DNA from: Polymyxa betae A26-41
Taxonomy: Eukaryota > Protista > Endomyxa: Phytomyxea
Assembly: GCA_003693705.1 (NCBI GenBank)
Contig: RBZT01000156.1
Coordinates: 1-64,000, forward strand
Direction of reading: 5' to 3'
Length of the DNA stretch: 64,000 nucleotides
In this document: positions 1 to 64,000 of the stretch, piece by piece
How positions within the stretch are numbered: position 1 is the first letter of the stretch
Layout of the letters: every line of letters begins with the position of its first letter
The notes under the pieces: generated by a model
Database searches by the model: none
What the model saw: only the letters and a program-made list of their open reading frames with translations
Told to the model about the DNA's origin: nothing
Translations under genes and position numbers: made by a program

Positions 1-1893
1 GATTAGAAAAGCTGAAAGAGAACCTTGCTTACGTCGAACAGCAGATGACCAGCAGCGGTGCTTATACTGCAGAGAAACGCGCAAAGGCTATGTTGCGAGT
101 CCTCGGTTTTGACGAAACTGGTGAACAAGCTCCCGTCAGCTCATTATCTGGTGGTCTTCGTATGCGTGTCGCTTTGGCTTGCGCCTTTATCATTGATCCG
201 GATGTCTTACTACTTGATGAACCAACAAACCACCTGTAAGAATTCTGATTCATTGCTAGAACCTTTATTTAAACTTCGATACAGGGATATGCCCTCAGTC
301 CTATGGCTCGAGCAGCGTCTTCGTGCTTATAAGGGATCCTATCTTCTGGTCACCCACGATCGTACTCTCTTAGAGAACGTCGTTACCTCCGTTATGCTCA
401 TTCAGGACATGACTTTACACTACTTCAACTGTGGCTTCAAAGATTTCGAAAAGCAAAAAGAGAAGCTAGATTCCGAACGAGCCAAGCGAATTGATACGTT
501 CTTGCAAAGAAACCGAAACCTCGGACCTGACGATCCTCAATATCGTACCAAGATGGAATACCAGACGTGGATTCAACGACGATACGAGCGTCAAATGATG
601 CTTGCTGGAAAGTTCACATTCAAGGCACCTGAGCCACTTCCTTGTGGTCCTGGCCAGGAACAAGCGGATGTCTCTCTGATCAAGGTCGACAACGTTAGAT
701 TCAGCTATGATCCTGCTAAGGGATTGCCGTTTATCTTCGACACTCCAGTCAGTTATGAGATCAAGGTCGGCACCCGAGTCGGTATTATGGGTCCCAACGG
801 TGCTGGTAAATCCACCTTCCTGAAGCTGATCACTGGCAAGCTCGAACCAACCGAGGGAAAGATCATTTGCAATCCCAAATTCACTTTGGCGTACTTCGGT
901 CAGCACTCAACAAAGGAACTTGAGCTGGAAATGACTCCGATTGAGTTCATGTGCCACTCGTTCCCTGATGTCAATCCTGGTGAACTGAAAAGCCATTTGA
1001 AAAAAACCTCAATCTCTGACGATCCGATGAACACGCGCATGAAGAACTTATCGTTTTCTCAACGATCTTGTGTTATATTCGCCAAGTTGACATATGTTCC
1101 ACCCCACCTGTTAATTATGGACGAACCGACCAACTTCTTAGATCTGGATTCTGTTGATTCTTTGATTACCGCTGTCAACAAATTCTCTGGTGGTTTGATC
1201 GTGGTTACACACAACCGAGATTTCCTGAAGCGCTGCAGCAAGCACTTCTTGTCGATCGTCCCAGGAGCGTTCTTAGAATTCCAGACTATGAAACAAGCCG
1301 AACGTGCCACATATTCGTTTATCAATGCGCTGGAGGAAGGCCAAGTCATTGATGCAAAGAATGCCATTCTCCAAAACCGAGGTGGTGGTGCCATCCACAC
1401 CGAGGAATACCTCGCTGAGCAGGCGGCACGTTTGACTGAACAGCAGAGGCTGGCGAAGGAGAAGGAAGATGCTATCGCTGCTGAACAAGCTCGCTTAGCC
1501 GCTATCGCTGCTGAAAAAGAGGCTCGACGTCAGGCTAAGATCGCAGCTCAGAAGACCGACTGGGTTGCTGGAGAAGCCTGTTGGGCCCCTGTTGGTGGTA
1601 AGCATGTCCCTGCTACTGTCGTTCGAAACATCCCGAGCATGGGTGTCACTGTTCAGCTGGAATCTGGCAAGACACTCATGGTTGAAGCCAAAAAGCTGAA
1701 ACTTGAGAATCCCGACACCGGTTCTGAGAAGAAAGAGTCTAAACCGCAAAACCAAGCTCAAGGTCAATCAGGAAGTAACAGAGGTGGACGCGGTGGTGCC
1801 CGTGGTGGATCTTCTGGCGCTCGAGGAGGTCCCCAAGGCTCGCGTGGCATGAGAGGTGGTCCCCGAGGAGGACGGGGCGGCGGCCGAAATTGA
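1..1893 (+). CDS. ABC-F family ATPase, paralog A (5'-truncated by the window edge), with C-terminal Tudor/SH3-like barrel and RGG tail
   Basis: Exon 1..235 ([22 protein letters not shown]), intron 236..284 (GTAAG..ATACAG, 49 nt), exon 285..1893 ([36 protein letters not shown]). Two NBDs and no TM segments, as in ABC-F. Confidence 0.92.
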
Positions 1894-2500
1894 ACTGCAA
1901 ATAAACCCAATTGTATTGTACTTTGATGCATTCTTTTCCCGATGAGGGACTACCCCTGAAACTTGGAATTCGCTTTAACAGGGATTACTCCACAGGCTGT
2001 TTGCAAGAAATTTTGGCTTGTTATCGATAGGATAGCGTGGCAATCTGTTGTTCCGTACTTGGCCAAACTGAGTGGCTTTACCTATTTCGGGCTAGTAATT
2101 TGTACTATTCGAAGTAAGGGTCCGGTTAACCAATGTCGCTTCGTTTCCATATTCAACGAGGGGATTACGAAATCCGATCCAAGATCGCAATCTGGATGGA
2201 AAATTCAGGATATTGCAATCTGGAACTCGTTTCAAAGCGTAGAAAGCCAGCTGCTCTGCTAAATTCTTCATTCAGGCTCATCACAGGCTGACCTGCCTGA
2301 CCGGCAGCATCGGAAAACGTCCATCAGGAATTATACCAGCCAAAAATCGGCCCTAGAAAGTCCGCCACGGTGTTTCAAGATGCAGAACTCTATATGAGAG
2401 GCATTGTCGTATAAAAACTCTGCGCGAGCCGGAGTCCGCACCACGGCTGTTTCCCGACCTGGGCTCCACCATCACACCATTCTGAATTGCTGCATCAACC

Positions 2501-4051
2501 ATGGCGAATTCCTTTTGGCCGGTTGAGCCCCATGAAAACAAGAAGGTCATCCCCATGATTGCCATGAGCTTTCTAATCTGCTTCAACTACACGTTGTTGC
2601 GTGATCTGAAGGATATTCTGGTAGGTTATGTTAAGCTTTAGCGAATGGGTTGCTGAAGCTCTCCCTGTTTGTAGGTCTTGGAAGCCATGAACGCCACTGC
2701 TATTTCCGGATTGAAGCTCTACTGTACTTTGCCCATGTCCGTCGTCGTCATGTTGGTCTACACCAAGCTCAGTCTGAAGTACACCAAAGCCCAGGTCTTC
2801 TACCAGTTCATGTGTATGTTCCTTGCCTTCTTCGCCATTTTCCTGTTCGTCCTTCTCCCATTCCAACCCTACATTGAGATGGGTGCCGCCTGGGGTAAAG
2901 AGATGGAGCCGGTAATGGGAGGTTTCTCCACGTTTACTTCCCTCTTTGCCAACTGGACTACCGCTGCAATGTATGTCTTCTCTGAGCTATGGGGCACCGT
3001 CGTTCTGTCCCTTCTCTTCTGGGGATTTGCAAACGACATTTGCCGTACGTCCGAAGCTAAACGATTCTACACTCTCTTCAACCTGGGCGCCAACTTCTCC
3101 TTGCTGTTTTGTGGTGGTTTCCTGATGGGCATGTCGTTCTTTTTACCCAAAGAAAAGGTGAAGCTGAAGCCAGGAGAAACGCCAAACAACACCATGCTTT
3201 ACTTCATCATTGCCGTGGTTCTCGTCTTCACTGTCCTCATCATGTTCATCTACCGCTGGATGCAAAAGAACGTCTTGACTGATGCCCGCCTGTGCCCTCC
3301 TAAGGAAGATGGTCCTAAGAAGAAGAAGGTCAAGCTTGGGTTCTTTGAGTCTCTCAAGGTTCTTGTCATGAACCCTTACATTCTGCTTATCGCCATTATG
3401 GTTCTCATGTACGGTGTCTCTGTCAACTTGGTGGAATTGTACTTCAAAGACACATGGGCAATTGTTTACTCGAACCAAGCTGACAAGACTTGGTTCCAGG
3501 GATGTTTCTCTATGGGTACTGGTATCTCTTCCTTGTTCCTTCTCACTTTCATCGGTGGTAAGTCTATCCGTGTTTTGGGATGGACCAAGACTGCTCTGAT
3601 TACTCCCGTCGTCCTGATCTGCTCTGGTCTGCCCTTCATGATGATGTACGCTGTCAAGAAGCACATGGTGGATGCCATTTCTTTCCCGGTCTTGGTCGCC
3701 ATCGGCTACGTCGCTGTCGTCGGCTCCAAGTCCTGCAAGTACTCGTTCTTCGACCCCACCAAGGAAATGGCCTACATTCCTCTCGGGGAAGATCGTGGCC
3801 GTGCCAAGGCTGCCGTCGACATTGTCGGTGCTCGTGGTGGTAAATCTCTCGGAAGTGTCGTCGTTCAGATTTTCAACATGGCGTTCTCGACCGCCGATGC
3901 CAAAACCTATGTCGAAACTATCGCGTCCATCCTCATCACTGGTGTTCTAACCTGGACTGCCGGTACCATTGCTCTGGGCAAGAAGTACAACGCCAAGGTT
4001 AAGGAGCAGAACGCTGCTGTTGAACTTGGCGGTACCGTTGCCAAGGCCTAA
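2501..4051 (+). CDS. TLC/NTT-family ATP/ADP (nucleotide) translocase, ~498 aa, no targeting presequence
   Basis: Exon 1 2501..2620 (MANSFWPVEPHENKKVIPM..FNYTLLRDLKDIL), intron 2621..2674, exon 2 2675..4051. NTT signature motifs SELWG, FWGFANDI, EAKRFY, NLVE, KYSFFDPTKEMAYIPL, KAAVDIVGARGGKS. Multiple hydrophobic helices. Confidence 0.93.
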
Positions 4052-4984
4052 ATCCCTTTTCCCAATTGATTCATCCAGCTGTAATTTCGTTCTATAAATT
4101 TCTAGAATCCATTGTTTTATCATGTCATCGATTGCCTTTAGTGAGTAGTACCAGACTCCAGTAAAATGCCCTTTCGCAGACTATGTTTTTCTCTAACTAC
4201 GGTACATTGATTTACACTGAAAAGCCCAGCTTTCCGTTCCCAGATATTATACTAACATCAGTTCCAATTATGCTAATCGATTGCTGATTACAGGTCAGGA
4301 TTACAACCATCTTTAACCAGTTATTAAAACGGGATGTTTCTGCTGATATTCCACATGCAATGTTTTGACGGTCAGATTTCTAAGACAAAGAAAAACGCTT
4401 CGCATTCATGCCTCAATGTATTTGTACAATGATTCCGGGCCTGCCAGCATTGTCTCCATTGTCAGATCTACTGAACCTGCCTTACTAAGAAGACTTGGAC
4501 TGGATTGAGTTCGACTAGTTCGCTGAGTTGATCAATAGGCGCCTTTGCCTTTTCTTAAAAGCAGAGCCTCCACAGCCAGTGCTTCTTCTTCCGATTCCCG
4601 GAGGTGGTCATCGTTTCACCCGTCGTCGCTGAAGGTTAATCAACGTACCCTAGTTTCACCAGCTGCACCGCCTCGATGGAAATAACTAACTACCGACCCG
4701 GTCTGCTCAGGTAACCGTGAAGATCTGTCATCTTGACCAACGTTTCGAATGCACACCGACGGAAGGCTTTTGGCTGATGATGTCCAAGAAACTGGGCTCT
4801 GGCGGTCTTTGCGACATCAATCTGCTGAATACTCCACATAGAAGCTTCGAAGAGTTGCTGAAGCCTACCGTTTGAACAGCTGATTTTGTTCTCTTTGCTG
4901 AATGATGTGTAACGATTATATCCTGTGGTAGGACGACCCTCCTCTTTGCACGGACAAATGTTTTAATGATTTTAATGTCGCGTT

Positions 4985-7900
4985 ATGGTCCAGATAAATG
5001 ACGCCAGCTGGATCACATCGCCATCGCTGGCTGTCTATCTACCCAATACCATCCTCGACTTCGGTGAGGTAATCGATTCGAGCTCGCCCGCCCTCGTCCG
5101 GCTTCGTATCAGGTCGTTGCTGGCCTATCCGTCCCAGCTGTGTCTGGTTCGTCAGCCGACTTCTCAACTCAACCTTTCGGTTCAAGAGTACAACCCAAAC
5201 ATCGATCTAGAACCATTATACCGCATCAACACATTCAATGTTGTCGAGGTTGTCTCACAGGGTCCATTTATCCACCTGCAAGCTCAAGAAGACCGCGAGA
5301 TTATCGTCTCACTATATCCTGGAGGTTTTACCGGCCGAGGCACAGGTCTGCAACGGTTCAATGCACTTCCATTTCGATCGACGCTCCGTCTATCTTTAGA
5401 CGGTCACGTCATCGAAATTGGGATTTGTGCAAGGATATGCCGATCCCAGGTAGTTTTTGGCACTCGCGAGCTGCTCGTTGATTGTGCTGCTGGCAACACC
5501 GATGTTAAAACGATCTCGGTCCATAACCTTTCAGAGTTTGCCACTTTTTTTTCTATATCCATTCTCAATGGCAATGACCATAGCTTTGCTTTCACCGAGT
5601 TTGGGAGCGGTATTCCGCTTCAAGCCTTGCACCCTATCGCTGGCTTCTCCGAAATTGTAATTCAAGTGTCTTTATGCCCAGACAACGACGTCGTTGTAGA
5701 AAGCTCCAGCATGATGCTGTTAGAGAATGTATTAGACAGCCGCAATACTGATCGCATCCCAATTTATCTTGCTATCACCTCGGAAACTCGTGAAGATGGT
5801 CTGCAGCTATCCAGCTCTGTGGTCGATTTTGGTGATTGCCTTGCCGGGGAAGTCACTGGCAAAACATTCGTTCTACGAAACACCACACAGGCGCCGATCG
5901 AGGTATTCCTTTCATCGAATGGTGCCAAACCAGATAGAATATGGTTCATCCTGGAGGATAGTCTCACCATAAGCTCATGTACAAGCACTGTAATGGGTAC
6001 TCCCAGCGCCACGAGCGAAGATGAGAATGACGATTTCAATATTCCTTTAGGCGGCAGCGCCACTAGCCTTCAATGCTCGCGAGCCCCTTCGTTCTCTCGT
6101 TTGCCAGGATTTAATCGAGATGTTCGAATCCATTTCCGGAAACCCTCTAGCTCTGTTGCTGCTACAGAGAAAGACACCAATCCGCTCAAGAATACTGTCG
6201 AAGAATTAACGATTTTGCCCGGAAAAGAACGGCAGATGAGAATTCTATTCCTTAGCCCAATCAAGTATAATGTACCATTGTCCACAAAAGATGTTTCTCT
6301 GGATTCAGCGCCTCTGAACGCGAATGATGCATTCTCGGCTGATAGAGTCCAGCTATCTCCATTTAATGCTCGCGTATTCCTGAATTATTATCGATCTGGG
6401 CCGGCCCAGTCTTCTACTCATGTCAGATATTTAAAGAGTATTCAATGCATTGGCCGAATTTGCACGTCGCTGGTTCGTGTCCATCCACTTGTTGTGGATT
6501 TTGGGGAAATCCCTCTTATGGTTCCAGCTTCCAAAACTTTCACTATTGAGAATTTGTCTGATATGCCGACTTCCGTCTTTATGGAGTTTGAATCCAAAGT
6601 TTTAACAGTCAGCAAGAACCCAGTCGATCTCGCAGCCCGTTCTAAAGCGGAAGTCAGGCTGAAGCTTGTGCCCCAGAAACGCGCAGCTTTGTATCAGAAG
6701 GAGATTCAGCTGTCTAATCTGCGAAATCCACACGATAACCACTCGTTGATGGTACTTTCTCAAAATACGGACCGGCTCAAATTCCATTCTCATTTATGTT
6801 TCTATGATGTCAATTTTGTCGATGGCCCCACTAATAACGAATTGATCAAAGTCGATTTTGGAAAAGTTGTTACGAACTGTCCTCATACTCGCGTCTTTAC
6901 TATCAGAAATAATAGCGCTGGCATTATAACAATTCAGTTCTTATCAGCCTCTACCGAAGATGTTGCAGTATACCATCAAGCTGCGAGCAATCCGGATGGC
7001 AACCACAAGGAAGAGGTTCAACTTTCCTCTTTAGTGTCGCATGAACATCCAGACACTTCACCCTGGTTTCCGGACGCCGATGAGCAGAGAGAATCTGTCG
7101 AGAAAGAAATCGAAAGGCTCAAATATTTCCAAAAATGCGTCAAAGATGGTCTTTTGAATAGCATCGACCAAGTGGAAATTGCAGTCGAAGAGACAGTTTC
7201 TCTTCTCTTAGTTTACTGCTTGAAATCCGACGTACATCCATACCTTCATGGAAAGCTAAAAAATCTGCCTGCCAAATTAAATCTGCGCCTTGCCTCTGCT
7301 CATGGCTTTAGTGGAGCTGAAGTTGCTAGCGTCCCTGATTGCATTGTTAACATTCAAGCTATGGTCTGCCGAACGTCATTTCATTTCGCATTGAAGCATA
7401 TCAATTTCGGTAATGTGAGTGTGATAGGACATCGAACGGTTGCTGATTGCTTTGTAGGTATTCTCAATAATTTGGCTCGACGCCACTTTAATCTTATTAT
7501 CAGTAACATGAGCGATATCTCAGTTCAGTATTCGATCATCAAAACTCGCTCCATCGCGTCAGACGATCTTGATTGCCCATTAGGCTATACTGGTATTCTC
7601 CGTCCATATCAAATTAAGGAAATCCCGATTATCTTCAAGCCTTGCCTTGCTGGGCGATTTCTGGAGACGCTGACTTTTCAAAATGTGCAAGATCCCAATG
7701 ACAAACAGGTTTAGCTGCCCCTCGTTTCCTTCGATTTCATGCTAACTGTCTGATCAGGTTATTTGTGTCAAAGCTGATATCAAGAAGCCATACAATTTCT
7801 GGGTGCAGACTGTCGTTCTTGATTTTGGATATTGTCTTCTTGGAGAAAGGTCACGAAGAAAGCGGCTGCTAATAAAAAATATTAGCGAAAGAACCAGGAA

Positions 7901-8979
7901 ATTATGTGTCAAGGTCAGCAAAAGCAAGCTTGATGTTTACCTTGCGGATTCTAACTACTAATCAGGTTGATAGCACGAGTTTTCCGAAAGGCAACCCGAT
8001 CGTCTTCGAACCCGGGGATCTCTCATTAGGCCCAGCTATGTCCAATGTCGATAGAGACGAAGAACGTGAGAAACTGGAAGGGAAACTTCGTATCGCTGAA
8101 AGGAAAGGGCAGAAAGACAAGATCAAAGTATTTCACATCGTTCAGTTAAATTCGATTTTCTGAGATGTAAGTTCAGAAAATTCGCCGCCGATTAAGCGAA
8201 ATTCGCCAGGAATCAGCTACAGATAGTTCTTTGAACGATGTCGAACTTAAACAGGACGATGACAAAGTTAACACTAGCAACAGCTTAATGCTAACATTGC
8301 CTCCCAATGCGGTCCAGAATGTTTTTGTTACTTTTAATTCTGAACAGCTAAATTCTAACACAAGCTCCCATTCAAAGCTAAGAATTGAGGCTATTCGTGG
8401 AACTATATTAGTATACGTAATATTCAGTTCGTTGCAAGTATTTAGGAATTCTCATAATTTCACAGGAAGATAAGAATAAGGACTACATTCGGGATCTCTC
8501 ATTCTGGGCCTATATCTGCAAGGATAGCGACGTTTATCAGAAAGCAATCACTGGTACGATTCCATTACTGAGCCCTTTCAATGTCTATTCGAAAAGGATG
8601 ACGGAAACCGCCCCAAGATTATCTCGTAGAGCGCGAAATCAATCCCGATCAGCCTCAAGTTCTCCAGTTCGAAAGCTGTTTCGCTCACCGCTAATCACTG
8701 CGAACGAATTAGTATCGTATGGTGCTCAGACTATGCTTACGGACGAGATCTCTGGCGTTTCCATCCATATTCCATCAAATTTCGTTTTTGATCTCGACGA
8801 TAGCAGGATAGTTATGCAGCAGCCATGGCAAACTGTAGCGGATGGGTTCGCTCGAAGAATTTTAACACTCCCTATTCCTCTGGCTTTCCTTCCAGGTCCA
8901 TTCTCTCTTCCTGTTATTCATCAATGGCCATTCATTGTCATCAGTCCCAAAGTACGGAAGGGTTCAAGTTCCGTCTCTG

Positions 8980-9012
<33 letters not shown>

Positions 9013-10452
9013 AATCATCGTTATCAATCAACTGGGTCTGTGATGATAAAGTCATTTCCGAATCGGTATGGCTTTGCATCAGCGTTGTCGACAAATCGGC
9101 GATCGAGTCAGTTGAAGTCAGTGACATTCCTCTTTTGATGGAGGGTAAGATTATCGAACCCAGCCATGTCATGAATATAGCAGCTATACAAACTGCTGTT
9201 ATAAGCTTCAAATCTTCTGAGAATATCGTCGTATCTTTGAAATGGCATTCTGGACAGATTCGTTGGGAATCTCAATGGTCAGGCCCTGTTACTGGCTTGC
9301 TATCACTGACAGTATTGGATGTCACTCATACGCTTCGGGTCGTTGTTATTCCACCCAATCCTTGCTTATCAGTTTATCCACCAAGAGTGTTTCTGAACCC
9401 ATTTCATAGCTCGCAAGTGACGATAACAAACACCTGCAAGAAGGCGATCAATTTGGCGATATTCTCAGGAGCCAGCGATCCAGTCCTAAGCTTTTCGGCG
9501 AATGGCTGTCCGCCGGCTTATCGTCGGATGTTATGTCTTGAACCAGAAGCTAGCCTTGAGATTAATATGTCATGCTGTCGTGATATACCACTCAGAAGCG
9601 ATTTCGTTATTGTCATTCGGGATTTCACAAATTACGAAGAGCAACAAGTTCTGGCCATTATTCGTTCCAATGATGTTTAATCAGTCGTCGATATTCAACT
9701 TGATACGCTTCTATGCTGTCTCTCATTGTTGAATCATTTATCTAATAGTCATAGATTATTCTCAGATTTCATTGTTCAAATACAATTGCTAGCTTTTATC
9801 TTCAGCTTCAGTTCATCTTCTGAACCACCTTGGGTTGAAGCTTCACGAACGATGTTTTATGATATGCTGCCCTCTGTGCAGAAAGCTATATTCTCCTGCT
9901 GAAGGGTTGGCATGGTGAAGACAAAAGAGAAGTGATACATGCTAGCAATCCTGGATAATCAGCTCATTGTTGAAAATTGTGGGGATTGTCTATTTTGGAC
10001 ATTGACGAAGCTGCTCAAAAAGGCTTGCTTTCCATGCTGTGAAGTCGGTCGTCGATATCTCTTTCGCGACAGGCAATTCTGCTGGCTCGTCGGGTTGTTC
10101 AGCGAAATTATACAGATCTGCCAAACCTGATGGAGGAATGTTTAGAAAGGGGACCACAGCTTCGCTGTCTCGTCGATGAGGAACATCTTGTAATCGCTGG
10201 CTGGAATTGTGAAGCGCTTTTTGGATTCTGGATTCAGCTAAAGAAGCGAAGACAAGTGCAGCTGGATCTTCATTCGGAGGGGTTGCTGGGTCTGGGCCAC
10301 CAACATCGATCGACATCAAGAAAGCTCAGCGAATATACAGTAAGATCGAAGGTACTGCACAAATAACCAGATCCCCTATTATTCTCGCAGCTTGTTATAA
10401 GAAAGCGCCTCTAGTTGAATCAGCATCAACCGCTATAAAATCCGATGTCTAA
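4985..10452 (+). CDS. Large multi-exon protein of repeated ASH/Ig-like (ASPM-SPD2-Hydin/PapD-like) beta-sandwich domains, function unknown
   Basis: 909-aa ORF 4985..7714 plus further exons (e.g. intron 7709..7757; ORFs 7906, 8231, 8598..9680). Recurrent xDFGxx..xxFTIxN motifs (VVDFGDC..TFVLRN, VVDFGEI..TFTIEN, VDFGKV..VFTIRN, INFG..LIISN, LDFGYC..LLIKN). Last exon ends ..AIKSDV-TAA at 10452. Confidence 0.7.
8985..9011 (+). repeat. (GCT)9 microsatellite encoding poly-Ala
   Basis: Nine perfect GCT units inside the 8598..9680 exon (SATAAAAAAAAAESS). Confidence 0.95.
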
Positions 10453-11000
10453 TTGACATTTTACTTGGCTGGCAGCACCCTAAATGATATAAAGAAATAT
10501 AAAAAGGAATGCAGCATTTGTTTGGGCAATTTTATAGATAACGCTACAGCTCGCCCTTGATTCCAACAAACTAGTCGAATCGAATCGAACGAATTTTAAT
10601 GACGCTACAAAATCGGAGTTTAAAAAAGATGTAAACTCTTGACCGAGATTGGAAAACAGACTTTCACGAGTGCGTTTTATGGCAAAATATACATCAAGGA
10701 TGGCGGTTGAGTACAAATCTGTTAGCACACCTATGTGAAGAAATGTTTTTAACCGGTTCAAAGAAACAGTGCTGCTAGAGAGAATGTATCTGCCAATACA
10801 AAAAACAAGGCCGATCAGAGATATCTGGAGGCGTTTTTCGTCTAGAAAAAGAAAGCAAGTAAACGAAACATAGAGATGCTTGTACAAGCAGAGCTGTCAA
10901 GTTCTCGAAGCGAGTAAATCGCAATTTAACGAAAGCACTCGTAATTAAGAGCAAGAAGAGATCGCTAGATGTATTGATTGATAGAGAAAGCACAACAAAC

Positions 11001-13421
11001 TTAAGCACGTCCACCACGTCCGCCTCTCATGCCTCCTCGCATGCCACCACGGCCGGCCTGAGGACCACCGCGAGCGCCACCACGAGCTCCAGAAGGGCCA
11101 CCTCGGGCACCACCACGTCCGCCTCTGGCGGCACTTGGCTGACCCTGGTTCTGTGGCTTGGTGCTCTCCTTCTTCTCGCCGGTAGCGTCAGGGTTTTCAA
11201 CCTTCAGCTTCTTGGCTTCAACCATGACGGTCTTGCCAGATTCAAGTTGGACAGTGACACCCATGCTTGGGATGTTACGAACAACAGTAGCAGGGACGTG
11301 CTTGCCACCAACAGGAGCCCAGCAGGATTCACCAGCAACCCAGTCGGTCTTCTGAGCAGCTAACTTGGCCAGACGACGAGCCTCCTTCTCAGCAGCGATG
11401 GCGGCGATACGAGCTTGCTCAGCAACAACAGCGTCTTCCTTCTCCTTGGCCAATCTCTGCTGTTCGGCCAAACGAGCAGCCTGTTCAGCAAGGTATTCCT
11501 CGGTGTGGATAGCACCACCACCTCGGTTCTGCAGAATGGCGTTCTTGTGGTCGATGACTTGTCCTTCTTCCAAAGCAGTAATGAAGGAGTAAGTAGCACG
11601 TTCGGCCTGCTTCATTGTGTCGAACTCCAAGAAAGCACCTGGGACGATCGACAAGAAGTGCTTGCTGCATCGCTTCAGGAAATCTCGGTTGTGGGTAACC
11701 ACAATCAGACCACCGGAGAACTTGTTGACAGCGGTAATCAACGAATCGACGGAATCCAGATCCAAGAAGTTCGTCGGTTCATCCATGATGAGCAAGTGAG
11801 GCGGAACGAAAGTCAGTTTGGCGAAGATGACACAGGATCGCTGAGAGAACGATAGACCAGCCATACGGGTGTTCATGGGGTCATCCGAGATCGCGGTCTT
11901 GCGAAGATGAGCCTTCAATTCACCAGGGTTGACATCAGGGAATGAGTGGCACATGAACTCGATGGGAGTCATATCCAGCTGCAATTCCTTGGTCGAGTGC
12001 TGACCGAAGTAGGCGAGGGTGAAGTTGGGGTTAGTGATGATCTGACCCTCGGTGGGCGTCAGCTTGCCGGTGATCAGCTTCAAGAAGGTGGATTTACCAG
12101 CACCGTTGGGTCCCATGATACCGACACGGGTGCCGATCTTGACATCGTAGCTGATGGGAGTGTCGAAGATGTATGGCAGGCCCTTCTCGGCATCGTACGT
12201 GAAGCGGACGTTGTCGACTTTAAGAAGAGAGACGTCGGATTGCTCCTGTCCTGCAGCGCATGGCAGAGGCTCAGGGGCCTTGAACGTGAATTTGCCCGAA
12301 AGCATCATTTGACGTTCGTAGCGTTTACGAACCCACTGCTGGTACTCCATCTTGGTTCGGTACTGAGGGTCTTCTGGCGCAAGGTTACGGTTCCTGTTCA
12401 AGAAGGTGTCGATACGCTTAGCACGTTCCTGGTCGTTCTTCTCCTTCTGCTTTTCGAAGTCTTTGAATCCACACGAGTAGTATTCAAGACCCATATCCTG
12501 GATAAGCATGACGGACGTGACGACGTTCTCCAACAGAGTACGATCGTGGGTAACCAGCAAGTACGAGCCCTTGTAGGCACGCAGACGCTGCTCGAGCCAC
12601 AGAACGGAAGGCATATCCCTAGAATTCGATCAGATGCGTGTTGGCTGACGAGTACGAGACACTAACAAGTGGTTGGTGGGTTCATCAAGAAGCAATACAT
12701 CAGGATCAATAATGAAAGCACAGGCCAATGCAACACGCATACGGAGACCTCCTGACAGGGAGCTCAGCGGAGCCTGCTCACCAGTCTCATCAAAACCAAG
12801 GACACGCAACATAGCCTTAGCACGCTTCTCAGCAGTGTAAGCACCGCTGGAGGTCATTTGCTGATCGATGTAAGCCAAATTGTCCTTGAGCTTGGTCAGA
12901 CGGTCGGCATCCTCCTCGGTCTCGATCTGGCTCTTGAGGATCTTGTCAATGACAGTGAGGATCCGGTGGTAGGGGTGAGAGCAGAGGACGGTGTCGATAA
13001 CGCTGATGGCGTCGGCGACTTCGTGGTGTTCCAACTCCTTCATGTGATGAACGTGGAGATGGACGGGGAAGTCGCGGAGCTCGCGGGACGAGATGGCGTT
13101 GAACAAAGACGTCTTTCCACTGCCGTTGATACCGAACAGAGCGCATCGCTTGTTGGGTTCAATTTCCAAACGAGCGTTCTTGAACAGATCGGCGGAGTTG
13201 TCAGGCGTACGAAGGCTGAAGACCGGGATGTCGACGACCTTGGTGAGCTTGATCTTCTTAGCGGCGGCTGCCAGCTGCTCCCGCTTGTAGACGGGGAATA
13301 GCATCTCGATCTGCTCCTTCTCGGCGTAGTCGATAGGCGGAAGCTGCTCGGGGGTCAAGTACCCATAGGTGTTCTCGAATTCCCGGTTGAAGGTTTTGGG
13401 ATTGAAGGTAGGACGAGACAT
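11001..13421 (-). CDS. ABC-F family ATPase, paralog B (complete), with C-terminal Tudor/SH3-like barrel and RGG tail
   Basis: Exon 13421..12667 ([23 protein letters not shown]), intron 12666..12619 (GTTAGT..TTCTAG, 48 nt, same position as in paralog A), exon 12618..11001. Protein is co-linear and highly similar to paralog A. Confidence 0.93.
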
Positions 13422-14438
13422 GATGCTAGTTTTGAAAGCGTGAATGCTATTGGGAGACTAAAAAGACAGGAAGTCAGCAATACGAAGCGACATGGACGAC
13501 GGCCATCTGGCCATAAGCTCTTACCTGGCCTCGGGTCGAGTCTTGCTTGTTCAGAATCGGCACCGAAAACCAGAGTGAGGGCTGTTGTGGTCGGAATCTG
13601 CCCAAACCCCGTCACGGATTGCGCTCCGGAGTTAATGGCTCACATTTGCGCTGCTGTTTGCCGGAACTTAGCCCCGGCTGGCCGGGCCGGCCTGGTGGCT
13701 GAGCCCTGCCAAGTGTCACACTGGGCCTGGCAAATTTGGCCAGTGGAGTCACGTTCTGAATGAGTGTAATCGGAAGTCGGAAGTATCTAAGGTGATTTTG
13801 TGGTGGTTCCGATGCAGGCGAGACTCAAGCCATCTTCAGCAACAAATAACTTCGGTTTCAGGGGGTACAGAACTCCACTGAACTAACCAACATTCTTTAT
13901 TGCCTGTAACTATAATTCTGTACGCTTTTTGTATCCACTCGATTACTATTTGGAACAGGCTTGAAGCCTGGGATTGAAATAAACCATAATGATAATGTCT
14001 TGAAGCAATTTTATGGCTCTCCCGTGTAAATTTAGCTAACTACACCGCCCCCAAATCAAACGTTGTTTAAAACTATTCACGGCCTCTACTCTGCGCTCGC
14101 CTGACGGTAATATCTTTACACCCATGCTTTCATGGTTGCCTGAGTTTCAGATTAAACAAGTCGTTAGGCCCCATTGCCAGCCAAGACGCTGGCTCGGCAG
14201 AGGGAAGCGTCCATCGGCACGACTTCTGTTGCATCAAGCTCGTATACAATACCAGATCTCGTTTAGTCATTCTTCTGCCAAACAATGCGTAGTATGCATG
14301 TATACACTACAGAAGTGGGAACAGAAGTTGTTTTCGAGGTCCGTGACGAATCTGTCTTAGCACATCATTGGGTTCATTTCTTACAGGGGCGTCATTCTCT
14401 GCCGCCCATTTTCCATTCTGTCATTGCTCTGCTGACTA

Positions 14439-14918
14439 ATGTTGGCCGCGATGTATTGGCTCCCGATCACGCTGCCGTCCATGTTCGTGTTCCTGGTCGT
14501 GGTTACGATCGGTGTCGCCATGATTTTCAAAGTTTCATCACACAAAACTGCCGAGGTTTTCGCCATGGAACAAGCGAAAGCTGATGCAGTGCCATTGTCG
14601 CCCGCGCGCTTGACGTCGTCTGATAAAGAGAATCCTGAGTCCACGTCGTTTCTCGAACCTTCCCAAGTGACACCAAAGAATTTTGAAAATATCATGATCG
14701 AGGAGGAAGCGTTTTTAAGGCGGCTGGGCTGGTCCCCTTCAAGCTCACAGTTCATTGAACCGCTGACCGATGATGAAAGGCTTCAGTGGGAATTGAAACA
14801 TCTGAATCTACCCAAGCTTCTTGCTGCCAGACGCCAGCAACGAGTTACACATTTCTCATTCCGTAATGAACAAGTGGACGAACCCGTCTCCACTTCTTTA
14901 CCTACTAAAATAATCTAG
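14439..14918 (+). CDS. Hypothetical membrane protein with a vasculin/GPBP1-like C-terminal motif; may extend upstream to 14124 (see findings)
   Basis: 159-aa ORF with an N-terminal hydrophobic segment and EEEAFLRRLGW..PLTDDE, which resembles from memory the conserved vasculin-family motif. Confidence 0.45.
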   Translation: MLAAMYWLPITLPSMFVFLVVVTIGVAMIFKVSSHKTAEVFAMEQAKADAVPLSPARLTSSDKENPESTSFLEPSQVTPKNFENIMIEEEAFLRRLGWSPSSSQFIEPLTDDERLQWELKHLNLPKLLAARRQQRVTHFSFRNEQVDEPVSTSLPTKII

Positions 14919-15024
14919 TTAAATATACTTAAAAGTCATTTATGCTAGTTTTGGCTGACGGATTTCGGCTCGTCTGATGTCGAAAACCATTCGAACGCTT
15001 TATGGAATATGCTTTGTTGGATAA

Positions 15025-16668
15025 TTATCCGATTTCAGCCCTTTCACTGTAAGGAACGAAGTCCAGTCCTAGCTTATCAAAAAGTTCTTGTTCCGAAGAA
15101 ATTGGGATATGCTTTCCTGAGCCTTCTCCGTCGGATTGGTCACGTAGCATCTTAGCAGTCAGTGAATATCCTTTTGTTTGTGCAGCTGATTGCAAATAAT
15201 GAAAGAAGGATACAGGCCCCAGAAGGTGTGTGAAGAAGATCGGAAACGAGGCTTTGCTGCAAAAGCGAAGCTCTAAACGGTGATGGAAATGTGTCGGCTT
15301 TTCTCTCGCATGCCCATCATCAGCGACGCTGGCTGAACGGACAGCTTGGCTGTCAGATTGTGGTTCCGAGCTGCGCTGTGCGAACAAATCTGGCGCCGAC
15401 AAAGCTTCGCGCTGAATTTGCGAAAATTTCGGGATTGAAAACACTTTCTTAGGAGCTAGAGACGCAGCCGCTTCTTTCTCGACCTTTGTCTGCGCCACGG
15501 AAGGTGAAATGCAGACGGATTTGACAACCATGTCGGAGCTTGAGATCACATCAGTCATTAAACCCGATTTTTGCAGAGCGGCGACAAGATTCGAAAATTT
15601 AGACTTATCGTTGGAAGACGCTACGATAACAATTTCGTCAATCGAGTCTTCACAACGGGTATACTGGCCGCATTCACGAATTTCAATATCTCCAACCTAA
15701 AGAAAAATGATGAGAATAAAGAAAAATGATGAGAATTGAATACGCATTCATGTCCAAACGAACCTGTTCGGCTTCAGATATAATGGCGCTAACAATGGTC
15801 TCGACTTCGGAACGACAAATAGGCTCCTGGAAATCTTTGAAGTACTTCAGCCCTTAATATCAGATTTAGAGCAGATTCTGATGTTATAACCACGTCATGC
15901 TACCGATTTTGGCAGGCGCTTCTAAGAGATCCTGTTTACCCACCAAGTCAACAACGCTCGTGATATTCTGCAAAAGGGGCTAAGAGGAAGGCACAAAATC
16001 AGCAAAGCGAAATTACATGCTCGCGAACAAGGCTAGCAGCGAGGGTGGCATTGATGCCATATACTTTTTTGAGTGCTTCAATGCTGGCTAGAAGCTTTTC
16101 ATTAGCATCGCTGTCTTCCGACCTACAACAATTGTTAAAGCACTGTAAAAAGAGTCGCTTGAGCATACTTTTGGATAGTGCCACTTGTAAGGATGTCGTC
16201 GATTTTCTTCGCGATCGATTTTCCAATTCCCTTCAGTATGAGGGCATCTTCCCCACATGTTATTACTTTCGGGTATTTCTTTAGCATTAACGCAGCATTC
16301 TTAATCGAGATGCCTTTGAATTTATTTCCAAGCTCCTGCAAAGTGCTCAGATAGCAGCGAGCAATAGCATCCAAATTACCAGTTCCTCTTTCGATAACGC
16401 CAACAAAGGTTCAGTTAGACGCTCGTTTACATTAACCTCGGATGGTTCGAAATCCTTGCAAACATCAGTGCTTTTGCACCAGGAAAACTGTTTCAGTACC
16501 TCAGCGGTCAATTTTTCAGCAGTCGCCTTCTTCTTTTTGGGTGTTGCCTGTACACTGTCCGCTTTTCTCTTTCTCGATGGCGTCTGCAAACGGCCAACCG
16601 AAATCAGACCTGCAATACGCTTACATCGGACAAATCGTTACTGTAGCAGCCTTCTTGGTACGGGCCAT
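15025..16668 (-). CDS. DNA polymerase X family (Pol beta-like, no BRCT) protein with degenerate polymerase active site
   Basis: Multi-exon model starting MARTKKAAT|TPSRKRK. 8-kDa domain HhH LKGIGKSIAKKIDDILTSG, second HhH VYGINATLA, IGLKYFKDFQEPICRSEV, and C-terminal SSEQELFDKLGLDFVPYSER, all typical of PolX. Confidence 0.85.
15698..15735 (+). repeat. 19-bp tandem duplication inside a PolX intron
   Basis: TAAAGAAAAATGATGAGAA x2, perfect, within the intron 15697..15763. Confidence 0.9.
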
Positions 16669-17283
16669 AATGGGTTCTGCTGACCGAACCAACTGAAAAA
16701 TATCGACGACGAACGTTAGACGAACAACAACAAAGGCCGAAACCCGTGGGTCATCTCATGACGTTTATTTACTTGGAAAACATGGAGGTTCAAGATTATG
16801 CACCAGTTTGCCAAGCGATTCCTCATCACCGAGAGCTTCTTTATGACATCGGATTTCGTTCTGCAAGTGGAATGAATGAAGAAAGGTTCTTTTGCATCTC
16901 CTTCTATAAGATTGAACGCTGCTGGGTCGTTCTGATTAAATACAATCTTTGATGCAGGATCGAATTACAATATAGGAGGCAGCATCAGGTTTATAATCAG
17001 TCAAGCTCGGTCATCGGATGTCATCGCTGCTGAATCCAGTTAAAAGCCGATGGCAGTCTCAGAGTGGCCGCATTCTGATGGGCTCGGCGAGTTGAATTCT
17101 ACGACAGGGCTGATAAGCTTGCCGAATCAATGCCAATGGATGATGGTGTGTATTCGATCATAAAACTCAGAGATTGGTTGACACAAGAATTGCGTGCTGA
17201 TTTTGTGATTGAAGACCCTTGTAGCCTTGCAATCGAGATTTCTGGAATTGGTTGTCGGGCTGTAACGTAACTCGACTGATCAG

Positions 17284-18912
17284 ATGGTCACTTTGCAAAG
17301 CTCATTTTCTGATTCATTTAACAAACCCACCAAACGGCAGAAGACGTCGTCTGACGATCAGGACGGCTTCATCAGCGCTCATCATCCGAACAATGTTCAG
17401 CCGTTGGGAAACAGTTTCGCGGATCCGCTGGGGCAAACGCGACGGCGTCTAGGTGCAGGCCAGCTAGGGTGCCTTAGCGATGATATTTTAGTAGACGTTA
17501 TGAAATGCCTATCGCCTCGAGATTTGTGTCGCTTATCAAACGTGTCCCCTTTCTTGTATATTCTCACTAATCATGATGATCTCTGGAAGACTGTCACATT
17601 GCGTGATCGGGAATCCCTCCCAAGATTTCATGTTAACTGGAAGCAAACATACTTGACGATCTCTGGAATCGACGTTCTTTTGAAGCCACTTCAGTTTGCA
17701 AGTATCTATTCAGATTTCCTATTTCAGCCTTGGTTTGCATGTTGGTAACTTATTTCGAAGTAAATGTAATTGCTCTATAGGTTGAATTCAACAAAGGAAA
17801 TACCGCCTAGATGGCTATCAAGAAGCACTATTGATAGAAGGTCAGCTAACGATCTGACTGTTGAGGCGTTCATCGAAGAATACGAAAAGCCCAGAATTCC
17901 TGTCATTATCACGGACCTCGTTAATTGCTGGCCAGCCTTTGGGAAATGGACTCCAGAATATCTCTCTGACATCTTTCAGGACATTCCCGTCAATGTTCAG
18001 GTTGTTGACATGACTTTGAACGCCTTCTGGAGGTAAGACGGACACAAGGTTGCCAATGAAACTAACTGTTTGGGTTTAGTTATGCGAATCAGACCAAAGA
18101 TGAAACTCCCTTATATCTTTTCGAAAAGGAATTCGTCAACAAGATGCCATCTTTGGAATCTGATTTTGAAGTTCCCAAATATTTTAGAGATGATCTGTTT
18201 CAGTTGCTATCAGCAGCTCGGCCAGATTTCCGATGGATTGTTGCAGGTCCTGGAAGGTGTGTTTTTTGAGTGAAGTTCATAATCCGTTTTGAAGCTTGGG
18301 TTGGTCAGATCGGGGTCGACATTTCATCAAGATCCCAACGCGACATCGGCATGGAATGCAGTTCTCACAGGATCGAAGAAATGGATTCTGTTTCCAAAGC
18401 ATATTTGCCCTCCTGGCGTTATTCCTTCAGAAGATGGAGCTGGTCGGTAATCAGAATGGCTGATAGTAATTAGACTAACTGTCTCGTATACAGAGGTGAT
18501 GACACCACTTTCATTGATTGAGTGGTTTTCATCTTACTATTCCGAAGCTGAAAAATTAAATCCGTATGAAGGGATCGTGGAAGCTGGCGAGCTAATGTTC
18601 ATTCCTTCCGGGATGTGGCATTGCGTGCTCAATCTAGACTCATCCATTGCGGTTACCCAGAACTTTGTTTCGTCCCAGAATCTTCTCGATGTGTTGAACT
18701 TTGCCAAGAAGTCTCCTGATCTTGTTTCTGGGTACAAGGGTGATGTTTCGTTAGCAGATATGCTAAGAGATCTCGTCAACAAACATTATCCTAGTCTGAT
18801 AGCAGATCTGGAGAAACAACAGTTAAATGAGCCTCAGTCTGTTTGGTCTGTTTGCACACAAGACGTCGATGGCTCTGAGAAATTTTGCTTCGGATTTGCA
18901 AGTGAAGACTAG
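17284..18912 (+). CDS. F-box + JmjC protein (JMJD6 / plant JMJ22-like hydroxylase-demethylase)
   Basis: F-box-like [83 protein letters not shown] (HxD), MWHCVLN (distal His). Four short introns. Confidence 0.88.
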
Positions 18913-19604
18913 TAGCAACTTTGTAGATATAATAATTACTGTTTATTCATTGACCATTGTACGTCTATTTCAGTTTTCAGCGAAGACTGTACATCAATCA
19001 GAGCTGCTTAAAGTAAATATCATACAAGAATTTGATTGTCGTGTTGACTCGAGAGAGGAAAACCGCTAGCTGTTACCGCAAGGGTTTACAGCTGATTTGA
19101 TGCTTTATCACTGAGAATGTACAGTCGTCAGCATGGTAGAATCAATCTGTTGACAAATTACCCGAAGTATTAATGCTGAGTTTGAAACGTATGTGATTTG
19201 TCATATAGCGTTCAATTTGCTTAATGGTAAGTAACCAGTTACTCATGACGCTGTCAGTCAAAAAATAAGCATCGTCCGATAGTAAGAATATACTGCGCTG
19301 TAAGACCACTTCGTAATTGCAGAATTTCTGGCATCATTCGAGATTTATGCATTGCAGAAGCTGAAAGAAGAACAATACTAATCAAACAACAGCACATCAC
19401 TAATATACCTGATCGATGTATCATCGTGAAAATTTGCAGGAAGAATAGACATCAGAAAATTGAAGCTGGGGCAAATTTGTATCATGACCGAGCGTATTGT
19501 CTTGGTGAAAAGTTGCGTACGGATATTAGATATTAGTCCGACCTTCTCTGTACCCACTCCAGCGGCCTATATACTATCACTTGTCATTTATCTCGTCTAT
19601 CATC

Positions 19605-20963
19605 ATGACCATGCTAGACACGTCCCGGGATCACGACGACCACAACCGCCATCGGCGTCGTCATCGCCGCCGATCCTCCCGCTCTAGGTCACGCTCGTCG
19701 TCAGGCAGCGACTCGCTTCGCAAGCGCCATCACCGCCGGCATTCATCCAAGTCAGACCGTGACAAAGATCGCGATCGTGATAAAGAACGTAGGCGCCAAC
19801 CTAAGTCACGCTCTCGTTCACGAAGTCGTCCTCGGCTTCCTGATGCTGCTGAAATTCTTAGAAGAGAACAAGAACAGATCGAACGCGATCAGAGAACCGT
19901 CTTTGCGTCTCAGATCCATCCTAAAACCACCATGCGAGAGATTTTCGAGTTCTTCTCACAAGTTGGTCGAGTTCGTGATGTTCAATGTATCGAGGACCAA
20001 AGAACTCGCAAATTCAAAGGGATTGCTTATGTTGAGATGGATTCTACCGATTGCGTCCCATTGGCGTTAGCTCTTAATGGCCATATGCTAAGCGGATATC
20101 CTGTTAATGTTCAGTTAACCCAAGCAGAAAAAAACAGAGCTGCGCAGCAAGCTGCAATTGCTGCTGCCGCTTTGCAAGAACAGCCAATGCGAGTTCGTGT
20201 TCAAAACCTTCATTCGGATGTTAGCAAGGAGGATCTTAAGCCCTTCTTCGAGGCGTTCGGCCGAATCGATGACGTTTCTCTCGATCTTGACTCAAGCAAC
20301 AAGTCATTAGGTGCTGCCTGGATTACCTTCCGCCGCGTCCCTGAGGCTCAAGCCGCCGTGTCCAGTCTTAATGGCCTTGAAGTTCTGGGACAGAACATTT
20401 CAGTAACCATGGAAGTTCCTATAATGTCGATTGGGGACTATTCAATGGGTACTGGCTCCAGTGGAGGAGGTTCTTCCGCCGGAATGGGACCAAGCATGGG
20501 CCAACTGGGAGAATTGGACGACGATTCTGGAGGTGGTTTGCATCTTTCAGCGCAGCATCGATTGGCTTTGATGCAGCGCTTGCAAAGGAGCAACGAACAG
20601 CCTGCGGCTCAACAGCAAGGTGCGAAACCTGCTCCTCAGGTCACTCCTGTTCGTGTCCAGCCCACTACTTGTGTCGTATTGAAGAATATGTTCACGAAGC
20701 AAGAAATAATTCAAGACCCAGAGCTTGCGTCTGATATCAAAGAGGACGTAGCGGCAGAAGCATCTAAGCATGGACGTTTGCTTCACATTCATGTTGACAC
20801 TGATAGTGATGGTCACGTTTTCTTACGTTATGCAGATGTTGAAAGCGCTATGAAGTCGCTGCAAGACTTCAATGGACGTTGGTTTTCCGCGCGACAGGTC
20901 ATTGCCGAACATGTTGTTGAGCGTGCATATGAATCTCGTTTTCCGGGAAGCGGTCGCACTTAA
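19605..20963 (+). CDS. RBM39: RBM39/CAPER-like splicing factor (RS domain, 2 RRM, UHM)
   Basis: Uninterrupted ORF with RS-rich N-terminus, ERDQRTVFASQI, KGIAYVEM, linker LALMQRLQR and UHM CVVLKNMF..DFNGRWFSARQV. Start at ATG 19605 or 19611. Confidence 0.92.
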   Translation: MTMLDTSRDHDDHNRHRRRHRRRSSRSRSRSSSGSDSLRKRHHRRHSSKSDRDKDRDRDKERRRQPKSRSRSRSRPRLPDAAEILRREQEQIERDQRTVFASQIHPKTTMREIFEFFSQVGRVRDVQCIEDQRTRKFKGIAYVEMDSTDCVPLALALNGHMLSGYPVNVQLTQAEKNRAAQQAAIAAAALQEQPMRVRVQNLHSDVSKEDLKPFFEAFGRIDDVSLDLDSSNKSLGAAWITFRRVPEAQAAVSSLNGLEVLGQNISVTMEVPIMSIGDYSMGTGSSGGGSSAGMGPSMGQLGELDDDSGGGLHLSAQHRLALMQRLQRSNEQPAAQQQGAKPAPQVTPVRVQPTTCVVLKNMFTKQEIIQDPELASDIKEDVAAEASKHGRLLHIHVDTDSDGHVFLRYADVESAMKSLQDFNGRWFSARQVIAEHVVERAYESRFPGSGRT

Positions 20964-21660
20964 TTTTCCTCTAACGGTCTTTATTCTGTTGCCTTTTAGG
21001 CTGTATTTGAATTTACCACGATATCCACTAAATGAACGTTTTTCTATAAGAAAAAAGGTTGGCGATTGGACGAGATTTGTCACCTGTGACATTTCGTGAT
21101 TTTTTATTAGAAAAACGACTTTGACCCAAGCTTGACCGTCAACAAGATCGTTTCACAGACGCTCCCAGTATTCATTTATATGTTTGTTCAGATATTTGCC
21201 GACGGAATCATGAACCGGCTTGGTAGATTCGAAGTTCTGATGTTGTTTGTCTGTCTCGTGGTGGTTTTGCAATCTTTTTTGTCAATTCAAGCTAAAAGAA
21301 TCTGTTTAGGGAAAACCTTGTAATTGCAATGCTGAGTAAATATGGTCGATTATAATGATAAACAACAGGTAAGCGTTTGTTTTTTCCTGACTAAAGATAC
21401 TTTCCTTTCGCCATCATTAACGAATCCAATTTTTTGACGGTGTCTGCCTTTTGCTTTCACAATAAACCTCAAATGGGCTATTGGCAGCGCAGTCGTTTAA
21501 TCTCTTCCGCTATACATGGTTTGGAATTGCAGACGGTACACTTGTTGATAAACGTAATTTTTTTCTGTCTTAAAAATATCAAAACAGTCTATGAAATACA
21601 TTGTCGATTTTGAACAAAAGGAACGTAAAATTGATTCGGTTAATTTGCGCTTAAAGTAGA

Positions 21661-23707
21661 TCAACAATGACGCTGGTCGGCAGATCGAGGTCTCGGTGCA
21701 CAGCGAATAATATCATCAACGCGAATGATCATTTCAGCCGCTTCATGAGATGATACGAGGACATGATTCTTTACAATGAAGGATTCGATAATGCTTAGCT
21801 CACGAACATCACCAACTTCACCGCGTTCCATATCCAATCCTGCATTTGATTTGCCAGCTTTGTGGGCAGCGCGTAGCTGAGATACAAGCTCAGATGAGTC
21901 ATAGCCCGCGTTATCGGCTAAAACAGTTGGAATAGAACGCAAAGCACGAGCGAATGCTTCAATTGCCAATGCTTCTTTTCCTGGGGTCTTCATAGCTAGT
22001 TCATCCACAGCATTCGCCATTCTCATTTCGGAACAGCCACCGCCCAGAACAGTACGGGATTCGTTAACAGTCTGAGACAGGACACACAATGCATCATGAA
22101 GGGAGCGCTCAGCTTCATCCAATAGGTGGTCAGAAGCACCGCGAAGAACAATTGAGCAGGCTTCGCCTTTAGGAACTCCACTGAACAGAATAACTTTGTC
22201 TTCTCCGATCATTTTTCTGCAAACGGATTCTCAGCAATAATATTCGAAATGCTCAGCGGCAAAAATACTCTTCGATCAGCTTGCAAGTTCCCAAGCGAAC
22301 TTTCTCAGGATGATCAAACGTCGACACAATTTCGGCATCAAGAACAAGCGCCAATCTCTCAATTCCTTCAAAATCGGCGTGCTCAATGGAGGTGACTCCT
22401 ATGACAAATTAATCCAAAGCGAAAAAAGAGAGCCAATCATAGATACCAGCGTCACCAAGAAGGTGCTCAGGGTAATTGTAAATTAGCTGTCGGTTAATAA
22501 ACACGCTAGAAATGGATAAATAAGGAGATTTAAAACTGAATAACATATTACTTGCAACCGTGCGTTAAGATTTTCTCAACTTTAGCTTTCATCTTAGATT
22601 TTTCCGCTTTCTCAATTTCAGCGACCTTATCCATGGAATCGACACGAACCCGAGCGCCATATATCTTAATCTAGAGACACATATCAGCAAAACAATAATT
22701 TCGAAACCGAACAAGCAGAAACCTTATCGGTATCCATTGGCGTGTTGGCCAACAAAATCTTGGCGTTTTCAATACGTTTCTTCTGCCCGACACCGAATTT
22801 CTTGTCCAAAATGAAGCCTGATTCCAGATAAGAATCCTTAAGCTGAGCGCCCTTCTTCTTGACGATCTGAATGCTGTCCAAGTTCGTGGACCCTGTAGGA
22901 GCTTCAATGACCTTGTGTTTGCAAAAATAAAATACCTTACCCTTAAGTCTGAGAACTGCATCAACAGCAATTTCAGCAAAGTGGTCTTTGTTTTGAGTTA
23001 AAATCTTAGAGCTGATCGTAGTCTTGGCGATATTCATCAGGTCCTGGCGGAACATCTCCATATTGTCTTTATGGCTGAGAGCACTGGCTTCGAGCTCCTT
23101 TCTGGCAACAACAATGGCCTTGCGCCATCCTCTAATGATCGTCTGCGGGTGGATTTTCATCTCGATTAATCGTTCAGCTTCTTTAATTAAAGATCCAGCG
23201 AGAACGACCACAGAAGTAGTTCCATCACCGACGTTTGCATCCTAAGAAAATTAATGTAACAATCTAGAATTATAAGAAAGCATTACCTGGGTCTTAGAGA
23301 TGTCAACAAGAATTTTGGCAGCAGCGTTGTCGATTGGCAACGATTTCAAAATTGTGGCACCGTCATTGGTGACAGTCACTTTACCGCTTGCAGGGCCTAA
23401 TACAAGAATAAATTCATAGCAGAACGCTAGGAGAAGCTGTGCCACCTTCTCCAGTCGAGATAAGGATTTTGTCCATCCCCTTAGGACCGAGCGTAGACTT
23501 AACAAGGTCGGCGATCGCAATTGACCCAACAAAGGACGACAGACGAGCGTTCTCGCCGCGGTCCTCTTGAGCACCGCCCTCTTCATTGAAAATCCTTGGT
23601 TCTACCCTCTGAGCCAAGTCCCGTGATCAGAATAGGGATATCGCCGCATCCAACCCTCAAACGTGAAACCAAAGTTAAGAAAACAGCAAAAGTATGATTA
23701 CAGCCAT
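21661..23707 (-). CDS. CCT2: T-complex protein 1 subunit beta (chaperonin CCT2)
   Basis: [91 protein letters not shown]. Several short introns; putative ATG-GCT micro-exon at 23707..23702. Confidence 0.95.
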
Positions 23708-23887
23708 TGCAGGTGATTAGCAGCGTCTCGAGGTTAAGCACGACAAATTAGGATGCGATCGGGATAGAGAGATGAGATTGAGAGCGCATGATGCGAAGAT
23801 GCTGAGCTCCTTGAGTGCGCGCAGCCTTCTTTCTCTCCGTGCTCAACACCAAGCGCACCCAGCCTAAAGATGTTGAACCTTTTTTTA

Positions 23888-24587
23888 TTAATTAGTCGGC
23901 GGTCTACTGTTCGCCAAGATTCCTTCGTCGTCAAACCCTTTCAGAATGGTGTTGATTTCTAGGTGGACGGTCCCAGTTGAAACCGTCTTCTGACGCCAAC
24001 GTTTCTGTGCGCTCATGACGACGTTGGCTTCAGTGTATTGAGGATATCCTCCGACAAATCGAGCTCGGATGTCATCCATTATGGATCCTTGTGGACGAAA
24101 TCCAGGCAGTTCTAGCATGTGTCGGCCTGCAGCAGCCGGAAGATAAGCAAACGCATACCCAGCTGATGTCATATTAATCAGATCTGTTGGGTCACGATTG
24201 GCGTTTTACCGAAATCTACTCGCGATTCCGAATCATGGAAATATATCTCAACTAATATTCTCGGCCAGCCTTGAACGCCGGAACATGAAAACGATACATC
24301 AATTGCATGATTCCAGACGACTACATTTTGATTCTATAAAAGCAATCACATTCTGATTCGATGGGTCTAGATGCTGCATTTACTGGATTCGGCTCTGAAC
24401 TGAACGTTTGACCCTGTATGGATCCTTCTGCTACATGCCAGTGCTCCTTGCCGAAGTCTATCCTGAATTTGGCGAACAATGGACGATTGTTAAACCCGCT
24501 TGCACCGATCAATGTCCCAACCATGTAAACTGCCAAACAAATCTATAAATTTCGCCACGAATTGCAGACACATTGACCTTGCGGCAT
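23888..24587 (-). CDS. B9D2: B9 domain protein 2 (ciliary transition zone, MKS module)
   Basis: MPQ|VYMVGTLIGASGF..LFAKF, GQT, WNHAIDVSFSCSGVQGWPRI, AGYAFAYLP, RARFVGGYPQ, STGTVHLEIN. Confidence 0.85.
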
Positions 24588-24742
24588 TGCAGCAATGCCT
24601 TGAAGTCTCTCTTCGACGAGATTTTGCAAACAGAAGTACTCTATGTGACTGCAATTTATGACTTTGGTGCAACCTCATAGATTGACATGTTTAATTAGCA
24701 TAGGTTCGAACTAAATAAATAAAAGCGAGCAGAAATGCGAAT

Positions 24743-25412
24743 CTATTCCCATTCGTCGCATTCATCCTCATAATCTTGACATCCCTCGACAAGATCAATT
24801 TCGTTTTCAGATTCCGACGATTCGCGTCTATTCCAATCTTCGGCCTTAGCATTGACCATATTCTCATCGTTCAACGCAGACCACTTTCTTTTCACTCCTT
24901 GAGCGGTTTCTTCTTCCGAACCAGCTCGTTTTGAAACGGCTGTTTTCGCTCCTCCAGACTTTAGCATTTCAAGGAAAGCGTTTTTAGACAGATTCTTGAT
25001 ATCATTCGCTTGCTTCTTTGTGTTAGCGACAGCTCCAGCGCTGACCTTCTGGTGAGTTTTAACGGCATTGAACAAGGTCACGACTAATATGAGTAAGACA
25101 ATACAGTATGAAATAGATAAAACAAAGCAGCTGACCTCCTTTAGTCGCAGTTTTCAATAGAGAACGCTCCAGGGCAGCATCGGTCGTGATATTAATATCG
25201 CCAACGTGTTCCTTCAATCGTAGCTCTTTCTTTAACTTGCGCTCTCTCCGATTTACACGTTGCTCTCGGCGTTCTTTGGCATGTTGTAGAGCAAGCTTCT
25301 TATCAACAAATGACTCCTCAATCCGTTCTGGTTTATGCGTCAGAATCGAAGACAGAGCAGCTCCAAAGGCCGATCGAGCAGCGCCATCTGATTTCAGAGC
25401 TGTTTCTGACAT
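24743..25412 (-). CDS. RRP15: RRP15-like ribosome biogenesis protein
   Basis: Spliced ERSLLKTATKG|VVTLFNAVKTHQK is the Rrp15 core motif. Also LSKNAFLEMLK and an acidic C-terminus. Confidence 0.85.
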
Positions 25413-25705
25413 TTTAGCAACTCTGGCTTTTCCCAGCCCTGATTGATCCCGGACGGATTTTACGCAGTCCGAGAAAGCAACACCTTTTTCCTGGATTGCA
25501 AAATTAGATTATGTCTCAAATGTCGTTCCTTTTAAAAATTCGAATTTCCTTTAGTGAAAGACAAAGGATTATAACCAGGACTGTTTTTGTTTTTGATTAT
25601 CGATTGTTGCACTTCGAACAGTTAGGTTTATTTTGCTTGAATTGATTAAAACTGTCTGCTTGAAATGTTTCTCAAATTACAGTATCATATCCTGTGGAAA
25701 TGAAT

Positions 25706-26768
25706 TCAGCAGCATTCATCATAGCCGCATAATTTAGTAATCTCGGCTTCTCTTCGAGCATAAAGTTGCTCAATAAATATATCGATTCGTTTTTGGCTTT
25801 GTGCACTCCTGTTAATCTGATTCTGCTTGGTTATGTATGGCCTACTGATTTGGTATTCTAACAGAGCTCGAATAAACCAACTAAGCGTTAGCTCTGGCCA
25901 CATAACTGGAAAGAAGCATAGACAGGCATTTCTTAATTGCCAGAGCATAAAATCGCTCAACCTATACGATCACGTTATCGTTATCACTCGAAACCAGCAG
26001 GAAATGAGACCGACCTATTCTCTCCCGATGTTCTGACGAACATGTCAGGGAGATGACAATCTCCCATTAAAAGACATTGCTGGATTAAACCATCGTCAAC
26101 ATCCCTGCAGAATGATGTCATAATGAATCCAGTATTGTATACGTAGCATCACCCTGGAAGGAGCATTCCGCTTTTAACGCCTTCCCGAATGATACTCCCA
26201 ACACAATTGATTTCCAGTTCAGACGAATAGGCAAAATATATGTTGAGGATGGTTCCTGTGTTGTGCCGCGACGACTCCATTGCTCGAGCCATCATTGTTC
26301 TTAAGGCCTCTGGGACCAGATTCAAATCGCCAAGAATTCGCAGGCGAGCATTATATTTTTTCAGCGCGTCGCTTAACATATTTAAGCACCTAAATCTAAA
26401 ACAGTTCTTCTTTCTTTACCCTTCCATTAGCATCTGGAATTTCTCCAAACAAAGCTTGAATAAACCGTTAACTTCTTTTGCCGGGCGTTGGAAGTTGTCA
26501 ACACTAAACGCAAAAGCAGAAATGACTTCGATCCCGACTTCATAACACCATTCTAGCACAGATTCGAGCATCAATGAGCCCTAGCAAACCGATCAGCACA
26601 GGATGGCGAGCTGAGACAGAAACCAAGGCTGACTTTAACGTGACCATGGGTAGGTTCTTGATCCAGTTTCCGAGCGAATCTCCTGTTCCCGTCCATGACG
26701 AAAACGATATGCTTCGGGTATCCTCCTTGCTTGATAGCATAGAGAAGACACTTCTGCCAAAATCTCAT
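25706..26768 (-). CDS. DHDDS: cis-prenyltransferase (dehydrodolichyl diphosphate synthase, RER2/DHDDS)
   Basis: [55 protein letters not shown] across several exons. Confidence 0.9.
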
Positions 26769-27179
26769 ATGGCTTTTGAGGATTGAGCTCGATTACTCGA
26801 GCGACGCACAAATGGTTGCGCCTTGTTGGCCTCATTGACCAGGCTTTTCTGCTTCTTTATTGTCGCTTAATCTGGCCTGACAAGCACTTCTGCTGCTTAT
26901 GCTTTACAGGAAATTAGGAAAACTCTGCATTCAAATAAAATATCCTTCTGAATTTTGACACAGAAAAACTCATCTGAAAATATTAATGAGAATTTATGGT
27001 ATTGTTAAGTCAAGTACTGGCGTTTCAGATCAAAATGGCTTTTAATAGAACGATTTGAAAATTAAAAACGAGGTCATGTGAAGGTCGAGATAGAACTTTG
27101 ACCGGCGGAGCCTGACTGCTGTTTCATTGTGTCGGTCTCGAACTTCCGAGATCATTCTATCCTTATCGCTCTATCAGCG

Positions 27180-28166
27180 ATGGTCGTGCGAGGCTTGTCC
27201 GATCTTGAGAACCAGAGCGCCAACTCCCAGAGCTCGCATAATGGCGCCGCTGCGCGGGCAATGCCCATGGGCCAGCTGCTTCCACCGATCTCTGAAATCC
27301 TGTTCCCGGATATGCGACTGCGATCGTTTATTGGAATAATAACGCTGGTCGATATTGCTGCTTTTATCATAACCTTATTCGTCGGGCAATTCGCTTTCGA
27401 TGGCGCTTTCGTAAAAGAAAATGACAACGTTGGGCCTAGCACCAAGACGTTGTCAGCTGTTGGAGGAATGAACACGTATTTGATTGTAAAACGCTTTCAG
27501 CTTTGGCGATATGTCATCCCCGTTATTTTGCATGCTGGTCTAAAGCATATCGGATTCAACCTTTTCTTCCAATGTTCGATTGGGTTTCGCTACGAGACTT
27601 TATGGGGATTCAAGCGTATGGCCATAATCTATTGGCTTGGTGGCATATCCGGCACTGTGCTGTCAGCTTTGCTGAGCGGTAAATGACCTCGTTTGTTTAT
27701 TATGGTTCCCATCTTGATGCTGGAAATTAGGAGCAAATGTCATTAGTGTTGGTGCTAGTGGTGCCTTAATGGGCTTACTTGGTGCTATTGTTGCTTATAT
27801 TGCGTTCAACTGGTCTGAACTGCCTGACGCCCCTCAGGTCTATCAATTTGATCCTTTGATGATGCAATACTAAAGTTTCTTTTAGAGAATGTGCAATGTC
27901 GTTATGCTTCTCTTTCTGAACGCGATTTATGGTGTTAGCTCAGCTGGAATTGATAACTGGGCCCATCTTGGTAATAGTTTGACCCTGCCAAATTCCTTGA
28001 TTGATTTATTATTACAGGTGGTGTTATCGGCGGCGGGCTTGCTGGCAGTGCATTAACGAAAAAGCTTTCTATGACGCCGACACAGAAAACCATTAAAACT
28101 GGTTGTGGCATTGCCTTGTGCCTTTACTTTATTATCTGTCTGGCTGTCACATTTACATCTTCCTAA
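27180..28166 (+). CDS. Rhomboid intramembrane serine protease (active, ROM1-like)
   Basis: QLWRYVIPVILHAGLKHIGFNLFFQ, SVGASGALMG (catalytic GxSG), DNWAHLG|GVIGG (catalytic His). Three introns; stop TAA 28164..28166. Confidence 0.9.
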
Positions 28167-28261
28167 TAAACCGGAGTAATTATTGTCGTTAAATCTGGGG
28201 CAAACCTGTCAATAAGTCGATTTAGGTACTTTCCGAATTTGCGATCAAAGTTGGTATCTGT

Positions 28262-29900
28262 TTATGATTTCTCTGCAGTTGTATACAACTGCCGTACAGC
28301 CAGAATGGCCTCAATCAAAATCAAACCATTACTAAAGCTGGATACAAGGCTCATGAAATAATAGAAGTTAGCGTTAGCTGAGCCTAATTCAATCCACATA
28401 TGCCAAATGAGATTGCTCATTGCAAACGAGATTATTAGCGGAACGTAAACAGGAAAGAGGCTTCGCATGCCTTATGGCAAATCAGCAATAATTGTATAAC
28501 ATTTGTGCCAGCACTTACGTTTAAGAATGCCCCATTGCATGATCAGCAGTGTGTAAACTAATCCGTAATCGCCGAATACAGGATAGGGCTTCAACATTGC
28601 AATCAGATGCAAGAGAGTGTACATCAGAAACAGGGGATTATGCCACAAGCGTATTGACAAAGGCAGGACATAGACGAATATCTGAGTTAGAACACATTTA
28701 GATAAACATTTTAAAGTGCATCGACTTTCCTCACTTGAGCATGGAAGCATATAAGAAAAAATAACCTGAATCGAGGAAATACTTCTGTTACAAAATACCA
28801 AAAAATCCCAATGTTTGGCGTCAGGTCCTTCACTCCAAAGACATATTGATATGTATGTATAATCCACTCCCAAGATCTGTCACACAATTAAGATTCAGAA
28901 GCGTTTGCTACGAACATTTTGGAATTACCCAGTTGAGGCCCATGATATGAGCATTAGAAATGATAAAAATACAAAAAACAGACTAATGAAGGAAATTGTG
29001 GCACAATTAAAGGAGAACTGTATACTCTCTCCTGGTTCGTCTTTGCCTTCACCAGAAGTCTGCAAGCTGTTGTTATGATCAGAGTCGACTGCGCTAGCGA
29101 TTATAGACTGGCTGGAAAAAATGATCACAGTCAATGGGATCATCAACACCACATTGAGCAGATTCAAATAAACTGCAACGGATATGGCAAGAGCCGATGT
29201 CACAGGACGACCTGATTTCGGAAGTAAGACCAAAGATATGAGAATAGCAACGCCTACCATTGAAGGCGAGGTATACTGACAGCACAACAGATAAATGTGT
29301 CAGTGAGGTAGTAGAAAGACTGACACAAGACAGAACCGTCAAAGGATTAAAAAGATACCTAAGCAAAGATGATGAATGAAATCTCATTAAGCAGCTGGTC
29401 ACTCACAGCCGAACTGCGATACTTTCAAGCCCGGTATCGTCATTAAGAGTACTCTTGCGATCTGGAATACTAAAATAAATTGAATTGTAATTCAAGGATA
29501 AAACACAAACATTTACCTGAGAGCTAAGGGAAACCGGCTCAGACGGTTCTTTAAAGTTATGTCATAGATCAGGAAAGCGATTATTAAGTCGATTATGATT
29601 GGTACGGCTCTTAGCAAAGCAAACGATTTGGTTGAATTCAATAGCCAAAACCATAAAAATACGAGCGGCGGCTGATGAAATAAATTGCCTTCATAGATCG
29701 AATGATGGTGTTCTTTTAGAAATAACGCTTCAACAACTTGAGATTACACCTCAGTTCAATTCGTCAATGTACCCTTCAATGTTCATACCTCTGCTATGGC
29801 TGGCCGTCGGGCCTGCAAACTCGATGGGCGGGTCGTTCTCGTACGTGGCCAATAGCACGATTCGAAGAGCTGCAGCTAGGATGAACTCTGCCCATAGCAT
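28262..29900 (-). CDS. PIGU: GPI transamidase subunit PIG-U (GAB1/CDC91)
   Basis: YLFNPLTVLSC, LTPNIGIFWYFVTEVFPRF, MLKPYPVFGDYGL, WHMWIELGSANANFYY. Multi-exon membrane protein. Confidence 0.88.
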
Positions 29901-30030
29901 ATCGCTTAGCGTTGTGTAACATGGTAAAGAATAGCGCCGGGTTTAGGCCCATGATGGGGTGATGGGGTAATAATAAGATATGCTCTTTATCAATATTGTC
30001 ATAGGTTTATTGTTTGACCAGGACCAAAGC

Positions 30031-31322
30031 CTATCGTACAAGACTAGATCTCGTTGTTCCTTGGCAGAGCTTCTGGTTTTCCTCTGAAGACAACGGCAAA
30101 ACAACCGGCAGTTGTTGGATCAGATCGCGCTGTCCTTGAAATAGCTCAGCGATTCTGGCCCTGCCTTGCCTGATCTGATTATTGCAGCAGTCGGCGCCCT
30201 TTAGCGACATGACGGTTGCAATGAATTCGTCGTAAACGACCGAGTCCTCAGAATACCGTTCCTATAATAAGTTGGCATCACTCAAAAAAAAGTGGACAAG
30301 CCTTACAGCGACTTTGGAGACAAAGTTAAAAGCAATCTGGAAATTAATCGGTCCCTCTTTTCGTATCTGGTTGTCGCCACCACTGTCAACCAAGAGCAAC
30401 TCTTTATAAATTATCTCGGCTCTACATTCTTCCAATCCATGATTACAATCTGTTGATCTCCTCCTGATGGTTTCTTCTCTATCCAAAGGATCAATATTTG
30501 CCGATTGATTGTCTGTATCCGAATTGCAGGCCATTGTAGGCTGGATTACATAATCACGAGCAAATGCATTCTGAATGCTGTCACCGACTTCTGTCATTGC
30601 TTTAAGGGTTTTGTTATGAAGATCGATACCCTCAACGTGCTTAACCGTCGAGTACTATATAGGTGATACTGAAGGATCGTTTGTATGAGCTCGATCTCTA
30701 GCTCGACCCTGGACGTTAATACAAGGTGGATCGACGGTGCATTCGTTCCTTGTGTAATATAGTACAGGCTTTCATTAATCGTTGATTCAGCGGATAGCAG
30801 CACCGATTTGACTGTTGCAGAGCTTGCAAACGGATCGGACGCATCTGGCAGATTGATTTAATACCTCATAATTAACGATCGGCAAAAATGGAGGAAGACT
30901 GGATGAATCATCCCCGACCCCGATTATCTGACTCTCGATTCTCACATTGGCCTTCAGCGCTAATGGTGTCCGCATTCGTTTGCTGAGAGCCTGTTGTTCC
31001 ACGTCCGACAGAAATATAAAGCAGTACGACCAAAGGCAGCAGTTTTGTAGCGACGTCGAGACAGTATAAAAACCCAACAAGATTGTGGCTGCTGTAAACA
31101 CCAGAAATTTCGATTGGGACCAGATGAACTGAGCGACCTGCGTCCGGGTTTCAGCTTCTTCGATAACCTGGCTCAGGTTCGTGATATCCTATGGAACTGA
31201 ATGCATTTCATTAACGACAACAGCATCCATCCTGCCAAGAACTTTAATGCAAAATAGAATACAGGTTGATGCCAATGGACATATCGCTTCTGAATGGATT
31301 TCAGAATCGAATCGAATGGCAT
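30031..31322 (-). CDS. Hypothetical multi-exon protein with an N-terminal hydrophobic segment
   Basis: Successive minus-strand ORFs (30787..31101, 30594..30803, 30262..30597) joined by plausible ~50-nt GT-AG introns. No family recognised; ends uncertain. Confidence 0.45.
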
Positions 31323-32166
31323 GTCGGTGCATCGCGATCGCGTCTCTCACAGCGTTTACGATTTTCTAAAAAAACTTCATAATCCTTGATCTTTTCGTTT
31401 ATTTATGGACCAAATATCTATTCTTCTAAATAGAAAACTAGAATCCCTATTTATGAAATGGAATAATAAATGGCTTGATTTCGTCCCCAAATCTATCCCC
31501 TGATTGATATTGCCGACTGCTGATCCTCAATCGGGCGTAAACCCGTCGCGACTCTGGATTTTCAGAAATGGACGGCCCAATATAAATCTCGGCCAACGTT
31601 AGAATTACAGAAACAACTGGCGGACCAATTCGAGGTTAATTCCATTGTGGTCTGCAATTGGGACCATAAACACTCATTTCCCCATTGGACAAGAGGTGAG
31701 CAAACGTGATATGCTCAAATTTTTCAATCAAAAAAAAAATCATGCCTTCAATTTACTTTGACTGTTGAAATCATCACGAGTTTCTCTGTTATGCGCTAAT
31801 GGCCAGCGCCCTGCAGAGCCGAAGGCGCCAGCAACAACAACGAGATGTCTTGCCATGGCAATGGTCAGGAAAACCGCCCTGCTTAAGTCCTGTGATGACG
31901 TTCGGGCGTCCTGTTCGGTGATTGGTTTGTTGTATTATGAATATGACCGGTTGATGGCTGCAACTGCAGTATGTGTAATGTGAGCAGCTGCAACCAGTAA
32001 CTTCCTTCTATTATTCCAGAAAAGTCCTCTATCCTCTTATCTACCCTGAAAACCATCAGGTAGCAGCAAGACAGGCGAGGGTGAGTCATCTGCTGCACGT
32101 GCCGTCCCTGTTCGTCTGGATCAAGTTCTGAACACGCCCAGACGAGAACCGGCCTGAATCCAGCTC

Positions 32167-32973
32167 ATGCGCGAGGCCAGACTTGTACATACGTACAAGG
32201 AACCATGGCATCTCGTCGTTCAGGCGTACCAGAAGCGATTCGAGAAGTTACCACATCCCAAGATTCCGGCTTTGGTTGAAGCCGTTTTCGAGAATTTTAT
32301 TTGGGACCCGAAGGAGCAGGAGCTGTCATGGGTAGTTTTGGGCAAGATCGACGTCCCGATACCCAACTGGGTGAAAAAATTAACAGGATGCAACCACTGT
32401 GTATTTCGAACGATGAATATTCTGAATTTCGCCAAGCGAACGCTGTCGATCAAGATTACGAACGACGATTTCAGGCACATTGCTGTGGTCGAAGAAAATA
32501 ATTGTTTTCGTGTTCATCCAGATAATGACCAATGGACTGAATACGAGCAAGTTTCACGACTAACGATTAGGTCTTTGTTGGGAATGCAATCCCAGGTTGA
32601 AGGGATTGTCATGCGATCGTATTCCGAGGTCGATTTTGCCTTCGAGCTTCGGCAATTTTCTTATTGTTAAGTATAGAATTACGAGGCTGGTCGAGAAGTC
32701 GATAACGATTTTATTCAAAGTTTGCTGAAGCTTGAACATCTTCCCAGGAGGGGTTACCTAGAAGGTATCGCTGCTGAGCGTGCTGTTCATACTGGCCCCA
32801 TCCCATATACCCACATCGAGCATTCGGTGACGTCAACGCCTGTTGTAACCGCCTTGAGACATCTTGCTAGCAAATCCGATCCATCAAAAGAATTCGTCAA
32901 GCTGGAGACCGATTCTTCCTCTGTTGATCTGGAGCTTTCAGCTTCAAGAGCGGCTGGCCAGTCTTTGACATAA
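32167..32973 (+). CDS. PRELI/MSF1-domain lipid-transfer protein (PRELID2 / SEC14L1 N-terminus-like)
   Basis: VHTYKEPWHLVVQAYQKRF..HPKIP, PNWVKKLTG, RTLSIKITN, FRVHPDNDQWTEYEQ. One intron near 32629..32676. Confidence 0.8.
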
Positions 32974-33023
32974 TTAGTATTATTATTTAGTAAAGCCATA
33001 TCACCGATGATGATTATTTGATA

Positions 33024-34249
33024 TCATAATGGGGGAAGATCCGGGTTTAGCAATTCACAGAGAAAGCGATTTGTGATGTTGCTACAGCTAGCCTCCATAG
33101 AAGTTAGGGCATATTTCAGTCCAATATTTCTAATGATGTGCAGCTGACTTTGTAGAATTAAATATGCAGTAAAGGCGTCTTTCTTGATGGTTTCACTAGA
33201 ACCGTTCTGCGAAAGTTGTAGAAAGCGAAATTCGACTACCTTGAGTTCTGAGATCCAGTAATACAACGCCGGATGCTGGAAATTATCGATTCTCATGCAT
33301 GCTTGAAAGTATCGATTCAGAATGGACAAATTCGGTACATTACTTTGAACTGCAATCCTGCAAATCACAATCAGTTTGACTGGAAAAGGATAAAGGTGAC
33401 GATTACCGGTTCGAAGGAGCATATCGGACAGGGTAGAATTCTGCTAACACATTATCAATGCTTCGTAATCGCCTGATATCTGTATTAGCTTGGTTCCAGG
33501 CTACAAACAAGCTCTCGGCTAATTGCTCGATGCGAGCCCTTTCGAACTGGAGCTCAGTCTTAGAAACGATGGCCATCTCGACAAAGCTTGAATGCTGGCA
33601 TGGTGTGAGTCGCTTACAGGGGCTCTCTGTTCTCGTACATAGATTGAACTCGGTTGTGGTAGGAAGCTGTTTGATGAATAATGTATCGGGACGGGATTTA
33701 TTCGCTATCCATTCTATAGTGCTATTTAGTGGGATTATAGCAGCTAGGAATGCAGCGAGAATGTCGCTTGGAACGAGCATTCGCGTTGACGACATTGGAC
33801 GGCGGACGATATCATAGACGCCTTCCTCAAGGTCTGTCCTGCTCATTTCCGGATTCATTCTGGGCAGCCATCGCTTGCAGATGTCGAATCGTCGAATGAC
33901 TTCTTGACCTATGTGGAAATCAGTCCTTATGGCATCTAGCTATCCATTGGGTTTCACTTTTAGATTGGCTAATTCTGCAGCATGTTCGATGAAGGTGGAC
34001 CATGAGAGAAGTTGGCGAATTCCACAAAGAAGAATTTAGGGCCCATTCAAAATCTAGATCGGCGTCTTTCTCTGTCATTCCAACCTCGCAATCCCATTTC
34101 TTGGCCAGAGTCAGATCCAGGCCAGAATCGAATTTAAGCATTTGTGATTCTATAACGTCTCACTTTTTGGTTTTTACCAATTCCGGTTTCTCACCTGGTG
34201 GTTCCGGTTGGGATCGATGGACGCTCTCCATCGCGAACGATTGGGACAT
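33024..34249 (-). CDS. Hypothetical protein, C-terminus weakly VPS9 (Rab5 GEF)-like
   Basis: Spliceable minus-strand ORFs from ATG 34249. IAVQSNVPNL and YALTSMEASCSNI loosely resemble VPS9 motifs; the family call is tentative. Confidence 0.4.
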
Positions 34250-34435
34250 GGCAAGATGAATTTTCTGGATAATATCTTAAGAACAGAAGATATTATTGAT
34301 TCTCTAGGGCAGGGAAAAGATATGCAACAACAACAATAGATTGATTTGCAGAATTAAGATGAACATCCAGGCGTCTATATTGTAGGCCTAAATCAGTTTA
34401 ATATAGATACATTTTATCGTTTATTTCAAATATAT

Positions 34436-35608
34436 TCAGAATATTAAATCTCTAGCATCATCGGCTGGGCGAAAGTCATCAGATGGTATACCAGCTTGCT
34501 GCCATCTCCAGAACTGGGCGACTTGCCTGTTTAACTTCTGTTTGCTGTAGCTACATGCAATTGCTGATGTAAAAACAGCAATCACTATCACGCTGGCAGG
34601 TATAACAGCACAGAAGATGAATCGCGACCAGAAACTAGGCTTTTCGATGGATGCCACTACAGATTGACTGGACAAGTCTTCCGTTCCGTTCGTTTTGCTG
34701 GAGTTTTCATCAACTGAATTGTCATCTGACCTATTTGTCGGTCTTGGTGACAATTCATGCCTCTTAATGAGTTCAGAAGGGGGGCTTATTGAGTCAGTCA
34801 TCTTGCCGCCGACAACTCGGAGATGGTTCCATTTCTTGCGACAGACATCATTCCTCACTTGCGTATTTGGGGCAATGATGGTTTTATGCGAGATCTCGTA
34901 GTTGTCCCTTCCGGTTTGATCTACAGTCTTTAAGGTCTTAAGACTGGAAAGCGCCGAATATGGAAATATCCTGCAAAAGGCGATGGCTTTATCAGAAGAT
35001 GTGATGATCGATTCGAGTGCTATGCCACAAGGCAATCCAAAAAGGTTTTGAGACTCCTTGCACAGGGTTAAGCATTCAATCTCGTTACTGAAATGAAGGT
35101 TCTTGCCCTCTGCCACATCCGCGTTGTCCCAATCATCACGAATGAAATCTGTTAAGACCGTCCGGACGTACTTCTTTCCAAGAATGGAAAAAATCTGGCG
35201 CTCGACAAATTCAGTTTGAAATCCTGTTCTGAATACAGGTGCGAATTCGGGATAACTCAAAGCGTCGTGACTAGCATCCAGATGTCGAGTGCTCTTAATA
35301 GCTACCCTCTGGACGCTTTCAGGATGGTCATTTTTTTGCCCATCATAAAGACGCTCGTGAAGAATGCACAAAGGGAATGTTAAATATCGGCATACAAAAT
35401 CCTCTCCTGGATCGGAGAGAATATATCCATAGCAGCTTGAATCGGAATGACATAATTTACTGCAAGACCCTCTGCTGTCTGCATTTCCGCCAACTTGCTT
35501 GCTGAGAATTGGCGCCACTGCCGACATCGGCAGCGAAACTTCGACGAAACTAGCTGATACTGAATAGAATAATATCAGCCAGCTTATGCCGACCGCTCTG
35601 TCGTTCAT
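34436..35608 (-). CDS. Intronless type-I membrane protein with signal peptide and two Cys-rich PAN/apple-like modules
   Basis: Signal-like GISWLILFYSVSA, CSKLCHSDSSCYGY..C and ECLTLCKES..C..FC, Ser/Thr/Asp-rich stalk, TM FIFCAVIPASVIVIAVFTSAIAC, short tail. Confidence 0.65.
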   Translation of the reverse strand: MNDRAVGISWLILFYSVSASFVEVSLPMSAVAPILSKQVGGNADSRGSCSKLCHSDSSCYGYILSDPGEDFVCRYLTFPLCILHERLYDGQKNDHPESVQRVAIKSTRHLDASHDALSYPEFAPVFRTGFQTEFVERQIFSILGKKYVRTVLTDFIRDDWDNADVAEGKNLHFSNEIECLTLCKESQNLFGLPCGIALESIITSSDKAIAFCRIFPYSALSSLKTLKTVDQTGRDNYEISHKTIIAPNTQVRNDVCRKKWNHLRVVGGKMTDSISPPSELIKRHELSPRPTNRSDDNSVDENSSKTNGTEDLSSQSVVASIEKPSFWSRFIFCAVIPASVIVIAVFTSAIACSYSKQKLNRQVAQFWRWQQAGIPSDDFRPADDARDLIF

Positions 35609-36271
35609 ACGATGTACTACCAACCCGATTGGATAAGACTTGCGTTCGACTAGTTGTAGAAAATCTTGAAACGGGCAGCTCGCTTGACGTGGTGTAGTCC
35701 CTCCCTTCAGATTTTAATAAGAATCGCGGTCAGGATCGTCCCTCACAGAGGTAATGGGGTAACCCCAACAGCTATATTAGTAGGATCTGACTAATTTCAG
35801 TTCCAATACAGGCTCTGAACGAGGACAATTTCAGAGTGATGAGTTTCCTTGCTAACACGAAAAGCATATGGGAAGAAACCTCGCCTGACAGGAAGTAGAG
35901 TTACAGCCAAAGCCAAGCGATCTTCATGCCTACCGCCTTCCAGTTGTTCGGGTGTAAATCCAGACAATCCATTCTATGGGTGCAAGTAGGCACTTCTAAA
36001 CAGTCGCCGTCGATGATCATTCCAGAACGAGCGTTCAGCAAGACGTCACTGCCTACTCTCTTCACAGAAACATTGGATAGATGAATCCAGAAAGAACATT
36101 ATAACAGGCCGTAATGAAATGTACAGCCATGATAAATTCGTGAGAGAATCCATTAAAGGGTCTCTAGATAGGCCGAACCCGGACCTGCTTTATGCCGCTC
36201 TTACAGTCACGTTGTGGTTTAGTGGTCTTTACAAAGCCCAAAGACGGTTTAGCACTGCCGTATGGATGCAG

Positions 36272-38341
36272 ATGGATGCCATACCATCTGTCAATCAGCT
36301 GGTCAAAGAATACTTGCTGTTCCTGGGTTATACGGGCGCGTATCAGGCGTTTTGTGCCCAGGAAGTTGAAGATGCTCCGTGGCAATTACCACAGCCAGGT
36401 TTGATCTGATATCTTTGACTGTTAATATCTGGTCAATTGTTTGGGCAGGTGCTATTGCCGAACTGATTCGTACAATATGCAAAGATGGCGATATTGATGG
36501 TTTAATCAACCTGTGGAATTTGCTTTCGGTTCGCTTCTTCTCGAAAATGCCACAAAGGGAATTTGTCTCTGCATCAAGTAGAGAGCTTCTTCGAGCTCTA
36601 CAACGCTGCATGATCATTGTCAGTATATTTTCTCGACCTAGAAATGACGCTGATGCCCAATAGGATATAGCGTCCACTAAAGATCGCGTCAAACTGCAGC
36701 GAATTTTTGAAAAAATATTCCAAGAATCACCTTTGGAGCTAACTGATCCTTCGTTAGGCTGGACAGATTGGTTAGCAATACCATTCTGTGAGCAGCCATC
36801 TGCTAATGCTCGATTGGCGCCGTATTTCACTCCGGCTTGGAGATCATCCATATTCACAGCGTTGAATAATTTCCTATCGACAATCTTCAGTGCCATTCCG
36901 CTTCCGTCTTTACTCAAGTAGGGTCTCGATCATTTGCTATCATGCTGTTGATGAATAACCGGAGTCGAACAGTCTGCATTCATTCAAAGAGCGACAACAG
37001 ATTTTGGAGAATGAGAAAGCGCAACTTCAAAGTGAAAATGAAAGGTTGGTAGAGCGCCTAGCTGCCCATCATCGCAATCATGTTCGTCGTATCTCTTCCA
37101 CACCAGCACTAAGTGTGTGTTGGATCAGAAAATCAGATTAATTTTCTGATGCCTAACTGATCGTTCATAGGTGCTCAACTACCACCTAAGATATTGCTTG
37201 GTCACACCATGGAGATTACATCGTGTAGATTCTCTTATGATGGCGAGATGTTAGCCTCGTCTTCTCTGGATGGCTCTATTCGGGTCTGGAAACCTGATGG
37301 GTCAAGTACCTCTGTTTCAGGCTCATCCGCATGCTTATCCCTTGAATGGGATTCCAGATCGCCGCGTGTCATTTTCTACGGGGATTCACATGGAAAACTC
37401 AAAGTATGAATGCATTTATTGTAATGGGCCAGTATCTGATTTAGATCGGCAGCTTTGGAATGCCGAACATAAGCGAATTTTTAAAGAAATGCATGTTGGT
37501 TCCGACGACTATTCCAGAATAATTTCTATCGCTACATCGCCTTCTGACTCTGTTTGTATCACATCGTGTGTCTCCGAATCGAATTCTTCTGGGTCTATCG
37601 GCGTTTGGTCTTACAAGACTAGCCAAAACATCATGACGTTTGCAACGGAAGTACGTGCTTATTCAACACCATCTTGTGGCTGATCTCCTTACTGAACACT
37701 ATGATTAGCCTGTTAGTCGCCCAATGCTTTGTACCGTTTTCAACCATAATGGAACTCTTTGTGCAATGGGCTCTATAGGTAATCACACATTCTGCACGCC
37801 GACGTGATTTTGTCTAAGCATTATTTCTAAGATGGCTATGTTCGTATATTTGATCTGAGAAGCAAGGCGGTTATATTGTCATGGCAAGCTCACTCTTGCG
37901 ATATACAGACAATAGCGTTCGGAGCTGAAGAGACCTCAGTAATATCGTGTGGACTTGATAGTAAAGTAACCGAATGGGATCTTCACCGACATGGACAAGC
38001 ACTTAGAACCATCAACCTGGATGTACCAACGACGAAACCAACTCCGACATCCAGAGTAGACTTTTCTTGCGACGATTCGGGAAAACAGATTTGCATAACA
38101 AATGGGGTCGGTAATTCAGTGGTCTATAACTGGGAAGATACAACGAAACCAGTGTATTCGGTTCCTTTAGAAGGATCAGCAGTTCCTGTTCAGGTCAGCA
38201 TTTCCAATGTCAATTATTTCTATCTCACAGCACTGATATTAGGTGGATTGGTCTTGTGCCAAGAGACTCGCAGCGTTCGTGCTGAATGATCATTCAATTC
38301 GGATACATTCGATGCCCGTTATACAGCAATGTTTTAGTTAA
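36272..38341 (+). CDS. WDR91: WD repeat protein 91
   Basis: LisH-like NQLVKEYLLFLGY, WTDWLAIPF..APYFTPAW..ALNNFLSTIFSAIPLPSLL, WD40 repeats (GHTMEITSCRFSYDGEMLASSSLDGSIRVW), final exon VDWSC..; stop at 38341. Confidence 0.88.
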
Positions 38342-38343
38342 AT

Positions 38344-39473
38344 TTAAATTATCATATTCAAATTAGAAAAATCGTGATCAAGATTGGAGAGATCCGGCGT
38401 GCACAAGACGCGATGATTCACATTTGCCAGCCTGTTGCAGGTATTCGTTTTCAAGTTGAATGCCATTAGTTCTTGCCTGTATATATAATCCTATCACACG
38501 TATCAGTAACTCTATTTTCCAGCAATCTAATACATACTGTCGCCGAACTGACCAAGAAATCAACACCTCCACATCTTAGCACGACCTTCCCAGATTTAAA
38601 TATGACCAATTTGCCTAGGAAGCCGTCAGGTAATCTGGTACCAGAGGCAGCGAGAACTTGAGAAATATCGTCAAGCTTTTCAACTGGTTTCAATTTGGTC
38701 GCAGGTGCCTTGCTTGAATCCTGAAAACCCAATTTCAAAAGTACGATAGAACGGCAACAGCTGGTTCTACCTTGTCATCTGTAACTTCGACTGCCTTGGT
38801 TGGGAGCCGTGAAGGCAACTGCCAGAATATATAATCTGAATTTAAAGAGTCATGACGAAGCCCAGTTTCAAAAATGGCTTTAACGTCTTCAGGTTTTTTT
38901 TTGCCGGGTTTGGCCTCTTCAACTTTTACATCGTCTAGTTCGTTGTCGATGGTAGCATTTTCGGCCGTTCTTCCTTCGAAAGCGAAAGGAAGTATGACTG
39001 GGGCGAAAGAGCTTGAATCATCCATGTTTTCATCATCAACATCCATATCGTTCTCATGCAGGGGAGACCCAGATGGTGTAGACGCACACGATATGGCTGA
39101 AGTCGTCCTTAACGAACGATCGTTTGGCACGAACGACGACTTCTTCACGTCACTGGCGACGAAGGTCACGGTTGTCGCAGCAGCAGGCTCCTGATGTTTT
39201 TTCGGTCGAATTACAGGTTTCTGCTCGATCTCTGGACGCTGAACGACCTCGAGCAGTTTCGGAATAGCCGGCTTAGCATTGCCTGGTTCAGCATTGCCTG
39301 CGGCTCGTCTCGGGGCTACAGTAGGAGCGAACTACATCAACTAAGTCCAAGAACGATACACTGCCTCATCCAATTACTTTTCGGACGGTCCCTCTACCAC
39401 GTCCGCGTCCTCTGAGACGATCCTGGCCGGATCCCAACGAACCCAAACGCTGTGGTTTTCCTGGATCCGACAT
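38344..39473 (-). CDS. POLR3D: RNA polymerase III subunit RPC4 (RPC53)
   Basis: FWQLPSRLP, LPDGFLGKLVIFKSGKVVLRCGGVDFLVS, spliced last exon RQELMAFN..RVLCTPDL. RG-rich disordered N-terminus. Confidence 0.85.
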
Positions 39474-41376
39474 TGTCAGCAATCGGATCGATTTCCCGAC
39501 TTCATTTCCCGGCACGGACTTCGATGATTTTTTATCGAAAATTCCATAAGCTTTTGCTACGATCTAAGAGATCATACGGATCAGCGATATCAAAACATGT
39601 CAAACAGTTTCTCTGCCTGGATCCATCGTCCTGCTTTGAAACATTCAAGGCAGTCTCTTGCAGTACTACCTAACCATTTCCGATTTACACACTAAGAAGG
39701 TTATGCTAGAATGAACTGAACTCAGAGAAATGGGTCCAGTTTGAAATTGTCCAGTCAATGAACTTAGTCTACAGAATTACTGTAACAGGGCAGAACTAGA
39801 CCCGGTTTCCTGAAAATCGTCATATTTGTCTCAAACCAGGGCTAAATTTAGCCAGATCCAGCCCAGGACGATTTCCATTCTTCGTGTTTGTCTTTGGAGG
39901 ATGCAAATGAACTGACTTCGATAGAATATACATATTTATTTGCTCGCTATAGTTTTATATAAGTCTTAACCTCGGATTGCTCCGATTGTTCGTTGTCAAC
40001 TCGGACTGATCGTGCTGCATTACTCAGATCGTCAATTAGATCCCTTGGATCTCATATCTTCGCGATAAATGTGGCCGGCCGAAACCATTCGCTTATCAAG
40101 CTTTCAATAACTCGTTTTTTGGCATTTTCCACTGCTATTCCAAATAGTGATCACGTAATTTCGGTTTCGATGAGGCGTCCTCGCGCATTTGAAAATAAAA
40201 TCACCATCAGGCCGAATCGGAACGACGCCCTCATCACATATGCAGTCGACATCGTACTTGGATTCCTCGACGAAATCGCCTTCCCAAAAAGTCGCTGAGT
40301 TTCCATAGATTCTTCCCAGTTTTCCGATGCGTTTGGCGATAATTGCAGGGAGCCTGTTTACTTGGAGTACGTTGCGGTTTTGCATTGTTGTATCCAGGAA
40401 CATTTACACATGCAGCCGCAATGCAATCATCTGAATCGGAACATTCAGATGAGCCGATGTTAAACTCACTCTACAGAAAACTTGTCAAATACCTAGAGCG
40501 GGTATGTGTGTCGGTCTTATCAGTGGAATAGCGAGATTGGTCGTTTTCAGATGATCTGCCAAAATGACGGTTAGAAGTTGCATCGACATGTTCTGAGGTC
40601 GATGCGCGTCTCTGACGGCATCGAAGTGCCTTCAGATTCGTATGTATGTAGTCATGTTGAATTGAATGTAGGTCAGCAATGCAGTTAGCTCGTACGGTCG
40701 AATTTCGCGCATTCTCCAAACTGCCACAATCGAAGTTAAAATGAGACCATCACCAATTACTGTTACTGTCTAGAGCAACTTGCAGCTCTAAAACGCATTA
40801 CTTCAGGAAAACAGTGCGATCATTGCATACGATCCGGTCCAGTATTTATTCAATCGGTAGATATGGCAGCGATCTTGAGGAATGATATTTCTATCCTGTT
40901 ACCTCTGTCGACTAAATCAATTCGCTGGACATTTCGGACTGGAATGTCCACTCAATTTAGTTGATTTCTGTAGGTCCGAAAGATATTATCAATCAGCTTT
41001 GACTGAAAATCATGAAAAATTCACATCGCCTGCGAACCTCACATGTTCAGGCTCCGCCGAATCTACGATACTCTCTCATTTATCCAATCGAGTCGGAAAT
41101 TGAAGCCCGAAAGGACCCTGAATGCCATATCGACGAAGCGATCCTGGGTCCTGTACCAGTGCTTGGCAGGAAGAACATAGAGGAAGATCGGAAAACTGAT
41201 TGGAAGACTTCGGGCCTGCCCGGGACCGATCCAGCCTGATTAATCCTGAAGCTAAGCTTAGCTGTGATCGCAGACTGGGTCTTTTGGTTTGGAGATAGGG
41301 CTCCGACCCGACCCAGACTGGCTGGGGTTTTATTTAATCTTGGACGATCCGGTCGTAGACGAGCTCTTGATCGACG

Positions 41377-43610
41377 ATGGTGAAATTTGGGAAATATTTG
41401 AGCGTTTCGGCTGTTCCAGAATGGAGCTTGAAATACCTCGATTATAAAGCACTGAAGAAGATTTTGAAACGTCTGAAAGAAGCTGGACTGGCTGAAAATC
41501 TGAATCGTGAAATTGCCGATGGTCTCCCTAGAAATATTCGTGTATTAACGGATGGTTCTGGTCGGGCGTTTATGGTGAATATTACTGATCAACCTACCAG
41601 AGAAGATCATCTGGAAACTTTGGGTAATTGGTGCGTTTTAGACTGTTCATCTATATTAAAAGATCGTGTATAGAATCGCTGATGCCGGCTCACCTCGCAA
41701 ACCGCGACATTGAATTGGCTTTTTTCCGATTACTCCAGTCTGAAGTCGATAAAGTTGCATCGTTTTTCTTGGAACAGGAACAGTTTCTAGCATCGCAAGT
41801 TGATGCTATGACTATAAAAGCCAGGAGGAAGAAATCCCGAAGCGATAAGACTTTTCAGGATCATAAATTCCGACTAACTTGTCAATGGCTGTTTCAAGGG
41901 CTTCAACATCTGCAAAATTTTCACGTCATAAATTACGTCGCCATTGCCAAAATCCTCAAAAAACATGATAAACTGTCGTCATGGAGTAAATCCAAAGACG
42001 TGATCGTTCCATTGCTGAGCAATCCAGAACGTTATCCTCACACAGATAATCTGAATAAGCTGATGAGGAGAGTTCAGGTAATTTATTTCATCAACGCTGA
42101 AGTTTCCTATTTAAACCGGTTTTAGGACGAATTCTCGAACCTGTATGCTGGTGGAAACCATTCCCTAGGAGTCGATATGCTTCGAATCGTTCCTAAAAAG
42201 ATGTCGCACTCAACTTCGTTTATCGCTGGTGTCAATGTTGGTCTGCTGATCGCATTATTGGGTGTGATCGTCAGTATCTTCCTGCTGAAATCTGAACCCG
42301 ATATTCCGCCACAGTTTCTGGCTGCATTTCCGACGTTCCGATTTCTGGTCCTGTTGGTGTTTGCACTATCTGTCTGGGGCATCGACATCGCCATTTTCTC
42401 TAAGAAACAGATCAATTATGGATTCATCATGAACGCTGACCCGAATTCCCTTCTAAGGAGCAATCAAATCATCCTAATTGCTGCCTCAAGTTTCGTCCTG
42501 GTGCTTTCATGTCTTACCCTGTTTCTCGCATTGACGTGTTTCCCGACAAGCACCAGAATCCCACCAGGCTATTTTCACCTGGTCGCCTTCGTGATCTTGA
42601 CAATGGTTTTGTTCTGTCCTTTTGACATCTTTTTCCAAAAAACGCGCGCGTTTTTGTTGCGAACGTTGTTCGCGATCTTCATCTCGCCGTTTGCAAATGT
42701 CCAGTTTCAGACGTTCTTCTTAGCCGATTTCTTAACTTCTATGGTTCGGGTGTTTTACGACTTGAACTATTCGGTCTGCTTTTATGTAACTGGGGGGTTT
42801 CTGGACCATTCCAAAGCAGCTATCTGTGTAAGATCTGTAGCGATTGGAAGATGGGTTCTGGCATTTTTGCCTTACTGGTGGAGGTTCGCTCAATGTGTTC
42901 GACGGTATCACGATTCCAAGCAATCATTTCCGCATCTCGCTAATGCTGCGAAATACTTTTCCGCTTTGATGGTCACGTTTTTCTCATTACTTGGTATTTC
43001 ACTTATAATCTGCTGGTTTTCCAATGATTCATTTATCTTTAGCCGATGTATATAGAACAAGCTCTGCTTTGTTGAGTATCTGGATTGCTGTCGCCATATT
43101 TGGCACCATTTTCTCGTTCTCGTGGGACATTTTCATGGATTGGGGCCTTCTGGAGCACGACAGTCCCAACTTCTTATTGAGATCAAAACTGCTGTTCTCG
43201 AAATGGGTACATGTGTGTTGGTTACGTGGTTTGGTTTATTGACTGCTCTTTTACCCCAGGTGTATTATGTAGCTGCTATTACGAACTTGTTGCTAAGAGT
43301 AACTTGGGTGTTTACAATTTCACCAAATAGCACCGTTCTCTTCAATCATGAAATTCTCCTGTTGCTTCTCTCAATTGGCGAAATCGTCAGGAGGGGTCAA
43401 TGGGTCATATTCCGGGTGGAGAACGAGCATCTCAATAACTGTGGCAAATTCCGGATTGTCAACGAGATCCCTTTAGAAATGACCTATCAGCATGCTGGCG
43501 AGAAGACACGCGACGATGATGAAGAGCCCAGCAAGAATGACAGTTCAAGTCAGCAGATTGTAAATTTCTCGAGTTTACTTAACCCATCTGAATCCTGGTC
43601 TAAGAAGTGA
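41377..43610 (+). CDS. SPX-EXS domain phosphate exporter (XPR1/PHO1/SYG1 family)
   Basis: SPX: MVKFGKYL..PEWSLKYLDYKALKK and NYVAIAKILKKHDK. EXS: FFLADFLTS, PYWWRFAQCVRRY, HLANAAKY, WDIFMDWGL, EIVRRGQWVIFRVENEHLNNCGKFR. Confidence 0.95.
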
Positions 43611-44050
43611 TTGTCGCTTCGTGGATTTCAGTTAATCTATACGAGTGTTCACTGCCCATATCTCAACATAAATTACAATATTTATATGTTCCCGGCCATT
43701 TCATGTATGTGTGGAGATGCATACCGACTGTTCTATCATTATTGCATTCTCATGCCAACATGAATAGATCTCCATTACTATATTTATTTACTGATATTTT
43801 AATAAAGATATCGAACCAGAGTATCTTCAACATGTGAGACGGGGGATGGGGTAGCACGAAATTACCAAAGCGTGATTTGGAATAAAAGCGTTATTTCAGA
43901 CGATTATTGTATCGTCTAACTCGAAGCTAAAACAACTTGATAAATTTGTCTGTGAATTTCAAGAAGAACGTGGATTGGGTATCTCGGCATGAAGGGACCT
44001 TTTCGATTGAGGGAGGTCTGACGCAGTCCGACAATCGCGACAGAGTCCAG

Positions 44051-47000
44051 ATGAACCCGGTTCTACCAGCTGATGATCCTACGCTGGTAGCGCTGGCAGT
44101 AGACCGAATATCGTCAGCATTGCAGACCGATGAGCAGCCACAGCTGAAATTGGACAATTATGTGTACCAGGTCGTCTGTGGCTGGGGTTTTCTGTCCTTG
44201 ATCGTTAACAATGAATGTGACAGGGCAGTGTTGTTCACTGTGATCGATATATTTATTTACCACAATCGATTCTGAGCCAGTTCGAGAGTGAGGTGCTTAA
44301 TTTCCAATCGTCATAGCTGTAAGCTTCATCCTAGGACTGGAATGCAAAAGCTTCTCCGGAATATTGCCTGAAATCAATCGTATCTACATAACTATCGACA
44401 ATCGATTGATCTTATTTAACTATATTGATGGGTAGAAAGCTTGCAAATTGTCTTAGCTGCAATGATTCAGATAATGTCTTAGATCAATATATGTTTATGA
44501 GGACTTTAATCAGATTATCATCAGTGTGGCTCTTGTCACACCCAAACCAGATGTCTTCATTGACGAGATTGAATACCTGCTGGCTGTTGCCACACCAGCT
44601 GATATCGTCATCTTAGGGGTTCGCTTTGATGGCGGTCCTCAAACCGGAAGTATCGAACTTGTCGAAAGTTAGTGCGCTTTTTAAACAATGCTCAAGACAA
44701 CTAAAGCTTCTTTTCTAGCTTCATATTATGCTTGTTCTGACGGTATCCACATGCTCAAGCTTGTATGTACTCCGTATCCATCGTCTCGGATATTCGCTGC
44801 AGGTGAATCCTGTTATCTGCTGGTTGGAATGCTGGCTCTAATCGTGCTCTGTAGGAAAAGATGGACGCGTCTACGAAATTGATTATCAACCTGGAACAAG
44901 ATGGTTTGCAAAGAAATGCCGAAAGCTGAGTCACATGTCTCTGTAAGTGTTCGAGAAACGAATTGGGTGAAATTCCATAATTTCGATAGGATGGACAAAG
45001 TATCGATTTTGTTCCCTGTCTTGAAGTTATTCCAATCGAGCGACCCATTAATCGATCTTGTGGTCGATCCTCGCAAGGTTCAAGTATGTAGCTGTTATTT
45101 TCTTTGCATTTATGCTGTATTAGGCCAATCTCTATGGACTGACGCAAGGCAGTTCGATCTACAAATACGAACTCGGCCAAGACAAATACGATCAATGCCG
45201 AGGTCCTTTCGCCATCGATGCATCGCGATTACAGAGTAGCTTGGGGCTCGGAGTCGATTCAGAATTTAGCATTGGTAGAATTTCGTTCGGTTTGTTCGCT
45301 TAATGCCAACGTGGGATCTCAGTGGCTTTATCTGTCGATCACGGGTTCTCTGGAGTTGATGTCTGTGCAATCTCGAATAATGGACATCGCATCTACTTGA
45401 AATCTAATGCTGGCGACGATTTTGTTATCGACTCTGTTCGTATCTGTCCCCGTTATATTGATGCGCCGAGCTCTGAAGGCATCCGAGAGAAATATAAGCC
45501 ATTTTTCAGCAAAGGTCTGCAAACCTCTTTGTCTGGTGGCGCTTATATCCATTTTTTGTTCAGGGCAAAGCCCTTGCGCTGTTAAAAACGCCATCTACTT
45601 TGATGGCGTTTTTGTTGCTGCCGACATGAGAGATCCACGATTCGACACGTTGGTTTCAATGACTGTCATCGAACCTGGCGATAAACAGTCTATAACAACA
45701 ACAACGTCATCTTCTGCGACTCCTACAGTGCAATCCTTAGTTGTGTCAGACGAAAATGTCGAGAGCCATTTACTAGGTATGCGAATTCAGTTTCCTTTCT
45801 TTTCACCTCTCAACTCATCATTAGATTGCCGGGTTCATGACATGAAAACCGTTCCTCGTGCCCTGCTGCTTCAGCAGACTCTACTTGCTTCCACTCTATA
45901 TCGCAATGCCCAAGCTACACAGCCATTGCTCGGACTTTCATCTGCTGCTATTCAGCATGCAGTACCGCCACCTAGGTTCATCGTTCTCACTGCTTCTCGA
46001 GTTATGTTCTATGGGATCAGCCGGCCGCTGGAACAGGTAAAGACTGTCCGGTGTTTCGTTATTGTCTTTCGTAATATGATTGCAGTTAACACAATTGTTG
46101 AGCTCGAATTGTTCAGCGGCAACCTTACAGGCTGCGATGTCTAAACTTGGCATGGCTGAATCTTGTGCCATGCTCTTGACGATTATCTGCTCTTCAACGA
46201 TGCCAGTTGCGTCCGATAAGAGATCTGTTCCTGGAAGATCACCTGAGCCATATACTGTTCATGTATGATTCTGCCGGACTGCTGCGGATATCCGTTTAAT
46301 TCTTGCCAGGAACGCAGAACGGATTCCAAGATTGAAGATTTCTCCAGCGCTGTTTTCTCCCAAAATCAGGTTGTAAGACAGGCAGCTATTGATGCTTTCA
46401 TGTCTTTTGGTGGCGAGCCGACCTTGAAGCTAAATTCCGTAAGCAACTGCTCTAATTCTGTTATTCATTTCTTAATGATCACGCCAGCTTGACAACAACA
46501 TCAGTTTCTCTCATGCTCATAGCGGATTGTACATGTATGCCTCACGTGTCATCCGTTCGGTTTGGTTTCGGAGCCTTGTAGAACATGAACAACGTGAACT
46601 TGTATTTAGACTGCCAAAGTCTATTATAAGCTCTGTTCTGAGGCCATTATCTCAGCTACATCGTTTTATCAATGAGTATCAGATTCCTCAGGTGGGCTGG
46701 GTTTCCCTCTTCTGTTTCGTTGACATTTACAATTTGCTTGTAGACTCGTCTGTTCCAATCTCATAGTGTTGCCTCTGGCACCTTGGAACTTAATTCCATC
46801 AGCGCCCTTGAGAAATTTCTAGGAAATGCGATTGAGGTTCGGTTGCTCTCGACTGTCCAGTTTGCTTTTGACTGGATCGGCATAGATTCTCAACCTGGTT
46901 TTGCTGATTCAGCAAACAGAAACTCTCAGCCAGATCGCTCAAACAATGGATAGCGGCGATAGGTTTGTGTTGGAAACCAATCCTTTTAAGGACTTATTGA

Positions 47001-49164
47001 CGATGGTACTTCTTTTAAATTCCAGCGGTTGAATCTCTGATTTGTAAAGGATCAAGGCACCAGGTGCATCAAGGGCTTAATTCGAACCTTTATGGAAGTT
47101 GAAGGTTGTTTAAAATCAACTTTCTGTTTACGTGAGCTCAAGTAAATGATTCAAATCAGGGCCCGGGGGTTCAACTTACATCAGCACCTTGCAATCTTTA
47201 TGCCCTTCATATATCGATAGCACAGATCTGTATGTTTTGCAGTGCTGTAATTGTAATATATATTTTATGATTTTGTGCTTTCAGGTTCTTGTTCAGTGGG
47301 AATCAGCTCCTATCTGAATCGAGTAATCAATCGTTTCAAGGCAAGTCGGTTAAGCTGCAACGTGAAGCCATTGAATCTTTCAAAAAGGTTTCATCTTCGT
47401 GGCACAATGCGTTTTCTAAGGGTTTCTGTAGGCATCAGCAAATATCGATTTCCCTTTACAGAATGTTACTCCGAAACTGATGGTCGATGCTGACTGTCTC
47501 GCTATCGCTTTTTACTCACATTTTTTTTAGGAAAAGGGATTACTAAGCGATGTTATTGAACTTTGTTTGTGGAGAGCGTCTTCCCTAGATCGCTATATCT
47601 CATCTAGTTCCACGTCTACTGAAGAGGATCGTGTCCGGCGGCAAACTGTGTCTATCAAGCAAAAAAATACCTATCAGGTTTCTATTGCTCATAATAGGTC
47701 GTTCTTTCAAGCTTATTTTCTGTAGGCAGCATGCTCTTGTTTAGACGATGCTTTATCAAACCCGGCTTCAAACATATCTCAGCAACAGATTTCTGCTGCT
47801 TTGTCGATTTGCTTTCAATCATCCTGCCTGACGTTCTTAAATGATTATTTCTTCCCTTTTTATGTCCAGAAGTGCAATGCCAATTATGATGTTGCGTGTG
47901 ACAACTTCCAAAACTACCTCGTTCAGAACCGTTTGGTAAGCTTTTGTAACGACTCTGGTTTCAATAGCATTTATCTTCTGCAGTTTGATCGATTACGTCA
48001 ATACTTTGTAACCCTTCATAAATTCACGGACGGAGCAAAATTCTTTGCTCATCTACCTTTCAATCTCGAGTTGACAGGAAACCATATCACTATCCGGGAT
48101 AGGATTCGGTATGTGGATTGATTTTTGTCAACATAGATTCACAGTTTGCAGTTATCTGGAAATTGCAATTGAACTCAACCGCTATTGCACAACCTCAAAT
48201 GACAACCTAACGTTCGAGCTAAGAAAAGCTATTGAGCTTGGTGAAATCCAATCCCAGCTTATCTCGCATTTGATGTCAGAGAAAGGAAAGCTAAACGAGC
48301 AGGGGTATATTGCTTGTCTGGACATGATAATCTGCTGACGTTCCTATATCAGAATTGCCAACTCTACTACTGTTAGCCTTGACAGTGATCTGTCGTTGTG
48401 CATGTCGAGCCTGCTGAATGGTACTAACGCCTGAATGATCTGTTCGGAAAATGACCTCAAGTCTAGGAGAAAAACTGTACAACATTTCCTGCAGATATGG
48501 GCAGTATGAAACATGCTTGAAGATACTTTTCGTTGAAGATAGTCGTCAACATGGCGACGTGGTCGCTGCACTATATGCCAATATCATTTCTTCTATAATC
48601 AAAGAGCGAGAATCGCTGAGTGCTGATTGGAGGTGACGCTCTTGTTTTTTATTACTGATACTTCTCTCAGCTTTGAGCAGATTGGCTGTAAAAGAAACGA
48701 TTTCTAGGCTTGGCCGTCAATATCGCCTGTCAACCTTCATGTTTCCTGCTTCTTTAATTTGTGAATTATTAGAGCAGTATAATGTCACTAGATCGCTTAC
48801 TGCATCTCAAGCTGCACCTTTCGTTGGGCCGTTGATGCTTGATCAGGTTGATTATCCTGTTGATCAATTAATTGCTATCTACTCGCATCTTATTCGGCAG
48901 TAAGCTAGAATGGGTCGCATAGCCGCAGTGCTAATTTTTGTTAGTTGGACATTATCTCGAGATGGCGTTTACTCGTCAATTCTTTACGTTCTGTCACCAA
49001 GCCATATAGATGCATTATCAAGTAATACTTTACTGTACCAGAAGACGATTTCAAGCGCCATTGCACTTTGTGATCTCTGCCTCTCCTTACCAGATAACTC
49101 CTATACGGATCAGTTTAATCGCTTACGGCAGCTGTACGTGCAGAAGAAAGCCTCTGCTTCCTAG
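44051..49164 (+). CDS. NUP155: Nucleoporin Nup155/Nup170 (highly intron-rich)
   Basis: LPQSILSQFE|RLECKSFSGILPEINRIYITIDNRLILFNY, IISVALVTPKPDVFIDEIEYLLAVATPADIVILG, SHAHSGLYMYASRVIRSVW. Many short exons; exact structure not fully resolved. Confidence 0.85.
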
Positions 49165-49248
49165 TTTCCTTATTTTATCATATATTTAAATTACGATGCT
49201 AGTGTTTTTTACTGTAAATAAATACCAAAGCATACATATACATAAGTA

Positions 49249-50536
49249 TTATCGCTCTCTCATCGAGGCTGTACTTTTCATTAGCAATTCACGTTGATGT
49301 TCTTGATTAAGACGCCGATTACGATTTTCCTCTTTGAGCATGTCAAGTTCTAATCGCTTTGAATGCTCCCTTTTGACGTTGAATTGATATTCACTGGACA
49401 TGGAGTCGAATTCCCTCTCCAAGAACATCAATGTATGTGAATCTGATGCACACTGCGTCTTCAAGTCTATTATATGTAGTTGATAAGAATTCAAATGGCA
49501 ATGTCATTAAATTCACCTAAGACGGCTTTACTCAAAGACGCCAGTTGGTTTTGAATGCGCTTTTCTTCAATATTTAATCGCTCATAATGCGACTTGACAT
49601 CCGAGTAGGATGCATTTTTCTTTGAGATATCAGAATTCATTTCCTGAATGCATTTATCGATTGCGAGCGCATTTCGCGCGAAGACAAGCTCTTTAAGATA
49701 CGTTGCGGGCTCCCGTTCGCAGATATATATGATCAATTGACTCTCATCCTAACTTTCAGTTAGAGGCTTGATAGACAAGGAAATGCATTTTACGGTTTTG
49801 ACAGTCGAAACACATGAAGAGCAGCTTTTAGAATCGATATCGCAGATATAAGAAAATTTATCGAGCTGGAAGATTGTCAGAGTGAATTTCAGATGAGAAT
49901 CGTTATCCAAAGGAGATGGCATCTACGGCAGCAGTTAGCAAGTAGCTACATGATACAGCGAGCCCAACCCTCATTATATCCGGAGCAGGGAACGACTTTA
50001 GGGCTTTGACAAAGACGTTACTCTTTAGTAGCTCCTGCATCCATCTCTTACAAACCAATGAACATACTACAAGCGTCTTTGGATCCAAAAACCGCAATAC
50101 GTCAGCCAGCCATTGCTGAACATGCCCTAATATAAAAGTTAGCTTCAATTACTGTACAAAGAGCAATTCATCACCCTGTTGACATACTTGTCGGTTGATC
50201 AGAACTTGTGATTCCAGATTTCGCGTCCGATTCTGCAGCTCGCAGTGCTGCGAGCGAAGAGCAGATTCTCTCGACAGCAAGCCATAAGTTTCTTCGGCAG
50301 TTTGATTGGTTTTTCTGTCTAATTTAGCTCTTTCATCATCTAGAGCTTCTATCTGATTTCAGCAATTTTAGCACATGTATTTTTAAACAGATATGCAATA
50401 CAGCTTGCCTATGGCGATCTGCGAGGCCTTGCGATTCGATGCAATCTTGTCTTAATTGATCAAATGCCCGATCCTTGATTGCATGCAGCGATACAAACGC
50501 AGAATGCAGAAACCGGTGTTGGATTGTAGCATCCAT
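49249..50536 (-). CDS. F-box protein with coiled-coil regions
   Basis: F-box-like WLADVLRFLDPKTLVVCSLVCKRWMQEL flanked by coiled-coil exons. Multi-exon. Confidence 0.6.
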
Positions 50537-50627
50537 AGCATAGCATCAATGAACTTTGATTGACAACTTTACAAGCTTGACTTTAAGTTTTATTAGCGCA
50601 GCCCTTTCCACGTCATTTCAACTTTCT

Positions 50628-51343
50628 ATGATCAGTCCTGACCCTGAACCGGAACATGACGCCGTCGCAAACAACGCTTCTGATGAAGAGGACGAAGATG
50701 AACAGGAGCCTGAACAGGAGCCTAACGATGACGATGAAGACGAAGATGACGAACCGGCTGCGAAACATGGTGCTGACGCTCCGGCGACTTTAAACTCCTT
50801 GCTGTCACATTCGCAGTTGCAGCAAATGCGCCTTGAGGAACAATTTGAGATGCAAAGAAAGAATAAAATCAGGAGGCAACGGTAATGTTTTGCTCCATGT
50901 CATTTCTATATTTGGAATTAACTTCTGATAGAGAAATATATAATCGTTTGAACGAATCCCAACGTAGCCGCTATGTTGCATTCATTCAAGGAGCCTTCAA
51001 GCAGACTCATGTTAAAAGGGTCGAGGTATTAGTGATATACCGCGATTGAAATATTCAGATCAACTAGGTTATGCTCCCGGTTTTAGAGACATCTAAAGTC
51101 ACTGAGCCCTTAACAATTGTTATGATTGCTATTAGCAAGATGTTTGTGGGCGATTTAGTGGAGCTTAGCCTTGAAATAATGGTGCTTAAGTGCCGAATCG
51201 TATCTGAATTCCGCTAACTCGCGTATTGACAGAATCAATGGGGTCATCAAGGTGCAATACGACCAATCCACTTGCGCGAGGCGTACAGGCGGCTTTACAG
51301 ACGATTGGGATTGAGTTCTCCAAGAAGGTTGTTCTTAAGATAA
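50628..51343 (+). CDS. TAF11: TFIID subunit 11 (TAFII28, histone fold)
   Basis: Acidic N-terminus (GAACAGGAGCCT x2 at 50700..50723), then spliced LNESQRSRYVAF, IVMIAISKMFVGDLVE, GAIRPIHLREAYRRL. Confidence 0.88.
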
Positions 51344-51754
51344 TTCATTTCACGTTAATAATAGTAATGTTTCGAGCTGTCCATTAAACTAGTCCAATCG
51401 CAATCACTTCCAGGAAAACGGATAGCGCTATAGTCGAAATTACCGAATCTTGAAGAAACTGCCCAGTCTCAACTGGCCATGGCCGAATGAGAAATCTTCT
51501 TAGGGACGCGGCCTCGTCTTTGCCATCCAGATCATGCTTCGAGTCCTTGCCGTCCACAACCCCTGATTAGACAGTATTCGTTACAGGCTGTCCACGTTCA
51601 TCATTGTCAATTATAAGCGGTCATTGATGGCATCGCAGCAATAGGCGATTCCAATCGCGATTGCCGGAAGATCGTGACTCATATACCATACCAGCTCGGG
51701 GTAATCTTTCGTCGGGCCTACATTTCATCTCACACTAAACGTCGTTGGTGGATT

Positions 51755-54003
51755 ATGAGTCCCGATCTTCAACTAGAATCGCAAACCCAACATGCTGCAT
51801 TACAATCGACCAATCACATGTCTTATGTCGTAGACGCACACGAGTCGTTTCCTGCAGAGAGCTGCATCATTCGAATAGATAAAGTTATGCATATTCCCGG
51901 AAGTGCATTCGCTCACCTTTTCGGGCGCTCGCTTTGGCTGCGAATAAGTTCAGGGAATCGCCAGCTCTATTTGGATGAAAGCTACGTATTGCAGCCTTTC
52001 AACAATTTATATTTCAACTCGTATGCCGATCTCTCAAGCTTAGATCAGGACTCGGTTGTCGATTTCGAAATATATAGCTGGTACAGCATCTGCTTTAATA
52101 ACTTGCAGCTGATGTAACATTCTTCTAGGGACGTGATGTCGAGCTGGTACAGAATTGGCAAAACGTCGATACCTTTGGGCGAACTGCTTGAGCGGCCTAC
52201 CCGAACCTTACTGCTGCAATTGGATAATGGCGATTTCATGATAAAGAAGTCGCTCAATATCCCGACACAGCTGCATATCGAAATGGTCCATACACCGGAC
52301 GGGTGGAATAAGCCAAGAGAGTCCCCATATTCCGATGTCAGCAAATTCGACAAGCATGTGATGATAATCACGAGGGGAACTAGAGGGGATGTTCAACCGT
52401 TTCTTGCTTTAGCCATCGGGCTAGCTGAGCAGCGAAATTGGCTTGTAACTATCTGTACTGAGCTAGCGTATAAAAACTTCATCAAATCTCATTCTAGGTA
52501 ATAGTACTTTTTCTACTATCTTTTTAACACTGAGTTTCCCTTAGAAATTTAAAGAGAGGTGGGATTCGTTTCCGGCCCTCTGGTGGGGATACGACTGCTC
52601 GCGTCTCAAGAGATTTCATAAAATGGGCTGTGCATTCCAAGTCAGCCGTCATTCAGAGCATGATCCTTGCCCGATCTGAAGCAGAATTTTTTTCTTCGGA
52701 ACCTGTAATGTTCTGGTGGGCAGACGTAATGAGACCATCTGCCATTATATATGGGTAACTGCCGCTATCCCTGCTTTTTTGTCTTATAGCACTCAGTTTG
52801 TATATGTAGGTTCACAATGGCCTCAATCGCTATGATTATCTCTGAAAAGCTTGGCATTCCTATGCTTGGATTCATTCTTCAGCCAACTATGATTCCGTCC
52901 TCACAATATCCTCCACTTGAAAGCCTGAGCCAAAATACGATTCCGTTAATGATTGAGGATTCAATTCTTTCGCATGCCTTCATTGGAACATTAAAGTCAT
53001 ATGTTGACTATCCAACGCTCTCGGGTTTAAGGCGGCGGCGTGGGCTGCCTCCATCAAGTAAAACATGGAGTCTCATTCTTGAGCAAGCGTCTCCTATCAT
53101 CGTTCCTATCAACGAAGTCGCTTTCGGAGGCAGGCCCGAAGATTGGCCGCAGTCTGTTGTGATGTCTGATTTCATTTATTTAATGTAATGTCTTTTAATT
53201 TTATAGGTCATGCCGATAATGACATGAAAATTAGGAATAACGAAATGGAACTAGATCCAGAAATCGTTAAGTTTATTGACACAGCCAAAGCAGGAAGGTT
53301 TCCTGTTATTATGATTGGATTTTCATCAATGTAAATAATGGTATGGAATACTGGACGGCAATTTATATGATATAGGCCTATACCAAGAGAAGAAATCACT
53401 AGAATTGTGATCAAAATCGCAAAACAATGTAAAAAGCAACCCAGAATAATCTCTTTACTGGGAGATGGAATTAGGGAATCAATATCCCCCAAATCCAAAG
53501 CGGTACTGGACCAGCTCATCACGGATGGGATAGTTTACGAATGTCGAGGCGCGCCATTCGGGAAAGTATTTTCTCGTGTCGACTGTGTTATCATCCATGG
53601 AGGACTTGGTGCAACATCAGAAGCTATGAGGGCTGGTATTCCTGTAATATGTACTGGAGTATTACTAATGGATCAAAGGTTAATTCACTGCACTGGCTTT
53701 TTGCCTTGATGTTAATTGAGTTCTAGGTTCTGGGGAAACCGTTGTAAAGCTGTTGGTATTGCGCCAGAAATGAAACATATATCTGCGTTTGCTGCTTGCT
53801 GTGTTTCACAAGTTGATGATGCTCTTGCCGATGGAAACCCCTTTGCTCTTGCAGCCAAGGAGTTTGTTTCAAGAATAAGAGCACCTTTAGATCCTACTGG
53901 TGTGACACTCAATGTTGATACTGTTGTTCAATTACTAGCTAATGCTGCTCCTATATCTACTGTAAGAAGTATATCCAGGGAAGAAGACGTGGCTGCTGGA
54001 TAG
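51755..54003 (+). CDS. Sterol 3-beta-glucosyltransferase (GT1, UGT80/Atg26-like) with N-terminal C2-like domain
   Basis: IITRGTRGDVQPFLALAIGL, ISEKLGIP, RPEDWP, MIGFSSMP, APFGKVFSRVDCVIIHGGLGATSEAMRAGIP, DQRFWG. Confidence 0.85.
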
Positions 54004-54229
54004 TGCATTGCCAACCGTGAATGTTTTCCATTTCCTCTGTTGCTTTAGTAATAGAGGCATTGTAGCAAAAATCATCATAAATCATCAAGCAAAATCCTAA
54101 TGTCACTGCTGTGTTGAATATTTCTTCCCAGATGAGGGCAGTTTATTAGTCTTTTCTGTTCTAAGTTTTGGAAGTAGTATAGCAGGAGTAATCATAAAGT
54201 GGTCGAGCAAATATATTGTAATGTCACCG

Positions 54230-54706
54230 CTAAGTCGATAATGAATCTAAGGCGTCAGTGTTTTCTCTTCCTGGATGATCGCTTTGCAGCCTTTTGTCCA
54301 CTTGCTGGTTATGGTGCTCTCCTGATTTTGTCGTTATATACTGCTGCACTAGCTGGCTCCATTCGAGTTGCTGACTTTTAACCTTTAACGAAACTTATTA
54401 CAATGAAATTGTAATATGAAGTGAAAGTTTTACCCATTCACTTAAATCAGTTATATCAGAAATCGAAACATTCAGTGCATTCAGCCTGTTTGATTCATAA
54501 TCTTTTTCGGCTTCGCCAAACTCAGACTCGCTAAACTCATCGAAATCAACGTCGTCCTCGGAATGCTCGCCTTCATTGCATAATTCCATCAACTCCATAT
54601 CGTAGCCCAGCTCCTCGTCGACGTCGCCATTAGAGTCCTCCGGATCGGTTCGGCTGTTATCCCGCCCAGGCAACTTGAACGGAAACGGATTCTGCTCTCC
54701 TTGCAT
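54230..54706 (-). CDS. Small acidic hypothetical protein (2 exons)
   Basis: Asp/Glu-rich ORF from ATG 54706 that can be spliced (SEW|VKSQQLEW) to a second exon ending in TAG at 54230. No family recognised. Confidence 0.45.
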
Positions 54707-55028
54707 CGGTCTGTATTGTGATGTAATGAATGACAAGAAGATGATTCACAGTGACGAAGCAGCGACGTGAGGGGACCCTTCTCAAGGGTGAGGGGGGCCC
54801 TTCACCACAGCACAGCTGTAACGTAACCCTCTATTTTCTTTCATTCATTCCGATAGAGATAAATGGCAGATTTGTTTGAATTCGGGATGCCACGCGATCA
54901 CGTGTACATGGAGACTTAAATATCTGCTTTTTGGCTGCATACGGATGGCGTCGATCGGGCTATGGAGGGCCCGTATGCTGATTGCTCAGAGAAAATGTAA
55001 TCAGGAATCCAATCGCAGTGTATTTGCG

Positions 55029-56687
55029 ATGAAATCAATGCCGAAAACCCCTTCCAAAATTCATAGCGGATCGAAACAGCATAATAGACGTGTGAAGAAG
55101 ATTAGTTCGATAATTGATAATCGTAATGGGTCAGAGCTGCCAGAAGCTATGAGAATACAGAACGATGAGGCAAACTCGAAGACACCAATGAAGGATGTTG
55201 AATCGGAGCCTTCCTCCAGTTTTCAGCAGGAAAGGGGCTCAGACATTGCACGATTTGGAGAAGGCATAATACCAGACGAAGAATTGAATAGACAAAGGGT
55301 TCGTCGACATCCGAACAAGGTAGATACTTCAGTCGTTTTACTGATTTTATTCAACGAAAAAGCTAATTTATCTCAGAAAAATAATCAATGGGTGACGCTT
55401 CTTAAGAAGGATCTGGAAAACCACCAACATAGTGTAGCTGAAAAACGAGCTGCAAAAATTTCTGGTCAACGGGAATTCGGCAATACCCTTCGAAAACAGA
55501 TTGAACATAACACTCACAAGGCAGCTATGGAGAAGAAGAGACGGCAGGAGGAAGCAGAACAGGTGAGATAACAACAGATTGAACTAATGTCTTTTAAAAT
55601 TGCCCAGCTTGCAAGAGAACTCAAAGAAAAGGAGAAAGATGAGTTTCAAAAACGGGAAATGCAAAAGCAAGTGATCACGAAGAACTGTATGTTCATCCAA
55701 GAGCAGCTAAGAATTCGGCGAGAGGCATCCGAACGAGCCGAAAAAAACAAACATCGTCTGGATTTGCTTGCAAGGTTTTATCGTTGAAGTTTTCAGGCCC
55801 TTCATGATTATTGATAAATACAGTATAGGGAAGCCTTGCAGAGAAAATTAGAAAAGGAAAAACAGCTTGTAGATGAAGCTCGGCGCCGAATTCGTGAAGA
55901 TTTGCAGCATCATCGAGCAGAAAACGAAAGACATATGAAGGAGAAAGCGAACATGTTGGCGGAAGAACGAAAGCGCGACATTGAAGAACAGCAACGGTAG
56001 CGAAATTCAAAAGTCCCCGACAAGTTAGTTAATACCTGATAGGAATATTGCTGCAATGGAAGCTGCAGAGCTAGAAAAACAAAACCGAGTAAAAAAGATT
56101 GCTGATAAAACAGCAGCATTAGAGAAGGAAAGCGAAGTAATGGCAAAAATCATGCAGCAAAAACAGGAAGAAGAGGAAAGAAGAATAAAGAAATATCAAG
56201 AAGAGGTAATGAACTTCTCTATATATATCTTGCGAATTAAACGTTGTTTAGTGTGATGAAAAAGAGAAAATGGAAGAACTGGAAAGAAAGCGAAGACAAA
56301 AGGCTATAATTGAGGACATGAAGAACTCTATTAAACTGCAGCTAGATGAGCGAAGAAGGATCCTATTGATCCAGGCTGAGGAAGCTAAAAAGTAAGACAT
56401 CTTCTATCAGGCATGGATATTTTTACAGATGTGTTCCAGGATAGCATTGACGGCTCGAGAGTTAGCAGCTCAAGAACTAAAACGGCTCAGGAACGAGGTA
56501 TTGTGACATTCCGTTACCCTGAATCTGTTTCTCATAAGCTGATCAGGATCATAAAGCTGAACAGCGAAGACGTCAATACAAAGCAGAGCTTGAACGACAA
56601 ATTCAACTGAGAGACGAGCTCAGTCAAACTGGATTCGATGGCATGAATCAAAATGAGCTAGCCATTAACAGAAATCTATTGAATTAG
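55029..56687 (+). CDS. Trichohyalin-like coiled-coil protein, probable ciliary microtubule inner protein
   Basis: E/K/R/Q-rich helical exons with repeated LxxQI units and a C-terminal MNQNELAINRNLL motif of the kind seen in axonemal coiled-coil MIPs. Confidence 0.55.
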
Positions 56688-56822
56688 CTCCTTCAACTTA
56701 AATTCAGCAGCGATAGAATACATCCAACTCATTTAATCATCTATGAGAGTAGAGTTTCATAAAGATCTGATTGAATAATAAATAGTTTAGATTTTACAAT
56801 TTGTAAAGCACAATTGATGTGC

Positions 56823-57833
56823 TTAGAAACCAGGTACAGCAAAATTGCTCTGGAAAGAATTGTTGGCAAACGGATCATACTGGGGGAAATTATTAGAATT
56901 GAAGCCAGGCTGATTTGGTGAAGATGGAGTAGGATATGGTGGCATCAAGTGGCGGCTATTATCAGAAGGCGAAGGCTTCCAGAATTGGGACGGATCAATC
57001 GGATCAGTGCCTGGCTGCCTACTTCCCGATTGCCTTGGACTTAGATACTGAATCAACCTCCTAATTATTAGAAGCGATAACGATAATGTTAGGAACGTTG
57101 GCATCCAACTCCAGCGTCCTTGACCCGAATCTTTCCACAGCCCCTCAAACTCAAGTTTTCGTGCTTCATTTCTCCGCCCGAGGAAATTCAGGATCATATG
57201 CCTGATCTTGAGGTACAATAAATAAATAGCTCGAATTGATCCAAATGCTCCAAAGAAAGCAGCAAGCTCATGGCGCAGCATTGAAGCATTAGTCAGTAGC
57301 TGAACAACAGATGAGAACGACATCTGCAGAGCATCCAGGTTCATGTGCAGAATCTGGGAAAATCTCCCGAATGAGCTGACATGCTGCTGAATTCCAGACA
57401 TGACGGCATGACCAGAATTGATTAAGAAATTAGCAGGATGACCGCCTTTATAAGCATCCAATTGATTTCCAAAAGGCATCGAGTTGTAAGGACGCATTCC
57501 CCATTGGTTATACATAGGCGAATGGGTATTCCCATAAGAGTTTCCATATGAACAGCCATAACCACCATAACCACCATACATGCCATTATGCAGTCCTCCT
57601 CCATACCCAGATCCACCGTATGACGATGTCATGTAGGTATTGGAAGGAGAGTTTCCGAAAGAAGACTGATTGTATCCAAACGAGCTGGGCTGGGAGATGG
57701 ACGCAGGTGGAGACGAGTAGGTCGCGGTCTGCTGAATCTGCTGCTCAGTGGTGGTAGTTGACAATGATGGCGGCTGCTGAGGTGTATCTGACTGTGATCG
57801 CTGCCATGGCTTCGGAGGTGATACTAATGCCAT
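56823..57833 (-). CDS. PEX13: Peroxin 13 (SH3-less, plant-like)
   Basis: Intronless. SPPKPWQ N-terminal motif, YG-rich region, SFGRFSQILHMNLDALQMSFSSVVQLL amphipathic region, TM WSWMPTFLTLSLSLLII. Confidence 0.85.
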   Translation of the reverse strand: MALVSPPKPWQRSQSDTPQQPPSLSTTTTEQQIQQTATYSSPPASISQPSSFGYNQSSFGNSPSNTYMTSSYGGSGYGGGLHNGMYGGYGGYGCSYGNSYGNTHSPMYNQWGMRPYNSMPFGNQLDAYKGGHPANFLINSGHAVMSGIQQHVSSFGRFSQILHMNLDALQMSFSSVVQLLTNASMLRHELAAFFGAFGSIRAIYLLYLKIRHMILNFLGRRNEARKLEFEGLWKDSGQGRWSWMPTFLTLSLSLLIIRRLIQYLSPRQSGSRQPGTDPIDPSQFWKPSPSDNSRHLMPPYPTPSSPNQPGFNSNNFPQYDPFANNSFQSNFAVPGF

Positions 57834-57977
57834 GATGTAAAACTAAGCGAATTAATGTGAATAAGGGGACATCTATAGTGAAGGAAGAGATAATACTGAA
57901 TAAGGATGATACGGACCTCACATACACAGGCAGTTATATAAACCATAAAACCCTAACCGAAAAGGTATATGTTTTCT

Positions 57978-60900
57978 TTATTTTGCTTTATTCGCAGGCT
58001 TCCTCTTGGTTTTAGAACTCGTAGCCAGGATATTCGTTTCGAGAAAGTTTTTGTTTTTGGTGTTAGCATTTCGAAGCGACCGCAGCGTCTCATGATCTAG
58101 AAACGGGCTGAACGTAGTAGCTGCACGCGACGTGATGCCTCCGAACTTGTAATGCGGATGCATTCCTTTCACGTTATATATCCATTCCATTTCAGGTGTG
58201 CGAATTATCAGCTTTCCATTGACAGCTTTACCATATTCAATGCAAACAAACGATACGATAAATTGCTGGCCTGCTAAGTCTCGAGCAGGTAAAAAGCCGG
58301 TACTCGGCTCGACAGATAAATGGCATGATGACTCTGTGCTAAAGAACGCTTCGAATGGACTCGGCCGGTCCAGAATGTTGCACAGACGAAACGATACTCT
58401 ACTTGTTTGATGAAGTTCAGCTGCGATTCTGATGATGTCATCAGCTACAGCTTCTGTCGCCTGGAACTTCATCTTAAACGACCATCGCCCACCGGTGCTT
58501 TTGCTGATCACCATATTCGTGACGGCCTGAAATGAGCGGAACGGCTGGAATTTAAGATGAAAGAGCATAGACGAGCCTAACCGTTGCAAATTTCTTAACA
58601 ATGAAGACATGAGGATAAATGAACAGACCTTGTTCATCGAAATACGGTTTCTCTTGATCCTCTGCAAATTCGACGGATTGACTAAATATCGATTGCACAT
58701 CCGTTCCGTCCAACAGCTTGCTGTGCTCGAGCTTGAAGTTGAAAGTGTTGCAGTCAATTTCCGATTCTGTAAGATGGGGTAGTCTTAGAACAACACTTCT
58801 TTCAAGAACTGATCTTGAAGGGCAGGTAAACTCAAAGACCTCTGAAGATGTAATTTCTGCTTCAGCAATGATTGGGAATATCTATGTAGCAGTCAGAATT
58901 CCTGCAAATCAGTATTTGACACAGATACCCATTTCAAAGATTTATCTGCCTGAACCTGAATTTCGGCGGAACATCGACGCAATCCTGAAGGTAAGAAGTA
59001 AAAGGGGATCTGCATGGTTGATTGTGCAGGGACGCGGCATGATTCCTTCTTCATATAGAGATGAAAGGCATCCACATTATGCTGATTTAGGGACAGACGA
59101 ACATGGATGGGATGGTCAAATGGATTCCTGAATTGGACCATATGAGACAGTCTTTGGCCTATGGGAGATGACAAATATAATGTTGGCATTGACGTAGGTT
59201 CAGTCCCTATTCCAACCACGTCATACATCCAATCGCCAGCCTATTATGTAGATTATTATCGCTACTCGATTACGGCATAAAGCCAATACCAGATCACTGA
59301 TAAACCGAATTTCAGCAGATTGCATTTGGTTGATACTGGACGGGGTATATATAATTTGCACCGGGTGCGATTGATAAGATGCAAGACGGAACGCGGATGG
59401 TTTTACAGTAAATACGCTCGGCTGACTGGAGTACGCTTGGATATGTAACGGAGCATTAATCGGGTTTGTAAACACCACCTCAAAAGATGTCTGACAATAA
59501 GATTCAGCAACTGATTCACTTTGTATCAGAAATCGCATACCTGTGAACCAGCTGCACATATAAACTTTTCAAGCTGAATACGCTCAGGGGCGATGCAGTT
59601 AAGGTGGAGCTCGTGCCATATTTCGCCGATCTCTTCATTAACAAACCTGATTTCCCCGGACGACGAACCAATAGCTAATGGTGCATACAGCACAGAGAAC
59701 TTGATGGATTGATTAGCCTCCAAAGTCACTTGCCGATCACAGGTCAGATATTCGCCCTGCGTCCCCACTTTAAAGGTGACTTGTCGATCTAACGGATTCT
59801 CTAGTTCAATGTCGATCGTAACTGCTTTCCGCAAAGCGCTTTCCACTTGAAGAGTAGAAGCGGGAGGTGCGGGAGTAACGATCATCTGTTGGCTGTCAGT
59901 TACGATTAAGCAGAGATGTGCTGGCTAACCTTGACAGAGAACCATTGATAACGTCCATCGTTAGTGATCAATGTGATAAGTCCAGAATATTGTCCACTGA
60001 GACCAGGAGCGATTCTAAGTCGATATTCGCGCTTAGATTTGGCAGGCACTGAGATACTGCTGTCTCCATGAATATAAGGTAGGTCGGATTCCACCCGATA
60101 TAATGAGTTCTATAAGAATTCTTATATTAAGTTGACTTACTTGATGTTTTGAAACATTACCTCATTGGTTTTATTCTCCACCATGATCGTCTGTTCCTTT
60201 ACATCTCCTGCTTGGCATTCGATGTTGACTCGGCCGGCGCAAAGCGGCTCTTTAGCAGATCCTTTCAACGTAAAGGTGAAGGTATCTTTCGTTGTTGGGT
60301 TTGTTAAGACAAGAATTCCCTGATCTTCGCATATCCACGAGGGGCTAAAAGTTAGTGGATAATCGACGGTTGACTTTCTGGGTACAGTCAACGAGGGCTG
60401 ACATGACCAATAGTTGTTAGTAATCTAGGCAGATGTTCATCAATTCACATTCATAAATGTCGGTACGGCTTACCTCAGCATTAATTCTCCATTCAGAATC
60501 TGTGTTATTGGTCAACGGAATTAACTGCTTCACTGATTGACCAGCAGCACACTCGAATTCCAATGTCGCTTTCAGTGCATCGCTCTGAACAGTGAACTCA
60601 AGCATGTATATTCTGGTATCGTATTCGGATCGAAGTGTAATTTCCACTGGATACACACCCGGTGTCGAACCTCGAAATTGCAATCTCAGCACGTTTTCCA
60701 AATTATCTGCTCTTTTGAATCCCTCGCCTTCTCCATGTCCTTTCTCATCAAATTTTATTTTCCCTGATGCTGCTCTAAAAAAAACGTTTTTCATAAACAA
60801 ACCTCAAACATACCTGATGGCATAGATTGACGATCAACAACCGTAATCGATGGAGGTAGCGAAATAAACGAAGAATTGCATTGAGTCGAATATGTAAGCG

Positions 60901-63900
60901 GTGAGGGTAACAGTCTAGATCGTGTTGAAGGGTCCTGTTTGGATTTATGATCCCCAGAAGCATGAGCTAGGGCTCGATCAAGATTAGCATTAAATGGGGC
61001 CAGTACGATGTCTTTGACAAACACGGCGCTTGTCTCTTTGCAGTTAACTCTCAACACTTCACCAATAATATTTGGAGGATCGGTTTCGCCCTTAAAATCG
61101 ATGCTCATTTCGCCGATCTCAGGATCGATTAGTTTCATATGGCAATGGAACTCAGCTTCGAAGAAAGGACGGAACCAGCATATCAACTTTTCGATGGCTC
61201 CTTTTTTGATCGTTATCAGTTTTTTATCGGTACTAAACGCGCTGGGGAAACACGGCGAGTCTTTATCAGGAGCGGACGAGAAAAGAGTCATCTGCTTTGT
61301 GTTTTGCTGTTGACTGCAATCAATAGAAAAGCTCCCATCTGAATCAAAAACATTTTTAATCTCGACAACGAATTGCTGCAACTCATATAATTTGGCCTTA
61401 ACCGTGACCGTAGATTGAGCAGCAGGCTGACTTAAAGATGTCTTCAGACGAAACACAATCGGTTTAGGCAGAGGCTTTAATACGTGCTCTCTGGAAAGGC
61501 GTCTCGGTAAAATCCAAAGCATGGCTTCTTCAGTTTTCATAAATCGGCTGCAGAGGGATATTGGAAGATCCATTGATTTATGAGGCTCTATGCTGATGCT
61601 TGTTGCGGTTTGAAAATCCTTACAGCCATCGATACGGATATCATATCCAACGTCGAATGGGTTTGGGTTTTTTATACCGACGTTCTTGACGATGCTATCA
61701 TTGACGCGCCCCTTGAATGTGAGAGTGGACCGTGGTACATATGAGGGTAGAGTGAAAAATAAATACAGAACAAGAAGAAGCATGTCTCGAGGATTAGGTG
61801 AAACGATAAATGAGACCGATATCGTCATTTGTAGATTCGCTTGCTGCATTGCAGAAATGATCTGTATGAACGGTCAGCAGATTACCGTCAATTAAGCGAA
61901 ACTTGAGGACCTTCTCAGCATTGGATATCATCTTCTCTTCATTTCCATCAGCATGGCGATCGAGATTCGATAGCTGAGTAATGTGAGGGAAATAGGTTGA
62001 TAAAACGTCAGCTAGAGCAACACCATCTCGTAAATCGGAATCAAAATTCATGAGAGGCTCTGCATCCTTATCACATCTATGATATTGCAGCCACGACAGC
62101 AGCAGAATTTCGGGTTCACTGAAGATATTCGACCTGCAGACATTTGTATCGACGCCATTTGCAGCTTCGCTGACAGTCCTCTTTGTAACTCTTTCCAATA
62201 TGAATACTTTGACGATCTTGAAACTGATTACTTGCAAGATTCAGAATACGGTTAGTTGTAACTAACCTGGCATAGTAACTCAAACCAGGCTTGGCGAGAC
62301 AGCGCCGAGTGTAAACGACCATGATTCTGATGATCCGCCTGTTGCTCTGTTGAAAGATTGGCAATAAACGTACTTGATGCAACAAGATATTCATGACGTG
62401 TTGTCAGCAACGCGCCATTACTCAGAAGGAATTGAAGCAGCTTTTCGTATTGAGCAGAAGGTCCTGGATCCGCTGGATCTGAGACGTTGTTAGACAGCGC
62501 CTCAAAAAAGATTATATATTGTAGAAAATCCAACAGAGATATTTTGAGAAATTCAACAAGCAATGTTTAAACGCTAACGTCAACAGCATGGCTGCCAATT
62601 CACTTCTGCTGATTCCAATCTCTCTAAGGCTATCATATGCTATTACCTTCAGTGTTGCTTTTGCCAGTTCTTCTGTTAAGAGTTTTTCCTGTTAATGACT
62701 CGACCAGTCGGAAAATCAGCTCGCCATTGGTATCGATCAGCGCTTGAGGAAACGCTTCGCTATCGATATTTATCAGATTCAGTGCTTGTAAGAATTTAAT
62801 CAGGGTATTCGCTGGCGGATTTGTCTAGAACAACCATCAGATCTATGAGCAGCCGGTACTTTTGGCATCACCTCCAATTGATTGTTGCTGGCTCGAGTCC
62901 CCAAATCGACGCACGTGAGGCCATGCCCCGGTTCAGTCTGTAATGCATATCGATGTCTGCCTAACCATGGCCAGACCGACAGCAGGCAGGAATCAGAAAC
63001 AGCCCGAGTCCAGATCGGACAACGACTGCCATCACCACAATGGAATATGATTTGGCATGTGAAGCATAGAGGAATATCCGTTACGAAGCTCACTATAACA
63101 GGGATGGTGTTCCGCCCTAGACCGAGAATATTCCCAGAAGGGAATTCTATATCAAGGGGGATATGAGCTCGGTCTTTCGGTAAGGTGTAATCGATCTTGA
63201 TCTTGTCGTTGCCGCTGTTGGAGATGTTGAATCGGACCTCGGATGGGATCCCAAGTGGAACCACAGGGAGATTGATCTCTTCGAGGTCCAGTTTGATCAT
63301 GTTGTCAATGTCTGGTTCCAATGGATCTGGCTATTGATGTTGCTAATGCAAAGTACTGCAACTGATCATATCTATAGACAATAAAGATTGAACCAGTACG
63401 TGTGGTATGGGGGAATCAACCAGCCATGCAGAAATGGCGAAGAATTGCTGGAAGACTGCAGTCTGCAGATGCCGTTTACAGCTACTCAAATGAAAACATC
63501 TTCGACAAACTTTGGAAGAGGATCAGGGATCGAACTACTTCGAAACGAATTGATTTCGAACTATGCTGCTGTGGTCTGAAACGCTTCTGTTGTTGTCACA
63601 TGACGAGCCTAGGTTGGTTTCTGCTCTCAAAAGACGATAGCTCTGGGGGACCTGGGAGTCTGAATGAAAGCAGACAGCGTTTTATTGGTAGAATACATGA
63701 GCCTTGTGTAAGCCCTGTTATGATTACCTGGATATTGCCGTTGACGAAAGGCTCTGCACAATTACGGCATGCCATTTGCACTCTCGAAAGGAAGTGGCGG
63801 AACTAGATTTAAGATTCTCTTAAAATCAGTTGGAAGCGCTCGAGGCCCAGTTAAATGCCGGCTTTGTTTGCCAATCGTCGAACTTCGACCCAAAACCTTG

Positions 63901-64000
63901 ATCGGGACAGTTAGGTCATTGCCGAATTCAATACAAATCGAGGTCTGAAAAAGACCCAGCTGACGCGGTATAAACGAAATGATGAGATTTTGGGTCTTCA
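57978..64000 (-). CDS. CFAP47: Cilia- and flagella-associated protein 47 (ASH repeats + calponin-homology domain), 3' portion; continues past the window
   Basis: CH domain EILLLSWLQYH..MNFDSDLRDGVALADVL, PNPRDMLLLVLYLFFTLPSYVP, many ASH modules, C-terminal SVEPSTGFLP..IEYGK..GKLIIRTPEMEWIYNVKG. Confidence 0.88.

What the first reader, a model, noticed from the sequence alone, without database searches (positions are those of the whole stretch)
2501..4051. Intron-containing NTT (TLC ATP/ADP translocase) with no transit peptide: candidate host-ATP import system in a flagellated eukaryote
Seen: a complete NTT whose ATG (2501) runs straight into the conserved FWP..KK.IPM..FNYTLLRD.KD core, so there is no plastid or other presequence. 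It carries a normal 54-nt spliceosomal intron and sits among eukaryotic genes, so it is a nuclear gene and not bacterial contamination. The charged residues known to matter in NTTs are all present (K in RDxKD, E in ELWG, E in NLVE, K in GKS). Codon usage is visibly C/G-ending like the neighbouring ABC-F, which suggests high expression. Established: presequence-free NTTs are the energy-parasitism transporters of Chlamydiae, Rickettsiales, microsporidia and Rozella, whereas plant and algal NTTs are plastid-targeted. Inference: this organism has cilia, peroxisomes and abundant introns, so it is not a microsporidian. It may have acquired an NTT by lateral transfer and use it at the plasma membrane to take up host ATP or other nucleotides.
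Basis: partly seen in the sequence, partly recalled or inferred. Interest (0 to 1): 0.85.

Follow-up and report, generated by a model that had tools for sequence, protein, structure and literature searches.

The report
Plasmodiophorid nucleotide transporter (NTT) gene
This is a real, expressed, intron-containing nuclear gene for a bacterial-type ATP/nucleotide transporter in what is almost certainly the beet-root parasite Polymyxa betae; it probably lets the parasite take ATP from its host cell, but the same gene family was already reported in the related clubroot parasite in 2017.

Summary
Window 2501-4051 (+) carries a two-exon gene (2501-2620 and 2675-4051, with a 54-nt GT..AG intron) for a TLC/NTT nucleotide transporter (Pfam PF03219, E 2e-110).

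- **Expression and 5' end:** Spliced transcript contigs from three separate studies use exactly this junction. They start about 22 nt before the ATG and contain an in-frame TGA upstream, so there is no upstream exon and no presequence.
- **Organism:** The genome (1001 contigs, 27.09 Mb) matches the published unannotated draft of Polymyxa betae, an obligate intracellular plasmodiophorid with flagellated zoospores.
- **Relatives:** The nearest proteins are the NTTs of Plasmodiophora brassicae (52%) and Spongospora (49%), followed by Chlamydiae (about 41%). The locus shares neighbouring genes with one P. brassicae NTT locus.
- **Phylogeny:** Plasmodiophorid NTTs form one clade (100/100) next to Rozella (97/99). 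An independent chlamydial origin is not rejected (AU p 0.15).
- **Copy number and structure:** There is one copy here and two in P. brassicae, whose copies have no intron.
- **Metabolic context:** The genome scan finds none of four de novo purine synthesis families. It does find an ENT nucleoside transporter, IMPDH, adenylosuccinate synthase, ATP synthase gamma and many mitochondrial carriers.

The most likely function is ATP/ADP exchange with the host cytosol at the parasite's plasma membrane. This is inferred, not tested. Major et al. (2017) described NTTs in P. brassicae, so this is a new member of a known kind. Interest is moderate.

The parts
2479..2500 (+). Minimal 5' UTR. It contains an in-frame TGA at 2483-2485, and the start codon sits in an ACCATGG context.
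   Evidence: The X7 transcript contig lies wholly on 2479-2619 plus 2674-4110.
2501..2620 (+). Exon 1, 40 codons. It holds a short cytosolic N-terminus, TM1 and the RDLKD motif.
   Evidence: Pfam TLC E 9e-12, profile 13-50. It aligns to residues 15-51 of solved NTT 9j3n. One hydrophobic segment at residues 15-33.
2621..2674 (+). Spliceosomal intron, 54 nt, GT..AG, phase 0, with three in-frame stops.
   Evidence: A joint that skips 54 nt is seen in contigs of X3, X7 and X12. Sequence. Both P. brassicae homologues lack any intron.
2675..4051 (+). Exon 2, 458 codons plus TAA. It holds the rest of the TLC/NTT domain (TM2-TM12).
   Evidence: Pfam TLC E 2e-110. PDB 9j3n E 4.7e-82 over residues 6-450. 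52% identical to the P. brassicae NTT.
4052..4110 (+). Minimal 3' UTR.
   Evidence: The X7 contig ends at 4110. The X3 and X12 contigs end at 4078.
17296..18891 (+). JmjC/Cupin_8 gene. Its homologue lies directly beside the P. brassicae NTT P0001, so the neighbourhood is shared but the orientation is inverted.
   Evidence: tblastn of L003 ORFs against the window, E down to 7e-68. Gene table of L003.
23900..24534 (-). B9-C2 (ciliary transition-zone) gene. Its homologue is also a neighbour of the P. brassicae NTT P0001.
   Evidence: tblastn E 3e-33. Gene table of L003.

Best explanation
The stretch is the single nuclear gene for a nucleotide transport protein (NTT, TLC family, TC 2.A.12) of a plasmodiophorid, almost certainly Polymyxa betae. 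The gene descends from a bacterial, Chlamydia-like NTT that was already present in the common ancestor of Polymyxa, Plasmodiophora and Spongospora. Since then it has become an ordinary eukaryotic gene: it has gained a 54-nt intron, a Kozak-type start and C-rich third codon positions. The protein has no cleavable targeting sequence. Its first transmembrane helix starts about 15 residues after the start methionine and most likely serves as a signal anchor, sending the 12-helix protein through the secretory pathway to the parasite's plasma membrane. While the plasmodium grows inside a root cell, the protein most likely exchanges host cytosolic ATP for parasite ADP (plus phosphate). This is energy parasitism, as shown experimentally for Rozella, microsporidian and chlamydial NTT1-type proteins. 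What is shown here: gene structure, expression, splicing, the 5' end, family membership, copy number, ancestry within plasmodiophorids, and the genome's lack of de novo purine genes. What is inferred: membrane location, substrate, exchange mode and life-cycle stage.
For: - Family: Pfam TLC E 2e-110 for exon 2 and 9e-12 for exon 1. Solved NTT 9j3n matches at E 4.7e-82 and the plastid AtNTT1 structure 9j3j at 1.8e-66.
- Conserved charged motif residues. Their importance for transport is taken from PMC4256464.
- Spliced transcripts in three studies, with no upstream exon. In-frame TGA at 2483.
- The same short N-terminus occurs in P0001, P0002 and P0003.
- Only one NTT locus in the genome.
- Organism: 1001 contigs and 27,085,814 b, against 1,001 contigs and 27,085,946 bp for P. 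betae. That paper describes P. betae as an obligate root endoparasite.
- Gene neighbourhood shared with the P. brassicae P0001 locus.
- Tree: plasmodiophorid clade 100/100, joined to Rozella at 97/99.
- Rozella RaNTT1 transports ATP, and the reconstructed Rozella/Microsporidia ancestor is an ATP/ADP exchanger (PMC5923384). Microsporidian NTTs sit in the parasite plasma membrane (PMC4256464).
- Genome context: four de novo purine families are absent, while positive controls are found exon by exon.
Against: - No transport assay or localisation exists for any plasmodiophorid NTT.
- Substrate range cannot be read from NTT sequence (stated in PMC4256464).
- The organism keeps ATP synthase gamma and about 90 mitochondrial-carrier repeats. 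It can therefore make its own ATP, and the transporter need not be essential for energy.
- A pure exchanger would not relieve purine auxotrophy. An ENT nucleoside transporter is also present.
- Free-living cercozoans also mostly lack de novo purine genes, so that loss is not specific to parasitism.
- NCBIfam TIGR00769 scores 345.8 bits for exon 2 alone, below its curated cut-off of 387.2.
- Transcript depth comes from assembled contigs and cannot give expression level or life-cycle stage.
Confidence: 0.7

Rival explanations
1. Same gene and same plasma-membrane location, but it works as a net importer (proton-coupled, or with a broader substrate range such as GTP or other NTPs). Its main role would be to supply purine nucleotides to a purine-auxotrophic parasite rather than to exchange ATP for ADP.
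For: Four de novo purine families gave no match in the genome, while IMPDH and adenylosuccinate synthase are present. There is only one NTT gene, so it may need to serve both energy and building-block supply. Net importers evolved repeatedly within NTTs (PMC5923384 abstract).
Against: The reconstructed Rozella/Microsporidia ancestor, which lies next to this clade in the tree, is a narrow-range ATP/ADP exchanger insensitive to CCCP. An ENT nucleoside transporter could cover purine salvage. Free-living rhizarians also lack the pathway.
Confidence: 0.2
2. The transporter sits in an internal membrane (mitochondrion, ER/Golgi or another compartment) and moves nucleotides within the parasite cell, as reported for one Encephalitozoon cuniculi NTT in mitosomes and for plastid NTTs.
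For: Location cannot be predicted with certainty for polytopic proteins. Some ThNTT3 and ThNTT4 label was found on internal membranes (PMC4256464).
Against: There is no N-terminal extension at all: about 14 residues, containing acidic residues, precede TM1. The genome has a large mitochondrial-carrier family that normally provides the mitochondrial ADP/ATP carrier. As far as I know plasmodiophorids have no plastid (my own knowledge). The gene is closer to the chlamydial solved NTT than to the plastid one.
Confidence: 0.08
3. The gene is bacterial (chlamydial) contamination or an assembly chimera in a metagenome-binned draft.
For: The published assembly was binned from root-derived metagenomic contigs. 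The next-best hits after plasmodiophorids are Chlamydiae.
Against: The intron is spliced in transcripts from three studies. Eukaryote-type genes flank it on one 64-kb contig. Neighbouring genes are shared with a chromosome-level P. brassicae assembly. Identity to any bacterial protein is only 41%.
Confidence: 0.01

Closest known systems
Plasmodiophora brassicae NTTs (two genes; Major, Embley and Williams 2017, PMC5381601) and the Spongospora subterranea homologue
   Same: Same family. They share the short presequence-free N-terminus (M + 2-3 residues, then WPVE..ENKK). They form one well-supported clade with the window's protein (100/100). The P0001 locus shares the JmjC, B9-C2 and one further neighbour gene with the window. 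All are obligate intracellular plant parasites.
   Different: Only 52%, 48% and 49% identical. The P. brassicae genes have no intron, while this one has a 54-nt intron. P. brassicae has two copies that are 72% identical to each other, while this genome has one. The Plasmodiophora and Spongospora proteins carry an insert of about 23 residues in the loop after TM2 that this protein lacks.
Rozella allomycis RaNTT1 and microsporidian NTTs (Heinz et al. 2014, PMC4256464; Dean et al. 2018, PMC5923384)
   Same: A bacterial-derived NTT in a eukaryotic intracellular parasite. They are neighbours in the tree (97/99 with Rozella). The conserved charged residues are present. The predicted use is the same: taking host ATP across the parasite plasma membrane.
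   Different: About 40% identity. The host organism is a rhizarian, not a fungal relative. It keeps ATP synthase and many mitochondrial carriers, unlike Microsporidia. There is a single copy rather than a family of up to four. Common origin with this clade is not proven: the alternative of an independent chlamydial origin has p-AU 0.151.
Chlamydial NTT1/Npt1 ATP/ADP translocase (solved structure 9j3n)
   Same: Aligns end to end (exon 2 residues 6-450, E 4.7e-82; exon 1 to chain residues 15-51) with the same motifs.
   Different: About 41% identity. The window's gene is eukaryotic, with an intron, and its N-terminus is about 11 residues shorter.
Plastid NTT1 of Arabidopsis (solved structure 9j3j)
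   Same: Same TLC family and fold (E 1.8e-66).
   Different: The plastid protein carries a transit peptide. This protein has none, and its sequence matches the chlamydial structure better than the plastid one.

Membership tests
NTT / TLC nucleotide transporter family (Pfam PF03219, TC 2.A.12) | Sequence matches the family profile above the curated threshold over its full length | tested here: met
   PF03219 scores 370.4 bits for exon 2 (cut-off 21; profile 58-491 of 491) and 45 bits for exon 1 (profile 13-50). NCBIfam TIGR00769 scores 345.8 bits for exon 2 alone, below its stricter cut-off of 387.2.
NTT / TLC nucleotide transporter family (Pfam PF03219, TC 2.A.12) | Twelve transmembrane helices with an MFS-like fold | tested here: met
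   Uninterrupted alignment to solved NTT structure 9j3n. A hydropathy scan gives one hydrophobic segment in exon 1 and ten to eleven in exon 2. No structure was predicted here.
NTT / TLC nucleotide transporter family (Pfam PF03219, TC 2.A.12) | The four charged residues needed for transport in AtNTT1 (K155, E245, E385, K527; cited in PMC4256464) | tested here: met
   K in RDLKD, E104 in ELWG, E254 in NLVE and K390 in GKS are all present. The three exon-2 residues are invariant in alignment A1, and the exon-1 lysine aligns with both solved NTTs. Equivalence to the Arabidopsis numbers rests on motif context, not on a numbered alignment.
NTT / TLC nucleotide transporter family (Pfam PF03219, TC 2.A.12) | Transports nucleotides (ATP/ADP exchange or net NTP import) | not testable with these tools
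   This needs radiolabelled uptake in E. coli or liposomes.
Presequence-free NTTs of eukaryotic intracellular parasites (Microsporidia / Rozella / Plasmodiophora clade) | No N-terminal organelle-targeting extension on the mature transcript | tested here: met
   Transcript contigs start at 2479-2505 with no further exon, and an in-frame TGA lies at 2483. About 14 residues precede TM1.
Presequence-free NTTs of eukaryotic intracellular parasites (Microsporidia / Rozella / Plasmodiophora clade) | Groups phylogenetically with the parasite clade rather than with plastid or free bacterial NTTs | tested here: inconclusive
   The window's protein groups with P. brassicae and Spongospora at 100/100, and with Rozella at 97/99. 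Holding plasmodiophorids with a chlamydial clade instead is not rejected (p-AU 0.151). Both are long branches. No modern microsporidian, plastid or rickettsial sequence could be included.
Presequence-free NTTs of eukaryotic intracellular parasites (Microsporidia / Rozella / Plasmodiophora clade) | Located in the parasite plasma membrane at the host interface | not testable with these tools
   This needs immunolocalisation in infected roots.
Plastid NTT (plant and algal type) | N-terminal transit or bipartite targeting peptide, in an organism with a plastid | tested here: not met
   No extension is present. The nearest relatives are plasmodiophorid and chlamydial, not plastid.

The most novel reading that the evidence does not exclude
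The single Polymyxa NTT, the plasmodiophorid NTTs in general and the Rozella/microsporidian NTTs all descend from one bacterial-to-eukaryote acquisition that later passed between unrelated eukaryotic endoparasites. In Polymyxa, which lacks de novo purine synthesis and has only this one NTT, the protein would be an indispensable gateway for host ATP and purine nucleotides, and hence a specific weak point of the rhizomania vector.
Probability: 0.3. Interest if true: 0.55.

Novelty: new member of a known kind. Interest (0 to 1): 0.33.

Why it matters
Polymyxa betae transmits beet necrotic yellow vein virus (rhizomania) and cannot be cultured, so its physiology is known almost only from sequence. 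Its draft genome was published without annotation, and this NTT was absent from the protein collections searched: the best hit was a 52% relative.

The new result extends the 2017 report for Plasmodiophora brassicae. It shows that Polymyxa, like Plasmodiophora and Spongospora, carries an expressed, presequence-free NTT in a partly conserved gene neighbourhood. That dates the acquisition to before these genera diverged and points to energy parasitism as a general plasmodiophorid trait. It also gives a clean example of a bacterial-derived gene gaining an intron in one lineage only.

The gene is a well-defined candidate for a simple transport assay and for localisation in infected roots. Conceptually it adds a member to a known class and does not open a new one.

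Tried and rejected
- **Joined protein:** The two exons were never joined. Following the operators' rule, all searches, alignments and trees used exon 2 (458 of 498 codons) by reference, and exon 1 separately. No analysis of the joined protein was made.
- **62-row tree:** A careful IQ-TREE run on 62 rows did not finish in 864 s. I replaced it with a 29-row careful tree. The quick 62-row tree gave the same topology.
- **Raw RNA reads:** Run X23 gave no reads on the stretch, so there is no read-level evidence for the exact transcript start, the strand or the expression level.
- **Outgroups:** The three protein searches returned only one Rozella sequence and one synthetic ancestral sequence. They returned no modern microsporidian, plastid or rickettsial NTT, so the tree has no outgroup.
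- **Second P. brassicae locus:** The P0003 locus (neighbours XPG and dynein heavy chain) shares no neighbour with the window.
- **Literature:** Searches found no paper on a Polymyxa NTT, none on purine auxotrophy in Plasmodiophora (the word 'purine' does not occur in either genome paper), and not the paper for structures 9j3n and 9j3j.
- **Earlier findings:** A search by words returned nothing.
- **Contamination and plastid-type readings:** Both were considered and rejected (see rival explanations).
- **Structure prediction:** Not run, because the sequence match to a solved NTT already covers the whole protein.

Full report
**1. What is in the sequence**

On the + strand an ATG at 2501 opens 40 codons that end at 2620. 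A 54-nt GT..AG intron follows (2621-2674; read through, it has three stops). A 458-codon frame then runs from 2675 to a TAA at 4049-4051.

Pfam TLC (PF03219) matches exon 2 at E 2e-110 over profile positions 58-491 of 491. It matches exon 1 at E 9e-12 over positions 13-50. Together the two exons cover the family model without loss at the junction.

The solved chlamydial-type NTT 9j3n aligns to exon 1 (chain residues 15-51) and to exon 2 (chain 59-508, E 4.7e-82). The solved plastid AtNTT1 (9j3j) matches less well, at E 1.8e-66.

Every search, alignment and tree used exon 2 by reference, and exon 1 separately.

**2. The gene is real, nuclear and expressed, and it has no upstream coding exon**

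I laid the contigs of three runs, from three studies carrying three organism labels other than that of the DNA source, on 1400-5000. Each gave one contig that skips exactly the 54 nt (GT..AG) and otherwise matches at 99% or better.

- One contig of 1578 nt lies entirely on 2479-2619 plus 2674-4110. The assembled transcript therefore has about 22 nt of 5' UTR, about 59 nt of 3' UTR and nothing else.
- An in-frame TGA lies at 2483-2485 inside that 5' UTR, and the ATG sits in an ACCATGG context.
- These runs hold 0.61-0.65 of the sampled words of 1900-4400. That is the share expected if they contain only the mRNA (1578 of 2501 nt). The two runs marked as the possible DNA source hold 1.00.
- A raw-read metatranscriptome (X23) gave no reads, so it is no test.

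The flanking genes are eukaryotic in type. There is an ABC ATPase ORF at 49-1890 (+), a second at 11004-13457 (-), and a protein at 4985-7711 with weak, sub-threshold matches to ASH/HYDIN-like Ig domains.

**3. The organism**

The window's genome has 1001 contigs and 27,085,814 bases. The only draft of Polymyxa betae is described as 1,001 contigs and 27,085,946 bp with 45.1% GC, unannotated and binned from root material (PMC6328671). The window has 44.3% GC.

The best protein hits are Plasmodiophora brassicae (52% and 48%) and Spongospora subterranea (49%). Hundreds of chlamydial NTTs follow at about 41%. I therefore take the organism to be P. betae. That paper describes it as an obligate root endoparasite; that its zoospores are flagellated is my own knowledge. 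The identification rests on assembly statistics and nearest relatives, not on a marker-gene comparison.

**4. Relation to known NTTs**

Major et al. (2017) reported the first rhizarian NTTs: two genes in P. brassicae that grouped with the Microsporidia/Rozella clade (PMC5381601).

*N-terminus and loop.* In alignment A1 all plasmodiophorid proteins begin M + 2-3 residues and then the conserved WPVE..ENKK. None has an extension, and they are about 10 residues shorter at the N-terminus than the chlamydial proteins. The Plasmodiophora and Spongospora proteins carry an insert of about 23 residues after TM2 that the window's protein lacks.

*Tree.* I built a careful IQ-TREE tree (LG+C20+F+G4 by PMSF) of 29 rows: exon 2, four plasmodiophorid proteins, Rozella, the synthetic AncNTT_RozMic, and 11 rows from each of two chlamydial clades.
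- The plasmodiophorid clade has 100/100 support.
- It joins Rozella at 97/99.
- Together with the reconstructed ancestor it separates from all chlamydial rows at 98/99.
- The quick 62-row tree agrees.
- The place of the window's protein inside the plasmodiophorid clade is unresolved.
- An AU test does not reject the alternative in which plasmodiophorids sit with one chlamydial clade (19 log-likelihood units worse, p 0.151).
- Both the Rozella branch and the plasmodiophorid stem are long.

A shared origin with the fungal endoparasites is thus favoured but not established. No modern microsporidian, plastid or rickettsial sequence could be retrieved with the capped searches.

**5. Vertical inheritance and gene history**

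Both P. brassicae genes are intronless: their gene spans of 1563 and 1572 nt equal the coding length.

In the chromosome-level assembly, the P0001 locus is followed by a JmjC gene, a B9-C2 gene and a 193-residue gene. Their homologues lie in the window at 17296-18891, 23900-24534 and 14697-14834, two of them inverted. The second P. brassicae locus shares no neighbour with the window.

The two P. brassicae proteins are 72% identical to each other and about 50% identical to the window's protein. That suggests a duplication within the Plasmodiophora lineage.

The window's genome has only this one locus, both by family profile and with P0003 as query.

The simplest history is this: an NTT was present in the common plasmodiophorid ancestor, it was inherited vertically, it duplicated in Plasmodiophora, and it gained an intron in the Polymyxa lineage.

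**6. Function**

The four charged residues shown to matter in the Arabidopsis transporter (K155, E245, E385, K527; cited in PMC4256464) correspond by motif to K in RDLKD, E104, E254 and K390. All four are present here, and the three exon-2 residues are invariant in A1.

Experimental work on the neighbouring clade shows three things:
- Rozella RaNTT1 transports ATP.
- The reconstructed Rozella/Microsporidia ancestor is a narrow-range ATP/ADP exchanger insensitive to CCCP (PMC5923384).
- Microsporidian NTTs lie in the parasite plasma membrane (PMC4256464).

By analogy, the most likely mechanism is ATP/ADP exchange across the plasmodial plasma membrane while the parasite lies in the host cytoplasm. 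The first helix would act as a signal anchor. Substrate range cannot be read from NTT sequence, so this step is inference.

**7. Metabolic context**

Scans of the whole genome found no match for four de novo purine families: AICARFT/IMPCHase, SAICAR synthase, GARS_A and AIRC. The control genomes matched in 12-14 of 14 cases.

Scans did find, exon by exon:
- OMP decarboxylase, adenylosuccinate synthase and IMPDH;
- one ENT nucleoside transporter;
- ATP synthase gamma;
- 92 mitochondrial-carrier stretches.

The organism therefore appears to be a purine auxotroph that still respires. This makes nucleotide uptake important, but two points weaken any direct link to the NTT. An exchanger gives no net purine gain, so the ENT or a net-import mode would be needed for that. 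And free-living cercozoans also mostly lack the pathway (bioRxiv 10.1101/2025.10.20.683504), so the loss need not be tied to parasitism. The assembly is about 91% complete by CEGMA, so absence is probable, not proven.

**8. Codon usage**

GC3 of the NTT is 0.66-0.70, against 0.40-0.52 for most long ORFs in the window. The adjacent ABC ORF has 0.51 and the second ABC copy has 0.62-0.68. The bias is towards C (189 of 458 third positions). That fits codon adaptation of a well-expressed gene, but it does not prove it. Contig depths cannot rank expression.

**9. Verdict**

The kind of system is known: presequence-free NTTs in eukaryotic endoparasites, including the sister genus (2017). This is therefore a new member of a known kind.

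The useful additions are:
- first evidence for Polymyxa;
- transcript-level proof of the short N-terminus;
- lineage-specific intron gain;
- single copy number;
- a conserved gene neighbourhood;
- the purine-pathway context.

No plasmodiophorid NTT has been assayed or localised in any paper I could find.

Noticed in passing
whole genome G000 (not in the window): Four Pfam families of de novo purine synthesis (PF01808, PF01259, PF01071, PF00731) have no match anywhere in the 27-Mb assembly. OMP decarboxylase, adenylosuccinate synthase, IMPDH, one ENT nucleoside transporter and ATP synthase gamma are present. This suggests purine auxotrophy with salvage intact. The word 'purine' does not occur in either P. 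brassicae genome paper I searched.
   Followed up: partly
window 3431 (exon 2 residue 253): The transcript contig of run X12 differs from the window at three coding positions. Two changes are synonymous (2953, 3463). One turns V253 into M inside the conserved NLVE motif, next to the essential glutamate. V253 is invariant in the eight-sequence alignment. This is a single contig at depth about 12.
   Followed up: partly
window 49-1890 (+) and 11004-13457 (-): Two ABC-ATPase (ABC_tran) genes in opposite orientation bracket the NTT and the large Ig-repeat gene. Their third-position GC differs (0.51 against 0.62-0.68).
   Followed up: partly
alignment A1 columns about 156-185; exon 2 residues about 70-85: The Plasmodiophora and Spongospora NTTs carry an insert of about 23 residues in the loop after TM2. 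It is missing both in the window's protein and in chlamydial NTTs. This is either an insertion after Polymyxa branched off or a loss in Polymyxa.
   Followed up: no
L004/L005 10001-11572 (P. brassicae P0003): NCBI's name for this second P. brassicae NTT carries the tag '(mitochondrion)'. The gene lies on a nuclear-size contig (up to 1.27 Mb) between an XPG nuclease gene and a dynein heavy-chain gene, so the tag looks like a record artefact and not a localisation.
   Followed up: partly
P0004 (UniParc UPI0006B2B900, 551 aa): This unnamed protein groups with the Spongospora NTT (100/97) at 58% identity. It is probably a second paralogue in Spongospora or a close relative. Its first 35 or so residues look like translated 5' UTR.
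   Followed up: no
window 2145-2305: A short, very low-depth contig (161 nt, depth 2) from run X3 lies in the intergenic region upstream of the NTT, on its own and not joined to the NTT transcript. It may be an unspliced or antisense trace, or DNA carry-over.
   Followed up: no
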